DNA of 63,941 bases, the filler included, from Bigelowiella natans CCMP2755 (lineage: Eukaryota > Protista > Cercozoa): NCBI GenBank assembly GCA_000320545.1. It is 5 parts of 5 records of this genome, joined end to end, with 100 filler letters (N's around TTAATTAATTAA, not from the genome) between each part and the next. Parts side by side here need not be neighbours in the genome. Positions count along the whole stretch, not along the records: positions 43,372 to 62,782 come from ADNK01003557.1; 4 more parts are not named here. One strand, written 5' to 3'. The notes below the pieces were generated by a model, which searched no databases, had not been told where the DNA came from, and saw only the letters and a program-made list of their open reading frames with translations. Made by a program: the position numbers and the translations under genes. Positions 1 through 63,941 of this stretch are shown here, piece after piece (within the stretch, counting starts at the first letter, position 1; every line of letters begins with the position of its first letter).

Positions 1-202
1 AAGACGTGTGCGTGCTGTCAATGTACTGACCATAACACAGCAAATCGTGAATGTAACAGCAATTATTCCCAGCCCCGCTCATGTACCTTCCATTATTCGA
101 AACAATGCAGTGTCATATTGTTTGAATCGGAATAACCAACAGGGCTAGTGTCCGTGCTGCAGCAGAGCAACGATATTTGTGTAAATTCTCTCTCTTTCTC
201 TC

Positions 203-235
<33 letters not shown>

Positions 236-361
236 GTCTCTGTCTCTCTCTCTCTTTCTCTCTTTCTCTCTCCATCTCTTCATTTCCCTCTAGCGCAGTT
301 CTTGTGTTTTTTTGCGTGTACACTTTCATAGAAGAAGAAACTACTTTATATGATATGTGTA

Positions 362-403
<42 letters not shown>

Positions 404-559
404 GTTGGCACTTGAGAAATGTCATCGAATTGAGCATCGTCATCACGACGGCGAAGAAGAGCGTGAACAGCAAATACCTTAACCGAACAGCAAACGGCAA
501 CAACACCAACAATGGAGACAAAGTATCCGTAAATTCATCATCACTTCACTTGTGGGTAT

Positions 560-604
<45 letters not shown>

Positions 605-2863
605 TCTCTCTATGTCTGCCTGCATGCCTGCCTGTGTGTGTGTGTGTGCGTGTTCTAGGTGTATAAGGTGTATGCAACGTCAATCAACTCAACCAAATAT
701 ACAAACTGGTCTTGAAATAACTACTACTAGCAATTACTGCTGCTGCGTGAAGGCAGGATATATTGAGTATGCGGTTGTGGAAACGAAATTCAGGTAAACG
801 CTGCAGACGCCCTCGAGGCAGAACACGGTCACGAAGTAGACGAAAGCAGCCCCCTTTGCTCCGAACCCTGCAATCGAGGGGAAGGGAGAAGATTACACAT
901 GAAATCATCGGGGTGGGGAGAACTCTGCCCGGATATAGTAAGATCTTATCAGAATCAACAACTCAATGTAATGACCAGCGTTCGATTTCGAAGATGGGCG
1001 AGTTAATTCACCACGCTGCACGCTGCATTCTTTTTATGTTATTTTCCCTTAGTGCAGCAGCTGCCTACCTGCATATGCGATGTCCACGTATGTTTCGTTT
1101 GCCAATCTATGCTCTTTGATGTATCGACTCTCTTTGACCTATGTGGATGCGTATGTATATGAGAGCGAGAGCGAGAGAGAAAGACTGGGAAGGGGTGAAG
1201 GAGGGAGGAGGAGGTTCTTCGCTTTTTGTTCCCAACTTGTGTAAGAAATCAGAATAAATTATTAATTTCGATATTCAACTATTCGTTGGACTTCCCTCTC
1301 CTTTCCCTCTTCATTGTTCTTCCACCGCTCTATTTGGTTTCGATGTTTTTCGAGGAAACGATGCGAATGAAGATTCATTTACTTGCTGCATCAGCACTAG
1401 TGTCCAGGCTGTAAGGAGCGACGCTCCAATGATAGTCGCAAAGCCGCCGATCTAAGAGGCATATGACATTGATTATAAAAGGATCTTGCATAACAGCACA
1501 AAACACATAAGATCGCAACACATATTCATGCAACTCTCGATAGAGTACACGTTCTTTACTAACAGTCCAGCTGTTAGCTGTTGTTGCCATCGTCATACAT
1601 TTTATTTCCGCCTTAAAATTCCCTAGAGGCAGCCCCAATCCCCCCTCCATACTGCACAACTTTGTTATTATTATTATTTTATTATTATTATTGTCTTGGT
1701 CATCTTTTGTTTTGTTTTGCATCTGACCAGTCCCATGTTGAGAAAGGCAAAGGGCAGGGCGAAGTTTCCAGTTCCTAAATGAGTAGAACGACGGCGGAAA
1801 AATCACAACACAGCATTTAAGGGTCAAACAGTCTTCAATCTCAAGCGAAACAAGATCGATCCCCAGTCCTCTCTTCTCCTGCACGTACAGCATGGCAATA
1901 CAGCTCTCGCGCAAAGCCAAGCTTCACCGGAGATCGTCTTCGCGAGTATCAATGCCGTCTGTATCGCTGAATTTGTAGCGCCTTTGGCCTTTGCCATCGG
2001 CCGATGAGCCATAGGATCGTTCCCGCCTCCCCGTTGTTGGGAGAGGCTTTTGTTAGAGGTAGAGAATCCCACCGCCTTGTTTTCAATATGAAAGTCGAAG
2101 ATTCTGAGCCTTATTTCACGCGCACGAAGCAAGTTAATCACGAACCTGGTAGTTCTTGGAGCTGTCGATGGCCATCGTGTCCGCTCTCTGCCCAGCTCGT
2201 AGCTCGTAGTGTGTGCGGGGGTTATTTGGTAGGGTACCACCGAGCAAAGGCGAAATTCAGTTCGAAAGTATGCAAACATTTCAGAAAAGATGCGGTGAAT
2301 ATCCGCCATAATAAGATAATTCACCCATGTCGTTAGTCTAAAATCGGATGAATTTCATTAATATTCGAAAATCTCTGGCAAACATAGGTCGATAAAATAG
2401 ACTTGCAACGACTTCTCGCGTTTGGATTTTGAGAGTCAATTCCAGTAGGTCCTACGGCGAGAGAAGTCGTTACACCTGGAAATATTTTATACGAAGAACT
2501 TCCTAATGATAACTTACATAGTGCGAAACAAAAACAATAGTATATCTATCTGGCTCACCTTTCTTAAGATTTTGGATTTGCAATCAATAAAAAAACAGAC
2601 AAAATTATCTAGTATATCTTCCGTATTTATGGAGATATTTCATCGAAGAAGCACGAGTTACACGTTTTTTCCGGAAAAATATTTATACAATTAAGTAATG
2701 GACAATACCTTTATATAACCTAATATTTTGCCTAAATTTACAGCCATGGGGTCAGGCACGTGTGTAGATGAACGGTCACGATGCTTGTGTGTGAATGTTT
2801 GTGTGTGAATGTTTGTGAGTGTGTGTGTGGGGGGGGGGGGGGCGGTATGTTTGTGTGTGTACG

Positions 2864-2919
<56 letters not shown>

Positions 2920-3077
2920 TGTGTGTGTGTATGTGTGTGTATGTGTGTGTGTGTGATGGCGGACGAGTCAACATACACGGAAAGGCTGCTGAAGATGCAT
3001 TGTACAGCACCATCAATAGAAACACAGAAAGCCATTCTTTGTATTCAAACTCCAGGAGATAGCACGTCGGGAAGCGG

Positions 3078-4533
3078 ATGAATATCCTAGAAACAGTGGT
3101 GCTCCTGGGATCTGTCCTCCCCTCCGCAACAGCAGCAGGTTCTTCATCATTCCCCCCCCGTCACCAGGTGGTTTACACTCGAAGATTTTTTATGGTTTTG
3201 CGTGTTTTATACCAATTATTACAGAAGAAACTAGCATCTTTCGAACCCCCCCCCGGATTACCTCGTTTGTCTCCGAAACACGCCTTCGCCATTATGAGGG
3301 TTGGAGCCATTCGTCCAGACCTGGAGGACTTGTTCGCGGCCTCTGTGGGGGGGGCAGGCCAAACACGCGCTTCTCGACGGCAGGTGGTCGTTGTTACTTA
3401 GCGCATTGGTCTTCTTAAAAAATATATGTTTAATGTTTAATGTTCAAAAGCTACGAACACAAGCACGCGAATTATTAGGTTTAGATGCGAATATGAGTTC
3501 TATCTCTCCCCCTCTCCCCTACCGCTCTTTTCCCCTTTATTCCCCTCCCCTCCTGCTCGCTTTCTCGCTCGATCGTTCTTTGTTTGAATCATCTCTCCCA
3601 CTCCCAACCATCGCCCAGCGAGCGCGGACGGGAAGGAAAAGAAGAAGATGCCGTATGCTTTGCGAAAGCTGGGCTACGTCAAATCCCGCCCCAAAAAGTA
3701 CCGCACTCCCCGAAAGCATTACCGCTACAAGTACGCGGCGCAGAAGATCCGGGAAAAAACTTCAGGCGGCGTTCGCGAGTTCAAAGGCAAACCGGAGAAA
3801 TATGTTGGCGAGTAAGTAAGGCTTTACGCTGTGCATGTAGCGGAGTGTCAGTCGCTGCGGCCATTTGTTAGGATATGACTGCTCGAAATCTGGAGGATAT
3901 TCTCATATGACATCGATGTTATTGCGAGGGCACCCGTTTCTGTGCCTCTATTGGGTATTCCGCTCATCATTTTCCTTGTCGCGCTTTGTCATATCTAACA
4001 GGTACACCGGGATAAAGATCAGCTCAATAAGATCGCGACGCCATGATACGAGTAGCTTCTTTAACCCCGACCCAGTAGAACCTACGATGCGGCGGTTTTT
4101 CCTGCCAAGAATACATCGGGACGGGAACCTAGAGCCTCACCCCTACGCGAAGGGGTATGATACCATTACGAAATCTTCCGATGAGGAAGGGGAAGAGGGG
4201 GGGGGTAGCTTCGACGAGGAGGGGATCGGCGCGCCAATAGAGAACAGTAGCAATGGACCTAAATCAGAGAAGAAGTGGAAGGTCTTTAACGAAAACGATA
4301 ACATTTTCAACGAGCAGCAGCCTGAAGAGGCCGATGTGGACGACAATGGTAGTGTACGTGGTCGTCTGTCCAAAGGCAAAAGAGGTAGCTCAAGCAAGCA
4401 GGTGAATTCAGCTGATGAGGAGGAGGATGTAGAGGAAGATACGGCTGACGGTAGAAAGAAGCGCAAGTTGAATGCATTTCAAAATGGAAACACACAGGAG
4501 AGCGATGAGACGACTTTAGAGTTGTCTACGTAG
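3078..4533 (+). CDS. Sas10/Utp3 C-terminal-domain protein with N-terminal signal-peptide-like leader and acidic/basic C-terminal tail (about 314 aa, 4 exons)
   Basis: Phase-consistent exons 3078-3138, 3225-3383, 3619-3811 and 4002-4533 with GT-AG introns. The spliced KKKMPYALRKLGYVKSRPKKYRTPRKHYRYKYAAQKIREKTSGGVREFKGKPEKYVGE|YTGIKISSIRSRR matches the Sas10 C-terminal motif (R.PR.K.R.KY...VR.....Y.GE.TGIK...RS). Exons 1-2 are less certain. Confidence 0.75.
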
Positions 4534-5549
4534 CAGCTAGCAGCGGTAGCGTATATCTTCCTTGGTACAGCACAAAGTTCGGTAGTATCCCAGACTTCTT
4601 ATGTTTTGGCCTGCACAGTTTGAATATTGCTTGCTACACATTGTAGCTCCTTGCAACTGTTTAGAACTAAATGTCGGAAGATGGATGTAATCAATCAATT
4701 AAGATTGCTTAATGGCTATCCTTATATGTAGCTGCGCAATGCAGCGGCTACAGGGCTAGTAACATTGAATCTGTTGGTCTCAGCTGTGACGTGTGTATAA
4801 AGATGAATCAAAATGCAGCGATTATTACTTAGACAACGTATATACAGTATTCCTGTGTCTATTGTAATAACGCACATTGACCTTTTTCGCTAGCCGCAAT
4901 AGATAATAGCGCAGGCAAAAGCGGTTCAATGTATCTAGACACATGCAATGTGCATTTACTAGATCGAGAGATCGAGCGAGCTAGCGAGGGGCCCAGCTAT
5001 GCTAGGGGTGCTACTTGCAATCATAATCGCATAGATGATTTACATATTTTACTCAGAATAGGAATGCAACCTAGACTAGTAGATTCGCTTGTGTAAAGCT
5101 CTAGAGAGAGAGGGGGGGAGAGGCGGGGGACTGCTAAAGGGGCAGGTGGGAGAGCATGTACATAGCAGGAACGCTAAGAGTGGACGATGGAAGCCATGAA
5201 TAAAGTATCATAATGTGTATAATAACTGTAACGATGATGACAACATACAGGCAATGACATTGTTAACAATGCTTCAATATCATTCGCGTAGCTCTTCGTC
5301 GATCGCATCGATCGGCCAGCTTAAATTTGCTATCATTCAAATGCAAAACGTAAGGCTGCTCTAATCAGTAGTTGGCAGGTGCTATAGGGAGCAGCGGCAC
5401 GGTACATACGGCGAAATACGAGGGATTTGACGTGATGTGAATATGGGCGTCTGTGTCTTGGTAAAGCAGCATAAACAGGTCTTCTCTTTTCTCCATTATT
5501 GTTTCAGCTGCTGCTGCTGCAAGCGCGCTGCGGTTTGCCCAGTCAAGGC

Positions 5550-6662
5550 GGCCTCAAGAGAACAAAGGCTTCGAGTCGCGCCCGCGATACAAATATGGGT
5601 TGTAATGGTCGAAGACGAATTCATCGTCTTGGTCATTTCTGTGGTTGGATTTCGCGGTCTCGCTGGCTTCCTGGAAAGTGTGGGGGGGAGAGGGGGGGGG
5701 GGGGATAGGGAATGGGAGGGGTTAGCATCGATCAATAGCACGTTAGATCGGAGAACACATGACTGAAAGCAAGTGCGACAAGGTTGGATGCCCTAACTGC
5801 TGGCGTGTATCTTTCGCGTGCCGCTGCTCTCCTCCTCTCCCCTCAACGAGGAGGAGGAGGAGAAGATGCCGCTCTGAGCACGGAGAATGGGGTTACGCTG
5901 CATTACATCGATTGCTTGTTGTAATGACTGACTGACTGACGGCCGTGTATGCTCGAAGCATCATTGAAACGGGAGGAACGAGCACTTACGTCGTTGTTCT
6001 TCCCGACTTTCCGCATAGCCCCCCCCCCGCGCTTCGCTTTTCTCCTCCTTCTTCTCATAGCTTTAATGTCCAGAGGCATGCGAGCAGACAACCACGCGTC
6101 CAGTGACTCATCGTCTCCTTCCTCCTCTTCATCGTTATTTTGAGGAGCAAACACCCCCTTGTCCTTACGCAGGAGAGAGCGTCGTCCACTTCCCGCCCCC
6201 CCGCCTCCTCCTCGCCCATCTTGTTTCATCTTTAGAAAGTCGAGGAATAAGAGGGTGAGGCCAAAGCAAAGAGAATGATCAGGACGAAAACAAAACTTGT
6301 CCGCCCCTTCTCCCCCCCCCCCCCCCTGGAACGGAGTACAGAGATATGAACCGCGTATGTTCTAATAAGTTAGCAAAATTTTCATCGCTTTCACGCTCGA
6401 CTACCGCTAATTCTCCAATCTTAATGGTGAAAGCATAAACTCTTACATCGTCAGATGTGATGACCCTCCCCCGTGTCTGTGTAGGAAAGGAAATATTCAA
6501 ATGAGGGCATTGATCGTATTATACGTGCGATCGAATAACGTTCCATAAATTATGGGTCCCCCCCCCCCCCCCCCATTTTTCATATTTTTTCCCGAGAGAA
6601 ACCCGCTTTAGAAAAAACCGGATCTCTCCCAAGCATATGAATTCAATACGTCCCTACCTATG

Positions 6663-6705
<43 letters not shown>

Positions 6706-7700
6706 GTATTCAGCACGACCTTTTTGAGTAGCGAGACGACGTTTAAACCTGGGTCAACGGCCTTCTTCTTCTTATTATTATTCTTCTTCTTCCCCTTGTT
6801 ATTTTCCATCATCGCCATCGTCGCCGTGGCCATCTTCGTTTGCGATTCGTCTTCTTCAGTCCTCGGACCGCCCTTCCCCTCCCCATTTCCCCTCCGGCTG
6901 CTGCGCGGACCAAGCGCTCCGCCTCTCGTAGTGGCAAGAACCGAGCTATCTCCCTCCTTAGCCGTGTCGCCATTCTGTCTTCTGAAGCCCCCCCCTCTCC
7001 TTCGCCGGAGTGTCGTAGGCCTCGAGCGTGTATAGGAGGCCTTGCTGCTTGAGGCTGCCGCCTCGAGGCTGGGAGAGTAATCGTCATCGTTACCATCACC
7101 TCTGGACCTGTCTTCAATCGGTTTAAACTCATGTTCCTGCTGCTGTTTGTGAGTGTAATGAGGCCTCGCACTCCTCTCCAGAGATGACGATGAAGATGCG
7201 CGGTAGTAGTCGTTCTTGGAAATCGATGCCCTTCGTCTCGTGGGTGGGGGGCTAGATGAGGACGAGGGCTGGCAGAAATTACAGATATCAGGTCGGGGTT
7301 GGGGGAGGAGGGGGGGGGGTTGGGGGCGGGGCAGTGGATGAATGCATTTTGCTCTCTGAGATGGAAAAGTGTCGGTTGGGATTTTGGCTCTTTATTTGAG
7401 AAAGATGCGAGCTGCAGGAGGAACGAAACAAGGGTCAAAGTAAGAAAGACTGCTCAACCACCTGCAAAGAAATCGGCAGGTTATTGCGGCCATGCGTCGA
7501 CCCCTGCGAGTTGGTGCTCTCGAATGTGCGCATTTCGTAGGAGCCCGCCTGCAAAAGGGAAGGGAGAGGAGGACGAGGGAGACGAGGAGAAAGAGTGGGA
7601 GGAGGGTATCTATTATTTCCTCGCAATATGCGCTAATGTGCGCTGCAAAAAATCCGTCATGATTTCTGATTAGGCGCCGACAAGTGAAGATCAATGCCTC
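5550..7700 (-). CDS. Probable multi-exon gene, low-complexity basic/acidic protein, function unknown
   Basis: A long stop-free minus frame at about 7255-6720 (PTRRRASISKNDYYR...VDPGLNVVSLLKK) ends at a GT. Further exon-like segments lie at about 6230-5950 and 5670-5550. Exon chain not resolved. Confidence 0.3.
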
Positions 7701-10700
7701 CTCGTCGTTTTCACATACAATTTAGCCACTATGGGCTACTGCTACGACTACTACTATACCGCTGGAAGTCGCAACATCCCCGAGTTCCCGTATTCATCTG
7801 TCAAATCGATCAAAGGCCCAAACGACTAGCGGATATAAATATAGCAGCAACGAAGAACATTAGTTATGGTGGGATGCTTCCGATAGTCTCCATGACGCAT
7901 GCAATTCAGCGAACATGATTTGCATTGGAATTTTCACGCACGTTACGAGAGCTACTAGCCGATGGGTTGTTGCAGTATATTGAGCTCCCATCTAGGGTAT
8001 CATGAGCGTCGCCTGACACGAAAGCGGGAAAAAACAACGTTGTCAGGTTCGCTTTGGATTGACGCGCCCGAGATGGGATGGAGCTTACAGCATGTTATCC
8101 TCAAGACAGAAAATACGGCCCCCATTGTTTCTCCTCCGCCTCGCTTTCCCAGCGACGCAGCCTCGCGTAGTCCCTGACACGAAACGATGCAGGAAAACTC
8201 AATATTGTTTCACGTGCCGCAGAAGGATGGAAATCCCGATTACCCTGAGTGCAGACCGTCCCAATTCGAAGCAACGTCTTTATTTCCTTATTACCAGTCG
8301 GTCGCCAAGATTCGAATCAAGATGAAGGCCTGAAAATTGTCCAAAATCCAGTCATAAGAGGGCGAACACGGCGCTGAAGGACGACTTCAGGAGCTCGATT
8401 CGAAAACTCATATCCCCGACATGCGGTTCTAAATTTTCCCGGAATTATACCCTCAACACCAGTCGTGCTGGTGCCTCAGAGACGTATTTGTGGGGTTTTC
8501 CTTGCAAGTTTCCATGACAGGTTTGGGAAATTCAGTGCGGAAATGAAAATCGAAGCAACATGGGCTTGACAATGTTCTACGTGATCAAGCCTCTCGACAC
8601 ATTTTAAATCTAAAAAAAGGCACGTTCTAGCCTTTTGGGGGGGGGGGTGATCTCTCTAAGAGGAAGAGATCAGAGCTTCGTGCTCAACGTGACCGAAAAG
8701 AAGATGCGCCATAGATTTTAAACCTCTAGAGACTCTCAGAAATAAAATACAGTCTTTAATTACCATCCATTTCTATTGAACGACTTCAATATATTTCCGG
8801 TTTTTACTTTTTCGGATTCCACCCGACAGCTACGATACCCCCCGAAATCATTTGGACACGCTGCAGCCGGGGTCCCGGCAGTATTCGGAAATATCTTTGG
8901 AAAATATAGGGCGTTTTTTGAATAAAAGAGCGTTTCCTTCCTAAAAAAGGGGAAAATTGAAGGGGCTTCCATTGCGATTCGAATCTTAAAAAGCTCATTC
9001 GAAAGCCACTGATCGACTTCGCCCACCCCGACCACACTGCAGATTCGATTCCACGAGGGAGAGGGGCGAGGCTCCCTTAACTTGGGGTACCGCTCCGTGT
9101 AGTATGATCCGTTTCGTTCTCTAAGAGTTATCTTATTCCCCCCTCTCTTTTGGTCGGTAGGTTGCTGCGTCATGCACAATATTCGCCTGTACTTTTACAT
9201 CGGGGGGGGACTCTCGATGGCCGGCACGGGGCTAGTTTCCCTTACGTATCTCAGAGCTCGGAAATATATCAAGAACGAGATTGTGGGATAATAATACAAA
9301 AAATAAACACGAGAAGAGAAGACGATTGTCTTTCTGTAATTCATGGTGAAAGCACGTAAAAACTTACGAGGGGTACTACTTGGTATTGATGCTATTTCCT
9401 TGATAGTTTGAGATGCTCGTCAGGCTGATGATGTGCGACTTTGTGTACTCAACAAAATGGATTCTTCCGGGGTGAGAGCCGTCGCGAGTTTGTCTCCTGT
9501 CTACTGACTATCAACATCCTTCCGCCCATCAAATAATACCTGAACTCATGTGTTTCCAGAATCTTAAACCATCTTGGCAATCACAATCTTGATGATTGGG
9601 ACTGTATTTATGAGGTAATCTCAACTGGTCACTGCGTGTGTTGTGCTCGCGTAAAGGGGGGGAGTGATTGGGTGGGGGCAGGAGTTCTTCTTTAGTGTGT
9701 TCCAAGATATTGCGGCGATAAAAATAGAGGTAAAATAGGGAGCGAATGGCAGCATATACATAGCTGTGACAAGCGTTTTCTAGTCGTTACATCTTTTGCG
9801 GAATCCTGTTAGGCCATCGTAGACTCGTTCTTTGGAATGGCGACGATTATGTGGTACCTCATGGTGGCTTGGCGGGTAAGAAAGGACTCATCTTCTGATG
9901 GATGTCACTATCTTAACAACTCTCATATTGCGATTCGTTAGGTTTATATCCAAACAAAATCTCTCGAGGTTGTAGCGAAACTAAAGCTCGCATACACATC
10001 GAACAAGCACAAAAACGAAGCCGTCTCTTCTATTCTTTATCCTGACGCTACCATCGTTCATCGCCGCCCCCCCCCCCCGCCACACACACACACAGGTTAA
10101 ACGATTGGACATTCCTTGGGCAGTACATATTTCTGTGTGGGGAATGAGTAAGCACCCCTCTAACCCCCCCCCCCCCTCCCGTGAATTAAATTTCGTTGTG
10201 TGGGAGAGAAATCGAAACATTGCACAATTCGAATGGTCATAGCGTCTCTGCAATACTCTTGCTACTGCACGCCCCTCGCACCCACATTTCCTTCATTAAC
10301 ATCGTGATTTCCACTATTGTCTTCGATTTATGAAGCACATATCCTCCTTTCCTCCTCAACGCCTGCCTCTGCGATGTATAAGATACTTCGTTATGTCGCT
10401 CACTGTTCACGGTAGGCTTGATCGTAACGGCGATTCCTCTCTCGCTACATACGATAACGGAGGACGCTTTAGATACGGGTGTGTTGTTAGCGTGTTCGTA
10501 ATCAGCCTTTCTGCAGCGTGGCTTCTTTTCTTTTGTATTGTGGTTCTCTGCTCGGGCCATCAACAACAACAACGAACGACGAAATTCCTAATCCATAGGC
10601 TTCGTTAGATTGCGCCATAACTTTCCATTACCATGTTTTTGCCTTTCTTTCTGAGCTTTCCAATATCGTATTAAACCTACTGATACTCTTCCTCCCCCCC

Positions 10701-10702
10701 CC

Positions 10703-10802
10703 NNNNNNNNNNNNNNNNNNNNNNNNNNNNNNNNNNNNNNNNNNNNTTAATTAATTAANNNNNNNNNNNNNNNNNNNNNNNNNNNNNNNNNNNNNNNNNN
10801 NN
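10703..10802. other. Assembly linker (N44-TTAATTAATTAA-N44), contig junction
   Basis: 100-nt N spacer with a central all-frame stop palindrome; the identical cassette occurs four times in the window. Confidence 0.98.
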
Positions 10803-11972
10803 CCCCCTCTCTCTTTTTTTATCTTATCTTCCTCGCCCCCCTGGAGATTAACGACCGTTAATAATGCATCATAACGACCAGAGGCCAGTGTCTTATGCTG
10901 CACACGCAGCAAAGCACAGCGCGGCGTGGGTACCCCATCCTTTTGCATCGTTTCTGCTCTTCCACGGAAAGATGTAACGTCCCTGCTCGCAGGTGGATAA
11001 AAAACTCGGTACCTAGTACACACCCCGTTCGTGCATAAACAACCACACACATAGGCACAGGCCCCCACGAAACAACAAACCAATAACAATCAATGACAAT
11101 CAACTATACACGCGCATGCACAACAGCAGTTAGATAGCTGTATGGATTGCTTGCTTTTATAATCTGTCTCGCTCTCTCCCTCCCCTCCCCCTCCCCCCCC
11201 CTCTCTCTCTTATTCACATCTCCTTCGCGCCGTGTACGCGCAGTAATTTCTAAAGAAGGCTAGCAGCGGACTGACCTTTCCCATCGTACTCGATCTCCAC
11301 GGAGGGGGAGAGTAGCACAACCCCGGTGGCGACGAGGCTGCTCCCGTTTGACCAGAATAAACGGCAGTTTTCAAGGTTGAACCAGGCTCGCGACCACGTC
11401 TATATGATGGTGATGGCTTGAGGAAGATGATGATGATGATGATGGTGATGGTGATGATGATGATGATAATGATGATGTGAAGAATGATGATGATGGTGAT
11501 GATGAGGATGACCATGATGGTAATGACTGATGGTGATGAGGATGATAATAATGATGATGGTGATGATGATGATGATGAGGATATTGATAATGGCAAATCG
11601 CTTTTAAGAATCCGATAAGCATCTTTTAAGTTCTCTACTACTGCTCACTACTACCACCTTAGTAGACGGACGCAGTAGCCTCAAAGGCCCGTTAAACGTG
11701 AATATATTGCGTCTTTCGCTAATATCATTTAGCTTCTCTTGCACCCTCCCCTTCGGCACTAGCAAGGAGCTGCTCTCGCTCATTAGACTATTCTCCTCGT
11801 TATCCACGCAACTACCTCCCTCCGTCAAATTTACGTCTTCGTAATCCGCGCTGGGAGGGGTGAGGGGAGGGGAGGGGGATGGGGGGGGAAGTTAAGAACG
11901 TCTCGATTGTGAAGTACCATACGCACACGAGCACAGCATGGACACCACACTTGTACGTACCACAAATAATAC

Positions 11973-12013
<41 letters not shown>

Positions 12014-12819
12014 GCATATTTTTATATATCTACATCATCATGCCAGCACGTCCTGCGCGCTCCATCTAATAAAGCAATTCTTACTGAAAAGCTTTGCGCT
12101 CCCTCCGCATCGTCTTCGTATCCCCTTCACCGTTGTAGTCATCGTCCTTACCGCTTCCTTTGGTAACCATCGTCTTCATCTCCCTCTCCGCCCCCTCCTC
12201 ACCACCATTCTCGGTGCTCTCTGGCACACACTGCCTTTCACAAGGACGACTCGTCTGTGCGGTAGTGTCTGCCTATGGAGCGGAGAAAGAGGAAGAGAAA
12301 TAACAGCAAAGGAAGAAGGGACAATCAGGAACAACGGCATTCGAGCTTGGTTACGACACCTTAACCCTAATGTCCCCCCCCCCCCCCACCCAAAAAAACC
12401 AAAAAAAAAAAGAAACACTTCAAGCTACCTAGTAATACTACCAAATTTTTGCCTGGGGCCTCGCTTCGTTGATTTATGACGATGTCATCGAGACATACAG
12501 CGCTGTTGTTGTCGGATTCGTGACTTGTTTTTCCATCCTCCTCCTCAGCCTGCAAGATTAAGTTTAACTTTCGGGGGGAAAAGGACGCACTCCTTTACCA
12601 TCATCCTCACGCGTAACATGGCCATATTTCATCGAGAAAGAAAGGCGTGATGATCATATTAAAAACAATGAACATAGAGTGTGTAGCAACCGCGAAAAGC
12701 TGCTTCCTCTCGGGTGTAGCACCGCGAGGTCCTTTGTAGACTTGCATTCAAATTTTCCAGAAACAACAATCACAAAAGAAAAACGAGCAAAGACTCACCC
12801 TTTGCGATTACAAAGATTC

Positions 12820-12860
<41 letters not shown>

Positions 12861-13340
12861 CATATATATCATATTTATCGTCCCCAACGGAGAACGAGGC
12901 GAGCGCAGTACATATGGCGGTAGATGTGCTTATAAGTTGTACACTTCTAGATGCATTCTATTGCGTCGTAGACATCTCCAGCAGCTGCGAGCGAGCACAC
13001 AGACTTTCTGATAAATGATGCTGGTATAACCCTCCAAGATTTCGCCGCAAAATCGAGAAGGCAATCTAAAAATCCGCTCGAAATTCTAACGAGAATCACC
13101 GTCTTTCTCCCTCCCCTTCCTCCTCATCCGCCCTTGCCCTTTCCTACGAATCTTCAGTGGAGAGTCGCTGGCCATAAAACCATCATCCCTGTCGGTGAAG
13201 TATGGCGCATGGCAGAGCAGTGTGACTGCTGTATCGATGTCACCTCGAGAGAGCTCGAGACAGCGTCTAGATTGCGTTGATATTGCGCGAATACACAACA
13301 GTGTGAATGAGTTATTTTGAATGCCTCTTGGCACAGATGG
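10803..13340 (-). CDS. PH-domain protein, 3'-truncated by contig end; possible UBA-like segment upstream
   Basis: Phase-consistent exons give FTFNGPLRLLRPSTK|TWSRAWFNLENCRLFWSNGSSLVATGVVLLSPSVEIEYDGK (11399-11276)|GTEFFIHLRAGTLHLSVEEQ (from 11012), which follows the PH beta1-beta7 pattern. Upstream ISTQSRRCLELSRGDIDTAVTLL (about 13290-13210) is UBA-like, but its link to the PH exons is unproven. 5' end not found. Confidence 0.6.
11405..11590. repeat. (GAT/GGT)n trinucleotide microsatellite tract inside an intron
   Basis: Directly visible; it generates the spurious poly-Ser/Ile/His ORFs 11210-11622. Confidence 0.9.
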
Positions 13341-14165
13341 CGATGAAGCCCACAAGCACACGGGGTAGTACTGTTAGAAATCAACGTCGCTGCCGACGCT
13401 GGTGGAGACTGATGCGCGCATCTTTGATGGTAGTTGGGGAAAAATGCGCTTGGTGATGTTTCAATCATGCTTTGCTCGTAGTGAGTAAATATTGCATCTT
13501 GTGGTGCCCCCCCCCCCCCCCCACCCCCCTTTCCCTTTTCAGTACCGTGGATGTTCGGGATCGAACCCAGCATTCAATAGTATCGATAGAGTCAACGCCC
13601 AGTCTGTGTAGTAGTTATGTAGGTTTTCAAGATTTGGCCGTCGCCTCATCGCGCGAAGACACAGCATGCACTCACGCAAATATGCGAAACGCAACGAGGG
13701 GGAGGGGGAGAGAGAGAAAGAGATGAAAGCGTGACAGGTGCAAGTGTCACCCCCATTCTTCAGGAATCGACATAAGCGAGCGCAGAAACGAAACATCATG
13801 CCCCACCGAACACATTTCGTACAGTTGTCATATTGCTATTGGAAAGGCTTCTAAATCGATCGATGTGTACCATCACTGCTCTTTTTATCATCGCCGTCAC
13901 CCGTAGCATCTTTTTTGCGCTCTAGCTGTTTTCCTTCCTTGCCGCCCCCGCCCATTGAGGGTGATGATGACGACGATGCGCGTGTTGATTTAATATCGTC
14001 CTTGAAGATATAAGAAAAGGTGCGATGCTGTGTCTCCGTATACAAACGTGATTCCTCCGACGAAGAGGGAAGGAAATATTCATCGGGGAGAGTATGGCGG
14101 ATAGGAGCACTCGTGCCATCGCTTTCACCAATTTCTAAGCATCATCTACAGGATGTACTATATAC

Positions 14166-14204
<39 letters not shown>

Positions 14205-14846
14205 ATCGAATATTCGCCACCTGTGCTTTCTCACGACTATGAGGAGGGGGGGCTATTGCGTGAATAAGAATGGACGCTATCTTGCGCAGCCAGGACGGAT
14301 TCTGCGCAGAATACGTTGTTGGAGGCAGCAGGAAGAAACGAGAAGAGAAAAGAGAAGTCAGGCGGTTGGTATTTACTTTCGGAACATGCAGCGTCCACAT
14401 ATCGTTCTATTACGAAGAAAACGGCTACTGAGAGCTGATATACGCTTATCATCCGCTTGAATTGGAGATAATCTTTCATGAGAACGCGCGCGTGTGTGTG
14501 TGTAGGTGTGTGTTCTTACCATTCCTTTCGTCCCATCTCCTTCTCCCTCTCCCCCCCTCTCTCCCTCTCTCTCTCTCTCTCCCTCCCCCTCTCTCTCGCC
14601 GTTTCCTAGTAATAATACTAATCCACACCTTCTGGGACTTGACGTCCGCTATCGACTTGACCCAAACAAAGGCGCAATCGCAGTTCTAAACACGTGTGAA
14701 ACCACCGTGAGCACATCTAAACTCCGCATTACTCAAAGTCTCAATAAAGCCCAAAAAATTCCCCTGTCTATAACGTCGTACTCAGGCAAGCCAGAGCAGA
14801 GCTGTGCCCGCATAAGGCATCGTTAAGTGCATTATAGAACAATTTC

Positions 14847-14887
<41 letters not shown>

Positions 14888-15016
14888 AAATGTGTATATC
14901 ATTGATGCAATTAACCGGGGCTTTGAACACGTGCATAGCACAGCCATTGTAGTACACCTAATATACACAATAATGATAACACGTATTTCGAGAGGACTAC
15001 ATATCATGATATATAC

Positions 15017-15054
<38 letters not shown>

Positions 15055-15467
15055 TGTGTATGCGCGTGTTATTTCAATCGAAATGAGCTCTCTCCTTCGA
15101 GTGAAGGGCAAACCCAACGGTAGTATCTAGATCTCCAACTGCTGATAATCTCCGTCTACACAGTCTCTTAACTCGCCTTGTATGCGTGCGGCTCTCTACG
15201 CAAACCGCGCGACTCATTTAAGCTTGGGAAGTTGAATAGTATCTGTATTATATATAGGGATGTAGGTGCAAATATGGAAGAAATACCGCAAAAAGAGCTT
15301 CTTCATCTATAACGGTGTGCGTGCTAGCCCCCCCCCCCGCTCCCCCTTCTGTTTGGCGAGCATGAAGCATGCGGAGGTCCACGCTGCTGTGACTTCTCTT
15401 CTTTATGCTCTTACTGAGGGCCTGGACAATAGTAGGTTTATGATTGTTATTATGAATGAAAGAGGGG

Positions 15468-15501
<34 letters not shown>

Positions 15502-15918
15502 GGAGTGGGGAGGCGGGCTTGTATACGCTATTCATGAGGCGAGAGGGTGATGGCTAATTGATATACCATCGATTGAGCACTGCCCACGCCATCGCCTTCA
15601 AAACCGCCCTGCTCCCTTTCTATTGCACTTCTCCTGTTTTGGGCTTTGATTTTGGCGGCGCCACCAGTCGAGGATGCAAAGGGGGGGGACGCAGCTAGGG
15701 GCAACGTGCGAGAGGGGGACGACGAGATTATATCCTGTTGGGAGGCAGCAGCCTGTTTGTTTGTTCGTCGCCAATGGGAAGGAGGAGGAGGGCATTTAGG
15801 GAGTAATGACCAGTTTGCGACTTTTAAAAAATGGTTCTTTTCGAGTAGTAAGCACCCCAGTATCACTCATCATTGTCGATTAAAAGCTTACTGATGCAGG
15901 GCAGTGAAGACATACACA

Positions 15919-15954
<36 letters not shown>

Positions 15955-17864
15955 ACACTGCCGGGACTCACGAGGCGGCGTTCTGCGAGCAGAACTTCCT
16001 GTCTTCGATCGAAAAGTACAGGGCAGTAGTGGTAGCGAAGGTGCATGCTCGCTGGAGTGACGCCTATCCCCCTCCCCAGACCGCATATCGTATGCCGATT
16101 GTTTGCTCCTGAGAGGTCCCATTGCTTCCGCTTCTTACTGGATATCAGCATGCGCGCGCCTGCAATAAGAGAGAGAGGAACTTTTCCGAGCGATTGAACC
16201 TCTGTTTTTGTTTTGGGTATACCCAAATGGAAATTCAGTAACGTGAGTAGGGGATTTGCAGAGGGGGGGGGGATTATCTTCCAGTTTCGTGGTAGTTAAG
16301 TAGTTTTTATTCGATGGTGGCTCTGTTGAACTGCGTTACCAGGCAATGTCCAGATCTCTAACGCCTCCGGGGAAAGGCTACAACGCACATGGATCCATAC
16401 CCCCTGTAACAACGGAAGATCAGTCAATAAATCAAGGAATAGCTATAGGATATTGGAGAACAAATCTATCGTCAGATCGAAAAATACTCACTCGATTCTT
16501 CATCTGCAGCACCCCATGCATTGGCATGGTTTCTCTCCTCTTTAGTCCCCCTCCACAACCTCCTTATTCCCCTCGCAGGTCCTGTGATAGAGGAGAATCG
16601 TGTAGGAGGGAGATCGCCACCGTCTGGTAGTTCAGACTAGATTCTTGTATCTTTCAGTCGAACGTCTCCCAAATCGGTTTAGCGACAAGCAAAAACAAAA
16701 AGATTATCTAAAAACGTAGTATATTTTTACCCCGAGCGAAATCTTTCGGATGTCTATCCGGCTTTGATCCCTTGGCTTCGAACTCGTGCTTGGCAGCACG
16801 AGTTCGTAGCTAAGTTGCATTGTACAAAAAGGGCTGCATTTTGGTAAAAATAACGTATTTAAACAAGTCGCAACACAGATTCCCCGATCAAGCACCCGAT
16901 GTTCATCTAGGCAAAATTTAAACCGAAGATTGACCAAAGGGGTTCTGTGGTCAAAGAAGCATGTCGTTTTTAACAAAATCGTTAAAATATAATTGTCGCA
17001 GGTATAAAAAAACAGACAATTTCTCAGAATAATGTCTGGTGCCCCTGGCAGCGCTCGATGGCGCCGGGTGGCTTTCAGGGCGCAGAAGGTTCGCACCCCC
17101 CCTCCTGAGACTAGAGCGTTTTTGGCCTTTCCAGTATGTAACAAGGCATTCTACATATCATACAGCGTCAGGATAAGTCTCATAGGGAGGCGACAACGAG
17201 GCGAAAGAAACGAAAGGCTGCACTTCAAGCGAATGTACGGTTTAATGCCGGCGTTCTCCAGGTAATTCTCCGCAGCATATCTCCGCCGTTGGCTTTCCAA
17301 TTCTGCAGATAACCTCGTAATCCTCGTATGGTCTTGCAAATATCGAAAGGCCGCCAATGAATGGTCTCGGACAGGGCGGAATAGTGGCGGAAATGCAAGC
17401 AAATCACAGAAGAAACACGCGCAGCTCTCAGTAAGACCACGCCTAATAGAGAAAAACCAAATCCTCAAACAAGTACTTAAGTACGCTATTCATAGTACTA
17501 CATACACACGGCTGATATACCCCAACACAATTTCGCATCGTCTACTGAGCAGGGTGGGGCACCGCCAAGCCAATTCGACACGGCTGGCCAATTCTATCAT
17601 CACTTCAAAAATCTAGTTATGCTTGAGGCAAGACATGTGAGCCAGTAGCAGCAGCCGTACTAACACTATTACTACTACTACTACTATTATCAGCAGTAGT
17701 GCCTATGATGAAGCTCTTACTTTTTATTTGGAGATATACAGGAGCAGCGATAAACATATATGCTTTAACAGATAGCAGTAGAGGCGTGTGAGAGGGCAGC
17801 CTCTTACGCGGCACGGACGGCTCCCAGCAAAGCGCTACGATTTACCGTTGACCAGACTCCGACT

Positions 17865-20800
17865 ATGGCCTCTCTGCATGCAGTGCAGCAGAACGTTGGG
17901 GCGACGTATTGGACGCCAGCCAGGGCAGACAAGCGAAGAAGCTACCACAAGCACAGCAGCAGTGGATATGCGGATATCTCGGCGCGGGCAGGTGTAAAAC
18001 TCTCCGACTTCAAGAATGGAACCCTGGTTTGGTTGTCGCCGTGCTCAGACAGCAGCGGCCGGTCTGGGCCGTTCTGTGGCGGCTCGTCGTCATCATCATC
18101 TTCGGTGTCTACTTCAACTTCGCGCAATGGCAGAGGAAATTATAGGATTTCTTCGCTAATCGGCGTTGTAGAAACCAAGATTGCCGCTACGACGAATCTA
18201 GCATCGTCACAACAAACGCCAAGCGTCAAAACATGTGGTAATGGCGGCAAAGATGCGAAGGAAGGCGCTGAAGAAGCTGCAAGAGAAGTAACACCGAGAG
18301 AAAGATTGTCAGGCAATACGGTATGCCTTTACATCTTTATCGGAGAGACTCCGGCAGAGAAAGAGGCCATGCGGAAGAAGCTACTTGGAGGGGGGGGGGG
18401 GGGTAATTATTGGCTCATAAGGCCTATCGAGTCTCTTCTCGCCTTGAAACGGCAGTACACCGTGTGCAGCTGGTAGGAGTTGCCACTATCGATCGTATAC
18501 ATGTCCAAAACAGCATGATGTGTACATTGCACAAGTACAATTACATAGCAATGCTCGAAGCATGTTTCTTCCTCTTCTTCTTCTTCCTCTTCTTCTTCTT
18601 CCTCTTCTTCTTCTTCCTCTTCTTCTTCTTCTCATTTTGTCTTTTTTACGTGTCGATGAACGCCTTCACTCAATGCGCCTCGGTCTCTCTTGTCTCGTTT
18701 CATTCCTCCTCCCCCTCCTCCTCCTCCTCCTTGTACTCATTTAATGGCGCCCATGCCTTCCCCCCCCCCCCCTTCTCACTGTGATTCTCAGGGCCCCGAA
18801 CTTGAAATTCACCCTTGAGCTGCTTGGAGCTCCGCTATCCACGCGCGTTGTCTTTGAGGCGGACGGTGACGAGAACGCCGATGAAGAGGCTGTGGAGAAG
18901 ATAATTGCGAGGTGCATGAAGAATGGTGCTGCCGCCACGACAGCGGCGACGGCCAAATCGGAAAGCAAATCCACCGAAGATCCCATAAACGAGGACGGCG
19001 TTTGCACAGGGCAACATCAACGACTGAGACTCTTCGATGGCTTCCGCTTGTTAAATGCCTCTCAAAGGCGGGCTATTTGCGCATTCGTTGACCCGTTTCA
19101 GCAGGTGTCTATGCGAGTTCTAGTGATTATGATGATGGTGGTGGGGATAATGGTGATGATGACGATGAAATCGAAAATGAGGTCCTTTTTATCTGCTAAT
19201 CTTGCTAGTGCTTGAATGTGTGCGTGTGTGTGAGTGAATGCGAATGTCTGCATGTTAGTATGTGTGGGTGAGTGTTTATGTGTGTGTGTGTGTGTGTGTG
19301 TGCGTGCGTGGTTTCGCGTGTGCTATTTGCGACTAGAAACGGATTCATTTGATCCAAGGCCCCCCAGGCTCAGGCAAGGTGCGCATAGACCGTATATCAG
19401 AATCAATGCGTGCGAAGGAACACCTTCCTTTCATAACTTGTACTTCTTCTTGGAACGTTTGCTTTGCAGACGCGCACCATTGTAGAGCTACTGAAGATTC
19501 TTACCTTTACAGGGGAGAGAGTGATGGTAGGAGCAATCACACCTTCTTCATCGTGACCTAGCCCTTCCCTCAGCGTTTTCTCGTGTCCAAAAACGGAATG
19601 AAACCGTACTTTACTTTGTTGAACCCTCCCTCCTCCCCCCCATCCTAGGTGTGCGCCCCTTCCAACAGGGCAGTTCAGGTACTGCGAGAATGTGGACAAT
19701 ACCATGCTTACAATTTTTTTGTTTATTTTCATTTTTTCAATGTGCATATGGTGAAACATACTCGACTGCAAACCTTAGTTTTTGCCTTTTCACCATGATT
19801 TGCTCTTGGGCTCCGCGCTTCGTCAGGTGGTGTGCCGATCCCTTCGAGACAGCCTCGCAATAGATATGGAGAGTCACCATTGCAGCATAAAGCTGCTCGG
19901 CGTCGAGGTCGGTCAACGTCCTTTGATCCGCCTTTTTGTCTGGCTAAGTAGCATCTGAGCATTGGGCGTTTGACCTTACAGGAGGAGCTTAGCGAGGACC
20001 TCAAAGACGTCTTTGTGCACACGCTTTGCACGACTGTACACGGAAGAATCAAAGCCCTCCAATCGCGCTGCGCGGCCTTGTCCCGACAGTGCTCAGAGTT
20101 GCTTCTTCTAGAGGACACCGGGTTCTGTTCCCAATCCGACGTCGTGTGTCTTGTGCGAGCGGGCCACACGCAGAGCTGCCGCAACAACGCGCTCCTATGC
20201 TTTAACCTGCTGCAGGACATCAAGATCGCGTATCACAGGCTACAGGCTCAGCTCCGGAAATCATTGCCTCGGTCATTTCCCAAGCTTCAAAGTAAGCTGG
20301 TTTTTCCATATCAATGTCGCGTTCTTTCGGCCGTCTTGCCAAAGGCACTGACTAACCAATGCAGATAGTATGAGCGAAGTCGGCGTATTAATTGTTTTTT
20401 TTTAACCACGCGCCGCTGTATCGTTTCTTCTCGCTATGCTCATAGAGTTTGTATGTCTTGTAGAGGCGTTCTCCCGTATAGTTAGTGACGTTGAAAGACT
20501 GGAGATTTCAGTAGCTGCGCGAGGAATATGGCCATGCAAACGGAGAGCCGACATCCCGGCCCAAGTCAGCAGCCTTCTCCAATCAGCGACGAAGCTTCCA
20601 AGCCTTTTCTTTGAGTTATTCCTCGCGAGTGAAGGACGCAGATCGTCCTTCGAGCTTGAGGCCTTGAACCATGCCGATGTGCTCTTTTGCACCCTGGCGA
20701 CGGCTGGGAGGTGTGTGTGTTTTTGAAGAAGTTTAGAAGTTCTCCGGGGAGGGGTTGACAATGGGGGGGGGGGGGGGGGGGACGGGGGATGTAGCAGCAT

Positions 20801-20918
20801 GGATATGATATCATCCCTTAGCTCTATCTCAAGACATGTGTGCTTCTTTGTTGCGTTATTGGATCAGGACGATTGTAAAGAGAATCAACCCTGTTGATGT
20901 AAGGCTTGCGGCTGTACA

Positions 20919-20955
<37 letters not shown>

Positions 20956-21115
20956 CTTTGCTTCGTTTCCATGGCTGACTCTGCCTTTCGCCGACGATGA
21001 TGTAATCCATGTACTTTTCGCTAGGTTTTGGTCGTTGACGAGGCGTCTGCCGCGCTTGAGCCAGAGGTTTGCGCTGTTTTTAAGCATGTTCAAATATATG
21101 TATATATAGAGGATG

Positions 21116-21155
<40 letters not shown>

Positions 21156-21450
21156 ATCGAGAATCGCCCGCTCTCCCGTTTATTTCCTTTTTTCCTTTCA
21201 TCCTGGAGAGCAGCAGAGGCTCAGCTTGCGTTTTGTGAGCTTTGATGCGGATGTGTGCATATGTTCCGTACAACAGTCGTTGCTGGCGCTTCAAGCGCGT
21301 CCATCCCGTTGTTTCATGGTGGGGGATCAAAGGCAGCTCTCTCCAGTAGTCAGATCGCCGAAAGCGAATGAGTTAAAACTAGGGCGCTCCTTAATGTCAA
21401 GGTCAAGCACAGCATTATTTTCCAATCTGGCTTTTTGTCTCTCTCTATCC

Positions 21451-21490
<40 letters not shown>

Positions 21491-21827
21491 CTTTCTCTCT
21501 CCTCCTTCTATTTGCGTAGGCCGGTGTTGTTGAGCTTCAGGAGAGGGGCAACACCGCCATTTCCGCTGCCATTGCAAAAACGCGAAGATGCCTCGTCTTT
21601 TCGCAAGCGTGATGGCGAGAGTTTTGGACTGCATTTCCTTCTTGCAACGACCGCATGTTTTCCCCCTCCACTTTGAGCAAAGTCTCAACTTTCGGTCTGT
21701 TTGATGCTGATGTTTTCATCATAAAGGCTGGTTGACGATTGCGGGCATTCCTATACAATGCTCGATGTTCAGTACCGAATGCATCCTACAATCAGCGCGT
21801 AAGTAAGGAGAGCGGAGGGAAAGAAGC

Positions 21828-21865
<38 letters not shown>

Positions 21866-21879
21866 GTGTGCATGTGTAT

Positions 21880-21914
<35 letters not shown>

Positions 21915-22335
21915 GAGAGAGAAAGAGAGAGGAAGAGAGAGGAAGAGAGAGATAATAGGCTGCATAAGAGAATGACAGAGACAACATCCAAACTCTTATC
22001 GCTAGTATTTCCCCAATTTAAAAAGAAAAAAGAGCTCAAAAAATTATGTAGGCTCTTGTCAATCCACGACTACATACCCATCACTACTGAGAATGATGAT
22101 GAACCCATCTATTTCATACTCTCCTGATAATTCCGGGAGAGCTGATATGGTGATGGTGGTGGTGTGCGTGTAGGTTCCCAAGTCGTCGTTATTACGGGGG
22201 CTTGCTGAGGAATGGAGATAGTGTCTTGAGGTGTGTGCATACGAAGGGGGGGGGGGGGGGGGAAGTAGAGCGCAGATCTAATGTCTCCACTATTTTGGAA
22301 GATCCCCGTCGTTTATCATGCCAAACTCAATAATA

Positions 22336-22373
<38 letters not shown>

Positions 22374-22621
22374 AATATAAATTATTCACATATCTATCTT
22401 TATCATCGGTCTAAGGCACTGTTGTTTCCTTGATTGTTGGTGTTGGTGTTGGTGTTGGTGTGGGTTTCGTTGTCGTGCGTCGCAGAAACAACCAACAGTT
22501 GAGAGCGCTACAGCCCTGTTTGGGGCCGTTTGCTTTTATCGATGTCTCTTCCAAGCTTTCATCAGAGTAACTTCATAGAACAGAGAATGTTTTTATAATG
22601 CTATATGTTTTCATATTCAGT

Positions 22622-22661
<40 letters not shown>

Positions 22662-22730
22662 TAATTTATATTTTTATTTATATTGTTAAAGAGATACGAA
22701 GGTTGTGCTACATCCGCGGCGTATGCATGC

Positions 22731-22798
<68 letters not shown>

Positions 22799-23073
22799 GA
22801 AATAAAGATAATATATAAAACAAGATTAGCATGATAACGAATTTTTTGACAATGCAGAGCACGATCTGCTCAAGGGAGCTATGAGAACGCTGCTGAGGCA
22901 AAATTGGCTTGCTCTGTCGTACGGAAGCTGAATAAACTAGTGACTACGAGGAAGATATCTTCGCGTCGTTGTCAATCCGTATTCGTCATTTCCATGTAAC
23001 CCGCTCTCTACTAACTCGCGAGGAGGGAAAAGAGTGTTCATGCTTGGAAAAAATCGATATATACATAAATATA

Positions 23074-23129
<56 letters not shown>

Positions 23130-23832
23130 TCCGGAGACATCTTACGGAAATCGGGGAGTTTTGCTGCTATGCAAAACCAAAACAAGTATCACTGCGTCTT
23201 AGGTTGCTCATAGGTCGTTCCTTTGTCATTCCCCTCCCCCCTTCCGTACTATGCTGCCCTTTATTCCTCAGGTACTCAGCGCAAGTGAGGCGTATACGTT
23301 CAGCTATTAGGCGTGAAATCGTCAAATCACAATCGTCCTCATCACAGTCGTCTTTAGTTCCTCCTCCTTCTCCTCCTCCCCTTCAGCGCGACCCCTTCCT
23401 TTTAGACGTCAAAGTCTGCTCGGTTGACTCCGCCCAAGGCTCGGAGGCCGACGTTGTGATTGTTTCCATGGTGAGGTGTAATGCAGAGAGCAGGTAGAAG
23501 ATCTTTGAGAGTGATGATACCTTGTTCATAGTCGATTGCTGGTTGCTTCCCTTCCATGAAATTTTGGTTTTAACGGGAACTGGCCGAGCAATTTCGTCAG
23601 AACAGCCCACGCGGTGTGAGATGTGCCTCTAGCGCTGACTATATCATTGCAAAGGGTTGGGTTTCTTGCGGACCCCAGGCGGCTAAACGTCGCGATTACG
23701 AGGGCGCGACACAGTCTGATCATTCTGGGGAATGCTAGAACGCTGGAGAGCTCGGATTCGGAAGACTTGAGGTGTGTTGTTTTTAACACCACAACTATCG
23801 AAGCCGATGATCGGTTTTCTGCAGAGTCATGA
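17865..23832 (+). CDS. SF1B Upf1-like (DNA2/NAM7, AAA_11/AAA_12) helicase, multi-exon
   Basis: Motifs appear in order on successive exons: LNASQRRAI (Q motif), [10 protein letters not shown] (Walker A, 19349), [33 protein letters not shown] (Walker B), [84 protein letters not shown]. The true start is probably upstream (acceptor at about 17770). Confidence 0.92.
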
Positions 23833-25206
23833 AAAGAGTTGAGAGGCGGAAACGCGTCTGAAGATATAGATGAATGCAAGTCGATACCATGCAGTGCATG
23901 CTCGAGAGGGCTTTGCGGGGCGTTTCTATCCACGCAAGTGCACTCTCGCAGGGTGCGGCGACGAAGAGGAGATCATGAATGAAGCGAGTACATTCGTTCG
24001 GATGGCTTCTCCTAATCGAATGCTGTGCTCCCTATAATCACTTGCTCGTCAGGTTGCTTATAGGCCATGCTAAGGAGACCGGATGTTGTTTCTCCCAAGA
24101 AAAATTAGTACAGATGATTGATGATTGATGATTGATGCATGATCTCATGAGGCCACAATCGCTGACGGCTGAGAATTTGCAGACCTGCGAATTATGCGAG
24201 TGCATTCGAAAGACCGCGAAAGGACTAGTTTCGTGTGACGCGGCGCTGCGCTTGCTCTGATCGCTCAATTTGAGGATGTGATGCACAAGTTCAATTTGTT
24301 CAATTATCATCATTTTAATGGGTGCTTTTTGGGCCTTTGTCGATGCTTTGCATGATCTACGATACGTTCTATAGCGGAATGTCGGCATACCGCAACAATC
24401 AAACTCTTTTTGCATACGACATACATCACATTCATTAATATGAAATATGTGCTGAGTCGATAAGTGCTGCTAGCCGTGACTTTGCAGAGCTACACATCAG
24501 GATGCAATCTTTGCAGTTATGTTCCGCAACAAAAAAGCACAATTAAAACAAGATTCTATCTTGCGCAGCAAGACTTACTTACTAAACGCGGTTAGCAGCA
24601 AAATGCATAATCAAACGAGAAAAGAATTTTAATTCAGTCGTTGAGACGGCATTTCTAATCGCATATCTATAGCTAGCAAGGGGCAATAGAAAACGTTCTA
24701 TACAATTCACGCATTTGGCGCACAAAGTCTTAAATTCACTTAAAAATTGTCGCAACTTCAGCGTTCTTAAAAGCGCAGCCTAGCAGTACATTTGCGTTGG
24801 CGCGCAATGGATGGCTTACTTACACGTTTATCATGTCTAGACGTTCTTCAATTGAAAGAGAAGTTCCGAATTTTGATACATATCGAAACAAGCATGACAA
24901 TCATTACAAACTAACTGGCTATTCCTCAATTTCAAGCAAGCACGGTGAAAACGATTCGGCCTGGCTTTACGGCTAGTTTCGATACATACTAAACCTGTAA
25001 TACGTGCGACATGCGCATCGTGTATGCATTAGATCCCATACCGATCGTTCCTTTTCATGTACAATCTGACTTATAATATGTATTTCTTGGAATGGAAACA
25101 CGGACGACGCAGCGAGCAAAAGCTGGAACGGCAATCGGCACCAGCTTTTCAGCCGCGCTTCGTTTGTGAGCTTAGTCCTTTGTGCATTCTATAATCGAAT
25201 ATCAAG

Positions 25207-27353
25207 TTAGGCAGATTTGCCTTCCGAGGTACTTTGGGAAGACAACGGAGCCATGCCAGGCATGCTGTTCAATCCGATCATAGAGGGCTTTTGCCCGTTC
25301 TTCTTTCTTCTCAATAATGCTGCTTTGGCTCGTAGCAAACCCTTGCTTGGGCTACCCGGGATCAAAGAAGCATCTGACGTTTTGTCCCAGGCACCCGATG
25401 CCATGTTGGTTTGTGATTGATCAAAAGGCATCGTATCCGAGAATATGGCAGAGCTCTCAGACTTCTCCCTCTCAACCTTCTCTACCTCAACTTCGAGCCC
25501 CATCATCTCCATGACGGAGGTGATGCACTTCGTGCAGCAGTCCTTCTCGTCCTCCTCCGGCTTCTTATCTTTCTTGGGTGCCGTGCAAGAGAGAATCATT
25601 TTGACAATGCTCACGCTGACGAAGATGAGGCCATAGTAGAACAATGTCACGTTACCCATAGCTAGAGAGAAAGCAGAAAAGAACGTATTTTCCAACACTT
25701 CCTCGATTTTTGTGCAACTGTACGGAGGGACGTCCTTCCACGGAGCACACAAATCATTCGAAGTCTGCGCGCCTCCGTTCCAAGATATGCGCAGGCTATT
25801 CAGCAAATCCAGCTTGATGCTATTGCGAGTCCTCCTGTTCATCGGCAAGCACACGCACTCGAAATTGCAGCTACTCGTCCCTGCTCCCGTGGCATACCAC
25901 GTGCTTCGATCCATTGCATACGTGAGAGGGGAATCTCTGACTTTGGTCAAACCGCTCGGAGAACCTCTAGGACTGCACATCCTCCCCATCTTAAATATAA
26001 CCGTGGCATTCCACCGACTACTCGTGGGGGCTGCCGAAGAGGGAGAGCACGTGGAAGGAGAGCACGTGGAGGGAGACAATGAGGTAGGGGCGCAGGATGT
26101 AGGCCCGCACGTGGAAGGAGAGCACGTGGAGGGAGACAATGAGGTGGGAGCGCAGGTAGTCGGACCACAGGTTGTCGGAGAGCAGGAGGAAGGGGACATC
26201 GTGGATGGGGATAATGACGTAGGGGCGCAAGACGTAGGCCCGCACGTGGAAGGAGACATCGTGGATGGGGACAACGATGTGGGAGCGCACGTGGTTGGGG
26301 AAGAAGATGGGGGCAAGCGAACTGGGGCTTTTTGTGACAGGAGAGCAGGAGGTCGGAGCGCATGAGGTGGGGGACATTGTGGTGGGGGACAGCGTGGTGG
26401 GAGCGCATGAGGTCGGAGCGCATGAGGTGGGAGACAGCGTGGTGGGGGCGCATGAGGTCGGAGCGCATGAGGTGGGGGACATTGTGGTGGGGGACAGCGT
26501 GGTGGGGGCACAAGTGCTGGGGGACGATGTGGTGGGGGACACTGTGGTGGGAGAGCAGGAGGTGGGAGAACATGTGGTGGGGGTGGAGCTTGGGGCACTT
26601 GTGGAGGGGGCACACGTCGTCGGGGTGGAACTCGGGGCTTGCGTGGTGGGCGATCCTGTGGTCGGAGTGCTCGATGGTGACAGTGAAGGTGACAACGACG
26701 TGGGAGCTCCCGTGGCGGGAGAGCACGTCGTCGGAGTGGTCGTTGGTGATTGTGAAGGTGAAAATGATGTGGGGGCCCCCGTGACAGGAGTACTCGTGGT
26801 CGGGGTAGCAGTAAAAGGGGACAACGACGTGGGGGCCCCCGTGACAGGAGTACTCGTGGTCGGACCGCATGTGCTGGGTGTAGGAGCAGTTGTGCTGGGA
26901 CTACAGGTTGTTGGGGAATTTGATGTAGGAGCCATTGTTGGGCTTTTTGTGGGTCTCCTCTGATCATTATCGAAGATTAAACAATCTTAGAGGAATAGAT
27001 AGAATGCTGTGGAGATCGGCATACGGAGGCAGAGAAACCGAACAAGAAAATATACACGTGCATGGCTGTTGGACATAGCAGTATCGAGATGAGCAAAATC
27101 AGATGAACAATATCATACCTGCGAGCCGAGAGTGTGAATATTTTTCTGCTGATCATTATCAAAGATTAAACAATCTTAGAGGAATAGATAGAATGCTGTG
27201 GAGATCGGCATGCGAAGGCAGAGAAACCGAAAATGAAAATATACATGTGGATGGTTGTTGAACGTAGCAGTATCAAGATGAACGAAATGGGACACCAGAT
27301 GAATAATAACGGACCTTCTTTTCCGTATTCACTCCGTTTGACTCATACAGCAC
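25207..27353 (-). CDS. Membrane protein with a Cys-containing Pro/Thr/Ser mucin-like stalk, C-terminal TM segment and cytosolic tail; more 5' exons probably extend towards 29500
   Basis: Exons 27353-27315, 27148-27119 and 26959-25207, all phase 0. The PT(T/S)C(S/A/G)PT repeats shift frame at a 5-G run (26309-26313); removing one G gives a continuous ORF. Hydrophobic FFSAFSLAMGNVTLFYYGLIFVSVSIVKMIL is followed by a CCTKC-containing tail. Confidence 0.75.
26018..26959 (-). repeat. Coding minisatellite array (about 15-nt units, PTTCS/PTSCA/PTTLS)
   Basis: Directly visible degenerate tandem repeats, open in several frames on both strands. Confidence 0.9.
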
Positions 27354-27969
27354 CTGGTATTTATTATTGCACGTAAACTCAAATTATATACGCTAAGTGG
27401 CAATCGGGTGAAATTTATCTTTATTTCGAATCTTTATTTGCGCAAGCAAGCGCGCGCGCGTGTGTGTGTGTGTGCATGTGCATCATGAAAATAATATACA
27501 TCGGGCTCTCCCTCAAGATGAGGTCTGCTCCCCGACGGATTAGTGGGAGATTGTGTTGGGTGGTGATGCCAGACGTAATCTCCATGATACCTTTAATATA
27601 TACAGAAAATAGAGAAACAATTGTATTAACGGAGATGATGGCTTTAAGATAGATACCCAGTAAACAAAGAACACCATGAATTCATGCGTCCTAGTCATTG
27701 CATGTTCCAAAGTCCGTACAAAGCATCTCAGTATCATCAGCATTATTTAGCACTCAAAAATTGAAGCGCCCTGCTTCGGCCTTTATACCAACCCATCCGC
27801 AGAGTTTCCTTCGAACCACAAATGCGCGTACACAGCCCTCTTCTCCCACAGCGAAAAGAAGCAAGAACCCAAACAACTAAAACACACAGTGGATTGGAGA
27901 CTTACGTGTAGTGATAGCGAGCAGCTTCCTTGAGCGGGATAATATCGTCACAATCACACCATTCAGGTG

Positions 27970-28014
<45 letters not shown>

Positions 28015-30023
28015 CAGACGGAAAGGCGTGTCAAATGGACACTGTATGGTAGTAAACAGTTCTAATGTCTCGCATTGTTTCTGTTATGGCCAGAGCTTAA
28101 GTCGTTTCTTCGTATGCAAACTCTTTCAGATTCATCTCTCATCAAAAGCGCGGTAAGAAAAATAGTGATAGCGAAGAGAATTCAGTGTTATTAGTGCGTG
28201 AGTCGAGTAAAGAGGGAGGGGTTCCGGGAGGCTGCAGAAAGAATTGTTTCTCTTGTAACCTCGTGAGCGCCAGAATACTTTGTATTATCTACTCTCCGAT
28301 GAAAATCTTGGTATTGCGTAACGTTCAACTTGATCTGTTTTTCGAAATGTATGATAGGTTATTGACGTCAAAACGAAGACTCTCTCTCTCTCTCTCACAC
28401 ACACACATACACACACATACACACACATACGAATCAATGCAATCAAATACACACTTGAGCATAAAAATTTGAAATTAGAATAATACGTTTGTGTGCGTGT
28501 GTGTGTGTGTGTGTACACGCGCGCGCGTGCATGTTTGTTTTGCTCCTGTCCACGCTTCCTACCCATAAAGACTCGCTTTCGTTATATGCCAACTTGAACG
28601 AAATCATCGGACAATTGCTAATATGGGGAGGAAACGTAGTAACTTCAATAATCCCTGGAAATTTCATGGTCATGGCAAAACTCTGGTATTTTTAGGAACA
28701 TTGTGTGCGCATGCATTTCTTCTCCTCGCTCATTGAGCACAGTGTGATTCAGTTTCGCGTACAGATTTGCTGAGTTTTCGTCGTACGCCAAGCAAGAGGT
28801 GTAGTTATAGCTGGGCGATACCGTGTGCGAACATAAAGAAAATAAAGAAGCAGCAATGATTGTTTGGCAACCCACTGAACGTTCAAACTTTCCAAGCTCC
28901 ACTCTCAAAAAGTAGAAAATATGTCTTTCATCTCCTGGAATAAAGGCATGAGAGTTGTGCTTTCAGATCTCACCCCTCAGCTACAAGGCTATCTTCATCC
29001 TGAGAAGTAAACACATGGTCAGGGAAGCAAAGCTCAGCGTTAACTGCTGCGATGCTTGCGGCAGCATTATGGCAAAATTTTTGGGGAAGAATACCAAACT
29101 GAACTTTGCCCCAAACTGCAAACATAATACACTTTTTTACTGGCTCAGTTTTCCAATAACTAACGCTCATCTCTCGTAAAAGCCGCACCATCCTCTTCGT
29201 CGCCCCTCGCAACCTCCCCCTCCCCCCTTCTATGTTCGGTCTGTAGGCGATCTTCCTTACCAGTTGGCTTGCGTACGGATGTACCACCCTATTTGGGGGA
29301 GCTTGATATCCTGAACGCATTAAATATATATACAATTAGCGTCCTGAGTCCTCAATCTCCAAAACGACGGCTGCTGGCCAACAGTGAGGAAAACGCCCTC
29401 GGCGTGATAGAAAGAAGAAATTGTTTCGAAATCTACCGATGTAAGAACGAGTGCTTTCCATAGCTGCGTCGCCAATCTAAGAATGAGATTCGGGGGGGGG
29501 GATAAACGACACAGACACTCACACAAGCGCACACATGCGAGTATGGGCACTTCACTGTTCGAATTTTAAACAGAAATTCATTGAAAAATATACATGCATA
29601 CTACCTCAAACTCCCAGTACGCGGGGGTGTTTAGCGTACAAGCCTGAGAAGAGAAAATAATTCCGCTTTAGCCGTGTAAGCAAAGCGAATCGGTTTGCGA
29701 GAATATAATACTAATCTCCAACTATCCAACGTCACTCTCAGCGAGGACATTCAAAAGAAATATAATACAAAGCGCAGCCTCAACTAACGATGAACTCTCA
29801 GCACACCGCGTCACCATATTTTCACAATGAAATGGAAAAAATCACTTATATAACGTGAGTATCTATCGCGGGAAGTTGCGCAAAGAATAATCTGCTCTCC
29901 ATCGAGCCATCACAGAATAACACGCGAAATGCTTCTTTGGCAGAATTTTAAACAAAAATAAAGCTATACGTCATAGTTCTCGAAATAGTTGAGTCCGATC
30001 TGTAAAAAAGATAATTAGCACTC

Positions 30024-30100
<77 letters not shown>

Positions 30101-30155
30101 ATATATTGACGTATTCCCTTCTTGAGTATCTTCTCAACATTCTTCCTTTTTAGAA

Positions 30156-30255
30156 NNNNNNNNNNNNNNNNNNNNNNNNNNNNNNNNNNNNNNNNNNNNT
30201 TAATTAATTAANNNNNNNNNNNNNNNNNNNNNNNNNNNNNNNNNNNNNNNNNNNN
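30156..30255. other. Assembly linker, contig junction
   Basis: Same N-TTAATTAATTAA-N cassette; it truncates the gag-pol ORF. Confidence 0.98.
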
Positions 30256-32347
30256 ATATTTTATTAATGTACTTTTTGCCTTTGTCGATATCCCAATCAT
30301 CAGCTGGGGGGGTCTTGTCCAGTAGCTCCGTTATCTGTCGGATGGTCTTGCCGGGGTTCTTCTTCCGTAGCTCGGTAGGTGTAGGTAGCTTGTTGTCCGC
30401 TAGGTCCATAAACTCTAACGCATTAACGCTTGACTCAGAGGTCCACTCGTCAAGCCGTATCATGTTCTGGCTGATGGTCCTGCCTGACTTCTTTGGCAAC
30501 TTAGCAAAGTATATCTTGTGATTGTAGAATGATATGATCCCCCCTAATTTTTCTAGGGCATCCTGTCCGAGGAGTAGTTCCATGGATAAAGTCATGGCTA
30601 CTCGGGTCTTGATTTGGGTCTCCGCGTCGCTGCCAGGTATCTGTAGCTTTAGCATTAGCTCACCGACGGTCTTCATGGAAGAGCTTCCGTCTGCTTGAGC
30701 ATATTTACGTTCTTTCTTAGTCACTTGATCCAATAGTCCTAACCTTCTTACTGTGCTTAGGCTTATGAAGGACTTCGGCATGCTGCCACTATCCCAAAGG
30801 GCAGGTAGTTTCTTGTAGTCTCCGTAGCTGTCTTTAACTTTAACCTTGGTCATAGCAACTTTGATAGTCCTGTTAGCGTCTTCGTCATTAATGTTGCATA
30901 CTCCTAAGTTCTTTATGTCGTCTAGGGTCATGGGCTTGTCTTGGTCCTGCGTTGCTGGTACTGCTGTCTTCGTCGGCGCCTGCTTAAGGTGATCTAATAT
31001 TCCGTTTATCTGCTGCTGTATAGCATTGATACTGTTCTGCTTTTTGTTCTTATATTTATTGTTCTTCCCGTTGTTGCTGCCTTGCCATTTGCTGTTGTTA
31101 TATCCTTGTCCTCTGCCTTTCTTTCTCTTTAACTTCTCGTAGTGTTCGTTGAGCTGCCTGATCGTCATCCTGGGTCGTCCTTCTTTCCTGTCTCTGCAGT
31201 CTTTAGCGGTGTGTTTCCCTTTACGTGAGCAGTATCCGCAACGTCGGTTACCTTCCCTGTCCTTGTACCAGTCTCGCTGCGGCTTAATAGCGTTAATGTT
31301 TCCTATGCCAGGTACCTTAGGGCTGGTAAACTTGCGGTCCTGCTCCTGCTCGCGTAGGGATATAGCCTGCACTGCTGCCTCCATCGTGGTGTAGCCTTTC
31401 TCCGTAACGTAAGTGGATTCCTTTATCTTTAACTTGAACTCTTCAAACCTTGCCTGATCATCACCTGTGTTGTAATTAAAATCATGTAGTTCGTCGATCA
31501 TATCCTGGAAGCGCGTGGCAAAGTCTCTAACAGGTTCTCTCTCATGCTGCATCATTGCTCTGTATTTTCTAATAGCCTGGGGTAGGGAGTTAGCATCCTG
31601 TTCATTTACAAAAGCCTTCATTATCGCCTCAACGTCTCGTAGCCCACTAACTGTAGTGTGTATTTTCTCTAGCTGCCTGATCCGGGTCCTGCCTGTCTCG
31701 TAAAGGTCCATGGCTTGCTTTATTATAGCTAGCCATTTGAGCTTGTCGTTTTCGGTGGGGTTAGGGGTAAAGTCGCAGAGTATACTCCTAGCGTTCTTCC
31801 ACCACCTCCTTGCCTCACCTCTTTTCCCGTTGTATTTCGTTATCATAACCGGTGCTGTTTTAACAGACATGAACTGGGTGTTCCGCTGTACCGGCTGCTG
31901 CTGCTTGACGGTGCTCTGGGTCGTCCCCCGCGAGGCGCCCAGACCCCCGTCGTTCCTAAACAAAGCTGCCCACTCTGGAGGTAAGTCTGCTTCGTAATCC
32001 ATGATGTCCTGCATGATAGCTGCCCAAACATCATGTGTCTGATACTTGTATTCTATCGATACTTTCAGTTTGGCGTAGTTGCTCGCCCTGGGTCGCAAGG
32101 CTCGTAATGCCATTACGACCTTCTTGCTTTCGGCGGCCACGTCCTCGTCGTCCGCCTCGTAGAAGTTCTCCAGTGCCTCTGCTGCTGCATCTGCTTTCTT
32201 AATCCCGGGTGCTGGTCCCGGCGGTGCCTGTGGAGGTGTTCCTCCTCCTTCCTTAGCGTCCGTATCGCCCTTCCTTTCCTGTTTCTGCTCGTGCCCTTGC
32301 ACGGCCTGCGAGCCAAAGTCCTGCTGTTCTTCTAGCTGCTGTGACAT
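30256..32347 (-). CDS. Gag-protease polyprotein (partial)
   Basis: About 700 codons without a stop. Gag-like KYNGKRGEARRWW, zinc knuckle CGYCSRKGKHTAKDC, aspartic protease ALWDSGSMPKSFIS with downstream LLLGQDAL. Confidence 0.9.
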
Positions 32348-32386
32348 TGTTAGTCAAATCGTTTCCCGTGTGTGGAAGCCAAAGGT

Positions 32387-32712
32387 TGTTGCGCGTAAGG
32401 TGTTCACAGGCCGAGGCGCTACGTGCACAAGTAGGCAGGGGGGGGGAAAGGCACGTTTGCTTCCTTTTGAAGAGTTGTGTTTATTTTTATTAAAGATTAT
32501 ATTTTTATTAAATCGTGCACTGCGTAATCATTCGCGAAGCTTTCGCGAATGCCGCCGCACGTGGGGCAGCACACTTCCGGTGTGCTGCCATGAGTCCCGC
32601 CGGAACCCACGTGCCTATGCTGTATTAATATCTACGTTATCTATATTCTATATCCGCGACAACCCCTTTGTTGTCGCACGTGACTTGTGCCCGCGTAGTG
32701 GTACGCGCTACA
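32387..32712 (-). repeat. 5' LTR (326 bp)
   Basis: TG...CA termini with 11-bp imperfect inverted repeats, followed after 5 nt by a TGG-initiated PBS-like sequence. Confidence 0.8.
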
Positions 32713-33826
32713 TGTTGAACGTCCAATCGCAACATCAACGTTTCAATGCTTCAATGTTTCGTTTGATGGAGCCCTTGATCCCATGATGCGGGTCTCTTTG
32801 TCGACACTCTTCTTTTTCTTTTTCTTCTCATCATTGTTCGTCTCCTTCTTTGGCTTCACTTCACGTCGTGCACACACACACACACATGTCACGTGCACAT
32901 GCACATGCACCCACCACTTGACCAGGCTAGCAGGCGGTGCACAGGTGAAGACCACTCCTGGTGATCCTTTTGATCGCATTGTTGAAGAAAACTCGTTCAT
33001 CATTCAAGCGTCCTTGCAGGGACTTGAAGTCCACATGTCCTTGAAATGACATTGTTTGTCCCCTTCTAGCCTTCGGCTTCGTTCACACATCCGCACAACT
33101 GAGCATGACAATGCACTAGCTAGCTGGAGCAGTCTAGCAGTCCTTGACAGTTTGAGAAGTCTAGAAGTGTCACATCGATCCGATCCTCCAATCCACAGAC
33201 TAGCAGTGCACTTCTTTGTCCACTCATCCTCCAGATCTCCAGACACAGGACACTCAGGCTCCATGCAGATCGCGATCCTCCCTAGCTCCTCGCTTGCCCG
33301 CATCATGCGCACCTGTCCACCGATCCCAATTTTCCTGTTTTTTGGTTCTCATTGTTGCATCTTCGATCTGACCTGCTAGCCTGGCCGGCCTGCAAGTGGT
33401 GGGTCCTAGCTAGCTGAGGCCGCCCAGCGCCGATGGCGCCATCGCACGCACCTCAGCCAGCTAGCTGCTACATGCTAGCACATGTGCAACACGTCGATTC
33501 AATGCTGTCATCATTCATCAATGCGGCTTGCGCAACCACTAAACAATCTAGCAATGCACCGTGCATCTGTGCATTGCGCATGCATATCGCATGACTCTTG
33601 CGCGCACGTCCTAGCGTCGTGTGGTTTCACACACACACACACACACACACGCACAAGACACTTCATTGTTGCTGTCCACGGCAGCTACAACGTCATGCCA
33701 ATTGCACGCCGTGCACATGCAACGCACCATGCACAATCATGGCTTTCAAACAACAGCAAAAAAATGATTTGACCAACCACTTGGAACAATCTTCGTTACA
33801 AACAAAGTCTAAACATACAAGCATGA

Positions 33827-35151
33827 TCAGGTTGCCTGATCTATATTCCCAGGCATACTGACGGACTCATGAAATATTGTAGTTGTCGATGGAGATTTCA
33901 GCTCTCCTTGCAAAGCCTGTGCATCAGAATCTGACGGCTCGAGAATTGATCCAGAATAGGTGTTAGCTCGGCGACGAGAAGTGACACCAATGCTACATTT
34001 GGCAACCTTCTTCAAATGCCGCATGGAGCTCATTTGTGCGAATGAAACAGATCGTCGCACTGCATCTAATCTTCCACTATTTGGTGATGCTAATTTGAGA
34101 TAGTACTTCGTTTTTGCCCCTGCCGCTGCTGCACTTGGAGTGTTTGATTTCGCCGTTCTTGCTGGAGCTCTGTTGAGATGGGCCTCCCTATTCGGCGTCA
34201 ACGCACGAAGTGCAAAGTAGTAGCGCGAATACGTCTTGCCAGATATGTGGAGATTGTACTGTTTCCATAACAAAATTTAGTACAAATTGTATAGGAAAAA
34301 ATGCTGTGGACCTGTAACTGAGAATGGAACGCACGTTCCAACCGATTCAATCCGCGAACTGGAATAGCCGGGAACAGCTCAGAGAATTGACCGTTCCAAG
34401 TTGGATTATCTTCCCACACTGTAGTCAATAAATCAAATAATTGTTAATCATTGAATGTGTGTGTGTGTGTGTGTGTGCGCGCGCGCGCGCGTTAGATTAG
34501 ACCTTTGGAGGCGGTAAGAAGGGCTACCATTGTGATCGGTAGCCAGTTCCTTTCTGTGAGTCGAACAGCCCGTTTTCCACGCGACAAACGATCAATGTAG
34601 ATGAGGGCCACGATCATACACTCCGGAGCAAGACGAGCACCAGCGAACATAAGTTTGATGAAGGCATGAATATTGGCTACTGTAGGCGGTGGAGCAACAA
34701 TTTGGCGTTCTCGTTGAGCATAGCATGGAATACTGCAGCCAATAGGAAACCGTGGGGCTGCAACAATGTACGTTTTCTTCATAAAATTTTCAATATCGAA
34801 GGCTGTCTTGGATGACGGGTTCAGGCGAGAACCTCGGACAGTTTTGTTTGTCTTTTGATCTCGGTTTCCCGTACGAGTTGGTCCTTCACCTGAAAGTCGG
34901 ATCAGACGAAAAAGAGCCCTGCTCACACTTTGAATGCTATCCTCATGGCGATACACACGGGAATTTGAGAGCCCTCTCGCCCCACCATTACGCTCAGGAG
35001 TAGAACTAGTTGGAGGAGCACGTTGAGAGCTGGAGGTTTTCATGTCTTTCAGGGTGAGAACGTCTGGCCTCTTAGATTCGTCGCTCATGCAACGAGGTCT
35101 CATTCCAACTTTGCTTCTTTCATGTACCGGCCCGTTCATTTTACATTTCAT
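33827..35151 (-). CDS. CCNY: Cyclin Y-like cyclin
   Basis: Exons ...-34503, 34418-34312 and 34258-33827 splice in phase to PPTVANIHAFIKLMFAGARLAPECMIVALIYIDRL...NWLPITMVALLTASK|VWEDNPTWNGQF...LNRLERAF..QLQ|YNLHISGKTYSRYYFALRAL, the cyclin-Y box. Start codon uncertain. Confidence 0.85.
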
Positions 35152-36616
35152 TAATCTCTAGTTGATAATCTGCTGCAGATTAGATCTTGTATCCGGTCAA
35201 AGATGATTTCCTATCCTACCACTCTCCCAATCTCAAAGTGATTCATGCTTTCGGTAAGAATCTGATGCAAGGGGGGGATAACCCGTCCCCTGTGGTAGTA
35301 CGCTTCCTTGAGACGGTATGCTTGCCCTACCCTTGCCTCTCTCGTTCAGGTTCCGATTTGGCGAATGGAAATTAATGACACTCTCGGCGAATTTGACAGA
35401 TTAGTTGCGTTCTGCTCGCCAAATGACTGTCAGTCACCAAGAATTCTCGGAACGCCCGATAAACAACCGTGAGAGAAAAGTCTTAAAATCTGAATTTGTA
35501 GAGCATGCACTTCGAAACATTGAGCTGAAGGAAAGAAGAAGAGGAAGAAGGGGGGCATAAATAGGTTAAACAGCTTTGTTGCCGCGGTTTTCTCCTAAAT
35601 TTCTCCAGGCTCGATTGTGCGTGCCAAACATCTTAACGATATTTGTATCAAACCCTAAACGCTCGAATTTGGTGGTCCGAAACATTCGCAACCGCAGCGA
35701 AAATGCAGAGAAAGGCTTGGTATTTCTCAACTGCGACAAACATCAGCTGTAGTCCCTCAACTGATCAAGCTCGGATTGACAGAGGACTAGCTCGTAGCAC
35801 ACGAGTTAACTTGCATACTGCACCATCATGTCAAACCACATGCATGCACAGCGAAACACTGATGACTACTTCTCCGTGCCTTCTCAATCAATCTTGAATC
35901 TTGAATCTTGAATCTTCGAATGACAGAAAGGAATTTCTTTCCGATGGAAATGGATGTCAGGGGGCGGCGGTGGGGGATCGTCTGTGCCTGCGAGCCGCTG
36001 ACCTGGGGATCGAGTTTTCGACGTCACCCAAGTGTCAATCGCTCTTTCTGCATTTTGCTTCAGCCCTGCGCAGCAAGCATTTCTTTCTTTCCTTCTTCTT
36101 TCTTTGTTCGTTTGTTCGTTGGAATTGAGTCGCTGATCGGCGAGAGAATTCCTGGCACTGAGTCATGTTCACACATCACGTTTTTGACGTTGCCACATGC
36201 AAGTCTAGTGCATTATGCATCGCACCACCACAAGCACAGCTAGACAGCGTGTGTGCAACGACAAGCATGTCACATTGACGTGCATGCACGCATGCCTAGG
36301 TGCGTCAACAGCACGCGAAAACGGACACGACTAGACAATTGTGGACAACGTGCAGTCTAGCAGTGTGTTGCTGCGTGCATGAAGTGCATCTAGGCATTGT
36401 TGTGGACGCACGCGTAGCATGCACAACATGTAAGTTGTCAATCGGTGCATCCCCATGTCCAGTGTGCATGCAGCACACCGCACATCCAGATGTGTTCGTG
36501 CAGCATGCGTGTTGCGTGCACACTCACTGCTGTGGCAGACAGAGCAACGCTGATAACACATAACAAAATGGTGGGCGGCATGCCACAATTGTGACAATCC
36601 ACAGTAATGCTATGCT

Positions 36617-37679
36617 TTATGATTCTGTGCCTTGTAGAGTAGGAGCAAAAAATTCTTTTTGGATGAATGCAGATACAGGAACAGCCTAAGAGGGAAGGGA
36701 TTTTTTATAAGTCTAGAATGTCAACACTAAACCATAAACATATTTACCTCCGAGGAAGTCTCTTCCAGGTATGCTGACCATTCAAAATTCTCCTTTCAAA
36801 GTAATAACTCGAGTTAACGATGGAATTAACTTGCATTAATTCTCAATTGAAGTAAAGAACATCATAAACTGCGTGTGTGTTAACCTTATCTCCTTTAAGA
36901 TATCCCCTTGGTGGATCCAGGGGTAATTCCAGCGACTGTAATCACACCATTAGAAATCTCATAAGAGAGGCGATGATACGGGCGCAAACCACTTTACGCA
37001 CTTCTGTTGTTCCGACGGGTGCAACCAAAGCCGAGTCAGGAGACGTCCAAAAGTCCCAATCACCGTCCCATCTAGTACAGCAAGAAAGAAAGGGAAATGA
37101 TTGAAAATACAGTAGCATCGAGCAAGGTATCCTCTCAATCAATAATAAGAACTTTCGGCGATTTCAAAACAGAAAACAGAAAAACGAAAAACTCAACAAA
37201 AAGACTTGCCCTGCGTTTCACCCCGCCCCCTCCCCACCGTACGACGAAACCCACAAATATTTTCTCGGAATGAATCTAAGATCAGTTCCCACGACCACAA
37301 TGCTTTCGAACTCCTGGACGTACCCGTCAAAATGTATGAATACTCGCTGGTAACGTCGGTCTACAGCAGCAATTGTGGCGACACAATGGTGGCCTAGAAA
37401 GTCAACTGCCTCCAGCTGATTAAAGACAAGAGTAGGATCAAAACGTGGATATAGCAAGAAGATTCGTTGTTGAGGAATCATCATTCAAAAACCAGAATCG
37501 GGAAGAGCATCCGTAGAATAATCCCAATAAGCACACATACGAACCTTCTGGCCAACTCGAAATTCATCGACTAGGTGTGATTCTCCGCGCGACTTTGTAT
37601 ATGGAATATCAATTTCAAAAACGACGCAGTAATCAATGAAAACTACATAGGTAAGTTGTTGAAGAGTTGAAGATTGGGT
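36617..37679 (-). CDS. MBT-repeat (methyl-lysine reader) protein, 3' exons; 5' end further upstream
   Basis: Spliced DEFRVGQK|LEAVDFLGHHCVATIAAVDRRYQRVFIHFDG|WDGDWDFWTSPDSALVAPVGT...GITLDPPRGY...|ENFEWSAYLEETSSE|AVPVSAF reproduces the MBT consensus (F..GMKLEAVD, CVATV, HFDGW, DS..I.PVG, LQPP, F.W..YL). Confidence 0.85.
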
Positions 37680-38708
37680 CTGAAGAGATAAATCACATGA
37701 TGATCATGATAGACCACTATGAATACACATCCCGAAACCCCATCACATATTTTTGTTCTTTCGAGTGAATAAGCAAACGGAGTCAATGACCTCAAAGACG
37801 GTTATGGCATAAGATACACACGAATGCAAAGGTGGCTGCAACGTCAAGAGCCTGAGAAGAGATAAGCATAGAATTACTTGCCGCCTCCGTGCTAAGCAGG
37901 CAGGATATGATGATAATTAGTGCCAACAACGCCTAAAACATCATGCTCTCTTACCAACTTCCTCCCTCGTAGCCCATGTGTGAAGGAGGTGATAACGTCG
38001 CACCATCAGTCCCCACAACCGTGTTTTGTAAGATGCAGATTGCATGGTTATCCTTTGGGGGGGGGGGGGGGGGGAGAGGAGTAGAGGCAATAGCAGCGAC
38101 AAAAAAATATTATCATATTAACTATCACTCGGCATCGATGGATTCAAACGTCATTAAAGGACGTAACAACAACCTGCGTTGGACAATCTCCATGCTGCAG
38201 ATATGCTCCAGCTACACCTTCTGTGACGCCCCCCTAAAAGCACGATTGGTTGGATTTTAGTCTTATTTCACAGGTGTTTCAATTGATGATAGCATCGAAG
38301 AAATGGCGTCTGGTTTCACTATCGAAAAGTAAATATCAGGATTGAAGAAGAGATCGGAGAGATGATTTTTAATTGTCACGGGGTAAATAAAAGCGTTTTG
38401 GAGAGTTCTTAAAGCATTTACCTGTTGCATGATGCTGAGGAAGTCCTTCACAGCATCCATATTTGATTGTGGAACAGCTTTTACCCTTCAAGAACACACA
38501 CACACATATGTACGTATGTATATAAATACATATACATATAGAATGTGTTGGTATTAATGTAGACCAGCATAAGCATGCACACCCCTTATTAGATTGATGT
38601 ATGGGTCAAGCTGTAACATAACGTCCTTAGTATTTCCGTACTTGACTTCAATCGAAGATTTCGACGTTTTTACAAAAAGCAGGTAGGACATACATTACTA
38701 CTACTACA

Positions 38709-38742
<34 letters not shown>

Positions 38743-38929
38743 AAGTATATCACCAGACGAGCCACTCCACTTCGGGATTTGCTCTATAGATGTAGGTCCC
38801 ATTTTCACCGCATACCTAATTCGTAAGGAGAGGCACCTGGTGATACTGTAAGCCACCACAAATCTACGTTACTGTATTAGTAGTAGTAGTAGTAGTAGTA
38901 GTAGTACATCGGCCTCTTTGTCTAAAACT

Positions 38930-39624
38930 ACCCATAGCACGCACTGCGATGTGCTACCTTTTTTATGCTCGTTCCACGAGGGTGAAGGAGGGATTGCGGT
39001 CTGTCCCACGATGCGGTAACCTCGAAATGCTGGTGCTGCAGCTGGCCATCCTCTCCGTCCGCCTTATTGTTGCTACTGTGTTCTCCCGATGCGGACTTTT
39101 CCTCCTCCATCGATGAGCTCCAACCCCACTCCATCTCGTGCGTCGGGTAGACTAACACGTACATGATGTGCCCTCCTGAATTGCAGGCCAGATTGCCCTC
39201 CCCTTCAAAGGGTATCCACCTATCTGATGACTGTAGAATCGCGCCTTTTCTGTCCCACACGGCGGGGGGGGCATTCAACGCATAACTGGCGCCGAATGTA
39301 ATCTTCCTCGACGATCTCTTGGCCCCTGAGGATGGCAATGTTCTTACGATGATTTCCGGGGATCGAGCGTTATCAAGTCGGAATATCGCCGAGGAGTAAC
39401 GACCCATAAACGCTGAAGACACGGGAACCTGCAAGGGGGCCATGTGCAGACACAAAATTGATGGATCTCGATCTTACGTTGCTTAGTAATTGATATTTAA
39501 TTAAAATGAGAATATACAACATCGAGGCACCTCTGACGTAAGATCTTGTGCCTCTTCGAGAGGGCGAGAACATGCAGCTCGCAATTTTAGCGTGTAGTCG
39601 ATGTAAACCTATCAAATCATCACC

Positions 39625-39658
<34 letters not shown>

Positions 39659-40114
39659 TTCTCGTCAAACATTCAATGAAATTTCTTCGTCGTTAACGTC
39701 CGAAAGGCAAAGCAACTGTTCTGGAGCAACCTGCTGGGTAGTATTGGGACCAGCGATGGCGATATACACCTAAACATTGAACGATGAGGGTGGGTTGGGG
39801 GGGACTAGAACGTGCACGTTATTATTAAGACGTCACCCGTTGTTGGGACTCCAATACATGAATTCGCGCAGTTCCGGTGCCTGCCAAATATCGAGAACTA
39901 TTAGTATCTCCAAGGTACAGCATCAAGGGAAAGGGAGGGGATGATATTACTTTCATCCTTCGCTAATTTTACGGTGCCTCGCCTCTGATAAAGAGTATGC
40001 GTAGGCGGTTCGTGAAGTGAAACATAAACCCTTGCTTTGTGCTTCTTGCCTGCTTTCCAACTCTGCGAATTAGTAGCTCGTTTCAGATGATGGTGAATCA
40101 GAATCCCTCGCAAT

Positions 40115-40151
<37 letters not shown>

Positions 40152-40464
40152 TACTCACCACAGGCGATGCTCGAATCAAAGCGAGGATTGTGCAGGAGGA
40201 TGTGAGGTTAGCTGTCACGTCGTCGATGAAGTCCAACGAGAACTGCCTAATCTCCGAGCCTCGAAGCCTTCCACTGATGTAATTAATGATGGACAGACCA
40301 TCAACCGTTGTGCGGAACCAACAGAGACCTCCAAAACTATAAACCCCGTACCTGGTTGCAATGTCATCGCCTGGAAACAGGATCTCACGATCGAAACCCT
40401 TCGTGCACGTGGCGGCTAGCACCAGTGCTACCAGGATAGCAGGTGACGTGCGTGTAGTCGCCAT
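38930..40464 (-). CDS. Multi-exon gene with N-terminal signal-peptide-like sequence, function unknown (may be separate from or part of the MBT gene)
   Basis: MATTRTSPAILVALVLAATCTKG leader, later GRLRGS, and a strong GTGAGT donor at about 40160. Several short phase-compatible exons follow (VYIAIAGPNTTQQ, VYIDYTLKLR, VPVSSAFMGRY). Chain below 38930 not resolved. Confidence 0.4.
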
Positions 40465-41145
40465 GAGTTGTTTGAGTCTACGTCATTCGGCTGCTGTTTT
40501 CTCCTAGATCTACACTTTTTTTTTTTTTTTTTCCTCTCTATTTTCCCCTTTTTCTGGCCGTTATTTTCCGTTGTTCGACCGATGTTTTTCAGGAGAAATT
40601 GGGCCTTCTAGCAGGCACAGCCCAGCGTGTCCCGCTATCGATGACGTTCGAAGTATCTAGCTTGGAAAAATTCCCAAAGATACCGCCCAACCTGTGCTTG
40701 TTTTCAAGAATGTGCGATTGAGCAAGTGTGTCGCAATTTTCAAGATCGTTATTTTAGAAGTTTTATCATTAAATTTTTGACTTTGTGTGTTTTTCCTGTT
40801 GTTGATATTGTTGTTGTTTTTGCCGTTGTCGTATTTCCGATCTTTCTTCGACATTCATCATCCGTGTCCTCACCCGTGCCTGCATCATACGAGGGTCGAC
40901 TGACGGCAGGGGAGGTGGCAGCGGCAATGGAAGACACCCAAAGGGAATTTTGATCGGATGAATGACAAGGCCACTAGCAGCGGTCTGAGTAACTAGCGAG
41001 AGACCCTTCACATCGTGAAGGAAAGAAGATGATTCAGATAGATTTGATTACTTTCTCAATATCATAATGATGTGCTCACGACTATCCCACCTCTCACAAT
41101 GATGATGCTAACAGCTACTTTCCTTCTACCCATAGCTGCTGCCGT

Positions 41146-41926
41146 ATGCTCCAGACAGCGCGAGTGATGAAGCTGCACAGATTCTCTGGGAACGCATTCT
41201 GCCTCACCGTATTTCTGACAGCCTCTTTCATCGCGGTGGTGAACGTCACGTGGCTCCGTCCTGGTTCCTCAGATTCGCTTCTCACACGCGGTTCCCACCT
41301 CTCATTCCCGACTGAAGTCGTCGGAAATGTGCTCCCAAGTCAAGCAGACTTCAAGTACAACTTGGTAAGAAGAAAGCTTTGTTTGTATCCTTCTGACCGA
41401 GAACGGCTACGATTCGAATTTCTTACTTAAAAGTTTTAATGTCAGGTGACAGCCAAAGCGCCCCTGATTCCCTCTTCGTCGTCAAGACAATCCAAAAGCC
41501 CACGTGAGTTTCAAGAGATGTGCCGACGCCGTGCCATGGCCTCAGCGTGGTTGGATGCTATGAAGTCGCATCCGAAAGCGCTTGAGATGACGGTAGTAAA
41601 TAGAGATGTACTGCCCAAAAACCTAATCGAAGCACAAACAGAAATATGAGCTACATTGATTCTTCAGTATCATCTGTGGCTTCTGGCAAGATAGAGATCA
41701 TCCTAATTCACAACTCTAAACGCTTTTACATGCAGCTTTCAGCTCTTCGGAGTACCAGCGACGTGAGCCTCAGCGAATTGTACGCCGAGACCCTGATTGA
41801 AATCCTGCGGCTGGGAAGCTTCGATCCAGGAATCCATGCACACAATAATGTCGTCGAAAATCTCCGCGGTCTTATCAAAGATTGGGCTACGTTCCTGGCA
41901 CAAGAGCAGAAGCAGTCAACAGTAAA

Positions 41927-41980
<54 letters not shown>

Positions 41981-43271
41981 CGAGGAGGGGGGAAGGGGTT
42001 GGGAAACAGCTAAAGAGAATAGTTCTTGATGAAGGAAGCGCTTCATACTTCACAAGCGTTCCACCACATCTTCATCATCATCAGGCAGCACAGAATAAAC
42101 GTTGTGTTGCGGGTGTTCTCTTCTTTAGGGCATGCATTCTGCTCTGATGCGGGAAGGAGGCTTTCGCTTGATGGAGAAGCTAGGGATATCGGTTAATATT
42201 GCTGGAATGCTGTGGAACCGAACATCCCTACCAGAACTCTTGGCAAAGGTAGCAACAACACCACCAACACTCGTCGTGAGAAAAGGGTCAGACAGAAGAA
42301 GAAGAAGAAGAAGAAGAAGAAGAAGAAGAGGAGGAGGAGAAGGAGGAAGAAGAAGCTCTTCACAAATTCAATTCCGACGAACGCGCGCGCGCCTGCTTCC
42401 ATACGATGGTCAGCTGAGACATAAACAACGCGAACATATCTCTGATACATTAACACGGTCTGTTGATGATAATAACATTGTGCTACGACGCCGCGGCTGT
42501 TCCGAAGGATGCTCGCGAGTCAGCTCCCTCTTCTTCTTCTTCTTCTTTCCTCGGCAAGACGGACAGCACTGCGGGAACGACGATATGGAGCACGTGTTAC
42601 ACAATTGTCCTTACAAAGTCGGCTATCCTAGCAGCAACATCGGAGGAGGAGTCTTCGATGATGATATTGTCCTCCTCATTGCCGTCGCTCTTAACACCTT
42701 CGGCTGCTATCAGTCAGTTACGAGCGCCTCCACCGCCCCTCCTGCGAGAGGAGTTGGGCCTTAATGAAGAAGAGGAGCACAGCAAGAAGCAGCAGCAGCA
42801 GCAGCAGCAGCGGCAAAGCTTCCTCCGAGCATTCTCTTCGTCGCTTGCAGGTGTGAGTGAATTTGTCGCAATACGGCTCGCAAGTACGTCCCGTCTCCAA
42901 GAACGCCTGAAACTGATACGCGCACTTGTTTCTCTACCTACTCCACCTCTCTCCCCCGAGAACTTGATGATGGCAGGAGCCATCGAACCAGTGCTGAGGG
43001 GGGTTGGGAGGAGGGGGGTCAGGACGAGGGGGGGGGGGGATAGAAAATTGTCGGGATATGAACGGGAAGATCGCCCAGGGAGTGGTCGTCGCCCGAAAAA
43101 CGAGGAGGAGGAGGAGGAGGAGGAGGAGGAGGAGGAGGTCGACGGAAATGAGCTCGAAGTGGAATTAGGGGTTTCTTTCTTGCTGAATTCCTGCAAAGCT
43201 TCCAGCTCCTTCATCCAGCGAGCATCACGAACGGCCCCAAAGTTGATTGCCATCCCTTTCCGCCCATATCT
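41146..43271 (+). CDS. Multi-exon gene with N-terminal hydrophobic segment, helical/low-complexity protein, truncated by contig end
   Basis: Exon-like ORFs with GT/AG borders (41146-41363, 41446-41590, about 41740-41920, 42463-43271). No family recognised. Confidence 0.4.
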
Positions 43272-43371
43272 NNNNNNNNNNNNNNNNNNNNNNNNNNNNN
43301 NNNNNNNNNNNNNNNTTAATTAATTAANNNNNNNNNNNNNNNNNNNNNNNNNNNNNNNNNNNNNNNNNNNN
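43272..43371. other. Assembly linker, contig junction
   Basis: Same cassette. Confidence 0.98.
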
Positions 43372-43658
43372 CGGTCTTGTTTAAATCTTTGAAGTTTGAC
43401 TTGACCATATCGATACACAACAAAGCTCCTTGGAAGCTACAGAGCCACTACTACTACAACTACTACTACTGCTCCATGAGCTTTATCATATCCTTAGCCT
43501 CTCATCACCTGATGCTAAGGGCCGAGCAGAACGCCTGAGAAACGGTGTTCCTTCCATTTTTCGGAGCAGCTGCCTCCCCCTCGGCATGTTCTCCTTCCTC
43601 CTCATTCTCCTCGATGACCTCCACGGTGTTATTATACGTTCTTCGTAATAAAGTATTC

Positions 43659-43692
<34 letters not shown>

Positions 43693-44576
43693 GAGGAGGA
43701 GGAGGAGGAGGAGGAGGAGGAGGATCAGCAGCAGGAAAGCCAGCAACAGCATACGCGTATATATGCATAATAAGCAGCGGTGAAGAATGACGATAACCTT
43801 CGACGACCACAGCGTCGCTTCCATATTAGTGATATTAACAAACAGCAAAGATGACAGGGAAAAGCAACTTTATACCATCACACCTGTTTCTACATCACAC
43901 CTGTTTCTGAAGGTCACTTCGGCCCCGTATTGAAGGCCTATTTTGACCAACGAGCTGGTACAAGCACAAGGAGGACAATATCATTACAGATGGGGAGGGG
44001 ATGAGAGAGAGCAGGGGATCTAATCGAGGGGAATCGTCATCATCATCACCGTAGTTTATCGACGTCATCGTAGCTCTCAATTGCCTCGTTAAGTCTCTGC
44101 AGGGCCTACGACCGATGCCATGCGTGATGATAAGAGGGAATTCAGGCAAGGGAGAAGGAGGGGGGACAAATATGATTGGAGATTAGGAGGAAGGTAGATT
44201 TCACGTGCTAATGCATGAGCACTCTCTCAAGCCGTTATTTCGCCATACATGTGGTGTGCTCATTAGTGCAGGAAGGGTTAGGAATGGAAACAACACCTTC
44301 GGAGCGGAGTTGACGTACCCGTTTATCATCTGCGATGGTTGACGCATGGGTGATGATGGTAGGGAGGACGAAGAAGAAGAAGAAGAAGGAGGAGGAGGAG
44401 AGGGCGGAGATATGAAAAGGATGAAGATGGTAAGGGTGAGATAGCGATGAGAGTGATTATGGATCAAGGAGCGAGGGTTTGTTAAATCGATATTAACTTG
44501 TTGCATCAGCATCATCATATATCTCCTATTTCTATACACACACACATACACACACACACACACGCTATTAATATAT

Positions 44577-44634
<58 letters not shown>

Positions 44635-45021
44635 ATGACCGCCCAGTAGCGTTTTTCCTTATTCTTGAGCTCATTCGCAAGCGCTGAGAGGTTGTCGATT
44701 TGCCTATCTCTGACTTGCCCCCTCTCCTTCCCCATCTACCGACCGGTGTAAGAAGAAAAGAAGAGGTACACGTGACGATGATATTACTATTTATGTACTA
44801 TCATTTTCAAATCTCCCCCCCCTTTCCCTCCCTCTCTCCCACCTCCCTTTTATCGCCAGTACCTTCACAAAATAGTTGTGGTAGGCGGTAGCAGGCCCAG
44901 CAGCAATGGCGCATGCGGGACCTATCAGAGAGCATAAAATCGATTACGAAGAATTTTTATTAAACATTTCTCCTGAAGAGGTAATTCTCGGCTAATCACA
45001 AAACTTCTAGATTCTAAGATT

Positions 45022-45058
<37 letters not shown>

Positions 45059-45125
45059 CCTTACCTTGGGTCATATCGTGAGCGTAGCTCGCAACCCCAT
45101 CCTCAGGGGTTACTGAAGGATTCAC
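43372..45125 (-). CDS. Probable multi-exon gene of unknown function, truncated by contig end
   Basis: Phase-compatible exons ALQRLNEAIESYDDVDKLR|SLVKIGLQYGAEVTFRN and ...FCSALSI|SFQGALLCIDMVKSNFKDLNK. Confidence 0.35.
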
Positions 45126-45958
45126 AAACTCGAGGCAATTAAATTGGGAGGCGACCTAAATCACACCATTCGCTCCAATGAATAAACGGCAAACCATAGC
45201 AACTACTGCGGCCAAGACGATAAAGCATAGAGGACTAAAAAAACTGCAGCCCCCTGATTATTTGAATCTCTCTCTCTCTCTCACCCAAGCCCCTTTGACC
45301 CTTTCACCCCTCACCCCTCAATGAATATCTAACAGTAGCACCTGGAACATCCCGCCTTTACAGATCGACTCGCTGTGCAAGTTTAGAATGTCATTTGTTG
45401 TATTATGCCGCACTTTCAGGTTGGTTTTCTTTCCGTCGCCTTTGGTTAAAAGCAATGAACATGGAGATGCAGCGCTAGGATGATAGATTGAAGTAGCAAT
45501 GGTGGATTTGTGGGGAAGCATTGTTGAGTTTCGACTTAAAAAGAGATTGTCACTGTCGCCTTGCAAAAAATGCAGCGAGGTGTGAGAACTGAAAGGCAAA
45601 AAAAACACGCAAACTGCAACAACCTTCCGCTTCAGTCCACTGCCGGACGCCTTGAAGCGCTTGCCCTTTTTCTTTCCACTCTTTTTTTGCCCTCGCATGG
45701 GAAGGCAGGCTTGGGGTCAGGGTTCAATTGGTGGGGGGTCATTGTGCGAGCTAGGTTCTTGGTTTTGGCGCCGAAATCGGAACTTGGCGCGGAAACAGAA
45801 AGCGCTGCCGAGTTTTTTTTGGAGTTGTGGTGCAGCAAAACGTGTGCACCACAAGTTGAATTCAATGATGTTGTTGACAACATCGGGGATTGTGCTTGCG
45901 TGCGACAACATGGCCTCTGTGACTCATGGTGACATGGCACCATGAGTCACGTTGCAAT

Positions 45959-47698
45959 TCACCGAATCGACAAATTGCCAAAGACACATGGTGTCGGAAA
46001 GTGCGCAAGCATGCATGCATTGCACACGCAAACGTGCATGACTGACACACTGGCACTGACACTGAACTTGAACAAAACCACACGCCTGGCATGCTGCCTG
46101 ATGTAAGCACGCGCTTGGTGGTCATGACCGACCACACCACTCCCCCCCCCTCCCTTCCAAGAAGAAAAATGAGGGGTCATGCCCCAAGAAACAAAAGGGC
46201 CAAAATCCACCTTCTTGCGGCTGCGTTCACCAGGTGGAATGTCACTTCGCGAAATTCGTCCCCCCTCCGTTCCAACAGATTCTGAAGAACCAGAAGAACC
46301 ATCAGAACGATCAGAAACATCATCGCTCACGTCATCCGGGGAGACTTCCTGCAGCGGAGGGAGCTCCCTGAAGGCACCATGCGGTGAGAGGCACTTGGCA
46401 TGAACATCATTTTCATGTCCCGCAGCGAGGTCAACAACAACACAAGTGTTCCCCCTCTTGCTTTTCGACACAATGGTGACCGGCCCCGTCTTGTCAACTT
46501 GGTGCTTTTTCGTCACAACATTCTGGCTTCTGTTCTCTTTGCGGTGCAACCAAACGAGGTCTCCAACCGCAAAAGAATCTTGGACGGGAAGTTTGTCATT
46601 GCGGCGGAAATTTTCCACTGGCTTGCAGTCTTCCTTGAGCGCAGCATGAAGCAAGCGAAATTTTTCAAGCCCTGGACACGTTCATCCAACTGAACCACAT
46701 CCGGCTAGCCGGGGCACCAAGACTTTCAGCATTCATGTCCGCGAGGAATCTTGGTTGATGTCCAAGTGAAAGCCTCGCGGGAGAATGTCCATTTTCATCG
46801 GTGGTGGCATTGACACCAAGTGCAACCATGTCCAGGTGCCTGTGCCAATTCTTCGCATCGTCAAGGTTCTGGAGCAGCACAGCCACAATCCCATCATTTG
46901 TGGCTCTGGGCTTGCGCCCCAGAACCGAGTTCCCTTGGCTGTTCTCAGCCGACATTTTGAGGAACTTTGGCCTCAGCCCGTTCTGCAGATGTGACATCAC
47001 ATTCCCTGCATTTTCCGGGCCCTGATCCACAAGGATCTTTTCAGGGCAACCATGCTGCAAAATGCAAGTCATGACAAAATCTGCAGTCTTGGCTGAGCTG
47101 ATTCTTTTGACAGCTCGCGCATGAATGCATCCAACAGCCATTGCACAAAGCGTCTGGATGCAATGCTTGGTCCCTTCAACAGGACCAATGGTGTCAACCG
47201 CAATGATGCCATTGAGCTCCGCATCCGCATGTTGCTGGTGAGGGGTCTGCCTCATGCGTGTCTTGGTCCGCACACACACTCGGCAGCCCCTTGCAAACTT
47301 GCGGCAATCCCGCTGCAGCCCGCTAGCCCGGGCCAACGATGAGCACGCAAAACCCGGGCAGCCAAATCATTCGCATTGCGATGATTTGACACGTTGTCAA
47401 CGTGGTGAGCCTGCATCACTTTGATGTGATCCGCAGCTGGAACACACAGCTGCAGCGGGATGCCACCGCCCACCTGGAAAGCTCCCACACGATGCAGCGC
47501 ACCATCGACGATCTTGCACCGCGACCGCACCAGTGAATGGTTGGCGCCATTTGCATCCTGCAGCGCAGCAATTGTTTTGCCAAAGTCTTGTTCTTGATGC
47601 GCCAGCTTGCATTCCGGCAACAGCGATTCCATGCGCACTTCCATCGCCCCACACTCCAACGTGGGCGCAATGCTGCACACAGATGCACAGGCCACCAC
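45959..47698 (-). pseudogene. Gypsy integrase remnant (Zn-binding, rve core, GPY/F domain), frameshifted
   Basis: IVDGALHR...QLCVP...QAHH...NH...AHRWPG, CRVCVRTK, IIAVDTIGP, HGCPEKILVDQG, NWHRHL...GHSPARLSLGHQPR, FAVGDLVWL...TGPVTIV...VHAKCLSPH, spread over three ORFs (47698-47252, 47336-46665, 46654-45959). Confidence 0.88.
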
Positions 47699-48306
47699 CA
47701 GTGCAATTAGCCAACAGACGCGCTGCTAGCTGATGCTTGTGCTTGCACGTTGATGCAATCAATGCCATTGAACACAAAACACTGAAACCCTGATGATGAA
47801 AATGCATTGTGAGCTCAAGCATGCATGCCAAACAAGCTCCCAATGGGACATTGCCGCTCGCACGCGGGTCTTTTGTCCCCCATCCATGTGCTTCATCATC
47901 AAGCCACACCAGAAGAATGCAACCATCACCTGCATGATGCCAACATGTCACATCATGCCAACGTGTTGTCTGAACCCATGTGACATCGTGCAGAAACCCC
48001 CATGCCACGCATGCAACATGCACCTCTTTGCATGCCAACGCGCATCAACACAGACAGGCCCACATGCATGCACAAACTTGTGCACAAAAGAAAACATGAT
48101 GAAAGCCAAACCTGTGCATGCCACCCAATGTGTGCATGACTTGGAAAGCCTGTCGCACTGCCCAATGCAAATGCGCAAGCATGCATGCATTGCACGTGCA
48201 AACGTGCATGACTGACACACTGGTGCCAACACCAAACTTGAACAAAACCACATGCCTAGCATGCTGCCTGATGCAAGCACGCGCTTGGTGGTCATGACCG
48301 ACCACA
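45992..48306 (-). mobile_element. Degenerate, internally deleted Ty3/gypsy element (two LTRs plus integrase), TpA-hypermutated
   Basis: Direct repeats 48306-48151 and 46136-45992 start TGTGGTCGG and end CGACA. A 4-bp TSD ATGG lies at 45988-45991 and 48307-48310, and a polypurine tract at 46141-46158 abuts the 3' LTR. No gag, RT or RNase H recognisable. Confidence 0.85.
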
Positions 48307-48666
48307 ATGGTGTTGCGTGTTCATCGTGTGCATGCAAAGTGTGGGGCGGTTGTTCCTGGCGTTGCAATGCGCATCAATTCTGGTGCACAATGTGCAGTCA
48401 ACAACAATGACAACAATTTCCCAAAGCCAAATGAAGTGCATCAGAGCAGCACGAAATGCGGCGGTCATGGCCGTGCGTCCATTTGTTCATCTCTCCTCAC
48501 CAAGATGCATGGCTTTCGTGCATGTTCGCACGTGCAGTGGTTCTCTTGACTTTTTGACAGGTGGAGTGTCAGGCCACATCCCCATTTCTTTCCATGTCGA
48601 CCTTTCCCTTTTTGGTTTCTCGGTTTTGCAGTGATGCGTCTCCTCCTGCCCTTCCTTCCTTTTTCT

Positions 48667-51600
48667 TCATTTTTTGCATTTTGACATGAGTGAGGACATC
48701 ATAGCTTTGCATTTGGAACCATCATCATGCATTTGGCAGGCAGAGTACACGTCAAGAGCCTTTTTGTGTTCCGTGATCGCCTCCGGGTACTTCCCCATGC
48801 TGTCGTACACAAGGCCGATGTTGCGGTAGCTAGTAGCCACATCCGGATGGGGTTGTTCCGTGCCGTACACCTTCAACTTCATAGCAAGACTCTTCTTGTA
48901 TTCCGTGAGCGCATCCGGGTACTTTCCCATGCTATCGTACACCCCGCCGATGTTGTTGTAGCTAGTCGCCACATCCGGATGGGGCTTCTCCGTGCCGTAC
49001 ACCTTCAACCTCATAGCAAGACTCTTCTTGTATTCCGTCAGCGCCTCCGGGTACTTCCCCATGACTTTGTACACCATGCCGATGTTGTTGTAGCTTTGAG
49101 CCACATCCGGATGGGGTTTCTCCGTGCCGTACACCTTCAACCTCATAGCAAGACTCTTCTTGTGTTCCGTCAGCGCCTCCGGGTACTTCCCCATGACTTC
49201 GTACACTCCGCCGATGTTGTTGTAGCTAGTCGCCACAGAAGGATGGGGTTGTTCCGTGCCGTACACCTTCAACCTCATAGCAAGACTCTTCTTGTATTCC
49301 GTCAGCGCCTCCGGGTACTTCCCCATGCTACGGTACACTATGCCGATGTTGTTGTAGCTAGTCGCCACATCCGGATGGGGTTGTTCCGTGCCGTACACCT
49401 TCAAATATATACCAAGACCCTTCTTGTATTCCGTGAGCGCCTCCGGGTACTTCCCCATGCTTTTGTACACTACGCCGATGTTGTTGTGGCTAATCGCCAC
49501 AGAAGGATGGGGTTTCTCCGTGCCGTACACCTTCAAATAGGTGCCAAGACTCTTCTTGTATTCCGTGAGCGCCTCCGGGTACTTCCCCATGCCATCGTAC
49601 ACAAGGCCGATGTTGTTGTAGCTACCAGCTACATACGGATGGGGTTTATCTTTACCGTACACCTTCAACCTCATACCAAGACTCTTCTTGTATTCCGTGA
49701 GCGCCTCCGGGTACTTCCCCATCCTATAGTACACTGCGCCGATGTTGTGGTAGCTACTCGCCACATCCGGATGGGGTTTCTCCGTGCCGTACACCTTCAA
49801 CCTCATAGCAAGGCTCTTCTTGTATTCCGTCAGCGCCTCCGGGTACTTCCCCATCCTATAGTACACTCCCCCGATGTTGTTGTAGCTAGTCGCCTCATCC
49901 GGATGGGGCTTCTCCGTGCCGTACACCTTCAACCTCATATCAAGACTCTTATTGAATTCCGTCAGCGCCTCCGGGTACTTCCCCATGCTATCGTACACTG
50001 TGCCGATGCTGTAGTAGATGCTAGCCATTTCTGGTACATTTTCTGTTTTTGATTCAGTAGAAACTAATGCTTTAGTTTCAGTTTCAGCGAGTTTGGCGCT
50101 TAATCTGAACCAACGTAAAGCTTTATCATAAAGGCATGCAACGGCACAGGCCTTTCCTAAAGCCCTTGCTAGCCGCCAACTGTGTTCTGCTTTGGAGGAC
50201 TTGTGCAGCGTGGTTCCGTGCTGGAGCACTGTAGCCCATTCTTCCTGGCGGTTGTGAGATTCACTATAGTCTCCTCCGTAGGCAGTCAGGGCTTCAACCA
50301 GATTTCCAATGTTAATTTGTGGCTGCAGGTACCTCACTATCTCTTGCGTGACAGCGTGCATGTTTATACAATTGGTTTCTTGGCTCCATTGTATCAAGGA
50401 ATAACGCTTTAGAAGCGCTAACGCGACGCGCACGTCTTCGTCCTCTTCAGAGACAGTCAGCTGCCCGTCATCGTTCTTTTCATCTTCCTTGCAATCCTTG
50501 ATATCCTCAACCTGATTGGGCGATTCGTCAAATTTTAGAAGAAGAACCAGTTCCAATGGAATATTTTTCGGATCCAGGTACGCGAGCGAACGCAACAACG
50601 CGAGGCAGTCCACGCACGAACTTGCAGCGGTGTGCTTGATAGCGTCCAGGTTCTAGCAGACCACTTCGACGATGCTCTGTCCGTACCTGATGCTCTTGTT
50701 GGGGTTCTTAATCAGAAACTTTTTCCTTCCTAGAGACTGCTTCTTTCGCAAATTCTCGATGCGATCTGCTACCTTGCAGTAGCCCATCTCTTTGCAGTGG
50801 CTGAAGAATTGCGCTAGGATCACGGGCATACCCGAGAACTCGGTTTTCAGGTACTCCATGCAGTCCTTCGCATCTCTGTCTTTTGGGTCGGGCATTTTTA
50901 GGCCGAATTTGCGGGCGAACTGCACCAGGTCTTCTTCATCCATGAGCCCGTCAATCGGCCAGCGTTTGACGTCCAGACTCCAATCGGTGGTTTTGCTGTT
51001 TCTAGACGTTAGGATCACGTGTCCTTTGTTCCTAGGTAAGAACTCAGCTATGTCACTGCAATCACCAACATCGTCGAACACCAGGAGGCAGCGTTCAGTC
51101 TCGATTCGTTCCCTGATGGTTTGGATAGCCGATTTGATGTCCTTTTTGTCAACAACGTGCAGGCCTGGGATGTTCTTCTCAGCGATGCGCATGTACCCGA
51201 TCTTGAGCTGCTCAGTTGTTTGGCAATCTAGCCAAAACGCGTAAGAGTATTGACCGGTCTCAATGAGGGCGTCGAACAACCGGACGGCCAACTGGCTCTT
51301 CCCAATGCCCCCATGGCCACAGAGCAGATGCACTTGTTTGCTGGTATCTTTGAGTTCATCCAAAACCTGCTTGACTACTTTCTCCCGCCCAACGAAGAAA
51401 GACACTTGGTCTGGGCCGGGGATGAGCGTCATTGAAGCTCGGAGTCTCATCTGAAATTTAATTTAAAAATGAAATGTACACACACAGATGTAAAGATCAA
51501 GTTTTAGATGCCACGCGGTTTCCTCGTGGAAAGGAGGGAAGGCAAATGGGGGATGGGTCCTGTACCGACCGAGGGGGGAGGAAAGAAAAAAATGTCGGCG

Positions 51601-54600
51601 CGTTTTTGTGTAGATGCACAATGAACTAAATGTTATGAAGATGTAAATGTACACACTGATACTCCCAAAAAACCGTACCAACCTTTTCTTTCTTATTCTC
51701 TTCCTCTATGAGCATCCCTGCAACGCGGACTAGATGCTGTTTGTCCTCAATCACCATCTTTTGGCTCCCGGGTGCCGAAGAAACAGCTGTTCTCAGCATT
51801 CGTTCCGCCAATTTTGTGCACAGAGCAGGATTGCGTACATCCTTGCCAACCTTTACGTCTGCGAACATGCATGTCCAATGGGTGTATCTGTCAACCCAAT
51901 CCGCCAACATCGACTCTAAAAAGTAACGACACCTTTGTAAAGCGTTGAAAAATGGTAAGATTTTAGGCCTTGAGTAGCAATGAACTTCGAGTGTAAATGT
52001 ATTAGAAACAGTTTCTTGAATCGCTCTTTACACAAAGGGTTCATCTCCACAGCCTGCAAGTATACGTGTCAATTACTGCTTGAACCGAAAAAAATATGAT
52101 GACAATTTTTCACAATGATTAACTCTGATAGAAGATCATTTTGTACCTTGCAACAAGGGTAATCAATTTTCTTCCTTGACGTAGTAAACAGCAATAGAGA
52201 TTTGCTGATCTTTAGAATCTGGTGAAATGCTTGCGGTCCAAGGAAATTGGATACGTTGTCGCAAATCTATAAGACAAAAATTTCACCTGGGTTCAACCTC
52301 AACACTAGACACCCTCATAACATTCATCTATTCAAACGAAAAAGGTACCAGTAAGATTCGTTTTTCTTTTTTATCTTTGAGCGAATGGAGAGGATCTCCT
52401 GCTATCAAATGGTGGCTTTTATCGGAACATGTCGTTTTTGCAACCGCCGATAAAACACCCTTTTCATCAGCAATACCGGTAAGGTCCACCTGAAGAAAAA
52501 ATGCCATAACCGTTACGAATACGCTAACAACACCTCGAACGTACATGAATTGTATTCGAATGAAATCTTGCATCCATTTTATGTGCACAGAATAAACCCA
52601 TTACATACACGCGTGCAAACATGCACGGAAAACACAATCATGACCCAATAGATAGCATCTGGCCCGTCGTTGTCATGCCACATGGACCGGGCTACCACCT
52701 CCGCCAAAACAGATTTCCCGCTACCCTTCCCACCTACGATTTGGATCCATTGAGTTGCAAACGTTTTCCTGAAAACAGCATGGTCGTTCTTTATGGAAAG
52801 CCTGCAATTTTCCAAGATTTCACGATACTGCTTCTTCACTACATCTCGTGAGAAGAAAGACCCAGGATCTGGATCTGGGATCCATCCCGTTTTGGGCTCG
52901 ATTTGTTCCAACTCCCTGAACTCGTATGTCACGTTGTGAACTTCATCGTTGTCAGTGGACCGGGGTAGAAGTATCAATTTGTCTACTTCATTCTCAGCTA
53001 AATCTGCCCAAAGGAGCTCCTCTTGTACTTCCTGATTGATGTTTTCTTCCTCGCAGAAGATCCGAAAGTCTCGTTCTACCTTCCACTTTGCATTGTATGT
53101 TGTGTATTGCGCATGCAGAGACTTGAGTTTTTCCTCGAGCTTGGCTGCGATTGATGATGGCTTGGGATGCTCCTCCAGGTAAAAAAGCGCTCGGTTTTTA
53201 CATTGTTGAGCTATCACACGGAGTCTTCGCTTGGCCTGTTCAAAAGCTTCTGATACAGAGTGCCCTTGTAGCAACCGTTGATAAAATATACCCGCAAATA
53301 CCGGGGCACCGTAATCGCTGAGTTCGTCCTTTCCTCGACAAGCTATGACGTGGCTCACTAATCCATCTTCTATGAGTTTTTTGCCTACAATCTCGCTATG
53401 GCATGCCGCTAGATACACAATCTTAGGCCGTCCATTTCGATTCCTTCTGAACATTTCCGCAAGGGCTTTTCCATCAAGGTATTTGCTGGTTTTTCCAATC
53501 GCTGGGCCACCTTCAATGCAGAGACCCTTCTCAGGATCGCCGTGCCCAGAGAAATGGAGACAAAAACAATTCGAGCCGATAGCAGTATCTATTTGCTCCT
53601 CAGTCGCACGGTAAGTCGAATACTGAAATTTGGGAAAAACTCTGATGAGTTCCCGCATCAGCTCATACTCAGTTTGGAAATCCAGTGCCTTATTGTCGGC
53701 CTCGTTTATCGGAGAAGACGATACGTACGCGATGCGGGCTGGGAGCTGCTCGGCCGATACCATTGGTTTTGCGTGTGACGGAGATTTCTAGGGGTTCAGA
53801 GAAACGTGGAAAGAAGGTCGATGTGATACAAGGAGGGAAGCCAAAACAAAGAGAGTCAGAGAGTGTTTAGACATAAACAAAGAGAAAGGGAGCGGGGGGG
53901 GGTGGGGGGTTAAAAGAGATGATCTGGCAGGGAGAATCCACGGAGATGATCATGAAAATTAGAACTAACATTTATGCTCAATTCGTTATGATAACAATAA
54001 ACAGTAACAGTTTTCGTTGGTAGTCATAGTGTTGTTAATTAATTATAATTATAATAATCATAATTTAGAATTTAGAATTGCATGGATGATGCTAAGTGCG
54101 ATTTTCCAATTGCATTTCTAAAATCGTGATGAAGCACAATATGCATTCTATGGAAGAGGGGATTTAGGGTCCAAATGCTTGCGCTTTTCTTGCTCTTACT
54201 TGCGATGAGGGTTCTCTGGTATCTGGTTTTTCGAACATTTTTTTGAGTTTTTTTACAAGAATCTTTAGTTGCATTCGTGGCCCCATCTTCTTGCATTCAA
54301 CCATCTCTTTCACGTCATCCGGGGTCATTTCCAACAGAGCCTCACCTGTGAGGTCGTTGTCCTCTATCATCTGTGGATGCCGCAACATCAGTTAAGTCTC
54401 CGTGTCATCACCGATGACGTGTTGGAATATTTATGTGCAATGAAAACTTGCGTGACTAAACACTCGGGTCTTTGCTAGTGATGTGTGTGACTTTGTCGGA
54501 GGAGGAAGGGGGGGAGATGCGGGTCAATGTTCGAACCTTAATAATGTTTGGCTTTGCTTTGAGAGCACCGGCATTCGCACGGAGCCATTGCACTAGACCC

Positions 54601-54650
54601 TCACCAGAGAAATCCTCAAACTCTTCCCTGGTCAGAGATTTGGAGTCCAT
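48667..54650 (-). CDS. NLR-like protein: SAM - CHAT (caspase-like protease) - STAND NTPase - NB-ARC-like NTPase - 42-aa TPR array; carries an in-frame TAG and one apparent frameshift or micro-intron
   Basis: Phase-consistent exons 54650-54537, 54370-54200, 53787-52645, 52566-52534, 52489-52349, 52266-52147, 52053-51933, 51915-51683, 51450-48667. SAM (VQWL...IEDNDLTGEALLEMT...KMGPRMQL); CHAT (LHFSGHG, VYLAACHS); NTPase 1 (GGKGSGKS, LLICDNV, LFTTSR); NTPase 2 (FVGRE, GHGGIGKSQLA, LLVFDDV, VILTSR); 10 TPR units. Confidence 0.88.
48760..50030 (-). repeat. Ten 126-bp coding repeats (42-aa TPR, YNNIGxVYxxMGKYPEALTEYKKSLAMRLKVYGTEKPHPDVATS)
   Basis: Directly visible near-identical tandem units. Confidence 0.95.
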
Positions 54651-55605
54651 CTGTGTGATGATTTCAATGCACCTGGCCCAGAGTGGAACGAAAGCCTACT
54701 GGCTTTGGTCTTTCTCTCTCTCCCTCCCTCCTCTTGATGCGTGAGAGGGATGCTCTCTAATCGATCTTTCTTGCAATTGTCAATTTTGTCATTTCTAGCT
54801 AAAAAAAATGCCTACAAAATGTTGTCGCAGGATGAATTTCTACTGCATTGATGACCTAAAGGCAACATGGCCGTGAAACTGCAGCGGTGGCAAATTTGAA
54901 TCACGGCAAAGTTGTTTGTGCCGGGTAGTAGCGGGCACATGCGGGTCAATTGGAAAACACCTAAAGGACAACGATGCCATGCAGCAAACGTTGGATTTCA
55001 TTTTGAAAATATCCGATACTAAGATTATCCCATAATAATGCGGCCGTTTTTGTCCTGAACGACATGAGAATAGTGATGTCGCAGTGCATTTTCGGGGTTC
55101 AGGTAACTGTAGGTCTGCAACTGAACGGAGATCGATCATTGTTCCCGTCTCTGCTCATACACTATCGATTTCGATGAATGTCCGGCCCTCGCCAGTGAGG
55201 TTTGGAGATGATGCGCTTCGCGTCGTGATGGCGAGCTAGTTTTCTAGAGGGGGTTGAGGCACCAGACGAGTTTTTTTTTCGTATCATATATAAGTGACCA
55301 CACTGTACCATCGTCGATTCGGCTTTGCGACATATCACGGGATGGCATCTTCCCGCCCAACATCTCCCCGAAGCGAGGTCTCAGGAGAGGTGACTCCGCA
55401 CATTACAGCTGCGTACGGCTTCATCTTTAATTGAATATTTTGCGCTTTTCTAGAAACCATCTCCTCCACGGAGTAAGCAGGAAAAGAAGCTGAAGAGGTC
55501 TTTCACTGTTCAAATCAAGACAACGGGCAATGACGATATTTCTCCACAGGTAGGCTGGTGTTGAAAGTGTTACTGTATTTAGGGATATCTCTCTATTTCT
55601 CTCTC

Positions 55606-55670
<65 letters not shown>

Positions 55671-55700
55671 ATTTTTCATCTAAAATCTAGCGATATTATA

Positions 55701-55731
<31 letters not shown>

Positions 55732-55745
55732 TCTGAACAATATTA

Positions 55746-55792
<47 letters not shown>

Positions 55793-55796
55793 TCTC

Positions 55797-55867
<71 letters not shown>

Positions 55868-55898
55868 TTTTTCACTAAAATCTAGCGATATATATTCT

Positions 55899-55941
<43 letters not shown>

Positions 55942-56000
55942 GTACCATAAATATTCACGAATACCTCCTAATTCCCCCTCAGCGCCAGAGGCGAAGTAGC
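54651..56000. promoter_or_regulatory. Candidate divergent promoter region between the NLR-like and TIR genes
   Basis: Position between two head-to-head start codons only; no motif identified, and extra 5' exons are not excluded. Confidence 0.3.
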
Positions 56001-58147
56001 ATGGCGAGCCTTGTAAGTCAAATTCCTGGGACGCTCCATTTTTCTACCACGCAACACAGCTAACGCAATCCACTCTTTCAGAGAATAAAGCGACGGTCCC
56101 CCAGAGCAGCAAGAAAGCCAGGCGACCGCTTGCATTCACCCACAGCTGCAATCATTCGAAACAGAGCCAGAAATAGCCGCACGGTATGTTTGCACCTCAC
56201 GCACCCCTAGACCCACTTTCCTCGAGCCGCAACCGCTTCTTCTCAATGCAGGATGTGAGCTCGCGCTCTACAAAGGCGTCGGTCATAAAAGTCATGGTTT
56301 CTTATTGTCGGAGAAACAAACCGTTCGTACAAAAACTCGTGGCCTCGCTGGAGAAGCAAGGGTTTGGCGTCTGGGTTGACTGGAAGCGAATACCCGGCGG
56401 GGTCGACTGGTGGAAGGTACGGAGAAGCGACGATGCAATACCGCGTATGCTGTTACTCAGGCTTGTTCTCACATCTTGCTTGCAAGCTATCATATCATGA
56501 TACGAGCCATAGCCAGCACGACTTTCATTGCATCGTGTCCATATCGCCCGCCTTTTGCTGAAAAAACCTCAGGAAATTGAGAAAGGAATCTTAGACTGCA
56601 GCGTGTTTGTATTCTGCTTAAGTCCGGAAGCAATAGAATCAAAGGTACTACTATTTAACGGGATAAGGTGGTGACGATCCTAAAGTTTTTCAACGGCAAA
56701 AGGGGGAACAGACATCTTCTTAAACATTTCCGCCTCCTCCTCCTCCTCCTCCTCTTTTCGTGGACACCATACTGAGCATTTCGGGGGCTCCGACGACCCC
56801 AATTGCAGGTTTGCAATCAGGAGGTAGACTACGCGTTGGAGTGCGGAAAGCGAATCGTGCCTATCGTAGTAAAGGACGGGTTCAAATGGGACAAAGTCAG
56901 GTCAGTCTGCATCCCATTTCCCAGCGACGATTTTTGGTAGATCTAGTTTGGCGAATCATAAATCCCATCATACCCGAAAAGAGCGCCATCAGACTCCTCT
57001 TCCCCCCACAGGGCCGAAATCGCGCGCATCAACTTCATTTTCTTCACTGGCGACAACGAGTATACGGAAAGATACAAGCAGCTCGTCTCTGTCATCAGTA
57101 CGTTAAACCCGTTTGCTTTCCGGCCGCAATACACCCAGAAATCCGTGCCGAACGCCCACTCACGCCACGACGCATTAGCGCGCGCGTGATCGTAATGGTA
57201 CTGATTCTCACTCTGCTGCTGCTGCTATGGCTGCTTTCTCCTCGTCCGTCGTCGTCGTTGTCAGAAATAAACCCCGAGCATGTTTCAACGCACACTGAGC
57301 TGCAACGCCAAGCGATGAATTGGGAGGCCAATGAATGCGCTCCTGGTAAGTGAAGAGCCTGCTGCTGAGTCAGAAAACCGCCCATAAGCATCTTACGAGC
57401 TCCGCCGCGGATTTCAATAGTCCTCTTGTTGATGACGAGTAGTTTTGAGTGCAGCCCTCTCTGACTACATCGCGCCCTGTTTGTCTGTTCTCGATAGAAT
57501 TGCTGCTGCGCGGCGTGGCCCTCGTCCACGCTTCAAACTGGATCTTGGAGGCGCAAACCAACTACACAAACCCTGAGCCAACCGATTTGCAATGCAGGTG
57601 TAACAGCTGTGGGGGTTGGCTCGGAGCGTTGGCGCGCTCGCGATTATCGTCCACCATCCACCCAAAACCGTGCTAATACAAGGGCGCTTCCCTGCTGCTG
57701 TGTTAGGTTCATTATGAACGCTCATTTAGAGGAGGCTATGGCGAGAAGGAAGGTCAGGAAGAACAGCCCACATTCCGCTCGTTTTGACACTTATCCACTG
57801 AGACGACGTGTTTCCCGCAGTCAATGGTGCTGCATCAGCTCATGCATTTTGGCGACCAAAGCCCGGCATTTGGAGAAGCTCTTCCACAGGCGAATGCGAG
57901 AGAATCCAACAGCTCGAGGGGGGCGGGGGGTGTGGACAAAGCAGCTTTAAATGCCACCAACAGCTCTACTAGTCCCCCCCCAGCCGTCACTTCGAGGTCG
58001 GAGAGGTCTGAGAGGAAGAAGCAAGTTGTTTTTGATTTGACAAGCGAAGTCGGCAATAATACGCCGCGGCGGAGTGAAGGAACGGCATCTGATATAAGGA
58101 CGAGTGATATAGCCCTCCAGGTTTCGAGAAGGTTTGTTGCGACGTGA
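56001..58147 (+). CDS. TIR-domain (TIR_2-type) protein, 9 exons
   Basis: Exons 56001-56012, 56252-56416, 56573-56644, 56809-56900, 57012-57097, 57265-57345, 57498-57597, 57707-57752, 57821-58147 splice in phase: VMVSYCRRNKPFVQKL...GFGVWVDWKRIPGGVDWWK|EIEKGILDCSVFVFCLSPEAIESK|VCNQEVDYALECGKRIVPIV...HTELQRQAMNW...LLLRGVALVHASNWI...PEPTDLQCRFI. Confidence 0.9.
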
Positions 58148-58457
58148 GAAGCCCGCTCTTTGAAATCGCAGTCACATTAAAATAATAAAATCCGAATAGT
58201 CTTCGCTATAAATCCATATCGTTGTATTTCCCCTTTCGTTTCTTATCCTTGATTTACCACTTCTTCAACTTATACGTCAATGGGTACGGAATCGATTGGT
58301 AGAATCTTCCTCGCTGTGTCCCCAAATCGCTAGTTCAAATAGTATCCTGCAGCTTTGCACAGCGTGCAGCCAGTTTCAATATCTCCCTCCCTCCCCCCCG
58401 CCCTTACTCCAATCCCCAATCCGATGTAGGCGAAGTCAGGAAGATAGTAAATCTGTG

Positions 58458-59999
58458 ATGTCGGAGAGCACTGAAATACGGAGCAGCGAGGAAACCGCCC
58501 TTCCGAGAGGCTCTTCGCTATTCCAGCTTCGCGGACGTTTGCAGGCCTTCACAAGCACGGAGAGCTACATGCAAAAGCTGCTGGTTTACATAATGCTGCA
58601 CATCCTCGTCGCAATCCTGGTCCCGCTGCTGGCGTGCCAACCCACAACGATCGTCACGACAGTTATCGCAGGATTCTCGCTAGCACTGTCGTCGATTGCT
58701 CTCCTCGAGCTCCTCTTCGAGCTGTTTATCTACCAAGAGGCCTTCATCTGCAGCTCTACATTCGTGGCCGATTTCGTCGTTGTCTCCGCGCGGTTGGTGC
58801 TGGAAGTGCTGTACTTCAGTGGTTGGCAATCGGCGCTGTCGAAGCAGCTTTTTGCCTTCACCCTCCTGCGGTTTTGCCGCGTGTTCGGAATTCTCCATAC
58901 GAAGTACAAGAGCATGCTGGGAGAGAAAAACCAGGACGCCGCCTTACTGGTAGAGACGACTGGGGAGGCGTTTCGGCTTCGCCGGATGATAAGGGACCTG
59001 AAGTACAAGAACAAACAGCTGCAGAAGAAGCTCAAACGCGCGAAGTCGGGGAGGAAGGGAAAGTCGCAGTCCAACATCGTCACGCACCAAGGCACCCTCG
59101 AAGGAAGCATGAAGATAAAATCCCGGGGGCTCATGGGTACATTCTTATGGGCAGAGCGCTTCTTCATCCTTGACCGGCGCTCCCCCGAACACCCGACGCT
59201 CACGTTCTACAAGAGTTCCGCGGATGCGATTGTGAATTCGCAGGGGGAGGCGAAAATCGACTTCGCAACTGTGCAGGGGATCAAAGTTAAGAAGAGCAAC
59301 CGCAAAAAGCTCTTAATCGTCATTTCCCGCCGCGACGACGCGCCATTCGAGATCACCGCGAAAACAGAGGCAGAGGCCTCGGAATGGAGCAAAGCGATGA
59401 GGGAGGTCTTGGACGAAATGCGCCGGAAAGAGGAAGAAACCCACAGCATGGCTGAGAAATCGTACAACATGATCAAAAGCACGCTAGTCCCCGAGGAGGT
59501 GAAGAAGATAAAGGAAAAGAAGGTCATGTCCAAAAAGGAGACGATTTCGATCATTGAAAGCATGCACAGCAAGAATGAGAAAAGACGCGCGGCGCGGGAC
59601 CGAGCTGCGACGTATGCTGCCCCCCCCCTCGAGCGCAAGTCTGAAGAAAAAGACACGCAGGCAACAAGGGGCCGCGCTGCTACGTCCATTAAGCGATCAT
59701 CGACGAAAACCACACCAGCAACCTCGCCGGCAGCAATGATGACCCTTGGAGAATCAGCCGCTTTTAACATTGGAAAGTCAAATACAACAGCGCCGAAGAA
59801 CTCCAACTCCTCGGATCCCATGGGAATGGTAAGTCCGCTAAGGCGATATGTCACGTCGGAGCAGAATCCTACGGTTTCATCATTTCGGGTGTCCTCGGCG
59901 ACAGAGGCAACTTCTTCCTCACGGCTGGCCAACTCGCCGCATGCAAATGCGGCTGCTAAGAACCCTATCAAAGGGAAAAAGATCGATGCTGTGGATTGA
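58458..59999 (+). CDS. Voltage-sensor-like 4-TM domain, coiled coil and PH domain protein (single exon)
   Basis: Four hydrophobic segments with S2 LLELLFELF, S3 VADFVVV and S4 LLRFCRVFGI; heptad region LRRMIRDLKYKNKQLQKKL; PH pattern LEGSMKIK...WAERFFIL...LTFYKS...FEITAKTEAEASEWSKAM. The ORF is open from 58296; first Met at 58458. Confidence 0.75.
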   Translation: MSESTEIRSSEETALPRGSSLFQLRGRLQAFTSTESYMQKLLVYIMLHILVAILVPLLACQPTTIVTTVIAGFSLALSSIALLELLFELFIYQEAFICSSTFVADFVVVSARLVLEVLYFSGWQSALSKQLFAFTLLRFCRVFGILHTKYKSMLGEKNQDAALLVETTGEAFRLRRMIRDLKYKNKQLQKKLKRAKSGRKGKSQSNIVTHQGTLEGSMKIKSRGLMGTFLWAERFFILDRRSPEHPTLTFYKSSADAIVNSQGEAKIDFATVQGIKVKKSNRKKLLIVISRRDDAPFEITAKTEAEASEWSKAMREVLDEMRRKEEETHSMAEKSYNMIKSTLVPEEVKKIKEKKVMSKKETISIIESMHSKNEKRRAARDRAATYAAPPLERKSEEKDTQATRGRAATSIKRSSTKTTPATSPAAMMTLGESAAFNIGKSNTTAPKNSNSSDPMGMVSPLRRYVTSEQNPTVSSFRVSSATEATSSSRLANSPHANAAAKNPIKGKKIDAVD

Positions 60000-61228
60000 T
60001 TGTGAGACTTATAGAAATCGCGAGTTCCTGCTTTAGACCCGGAGTCGTATGACTTTGCGCATGTGTGTGTATTGAATCATGGTTGTGTTTTGGTGGACAA
60101 GATTTCAGACATCATGGTGTGTTGCACACACACACACACACACACACACAAGCACACATGCACAGATGTGTGCGCACATGTGCATCGTTTGAGGCGGATG
60201 CACTGAAGTGAATAAACAGTTTCGATGGTATGGTCATCCCAATGCATGTGGCCATGCAGCTCTCTCATGTGTTTATTAATTTATCTCTGCTTACTGCCAT
60301 GTGATTCATGCATTTGTAAGCGGCAATAGACAATAGTACATATTCTGTACACACTTTAATGTCTCATGTACTCGTCTACCATAGTCGTCACACAAATAGC
60401 ATTTCATGGTGCATGCACAAAGCTCTAGAACTATAGACATTGCATGTGCCGTGTGCTCTATAGCCCTTTCATTAAGGCTACATAGCGCACGCACGTACGA
60501 ACATATGTGTAGTAGTTCTATGCACATGTCGATTTGTTTTTGCACATGTTTCGTACATCATCGCATAATAGACACAGCAATACACTATATATATCATATA
60601 TATTGTGTATTGCATGTCTCGCAGTGTGTTTTAGCTGCACTTGCACTGGCCCGTTATTGGCATCAGCTTGACTAGTTGAAATTGCCAAGATTGCCAGCAC
60701 CCACGACGCTTCTCAACCAACGACAGCATTGTGTGTGCATGTGTGTGTATTAGTGTGTACATGATTGCGCACTCCTACGTAGATGTGCACAATGCACGTG
60801 CATCATTTGACTTCTCACAAATTCTATCTTTAAAATACGACAGGGGTAACATAGCCTGACAATTTCGCAGCACGCATGTCAGATGCCTACATCAATGCGA
60901 GTTGTCATTTTGTCATCTTGTCTTTGAGCGAGGACAGCGTAGTGCATTGTACCAATGGCCTGCAAACTGCACAGTGTTTAGCACCGTTCTCGTCACACAA
61001 CAGATATCAACAAAAGTCGTTGCGTGCCGCTCACAACTAATATCAAGTGTCATCAAATCATTCCATGCCGTTGTGTGCGGCTATGCACGCAAAAAAGTAA
61101 CAGTCTCACCGAGTCATGGAGGAGGCATTTTGCAAAAGCCGTTGTTTCATTTTTCCTTTTTTTTATTTATTTTCTTAACATTTTATTCAGCCATTGAGGC
61201 CATAGCAAACCCCCACGCCTCAAAGCGG

Positions 61229-61974
61229 CTATATGTCAAACAATTCGTCGATTTCCTTGCTGACTCTCTCGTTCTCGTAAAGCCCATCATACCGCGTATC
61301 CCTCGGCGTGTACGAATCCTCCGCGTGCAGTTCTTGGTATGGGGGCGGAATGTCCCTATCCTTGAGCCTCTTCAGCTGTTCTGAAACTCCACCTGTAATT
61401 ATTGGAAAAAAAAAATAACCTTAGACAAAAGAGCTTGTTCTACAGTGAGAACCAACGTTTTGAAGCGTGCTGCAAAACCCAAGGAAACGACGTTTAAGCG
61501 GACAGCCGTGTTATTGACCTGTGATGTTGGATTTCATATCGTACAGCTGCGTGGCGAACTCTACATGTTCCTTTGTGCCACTCAGGTATTTCGGGTCAAA
61601 TACCTGCAGATCAGTGTATAAATATATAATAAATAAATAAATAAATATATAAATAAATAAATATATATAAAAAAATAAATATATGAATATATATATATAT
61701 TTATGTATAAATATCATATGTATACACCACCAACGTTAATGAGTGCTCGCGGTGCATTCAGCCGTGCAATTTATGCGCGGTTGATGATGTTAGAAGAGAA
61801 GATTGCCACTTCTCGTCGTCATCGCCATCATCGCCACCACCGTCCTTCTCATCAAAGCACAAATAAAACAACTGGCTACTGCTATTGCTATTATCCTACA
61901 GGTTCCTCTCCCCTTGCCCTGTCCTCCCTTTCAGCAGCTCTATAGGCCTCGACGTTTGGAAAGAACCCGCTCTG

Positions 61975-62016
<42 letters not shown>

Positions 62017-62690
62017 ACTAATTGGTATTTATGTTTGTGTGTGCTCGCGTTCTTGCTCGTGTTGAAACGTGAAAAACCCTGGGCAAACATTCGCGCTTTT
62101 TGACCGGAAAATTACCACTGAATCCTTGTCTAAACTCTCGGGAGTCTCCTCGTCCGAGACGTCAGGCCTGGTTGTGCATGAACAAAGCAAATGAGCAAAT
62201 TATATATATATATATATCCACTTTACACCTATACACATATATATTCTCAAGATATATGCTATATATATAATTGTAATTGTATTCTTCAATCAACGGAAGG
62301 CGCCGTCGCAATTACGATTACATGTCAGCAAATACTGCCGAAAACTTCGTAGGCGGCAGATATGAGCTAAACGCCCGTCTCCGAAATGCCTGGATCACAT
62401 AGCTCTAACGCCATCGTAAACGCTACTTTCACTACCGACGCCACTACTGCTGCCACCACTACTACAACGCTTATTACTACTGCACTACCCGTTACCACCC
62501 ATTACTACTACTACTACTACTACGAACTACTTCCTCCTCTTGACGACCCCCGTTACCTATAGATCTCTTCAGGAGATATAATATTGCTCGAACAGAGGGG
62601 GCAAGAGAAGAAGTCCTCGTTTCCCTCTGCTACTTCCTGCTCCGGAGGACCTGGGGCCTGAGCGAAACCGCCGCAAACACACGCGTTAGG
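61229..62690 (-). CDS. Probable multi-exon gene of unknown function
   Basis: Phase-consistent terminal exons VFDPKYLSGTKEHVEFATQLYDMKSNIT|GGVSEQLKRLKDRDIPPPY...EIDELFDI*; upstream exon-like EDFFSCPLCSSNII. Confidence 0.4.
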
Positions 62691-62782
62691 AAGAGAGGCG
62701 CGCGATTTTATCCGAGCAGCATGACGATTAGGGTGTGCTCGCCGCTTTAATGAATTGGTTCTATTGCTACAACGACGGCTAC

Positions 62783-62882
62783 NNNNNNNNNNNNNNNNNN
62801 NNNNNNNNNNNNNNNNNNNNNNNNNNTTAATTAATTAANNNNNNNNNNNNNNNNNNNNNNNNNNNNNNNNNNNNNNNNNNNN
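62783..62882. other. Assembly linker, contig junction
   Basis: Same cassette. Confidence 0.98.
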
Positions 62883-62899
62883 CTTCTTTCTGACATCAG

Positions 62900-63941
62900 A
62901 CACCGACCCCATTCCACCGGCCCGCACTTCCCATCGGCCGCACTTCCACTACCCACACGGCCATAGGCCACATTTCCATCGTCCCCACTTCCACTACCCG
63001 CACGGTAGTGATCATGCGTGTTTTCTCTCCCTTCCCCCTCCCCCCCCTCCCTTCTCTCTCTCTATCTTTGTGTGTGTGTGTGTGTGTGTCAGCATAGTCC
63101 GTGTGTAAGCGTGTGCCGTATCATCCATTTGTAGGTCACCGGCCTCATTTCCATCGCCCGCATTTCCATTACCCACACTGGCACCGTCCGCACTTTCACA
63201 ACCCTCACAGGTCGGGTTTGCCTTAGATCTCCGCCCTCCAGCTAATCCACCAACATCATCACCACACTGTACTCTCGTGCGGAGTCATCATGCTGCACTA
63301 CAACACGAACTCTGCTCACAGAAAAACACCATGCATGATAATAAATGCTGATATCATAATTCAGGCATAGGCCGCACAGGCATAGGCCGCACAGGCACTA
63401 TCCGCACTTGCATACTCGATATCCCACAAGATACCCCACAGGGTATCCTACAAGGTAGACCTCTTCGTACACACACACACAAACGCACATACAGCAGCGG
63501 TGATGCAAAAAGAAGGAATCAATGACGACAAGATGTACTGCTACAATTTATGTCGCATTGTGAGGGAATAAGTGGCAGTCGGAACATAGATTTGCGAGAA
63601 AATTGCATCTTCATCTTGTTCTTGTTCTTCTCGTCTAATAATATACATAAAAAAAATATATCATATCATATATATATATATATATATATATACATTATAT
63701 TATATATTCATAATACATAAATCCTTCTATCTCTCACAATGCTTTTCCTCCTCCTCCTCCTCCTCCTCCTCCTCCTCCTCCTCCTTTTCCTCCCATACTC
63801 TTCGTCCATTCTTCTTCTTCTTCTTCTTCTTCTTCTTCTTCTCTCTTCAACAACGAACGACGACCGGCAGGTATCCAACAAACTACCCGACGAAGTACCC
63901 GACAAGATACCCGACACCCTACCCGACAAAATACCCGACGA
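62900..63941 (+). CDS. His/Arg/Pro-rich (HRPHF) and YPTx-repeat protein, partial
   Basis: Exons 62900-63004, 63135-63210, 63365-63454 and 63871-end give PHFHYPHGHRPHFHRPHFHYPH|GHRPHFHRPHFHYPHWHRPHFHNPH|RHRPHRHRPHRHYPHLHTRYPTRYPTGYPT|RYPTNYPTKYPTRYPTPYPTKYPT. The start of the first exon is out of frame, probably from homopolymer errors. Confidence 0.7.
63872..63941 (+). repeat. 12-bp coding tandem repeat TACCCGACnnnn (YPTx)
   Basis: Six units visible up to the window end. Confidence 0.9.

What the first reader, a model, noticed from the sequence alone, without database searches (positions are those of the whole stretch)
45545..48660. Candidate undescribed genome-defence system: both-strand A-to-G hypermutation of TpA in transposon DNA (a mirror image of fungal RIP)
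Seen (manual count): only about 7 TpA in 3.1 kb, where well over 100 would be expected, while CpG remains common. The integrase remnant has no Tyr: positions normally Tyr in gypsy integrases read His or Cys (RCKIVDGALHR, QAHH, AHRWPG, GTKHCI, NWHRHL, NTCVV, CLSPH). TAY-to-CAY and TAY-to-TGY mean A-to-G on either strand. Known: RIP and 5mC decay are C-to-T and create TpA or TpG from CpA or CpG; ADAR editing of an mRNA would mark one strand only; TadA-family deaminases prefer TA. Inference: a near-saturating, repeat-targeted DNA (or dsRNA-intermediate) adenine-deamination process. I know no named pathway for this but cannot exclude prior reports.
Basis: partly seen in the sequence, partly recalled or inferred. 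Interest (0 to 1): 0.93.

Follow-up and report, generated by a model that had tools for sequence, protein, structure and literature searches.

The report
TpA-hypermutated retrotransposon remnant, Bigelowiella natans
A dead 3.2-kb retrotransposon fragment in the marine alga Bigelowiella natans has had almost every TA dinucleotide rewritten to TG or CA; this is a real, striking hypermutation of foreign DNA, but a 2026 preprint already described it in this same alga.

Summary
Window 45538-48701 holds 7 TpA where about 175-180 are expected, with a matching excess of CpA and TpG, normal CpG and edges sharp to tens of bases. The same sequence stands without differences in contigs of three independent DNA runs.

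The tract is a degenerate Ty3/gypsy-like integrase remnant plus a nested multi-copy insert, just downstream of a CHAT/NB-ARC/TPR gene. Tyr positions of an intact relative read His or Cys here. A 138-nt internal duplicate differs only by transitions, and 8 of its 12 differing bases lie on 5 inferred TpA sites, three of them CA-versus-TG doublets. So the copies mutated independently, on both strands, after they separated.

The organism is Bigelowiella natans: the nearest paralogues are Bigna1 gene models. Both paralogues are on the low-TpA gene lists of Mettrop et al. (bioRxiv 10.64898/2026.01.13.699255). That preprint showed de novo TpA-to-TpG/CpA hypermutation of integrated viral DNA in mutation-accumulation lines. 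The system is therefore real but not undescribed.

What I add:
- A saturated transposon target.
- An extended-context hierarchy in which sites with a TAT are lost first and CTAG is spared (5 of the 7 survivors).
- The same signature in related copies from marine metagenomes.

The enzyme is unknown.

The parts
45538..48701 (.). TpA-depleted, CpA/TpG-enriched hypermutated tract (3164 bp, 7 TpA)
   Evidence: Rho(TpA) is 0.03-0.05 and Rho(CpA+TpG) 1.50-2.10 in its three 1-kb windows. Found unchanged in three DNA runs.
47252..47698 (-). Integrase N-terminal / H2C2 zinc-binding remnant (ORF, 148 aa)
   Evidence: Aligns to P0003:1270-1400 and to L003:1-762, both of which carry Pfam Integrase_H2C2. 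All five Tyr of the relative in this block are replaced: C, H, H, H, R. Pfam itself finds nothing in the window ORF.
46665..47336 (-). Integrase catalytic-core remnant (ORF, 223 aa)
   Evidence: phmmer against 1.84 billion representatives: P0003, a 1761-aa polyprotein with RVT_1, RNase H and Integrase_H2C2, scores E 2.6e-37. 526 hits in all. No Pfam hit at E<=0.1.
45959..46654 (-). Integrase C-terminal region remnant (ORF, 231 aa)
   Evidence: 58% identical to P0002 = jgi/Bigna1/145314. Aligns with the C-terminal parts of P0002, P0004, P0008 and P0011.
45999..46136 (.). Direct repeat D1a (138 nt)
   Evidence: 91% identical to D1b. All 12 differences are transitions, so the copies are identical in purine/pyrimidine space.
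48169..48306 (.). Direct repeat D1b (138 nt)
   Evidence: Against D1a: three CA-versus-TG doublets, two sites where one copy keeps TA and the other has TG or CA, three CpG-type changes and one other transition.
47696..48306 (.). Nested multi-copy insert (about 611 bp), itself TpA-depleted
   Evidence: A contig in all three DNA runs joins 47695 directly to 48307. Depth here is about 5-25 times the single-copy level. A GRCCAC hexamer at 47690-47695 recurs at 48300-48305.
45751..45754 (.). Surviving TpA in CTAG
46705..46708 (.). Surviving TpA in CTAG
47323..47326 (.). Surviving TpA in CTAG
47726..47729 (.). Surviving TpA in CTAG
48256..48259 (.). Surviving TpA in CTAG; the D1a copy reads CTGG at this site
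46103..46106 (.). Surviving TpA in GTAA; the D1b copy reads GCAA at this site
47707..47710 (.). Surviving TpA in TTAG

Best explanation
The tract is a dead, rearranged fragment of a lineage-specific Ty3/gypsy-like LTR retrotransposon. It keeps the integrase region only and carries a nested insertion of a multi-copy repeat. [quoted passage not shown]

After the DNA was in place, nearly every TpA was converted to TpG or CpA, that is, an A:T-to-G:C transition at the A of 5'-TA-3' on either strand. The agent is the TpA-directed hypermutation that Mettrop et al. (2026) saw arising de novo in integrated viral DNA of this alga.

Shown here:
- TpA is lost and CpA/TpG gained in matching amounts.
- Both strands are hit, and the two outcomes are finely interleaved.
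- Duplicated copies mutated independently.
- The edges are sharp.
- CTAG is spared.

Inferred:
- The process works on chromosomal DNA of silenced foreign elements and accumulates over many generations to saturation.
- The lesion is enzymatic deamination of deoxyadenosine to deoxyinosine, read as G. I put this chemistry at about 55%.
- The rate depends on the base 3' of the A: T is fastest, C and A intermediate, G slowest. A site with G on both strands, CTAG, is then practically immune.

The enzyme and the signal that marks the target are unknown.
For: Composition and edges. A simulation of TA to CA/TG on ordinary local sequence reproduces the tract's dinucleotide profile and GC gain.

Transposon identity.

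Direction of change:
- Tyr of the intact relative becomes His or Cys.
- The intact relative L001 has normal TpA.
- In the D1 pair, 8 of the 12 differing bases lie on 5 TpA sites, with 3 CA/TG doublets, and both copies keep one TA that the other has lost.
- Paralogous contigs differ from the window by CA/TG doublets at 45548/9, 46043/4, 46054/5, 47731/2 and 47816/7.

Both strands, interleaved: heterogeneity of CA versus TG over 150-bp bins gives chi-square 18.7, df 20, p 0.54; runs test z +1.9.

Organism: the nearest paralogues are EP00466_Bigelowiella_natans P002375 and P002612 (jgi/Bigna1/145314 and 147229). About 13 single-run DNA studies of 2025 plus one of 2021 hold the stretch, which fits the JGI-sequenced mutation-accumulation lines.

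Prior demonstration: 230 of 231 de novo mutations in two integrated viral regions are A-to-G or T-to-C, reported as on TpA. There are 124 depleted clusters genome-wide. Both paralogues are in the preprint's Tables S6/S8.

Context:
- 5 of the 7 survivors are CTAG, against 3.9% of TpA in the flanks (Fisher p 2.5e-6; 6.8 CTAG expected, 5 seen; 169 other TpA expected, 2 seen).
- Partly depleted relatives show graded loss.
- My hand tally of the preprint's Table S2 gives the base 3' of the hit A as T 76, A 71, C 56, G 23.
Against: - No de novo event can be seen at this locus, because it is saturated.
- No close unmutated ancestor of this copy was available, so most ancestral TpA sites are inferred from composition, not read.
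- The hosts of the partly depleted relatives (L002-L007, marine metagenome contigs) are unknown, so their context pattern may belong to another species' enzyme.
- The Table S2 tally is not normalised to target availability. Taken alone it shows only about a two-fold deficit of TAG and no clear excess of TAT.
- A-to-G on one strand cannot be told from T-to-C on the other, so adenine deamination is not shown.
- In my window phase the first 1-kb window has Rho(CpA+TpG) 1.50, just under the preprint's 1.52 cluster threshold.
Confidence: 0.9

Rival explanations
1. Same process and same targets, but the damaged base is the thymine of TpA. For example, oxidation to 5-hydroxymethyl- or 5-formyl-uracil, or another T modification that mispairs with G, gives T-to-C on either strand of the palindromic TpA.
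For: Sequence data cannot separate A-to-G on one strand from T-to-C on the other. The context rule can be rewritten as ATA fastest, CTA slowest. From my own knowledge, thymine modification with a TpA preference exists in dinoflagellates, and 5-formyluracil mispairs with G. Four of the 211 hits in Table S2 are T-to-C at ATG or ATT, not at TpA.
Against: No thymine-modifying enzyme or modified base is reported for this alga in the literature I could search. Deamination of A gives a direct miscoding base and a clean transition-only spectrum.
Confidence: 0.2
2. The editing happened on the retrotransposon's RNA or on its reverse-transcription intermediate (ADAR-, TAD- or APOBEC-style), so the element arrived already mutated. 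That would explain edges that coincide with the insertion.
For: The edges are sharp. The target is a retroelement. From my own knowledge, ADAR can also deaminate the DNA strand of RNA:DNA hybrids.
Against: - CA and TG are interleaved at fine scale on both strands.
- The nested insert and its host are equally depleted.
- The D1 copies diverged at about as many TpA sites as a 138-nt stretch should ever have held.
- In the same organism the spectrum arises de novo in resident single-copy viral DNA that is transcriptionally silent.
- The 3' G is the least favoured neighbour, the opposite of ADAR.
Confidence: 0.04
3. CpG decay or a RIP-like C-to-T process made the CpA and TpG excess. CA-versus-TG doublets are also what two independent deaminations of one CpG give.
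For: Three of the 12 D1 differences are CpG-type. CA/TG doublets alone are ambiguous.
Against: - TpA is what is missing (7 of about 175), while CpG is near normal once the added C and G are allowed for.
- C-to-T would lower GC, but the tract is about 5 points higher than its surroundings.
- Tyr codons, not Arg codons, stand at the affected positions in relatives.
- Two D1 sites still read TA in one copy.
Confidence: 0.01
4. There was no mutation process: the sequence came with an intrinsically TA-free composition (horizontal transfer, selection), or it is an assembly or base-calling artefact.
For: None beyond the composition itself.
Against: - The tract is identical in contigs of three independent runs.
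- The intact family member has normal TpA.
- Depletion covers non-coding parts and all frames.
- Copies differ at exactly the TpA-derived sites.
Confidence: 0.01

Closest known systems
TpA-directed hypermutation of integrated viral DNA in Bigelowiella natans (Mettrop et al., bioRxiv 10.64898/2026.01.13.699255)
   Same: Same organism, same dinucleotide, same two products (TpG, CpA), both strands, foreign DNA as target, and the same genome-wide signature. The nearest paralogues of this integrase are on that paper's low-TpA gene lists.
   Different: - The target here is an LTR-retrotransposon remnant, not an NCLDV or virophage.
- The tract is saturated (Rho 0.03-0.05 against 0.45 for their NCLDV).
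- The paper reports only the dinucleotide. It has no mention of CTAG, trinucleotide context, integrase or LTR.
Repeat-induced point mutation (RIP) of fungi
   Same: Irreversible, dinucleotide-specific transition mutagenesis of mobile DNA in the chromosome, on both strands, to the point of destroying every reading frame.
   Different: RIP is C-to-T, mainly at CpA. It creates TpA, lowers GC and needs duplicated sequence. Here TpA is destroyed, GC rises, and duplication appears neither necessary (single-copy NCLDV) nor sufficient (higher-depth but unmutated stretch 45108-45537).
APOBEC3 editing of retroviruses and retrotransposons
   Same: Deaminase-type hypermutation used against retroelements, with a short sequence context.
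   Different: APOBEC3 is a cytosine deaminase acting on single-stranded minus-strand cDNA. It gives strand-asymmetric G-to-A before integration. Here the change is A:T to G:C, symmetric and post-integration.
ADAR hyper-editing of double-stranded RNA
   Same: A-to-G changes with a preference for a 5' U/T.
   Different: ADAR is a metazoan enzyme that edits RNA, so a retro-copied product would be marked on one strand only, and it prefers a 3' G (my own knowledge). Here both strands of DNA are marked and 3' G is the worst neighbour.
ADAT2/ADAT3 and TadA tRNA adenosine deaminases, the candidate proposed in the preprint
   Same: The natural target A34 always follows U33, which matches the 5' T requirement. 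Engineered TadA and some ADAT2 enzymes can act on DNA.
   Different: In the eukaryotic tRNAs that are edited, the base after A34 is G, A or C and never U (my own knowledge). Here a 3' T is lost first in the relatives and 3' G is most resistant. No test of the enzyme exists.

Membership tests
B. natans TpA hypermutation (Mettrop et al. 2026) | The sequence belongs to the Bigelowiella natans nuclear genome | tested here: met
   The nearest paralogues, P0002 and P0011, are EukProt EP00466_Bigelowiella_natans entries (jgi/Bigna1/145314 and 147229). The window's own protein P0001 has the same two sources. The pattern of runs fits the JGI mutation-accumulation lines. The window's own record name is hidden, so this is very probable rather than proven.
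B. natans TpA hypermutation (Mettrop et al. 2026) | [quoted passage not shown] | tested here: inconclusive
   Rho(TpA) is 0.03, 0.04, 0.05 and Rho(CpA+TpG) 1.50, 1.61, 2.10 in my phase. The first window misses the second threshold by 0.02, so the outcome depends on the window phase.
B. natans TpA hypermutation (Mettrop et al. 2026) | Changes are A-to-G or T-to-C at TpA, on both strands | tested here: met
   D1 pair, Tyr to His/Cys, CA/TG doublets in paralogous contigs, and even interleaving of CA and TG.
B. natans TpA hypermutation (Mettrop et al. 2026) | The target is foreign or mobile DNA | tested here: met
   Ty3/gypsy-like integrase remnant plus a nested multi-copy insert.
B. natans TpA hypermutation (Mettrop et al. 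2026) | De novo hits at this locus in mutation-accumulation lines | not testable with these tools
   Only 7 TpA remain, 5 of them in the resistant CTAG. The runs are coded and kept as contigs.
Ty3/gypsy LTR retrotransposon | Integrase with an H2C2 zinc-binding domain and a DDE core | tested here: met
   Homology to the integrase part of polyprotein P0003 (E 2.6e-37; Pfam Integrase_H2C2, RVT_1, RNase H in P0003). Pfam models do not score the mutated window ORFs at E<=0.1. The position of the catalytic Glu reads Gly.
Ty3/gypsy LTR retrotransposon | gag, protease, RT and RNase H upstream of the integrase | tested here: not met
   Only about 1 kb lies upstream of the integrase inside the tract, and 611 bp of that is the nested insert. 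No RT-like ORF was found. The copy is a fragment.
Ty3/gypsy LTR retrotransposon | Long terminal repeats with a target-site duplication | tested here: inconclusive
   The only direct repeat is the 138-nt D1 pair, which looks like part of a separate multi-copy element.
Fungal RIP | C-to-T at CpA with gain of TpA; dependence on duplication | tested here: not met
   TpA is lost, GC is raised and CpG kept. The single-copy NCLDV is a target.
ADAR-type RNA hyper-editing | One strand marked; 3' G favoured | tested here: not met
   Both strands are marked and interleaved. Sites with 3' G on both strands are the survivors.
ADAT2/3- or TadA-type deaminase acting on DNA | The enzyme produces the lesion | not testable with these tools
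   The 5' T requirement fits. The order of 3' neighbours does not resemble natural tRNA contexts (my inference). No candidate gene lies in the window.

The most novel reading that the evidence does not exclude
The hypermutation has a strict extended motif: the A of TAT goes first, then TAC and TAA, then TAG, and palindromic CTAG is essentially immune. This fits neither ADAR nor ADAT2/3 preferences. The agent would then be a different, still unknown DNA-acting enzyme (or a thymine-directed chemistry). It would also operate on retrotransposons in wild marine relatives, making it a lineage-wide genome defence rather than an oddity of two viral inserts in one culture.
Probability: 0.4. Interest if true: 0.7.

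Novelty: already known. Interest (0 to 1): 0.5.

Why it matters
A cell that rewrites one dinucleotide in resident foreign DNA until every gene in it is dead would be a counterpart of fungal RIP and of APOBEC defence. It would be based on A:T-to-G:C changes and occur in a rhizarian alga. The phenomenon is known only from one 2026 preprint and its enzyme is unidentified.

This locus adds three things:
- Transposons are driven to complete saturation.
- Targeting stops within tens of bases of a functional host gene.
- There is a motif rule (CTAG spared, 3' T preferred) that any candidate enzyme must reproduce.

There is also a practical point. Because TAA and TAG cannot occur, such tracts are full of long false ORFs in all six frames. 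Gene callers have annotated them as proteins: P0001 here, and Bigna1 145314 and 147229.

Tried and rejected
- Pfam on the six tract ORFs: no family at E<=0.1.
- Word-indexed protein search with the 223-aa integrase ORF found only the window's own protein.
- The search with the neighbouring TPR ORF returned thousands of unrelated TPR proteins and no clue to the organism.
- The look-up of encoding contigs has no record for P0001, P0002 or P0011. I therefore could not read the DNA of the B. natans paralogues or polarise substitutions against a close copy.
- The available relatives L001-L003 are only about 56% identical to the tract at DNA level, too far for base-by-base polarity.
- Cluster look-ups gave no taxon for the marine-metagenome relatives.
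- Test for strand-coordinated patches of CA or TG along the tract: negative.
- My runs count on one mutation-accumulation line from Table S2 was also not significant (18 runs against 21.9 expected).
- Further literature searches found no other report of this kind of mutagenesis.
- A purine/pyrimidine-space search for hidden older duplicates inside the tract found only D1.
Full report
**1. The observation**

Window 45545-48660 contains 7 TpA where base composition predicts 175 (O/E 0.04). CpA is at 1.65, TpG at 1.82, CpG at 0.68 and GC at 52.6%. The whole 19.4-kb piece has TpA O/E 0.69.

A sliding profile and the list of TA positions put the tract at 45538-48701. TA occurs every 10-40 bases up to 45537 and again from 48702. 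Inside the tract the TA-free gaps reach 618 bp, against at most 156 bp anywhere in the flanks.

Two thousand shuffles of the tract give 180 +/- 10 TA and never fewer than 149. At the flanks' own TA density the probability of 7 or fewer is 3e-67.

The apparent CpG deficit is mostly arithmetic. I took ordinary local sequence and turned every TA outside CTAG at random into CA or TG. The result was TA 0.02-0.06, CA 1.3-1.55, TG 1.3-1.66, CG 0.73-0.93, and GC up by 3-5 points. That is close to the tract.

**2. Not an artefact**

The stretch is held by at least 14 DNA runs from separate studies. In three of them, contigs cover long parts of the tract, for example 46109-47260, with no difference at all.

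**3. What the DNA is**

On the minus strand three consecutive ORFs (47252-47698, 46665-47336, 45959-46654) are the remains of an integrase.

- Pfam does not score them.
- An exhaustive phmmer search with the middle ORF finds 526 relatives. The best full-length one is P0003, a 1761-aa polyprotein with zf-CCCH, RVT_1, RNase H and Integrase_H2C2 (E 2.6e-37).
- No RT or protease lies upstream in the window, so this copy is a fragment.

A contig present in all three DNA runs joins 47695 directly to 48307. Contig depth over 47726-48341 is 5-25 times the single-copy level. A GRCCAC hexamer stands at both ends of that interval. So 47696-48306 is a nested insertion of a multi-copy element.

The right-hand 138 nt of this insert (D1b, 48169-48306) recur at 45999-46136 (D1a).

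The right edge of the tract abuts the stop codon (48667-48669) of a CHAT/NB-ARC/TPR gene on the minus strand. RNA reads show that this gene's 3' end runs about 170 bases into the tract.

**4. Direction and timing of the changes**

- *Relatives.* The intact relative L001 has ordinary TpA (O/E 0.44-0.85), so the family did not start TA-free.
- *Tyrosine.* At 12 Tyr positions of P0003 the window reads His five times and Cys three times. This is as expected from TAY to CAY or TGY, and not from a CGY ancestor.
- *The D1 pair.* The two copies differ at 12 bases, all transitions, so they are identical in purine/pyrimidine space. Eight of the 12 lie on five sites best read as ancestral TpA:
  - three are CA in one copy and TG in the other;
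  - one is CTAG against CTGG;
  - one is GTAA against GCAA.

  Three further differences are CpG-type and one is another transition.
- *How much happened after duplication.* If both copies mutate independently, half of the doubly mutated sites end up alike and become invisible. Five visible sites therefore imply about eight ancestral TpA. That is what 138 nt of local sequence should hold (5.6% of dinucleotides). Essentially all of the loss in D1 thus happened after the copies separated.
- *Paralogous contigs.* They show the same CA/TG doublets against the window at five further places.
- *Both strands.* CA and TG are evenly interleaved along the tract (chi-square 18.7, df 20, p 0.54; runs test z +1.9). 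Both strands were hit everywhere, and there are no long strand-coordinated patches.

**5. Organism and prior art**

A full-text search found one relevant paper: Mettrop et al., bioRxiv 10.64898/2026.01.13.699255, version of April 2026.

What the preprint reports:
- Fifteen mutation-accumulation lines of Bigelowiella natans RCC623 were sequenced at JGI.
- 231 of 302 nuclear point mutations fall in an integrated NCLDV (scaffold 10) and a virophage (scaffold 146).
- 230 of those 231 are A-to-G or T-to-C, reported as on TpA, at about 1000 times the background rate and only in some lines.
- There are 124 clusters of TpA-depleted, CpA+TpG-enriched 1-kb windows.
- There are 324 and 470 low-TpA gene models, enriched for reverse-transcriptase and DDE domains.
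- An ADAT2 homologue is proposed as candidate enzyme.

How the window ties to it:
- The closest relatives of the window's integrase, P0002 (58-66% identical) and P0011, are EukProt Bigelowiella natans proteins, jgi/Bigna1/145314 and 147229.
- The window's own gene product comes from the same two sources.
- Both paralogues are listed in the preprint's Table S8, and 147229 also in Table S6.
- The flank TpA frequency (5.6%) and GC also match the paper's genome values.

So the window is B. natans. The preprint says nothing about CTAG, tri- or tetranucleotide context, integrase or LTR elements.

**6. What this locus adds: an extended context**

Five of the seven surviving TpA are in CTAG, although CTAG accounts for only 3.9% of TpA in the flanks (Fisher p 2.5e-6). 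At flank density the tract should hold 6.8 CTAG and has 5. It should hold 169 other TpA and has 2.

I sorted each site N1-T-A-N2 by the base 3' of the A on each strand. Related integrase-bearing contigs from marine metagenomes then show a graded series against the intact L001:

| Locus | Pattern of loss (observed/expected) |
|---|---|
| L003, L004, L006 | Almost every site with a 3' T on either strand is gone (L003: 0/22, 0/44, 1/44, 7/44). All other classes are kept. TGT is raised. |
| L002, L005, L007 | Most 3' C sites are also gone. |
| Window tract | Everything is gone except the class with G on both strands (CTAG). |

My hand tally of the preprint's Table S2 gives the base 3' of the hit A as T 76, A 71, C 56, G 23. 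G is again the rarest, but the figures are not normalised to the targets available.

From what I know of these enzymes, ADAR favours a 3' G, and the A34 edited by ADAT2/3 is followed by G, A or C but never U. The order seen here therefore argues, weakly, against both.

**7. Activity in related copies**

Near-identical pairs of the metagenome contigs differ preferentially at TpA-type sites:
- L005 and L007: 21 of 50 differing bases, including 4 CA/TG doublets, although TpA is only about 1% of their dinucleotides.
- L003 and L004: 9 of 22 differing bases.

The hosts of these contigs are unknown. Coverage is low for most of them (1.5-5x by contig name where given), so some transversions are probably sequencing errors.

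**8. Targeting**

Duplication does not seem to be the signal. The preprint's main target is single-copy. Here the stretch 45108-45537 shows about 2-3 times the baseline contig depth yet keeps its TpA.

The edges fall within tens of bases, one of them at the end of an expressed host gene. What marks the target is unknown; it could be chromatin, small RNA or something else.

**9. Verdict**

- Its status as undescribed is not right, and repeat targeting is not supported.
- The chemistry (adenine deamination against a thymine lesion) is open.
- CpG decay, RIP, RNA editing before integration, native composition and artefact are each contradicted by the evidence above.

Noticed in passing
window 48667-53763 (minus strand): A STAND/NLR-like gene lies in three adjacent ORFs: CHAT (52579-53763), NB-ARC (50653-51450) and TPR (48667-50613). 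The TPR part holds 9.6 tandem units of 132 bp (44 aa) at 88% identity. Contig depth there is 10-60 times single copy, so the family is large.
   Followed up: partly
window 45538-48701, all six frames: TAA and TAG cannot occur in the tract, so it is full of overlapping ORFs of 60-230 aa on both strands. One of them has been annotated as a protein (P0001, 196 aa). Hypermutated paralogues are annotated as Bigna1 145314 and 147229. Pfam no longer recognises any of the three.
   Followed up: partly
window 45548-45549: Ten bases inside the left edge the window and run X1 read TG, while the only contigs covering the place in runs X3 and X5 read CA. This may be a strain-level CA/TG difference at one ancestral TpA (recent activity), or it may come from a paralogue.
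   Followed up: no
window 45108-45537: Just outside the tract the contig depth is about 2-3 times the baseline. One run has a second contig about 7% diverged, yet TpA is only mildly low (O/E 0.5-0.7). Extra copies alone do not seem to trigger the process; the second contig could also be an allele.
   Followed up: no
L003:1-5600, L004, L006: Marine-metagenome contigs carry two tandem copies of the same retrotransposon family. Only TpA sites with a TAT on either strand are missing. This is either an early stage of the process or a narrower specificity in another host.
   Followed up: partly
preprint Table S2: Four of the 211 NCLDV hits are T-to-C at ATG or ATT rather than at TpA, although the text says all fall on TpA. 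A-to-G hits at TAG (3) and T-to-C hits at CTA (17) are unequal on scaffold 10.
   Followed up: no
window 55588-55934 and 44534-44634: Compound microsatellites, (TC)n(TG)n(AT)n(TC)n(TG)n(AT)n, with a local GC dip to 23%. The many CATG and TGCA runs in the tract are what a mutated (TA)n would look like.
   Followed up: no
window 58296-59999 (plus strand): A 567-aa ORF with a PH domain. It is an ordinary host gene with normal TpA.
   Followed up: no

What the first reader, a model, noticed from the sequence alone, without database searches (positions are those of the whole stretch)
48667..54650. SAM-CHAT-STAND-STAND-TPR: an NLR-like receptor with a caspase-like effector and two NTPase modules
Seen: an intact CHAT His/Cys dyad (HFSGHG, LAACHS), two separate P-loop/Walker-B/sensor sets, an N-terminal SAM and C-terminal TPRs in one phase-consistent exon chain. 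Known: effector-STAND-TPR proteins act in non-self recognition in fungi and antiphage defence in bacteria, and CHAT proteases trigger cell death, but one NTPase module is the rule. Inference: a sensor-executor fused in one chain, possibly by capture of an NB-ARC-TPR unit (the whole unit is a single intronless 2.8-kb exon, unlike the intron-rich 5' half).
Basis: partly seen in the sequence, partly recalled or inferred. Interest (0 to 1): 0.8.

Follow-up and report, generated by a model that had tools for sequence, protein, structure and literature searches.

The report
Protease-armed NLR-like gene, two NTPase modules

Summary
On the minus strand, 54650 to 48667, eight GT-AG exons join in phase into 1589 codons. 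In order they encode a weak SAM-like domain, a CHAT protease with its His177/Cys224 dyad, NTPase module 1, an NB-ARC, a winged helix and ten 44-residue TPRs.

It lies between the NB-ARC and its winged helix, so this copy as assembled would make a sensor-less 927-residue protein.

Module 1 is homologous to the NB-ARC nucleotide-binding domain (hhalign 96%) but has no winged helix, so it is not a full second STAND.

The closest proteins are Bigelowiella natans gene models. Transcripts from a relative confirm six of the seven junctions. They put the CHAT and NB-ARC parts on one RNA, though with the last intron retained. In a paralogue the same N-terminal module runs in one ORF into a NACHT-WD40 unit.

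CHAT-NOD-repeat proteins and tandem NB-ARC receptors are already known. I rate this a new variant of a known kind, probably a recently broken allele.

The parts
54537..54650 (-). Exon 1: start codon and first half of the SAM-like domain.
   Evidence: ATG at 54650 and donor AAG|GT. The start and the 1/2 junction match the relative transcript L005.
54200..54370 (-). Exon 2: second half of the SAM-like domain.
   Evidence: Pfam SAM_1 E 0.0012, below the cut-off. Weak matches to SAM domains of solved structures.
52645..53787 (-). Exon 3: CHAT protease (His177 in HFSGHG at 53556-53539; Cys224 in LAACHS at 53412-53395), a helical middle region, and Walker A of NTPase module 1 (GGKGSGKS at 52734-52711).
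   Evidence: Pfam CHAT E 1.9e-7. His and Cys are invariant in 40 sequences. AlphaFold model pLDDT 79.5. Best solved-structure match is SAVED-CHAT 8tl0, E 1e-11.
52349..52489 (-). Exon 4: NTPase module 1, from strand 2 up to the start of Walker B (..KRILL).
   Evidence: GT-AG and phase 0. The 3/4 junction is spliced in L005 and the 4/5 junction in L001 and L002.
52147..52266 (-). Exon 5: NTPase module 1, Walker B (ICDN) and sensor 1 (TTSR).
   Evidence: hhalign of module 1 against the NB-ARC gives 96% probability, E 3.8e-9, from the P-loop to sensor 1.
51933..52053 (-). Exon 6: start of the helical domain of module 1. It ends in phase 1.
   Evidence: The 5/6 and 6/7 junctions are spliced in L005 (HFSTLYNDKKVGKD).
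51683..51858 (-). Exon 7: end of the helical domain of module 1 (NPALCTKLAERM) and the linker.
   Evidence: The donor GAAAAG|GT is conserved in L005.
51451..51682 (-). Intron 7 (232 nt), the link between the CHAT half and the NB-ARC-TPR half.
   Evidence: Against L005 it is 55% identical with 57 gap positions. The flanking exons are 77% and 85% identical with no gaps. It is retained in L005, L006 and L007.
50656..51450 (-). Exon 8, first part: NB-ARC nucleotide-binding and helical domains (GHGGIGKS, LLVFDD, ILTSRN, GMPVILAQ).
   Evidence: Pfam NB-ARC E 9.5e-15. NCBIfam FxSxx_TPR positions 3-144. It is 81% identical to P0152.
50653..50655 (-). In-frame TAG (codon 928).
   Evidence: No workable intron spans it.
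50026..50652 (-). Exon 8, middle part: winged helix with an MHD-like His (NMHAVTQ at 50364-50344) and the linker to the TPRs.
   Evidence: Pfam DUF7779 E 2.9e-5. Together with the first TPR units, this part is colinear with FxSxx_TPR positions 249-637.
48667..50025 (-). Exon 8, last part: ten 44-residue TPR units, a short tail and the TGA stop.
   Evidence: TPR_12 E 1.7e-120. 132-nt period, 9.6 copies, 88% matches, no indels. Variable positions are 2, 5, 9, 12 and 13.

Best explanation
**What it is.** This is one member of a chlorarachniophyte family of NLR-like (STAND) receptor genes, in a Bigelowiella natans-like genome. The effector is fused to the receptor.

**The encoded chain, in order:**
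- a SAM-like domain;
- a CHAT cysteine protease of the caspase fold;
- a helical spacer;
- module 1, a nucleotide-binding domain plus helical lid related to NB-ARC, with no winged helix;
- a complete bacterial-type NB-ARC with winged helix;
- ten TPRs.

**Proposed mechanism (inferred by analogy, not shown).**
- The TPR array binds a ligand on its concave face.
- This releases the winged-helix/MHD lock on the NB-ARC and allows ADP-to-ATP exchange and oligomerisation.
- Oligomerisation brings the N-terminal CHAT domains together and activates them by proximity or filament formation, as in the apoptosome and in SAVED-CHAT.
- The outcome would be proteolysis of downstream targets and cell death or defence.
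- Module 1 has an intact Walker A but a D-N Walker B in this copy. It would act as a second, hydrolysis-poor nucleotide-binding tier or adaptor that couples the protease to whichever sensor unit follows it.
- The SAM-like domain would add self-association.

**State of this copy.** It carries one in-frame TAG between the NB-ARC lid and the winged helix. As assembled, it would give a 927-residue protein without the lock and the sensor.
- Everything else is intact, so the stop is most likely a very recent or polymorphic null allele.
- A base-call error is the other possibility.
For: **Shown**
- An 8-exon GT-AG in-phase model with a single internal stop.
- Domain matches above curated cut-offs for CHAT, NB-ARC and TPR.
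- An invariant His/Cys dyad.
- A CHAT fold closest to SAVED-CHAT 8tl0: E 1e-11, rmsd 2.4 over about 180 residues.
- Module 1 is homologous to the NB-ARC domain (hhalign 96%) and under purifying selection (dN/dS 0.09-0.25).
- Six of seven junctions are spliced in relatives' transcripts.
- Both halves lie on one RNA in L005, L006 and L007.
- At intron 7, conservation and the absence of indels begin exactly at the predicted donor and acceptor. In L005 exon 8 starts with ACA, not ATG.
- Paralogue L002 has the same N-terminal module and module 1 in one ORF with an NPHP3_N/NACHT domain and WD40.
- Exon 8 is colinear with a single NB-ARC-TPR family model on both sides of the TAG.
- NB-ARC dN/dS is 0.21.
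- TPR variation is concentrated at positions 2, 5, 9, 12 and 13, with pN/pS 1.65 against 0.42 elsewhere.
- The closest proteins are B. natans models.

**From the literature**
- CHAT is a frequent N-terminal domain of NLR-like proteins in multicellular bacteria (bioRxiv 10.1101/2020.01.06.895854).
Against: - The TAG means no full-length protein can be made from this sequence as it stands.
- The exon 7/8 junction was never seen spliced, and exon 8 here begins with ATG, so a separate NB-ARC-TPR product is conceivable.
- No transcript of this exact copy was found.
- Close relatives are damaged:
  - L005 has a roughly 270-nt frame-shifting deletion of the winged helix and no TPRs.
  - P0001 and P0002 have lost their Tyr codons, and P0002 is partly read in a frame different from the window's CHAT frame.
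- SAM is below threshold.
- The module 1 structure model is of low confidence (pLDDT 53.6).
- No function has been tested for any family member.
Confidence: 0.68

Rival explanations
1. Two products rather than one chain. A SAM-CHAT-module 1 protein would end by read-through into intron 7. A separately made NB-ARC(-TPR) protein would start at the ATG at 51450.
For: - Exon 8 starts with ATG.
- Intron 7 is retained in all three related contigs, from two samples. That gives a stop after module 1 and a 264-residue NB-ARC ORF labelled 'complete' by its source.
Against: - The splice signals, phase 0/0 and indel-free conservation start exactly at the acceptor.
- L005 has ACA instead of ATG at that codon.
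- Both parts sit on the same RNA.
- In L002 the equivalent join is one open frame.
- A downstream ORF on a eukaryotic mRNA would rarely be translated (general knowledge).
Confidence: 0.2
2. A dead pseudogene of a decaying family. On this reading the domain order is a relic and nothing here functions.
For: - The in-frame TAG.
- Damaged relatives.
- A TpA-stripped, transposon-like block begins right after the stop codon.
- No transcript of this copy was found.
Against: - There is only one lesion in 1589 codons.
- All 14 splice sites are canonical.
- The 661 codons after the TAG are open.
- The TPR array has no indels.
- dN/dS is about 0.2.
- TpA observed/expected in the gene is normal at 0.69, against 0.04-0.16 next door.
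Confidence: 0.25
3. The TAG is an assembly or base-call error and the gene is fully intact.
For: - It is a single substitution in an otherwise clean 4.8-kb reading frame.
- The flanks show purifying selection.
Against: - Nothing in the sequence marks the site as low quality.
- NLR-type families commonly carry null alleles (general knowledge).
- This could not be tested without reads.
Confidence: 0.25

Closest known systems
All-in-one CHAT-NOD-repeat NLR-like proteins of multicellular bacteria, and fungal NLRs.
   Same: - An N-terminal caspase-like CHAT effector, a central NB-ARC or NACHT, and C-terminal TPR or WD40 repeats in one chain (bioRxiv 10.1101/2020.01.06.895854).
- Exon 8 matches the bacterial NB-ARC-TPR model FxSxx_TPR.
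- The repeats are highly similar to one another and vary at a few positions.
   Different: - The host is a rhizarian alga.
- The 5' half is rich in introns.
- There is an extra SAM-like domain.
- An additional nucleotide-binding module lies between the protease and the NOD.
SAVED-CHAT protease (PDB 8tl0).
   Same: It is the best structural match of the protease domain: E 1e-11, 26-28% identity, rmsd 2.4-2.7. The structure is an activated filament.
   Different: Its sensor is a SAVED domain, not a STAND-TPR. It is a bacterial defence protein with no NTPase.
Apaf-1/caspase-9 apoptosome.
   Same: The working logic is shared: a repeat sensor, an NB-ARC switch, and proximity activation of a caspase-fold protease.
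   Different: In the apoptosome the protease is a separate protein recruited through CARD. In this gene it is fused, there is no CARD, and the repeats are TPRs rather than WD40.
Plant NLRs with tandem NB-ARC domains, such as wheat WTN1.
   Same: Two nucleotide-binding modules in one receptor chain (bioRxiv 10.1101/2024.08.30.610185).
   Different: The plant proteins have LRR sensors and CC-type N-termini. In this gene the first module lacks a winged helix, and the second can be either NB-ARC or NACHT within the family.
SARM1 (from memory, not tested).
   Same: A SAM domain joined to a death or defence effector, where SAM drives oligomerisation.
   Different: SARM1 has tandem, well-defined SAM domains and a TIR effector, and no NTPase.

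Membership tests
NB-ARC / STAND NTPase (module 2, exon 8) | Walker A, Walker B and sensor 1 (RNBS-B) motifs, a helical lid with a GLPL-like motif, and a Pfam score above the cut-off. | tested here: met
   GHGGIGKS, LLVFDD, ILTSRN and GMPVILAQ are present. PF00931 gives E 9.5e-15, 55 bits against a 23.5-bit cut-off.
NB-ARC / STAND NTPase (module 2, exon 8) | A winged helix with an MHD-type His, contiguous with the nucleotide-binding domain in one open frame. | tested here: not met
   The winged helix (DUF7779 E 2.9e-5; NMHAVTQ) is present, but it is separated from the lid by the in-frame TAG at 50655-50653.
STAND NTPase (module 1) | A nucleotide-binding domain homologous to NB-ARC or NACHT, with Walker A, Walker B and sensor 1. 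| tested here: met
   hhalign against the NB-ARC alignment gives 96% probability, E 3.8e-9. GGKGSGKS, LLICDN and TTSR are present. Pfam matches in relatives are only weak: AAA_22 1.7e-4, NB-ARC 0.017, NACHT 0.008-0.05.
STAND NTPase (module 1) | The full NBD-HD1-WHD core. | tested here: not met
   About 100 helical residues follow sensor 1, and then the second module begins. No winged helix is present. The structure model is of low confidence.
CHAT (PF12770), clan CD cysteine proteases | A caspase-like fold with a His-Cys catalytic dyad. | tested here: met
   31.3 bits against a 24-bit cut-off. His177 and Cys224 are invariant in 40 sequences. Fold matches include SAVED-CHAT, DdvA, Csx29, separase, MALT1 and caspases.
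CHAT (PF12770), clan CD cysteine proteases | Proteolytic activity. | not testable with these tools
   This needs an enzyme assay.
SAM domain (PF00536) | A score above the curated cut-off, or a clear five-helix SAM fold. | tested here: inconclusive
   Exon 2 alone scores 19.6 bits against a 23-bit cut-off. A profile of relatives finds mostly SAM domains in the PDB, but at E 0.016 to 1.
TPR repeats (TPR_12 / TPR_10) | Repeated helix-turn-helix units with the TPR consensus. | tested here: met
   E 1.7e-120. Ten 44-residue units have consensus residues at TPR positions 4, 7, 8, 11, 20, 24 and 27.
NLR-like tripartite receptor (effector-NOD-repeats in one polypeptide) | All three parts translated as one chain. 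| tested here: inconclusive
   The exon chain is in phase and both halves are on one RNA in relatives. However, junction 7/8 was not seen spliced, and the TAG interrupts the frame.
NCBIfam NF040586 FxSxx-COOH system TPR protein | A whole-protein score above 300 bits (equivalog cut-off). | tested here: not met
   The two pieces on either side of the TAG score 84 and 267 bits. This is the nearest bacterial model, and the gene is not a member.

The most novel reading that the evidence does not exclude
Chlorarachniophytes may hold a family of two-tier NLR-like receptors. A conserved SAM-CHAT-NBD1 executioner-adaptor would be combined, by exon-level swapping or gene conversion, with interchangeable complete STAND sensor units (NB-ARC-TPR or NACHT-WD40). 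NBD1 would form a second nucleotide-dependent ring or filament that is needed to fire the protease. That would be a receptor design not described for plant, animal, fungal or bacterial NLRs.
Probability: 0.3. Interest if true: 0.75.

Novelty: new variant of a known kind. Interest (0 to 1): 0.55.

Why it matters
NLR-like receptors are well studied in plants, animals, fungi and bacteria. My paper searches found nothing on them for Bigelowiella or other Rhizaria.

This family shows a protease effector fused directly to the receptor, an extra conserved nucleotide-binding module, and at least two different sensor units behind the same N-terminal module.

- It gives a concrete case for studying how sensor units are exchanged.
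- It lets one ask whether a second nucleotide-binding tier changes activation.
- It points to caspase-fold-mediated regulated cell death or antiviral defence in a marine alga already known to carry integrated giant-virus DNA and a TpA-targeted hypermutation process.
- Paralogues of this gene carry that hypermutation signature, which links two putative defence layers in one genome.

Tried and rejected
**Ways to explain away the TAG**
- The only GT..AG span around it is 34 nt and out of phase.
- The 269 nt that are missing in L005 have no AG acceptor in the window and would shift the frame. They are a deletion in L005, not an intron.
- I first thought the TAG replaced a conserved Trp of a TTWE motif. 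A MAFFT alignment with P0153 to P0155 places the stop opposite Glu, Gln or Tyr, not opposite the Trp of that motif, so the original codon is unknown.

**Searches that found nothing**
- Full-length kin of the winged-helix region among proteins of 363-1157 residues.
- Metagenome contigs: none with the NB-ARC piece, and with the N-module alignment only L004, a contig already fetched as L001.
- Viral contigs.
- Exact look-ups of the window's ORFs and of P0001 and P0002.
- PDB sequence search with the CHAT exon.
- PADLOC gave only a generic TPR match for the gene.

**Low-value or unavailable results**
- The structure model of module 1 was of low confidence. It matched AAA+ and STAND proteins alike, so it was used only as weak support.
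- An alignment of the TA-poor 3' end of L005 to the window in a purine/pyrimidine alphabet scored only marginally above shuffles.
- One alignment was too diverse for the search for related loci.

Full report
**1. What is in the sequence**

The piece is eukaryotic DNA. Three-frame translation of the minus strand between 54800 and 48500 gives a series of open segments. I joined them through canonical sites into eight exons:

| Exon | Coordinates (minus strand) |
|---|---|
| 1 | 54650-54537 |
| 2 | 54370-54200 |
| 3 | 53787-52645 |
| 4 | 52489-52349 |
| 5 | 52266-52147 |
| 6 | 52053-51933 |
| 7 | 51858-51683 |
| 8 | 51450-48667 |

- Every intron is GT..AG. Intron lengths are 166, 412, 155, 82, 93, 74 and 232 nt.
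- The joined CDS is 4770 nt, or 1589 codons, and ends in TGA.
- It contains exactly one internal stop, a TAG at codon 928 (50655-50653).
- No usable intron removes it. The only GT..AG span around it is 34 nt and out of phase.

**2. Domains**

- *Pfam.* SAM_1 is marginal (E 0.0012, below the cut-off, exon 2 only). CHAT has E 1.9e-7, NB-ARC 9.5e-15 and TPR_12 1.7e-120, all above their cut-offs. A winged-helix family (DUF7779, E 2.9e-5) lies just after the TAG.
In a 40-sequence alignment of this domain with distant CHAT proteins, the only invariant residues are an Ala, His177 (HFSGHG) and Cys224 (LAACHS).
- *CHAT fold.* An AlphaFold model from that alignment has mean pLDDT 79.5, and above 90 over most of the protease core. 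Its best solved-structure match is the activated SAVED-CHAT filament 8tl0 (E 1e-11, 26-28% identity, rmsd 2.4-2.7). DdvA, Csx29, separase, MALT1, legumain and caspases follow.
- *SAM.* A profile of the N-termini of relatives finds mostly SAM domains in the PDB, but only at E 0.016 to 1. SAM stays a plausible, unproven label.

**3. The two NTPase modules**

- *Module 2* is a standard NB-ARC with GHGGIGKS, LLVFDD, ILTSRN and GMPVILAQ. After the TAG come a winged helix and an MHD-like NMHAVTQ.
- *Module 1* spans the end of exon 3 through exon 7.
  - It has GGKGSGKS, LLICDN and TTSR, then about 100 helical residues including NPALCTKLAERM.
  - Pfam does not recognise it in the window. In relatives it gives only weak AAA_22, NACHT and NB-ARC matches.
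  - A profile-profile comparison of a five-sequence alignment of module 1 with an alignment of the NB-ARC gives 96% probability (E 3.8e-9), from the P-loop to sensor 1.
  - Its dN/dS against relatives is 0.09-0.25.
  - A structure model of a relative's module 1 was of low confidence (pLDDT 53.6). It matched AAA+ and STAND proteins alike, including Sr35, ZAR1, CED-4, Apaf-1 and ORC/Cdc6. I use this only as weak support.
- *Reading.* Module 1 is a real, conserved nucleotide-binding domain with a lid, related to NB-ARC, but it has no winged helix. "Two NTPase modules" is correct. "Two STAND modules" overstates it.
- *Walker B.* It is D-N here, D-D in P0004 and D-G in P0006. From general knowledge of these ATPases, that suggests nucleotide binding with weak hydrolysis. 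This is inference.

**4. Relatives, and what they say about the gene model**

An exhaustive protein search with exon 3 found five close relatives. Three are Bigelowiella natans JGI models:

- P0001, Bigna1 137400, 84% identical;
- P0002, Bigna1 145316, 92% identical;
- P0006, Bigna1 89319, 34% identical.

The window is therefore from B. natans or a very close chlorarachniophyte.

The other relatives come from JGI samples whose contigs read as spliced mRNA.

- The window protein aligns colinearly to L005 across junctions 1/2, 2/3, 3/4, 5/6 and 6/7.
- It aligns to L001 and L002 across junction 4/5.
- Six of the seven junctions and the start codon are thus confirmed by relatives' mRNAs.
- L005, L006 and L007 (two samples) carry SAM-CHAT-module 1 and an NB-ARC that is 81% identical to the window's, on the same RNA. 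Introns 4 and 7 are retained.

The exon 7/8 junction is therefore not directly observed. In its favour:

- The donor GAAAAG|GT and the acceptor ..TCAG| are conserved.
- Identity is 77% and 85% without gaps in the flanking exons, against 55% with 57 gap positions in the intron.
- The change happens exactly at the predicted sites.
- In L005 the first codon of exon 8 is ACA, not ATG.

**5. The double module is a family trait, and the sensor unit varies**

- L002 and L003, from the same sample as L005, encode the same N-terminal SAM-like region, CHAT and module 1.
- After one retained intron, a single open frame runs from the lid of module 1 into an NPHP3_N/NACHT-type P-loop domain (E 4.7e-23), a TANC1-like winged helix and the first WD40 repeat.
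- The family thus couples one conserved N-terminal module to at least two kinds of complete STAND-repeat units.

Three further observations fit swapping or conversion of the 3' unit:

- Exon 8 is intronless and colinear, on both sides of the TAG, with the bacterial NB-ARC-TPR model FxSxx_TPR. Positions 3-144 score E 7.7e-24 and positions 249-637 score E 3.3e-79.
- Its nearest hits outside the family, P0153 and P0154, carry TIR_2 and NB-ARC Pfam domains and are 26-28% identical.
- Synonymous divergence between the window and L005 is mosaic: about 1.7 or saturated in CHAT and the spacer, 1.1 in the second half of module 1, 0.55 in NB-ARC and 0.34 after it.
- In a tree of the N-terminal module, the window groups with P0001 and then weakly (83/84) with the NACHT-type L002, not with the NB-ARC-type L005.

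The support is modest, so I treat swapping as likely, not shown.

**6. The TPR sensor**

- There are ten 44-residue units: a 132-nt period, 9.6 copies, 88% matches and no indels.
- Variation among units concentrates at positions 2, 5, 9, 12 and 13. At those positions pN/pS among units is 1.65, against 0.42 elsewhere.
- The positions were picked from the same data, so this is descriptive.
- As I recall from TPR structural work, they coincide with the ligand-facing positions of helix A.
- Highly similar repeats with a few variable positions are also typical of fungal NLR repeats (I did not open the fungal NLR survey, PMC4986451, listed).

**7. State of this copy**

- The TAG falls between the NB-ARC lid and the winged helix. 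The product as assembled would lack the MHD lock and the sensor.
- Everything else is intact: all 14 splice sites, 661 open codons after the stop, an indel-free repeat array and an NB-ARC dN/dS of 0.21.
- The lesion is therefore recent or polymorphic, or it is an error. I could not tell which without reads.
- Relatives are also damaged:
  - L005 has a roughly 270-nt frame-shifting deletion that removes the winged helix, and no TPRs.
  - P0002 is partly read in a frame different from the window's CHAT frame.
  - P0001 has lost all its Tyr codons.
- This birth-and-death pattern is common in NLR-type families (general knowledge).

**8. Comparison and verdict**

- CHAT as the N-terminal effector of NOD-repeat proteins is known in multicellular bacteria.
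- A CHAT protease is implicated in fungal heterokaryon incompatibility (PMC11138114).
- Tandem NB-ARC receptors are known in plants.
- I found no paper on NLR-like genes in Bigelowiella.

What is new is the host lineage, the conserved extra nucleotide-binding module, the SAM-like N-terminus and the alternative sensor units. I rate it a new variant of a known kind, of moderate interest. The mechanism I give is inferred by analogy with the apoptosome and SAVED-CHAT. Nothing functional is shown.

Noticed in passing
window 45540-48700: - A 3.1-kb block that starts right after the gene's stop codon has only 7 TpA dinucleotides, where about 180 are expected.
- Observed/expected is 0.04-0.16 for TpA, 1.6 for CpA and 1.8 for TpG.
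- The gene itself has TpA observed/expected of 0.69.
- This matches the TpA-targeted T/A-to-C/G hypermutation and the TpA-depleted clusters reported for Bigelowiella natans (bioRxiv 10.64898/2026.01.13.699255).
   Followed up: partly
proteins P0001 (Bigna1 137400) and P0002 (Bigna1 145316), paralogues of the window's exon 3: - P0001 has no Tyr in 486 residues. All 13 aligned window Tyr are Cys (8) or His (5).
- In P0002, 5 of 6 aligned Tyr are changed in the same way.
- The more distant relatives keep Tyr, so these copies are the derived ones.
- In the tree, P0001's branch is 0.16 against 0.014 for the window.
- Duplicates of a host-type gene thus carry the TpA-stripping signature, not only viral or transposon DNA.
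- TpA-free DNA has no TAA or TAG stops, which may explain why gene models are called there.
   Followed up: partly
window 46665-47336 and 45959-46654 (minus strand): Two long ORFs lie inside the TpA-free block. By eye they resemble a retroelement integrase whose Tyr positions now read Cys or His. Pfam finds nothing, so this is an impression and not a result.
   Followed up: partly
window 56186-56937 (+): A small TIR-domain gene lies head-to-head with the NLR-like gene, about 1.5 kb from its start. TIR_2 scores E 1.5e-8 on the first exon, and there are weak PADLOC TIR matches. It may be part of a defence-gene neighbourhood.
   Followed up: partly
window 58296-59999 (+): A long ORF with a PH domain (E 9e-7) and, by eye, hydrophobic N-terminal stretches. 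It has no evident link to the finding.
   Followed up: no
L005 3350-3580: The relative's transcript ends in a TA-poor, CA/TG-rich stretch (TpA observed/expected 0.21) where the TPRs should be. This copy may have been truncated by, or next to, hypermutated DNA.
   Followed up: partly
window 55700-55900: TA, CA and GA microsatellites lie in the shared upstream region between the NLR-like gene and the TIR gene. A CA/TG microsatellite also fills the retained intron of L002.
   Followed up: no
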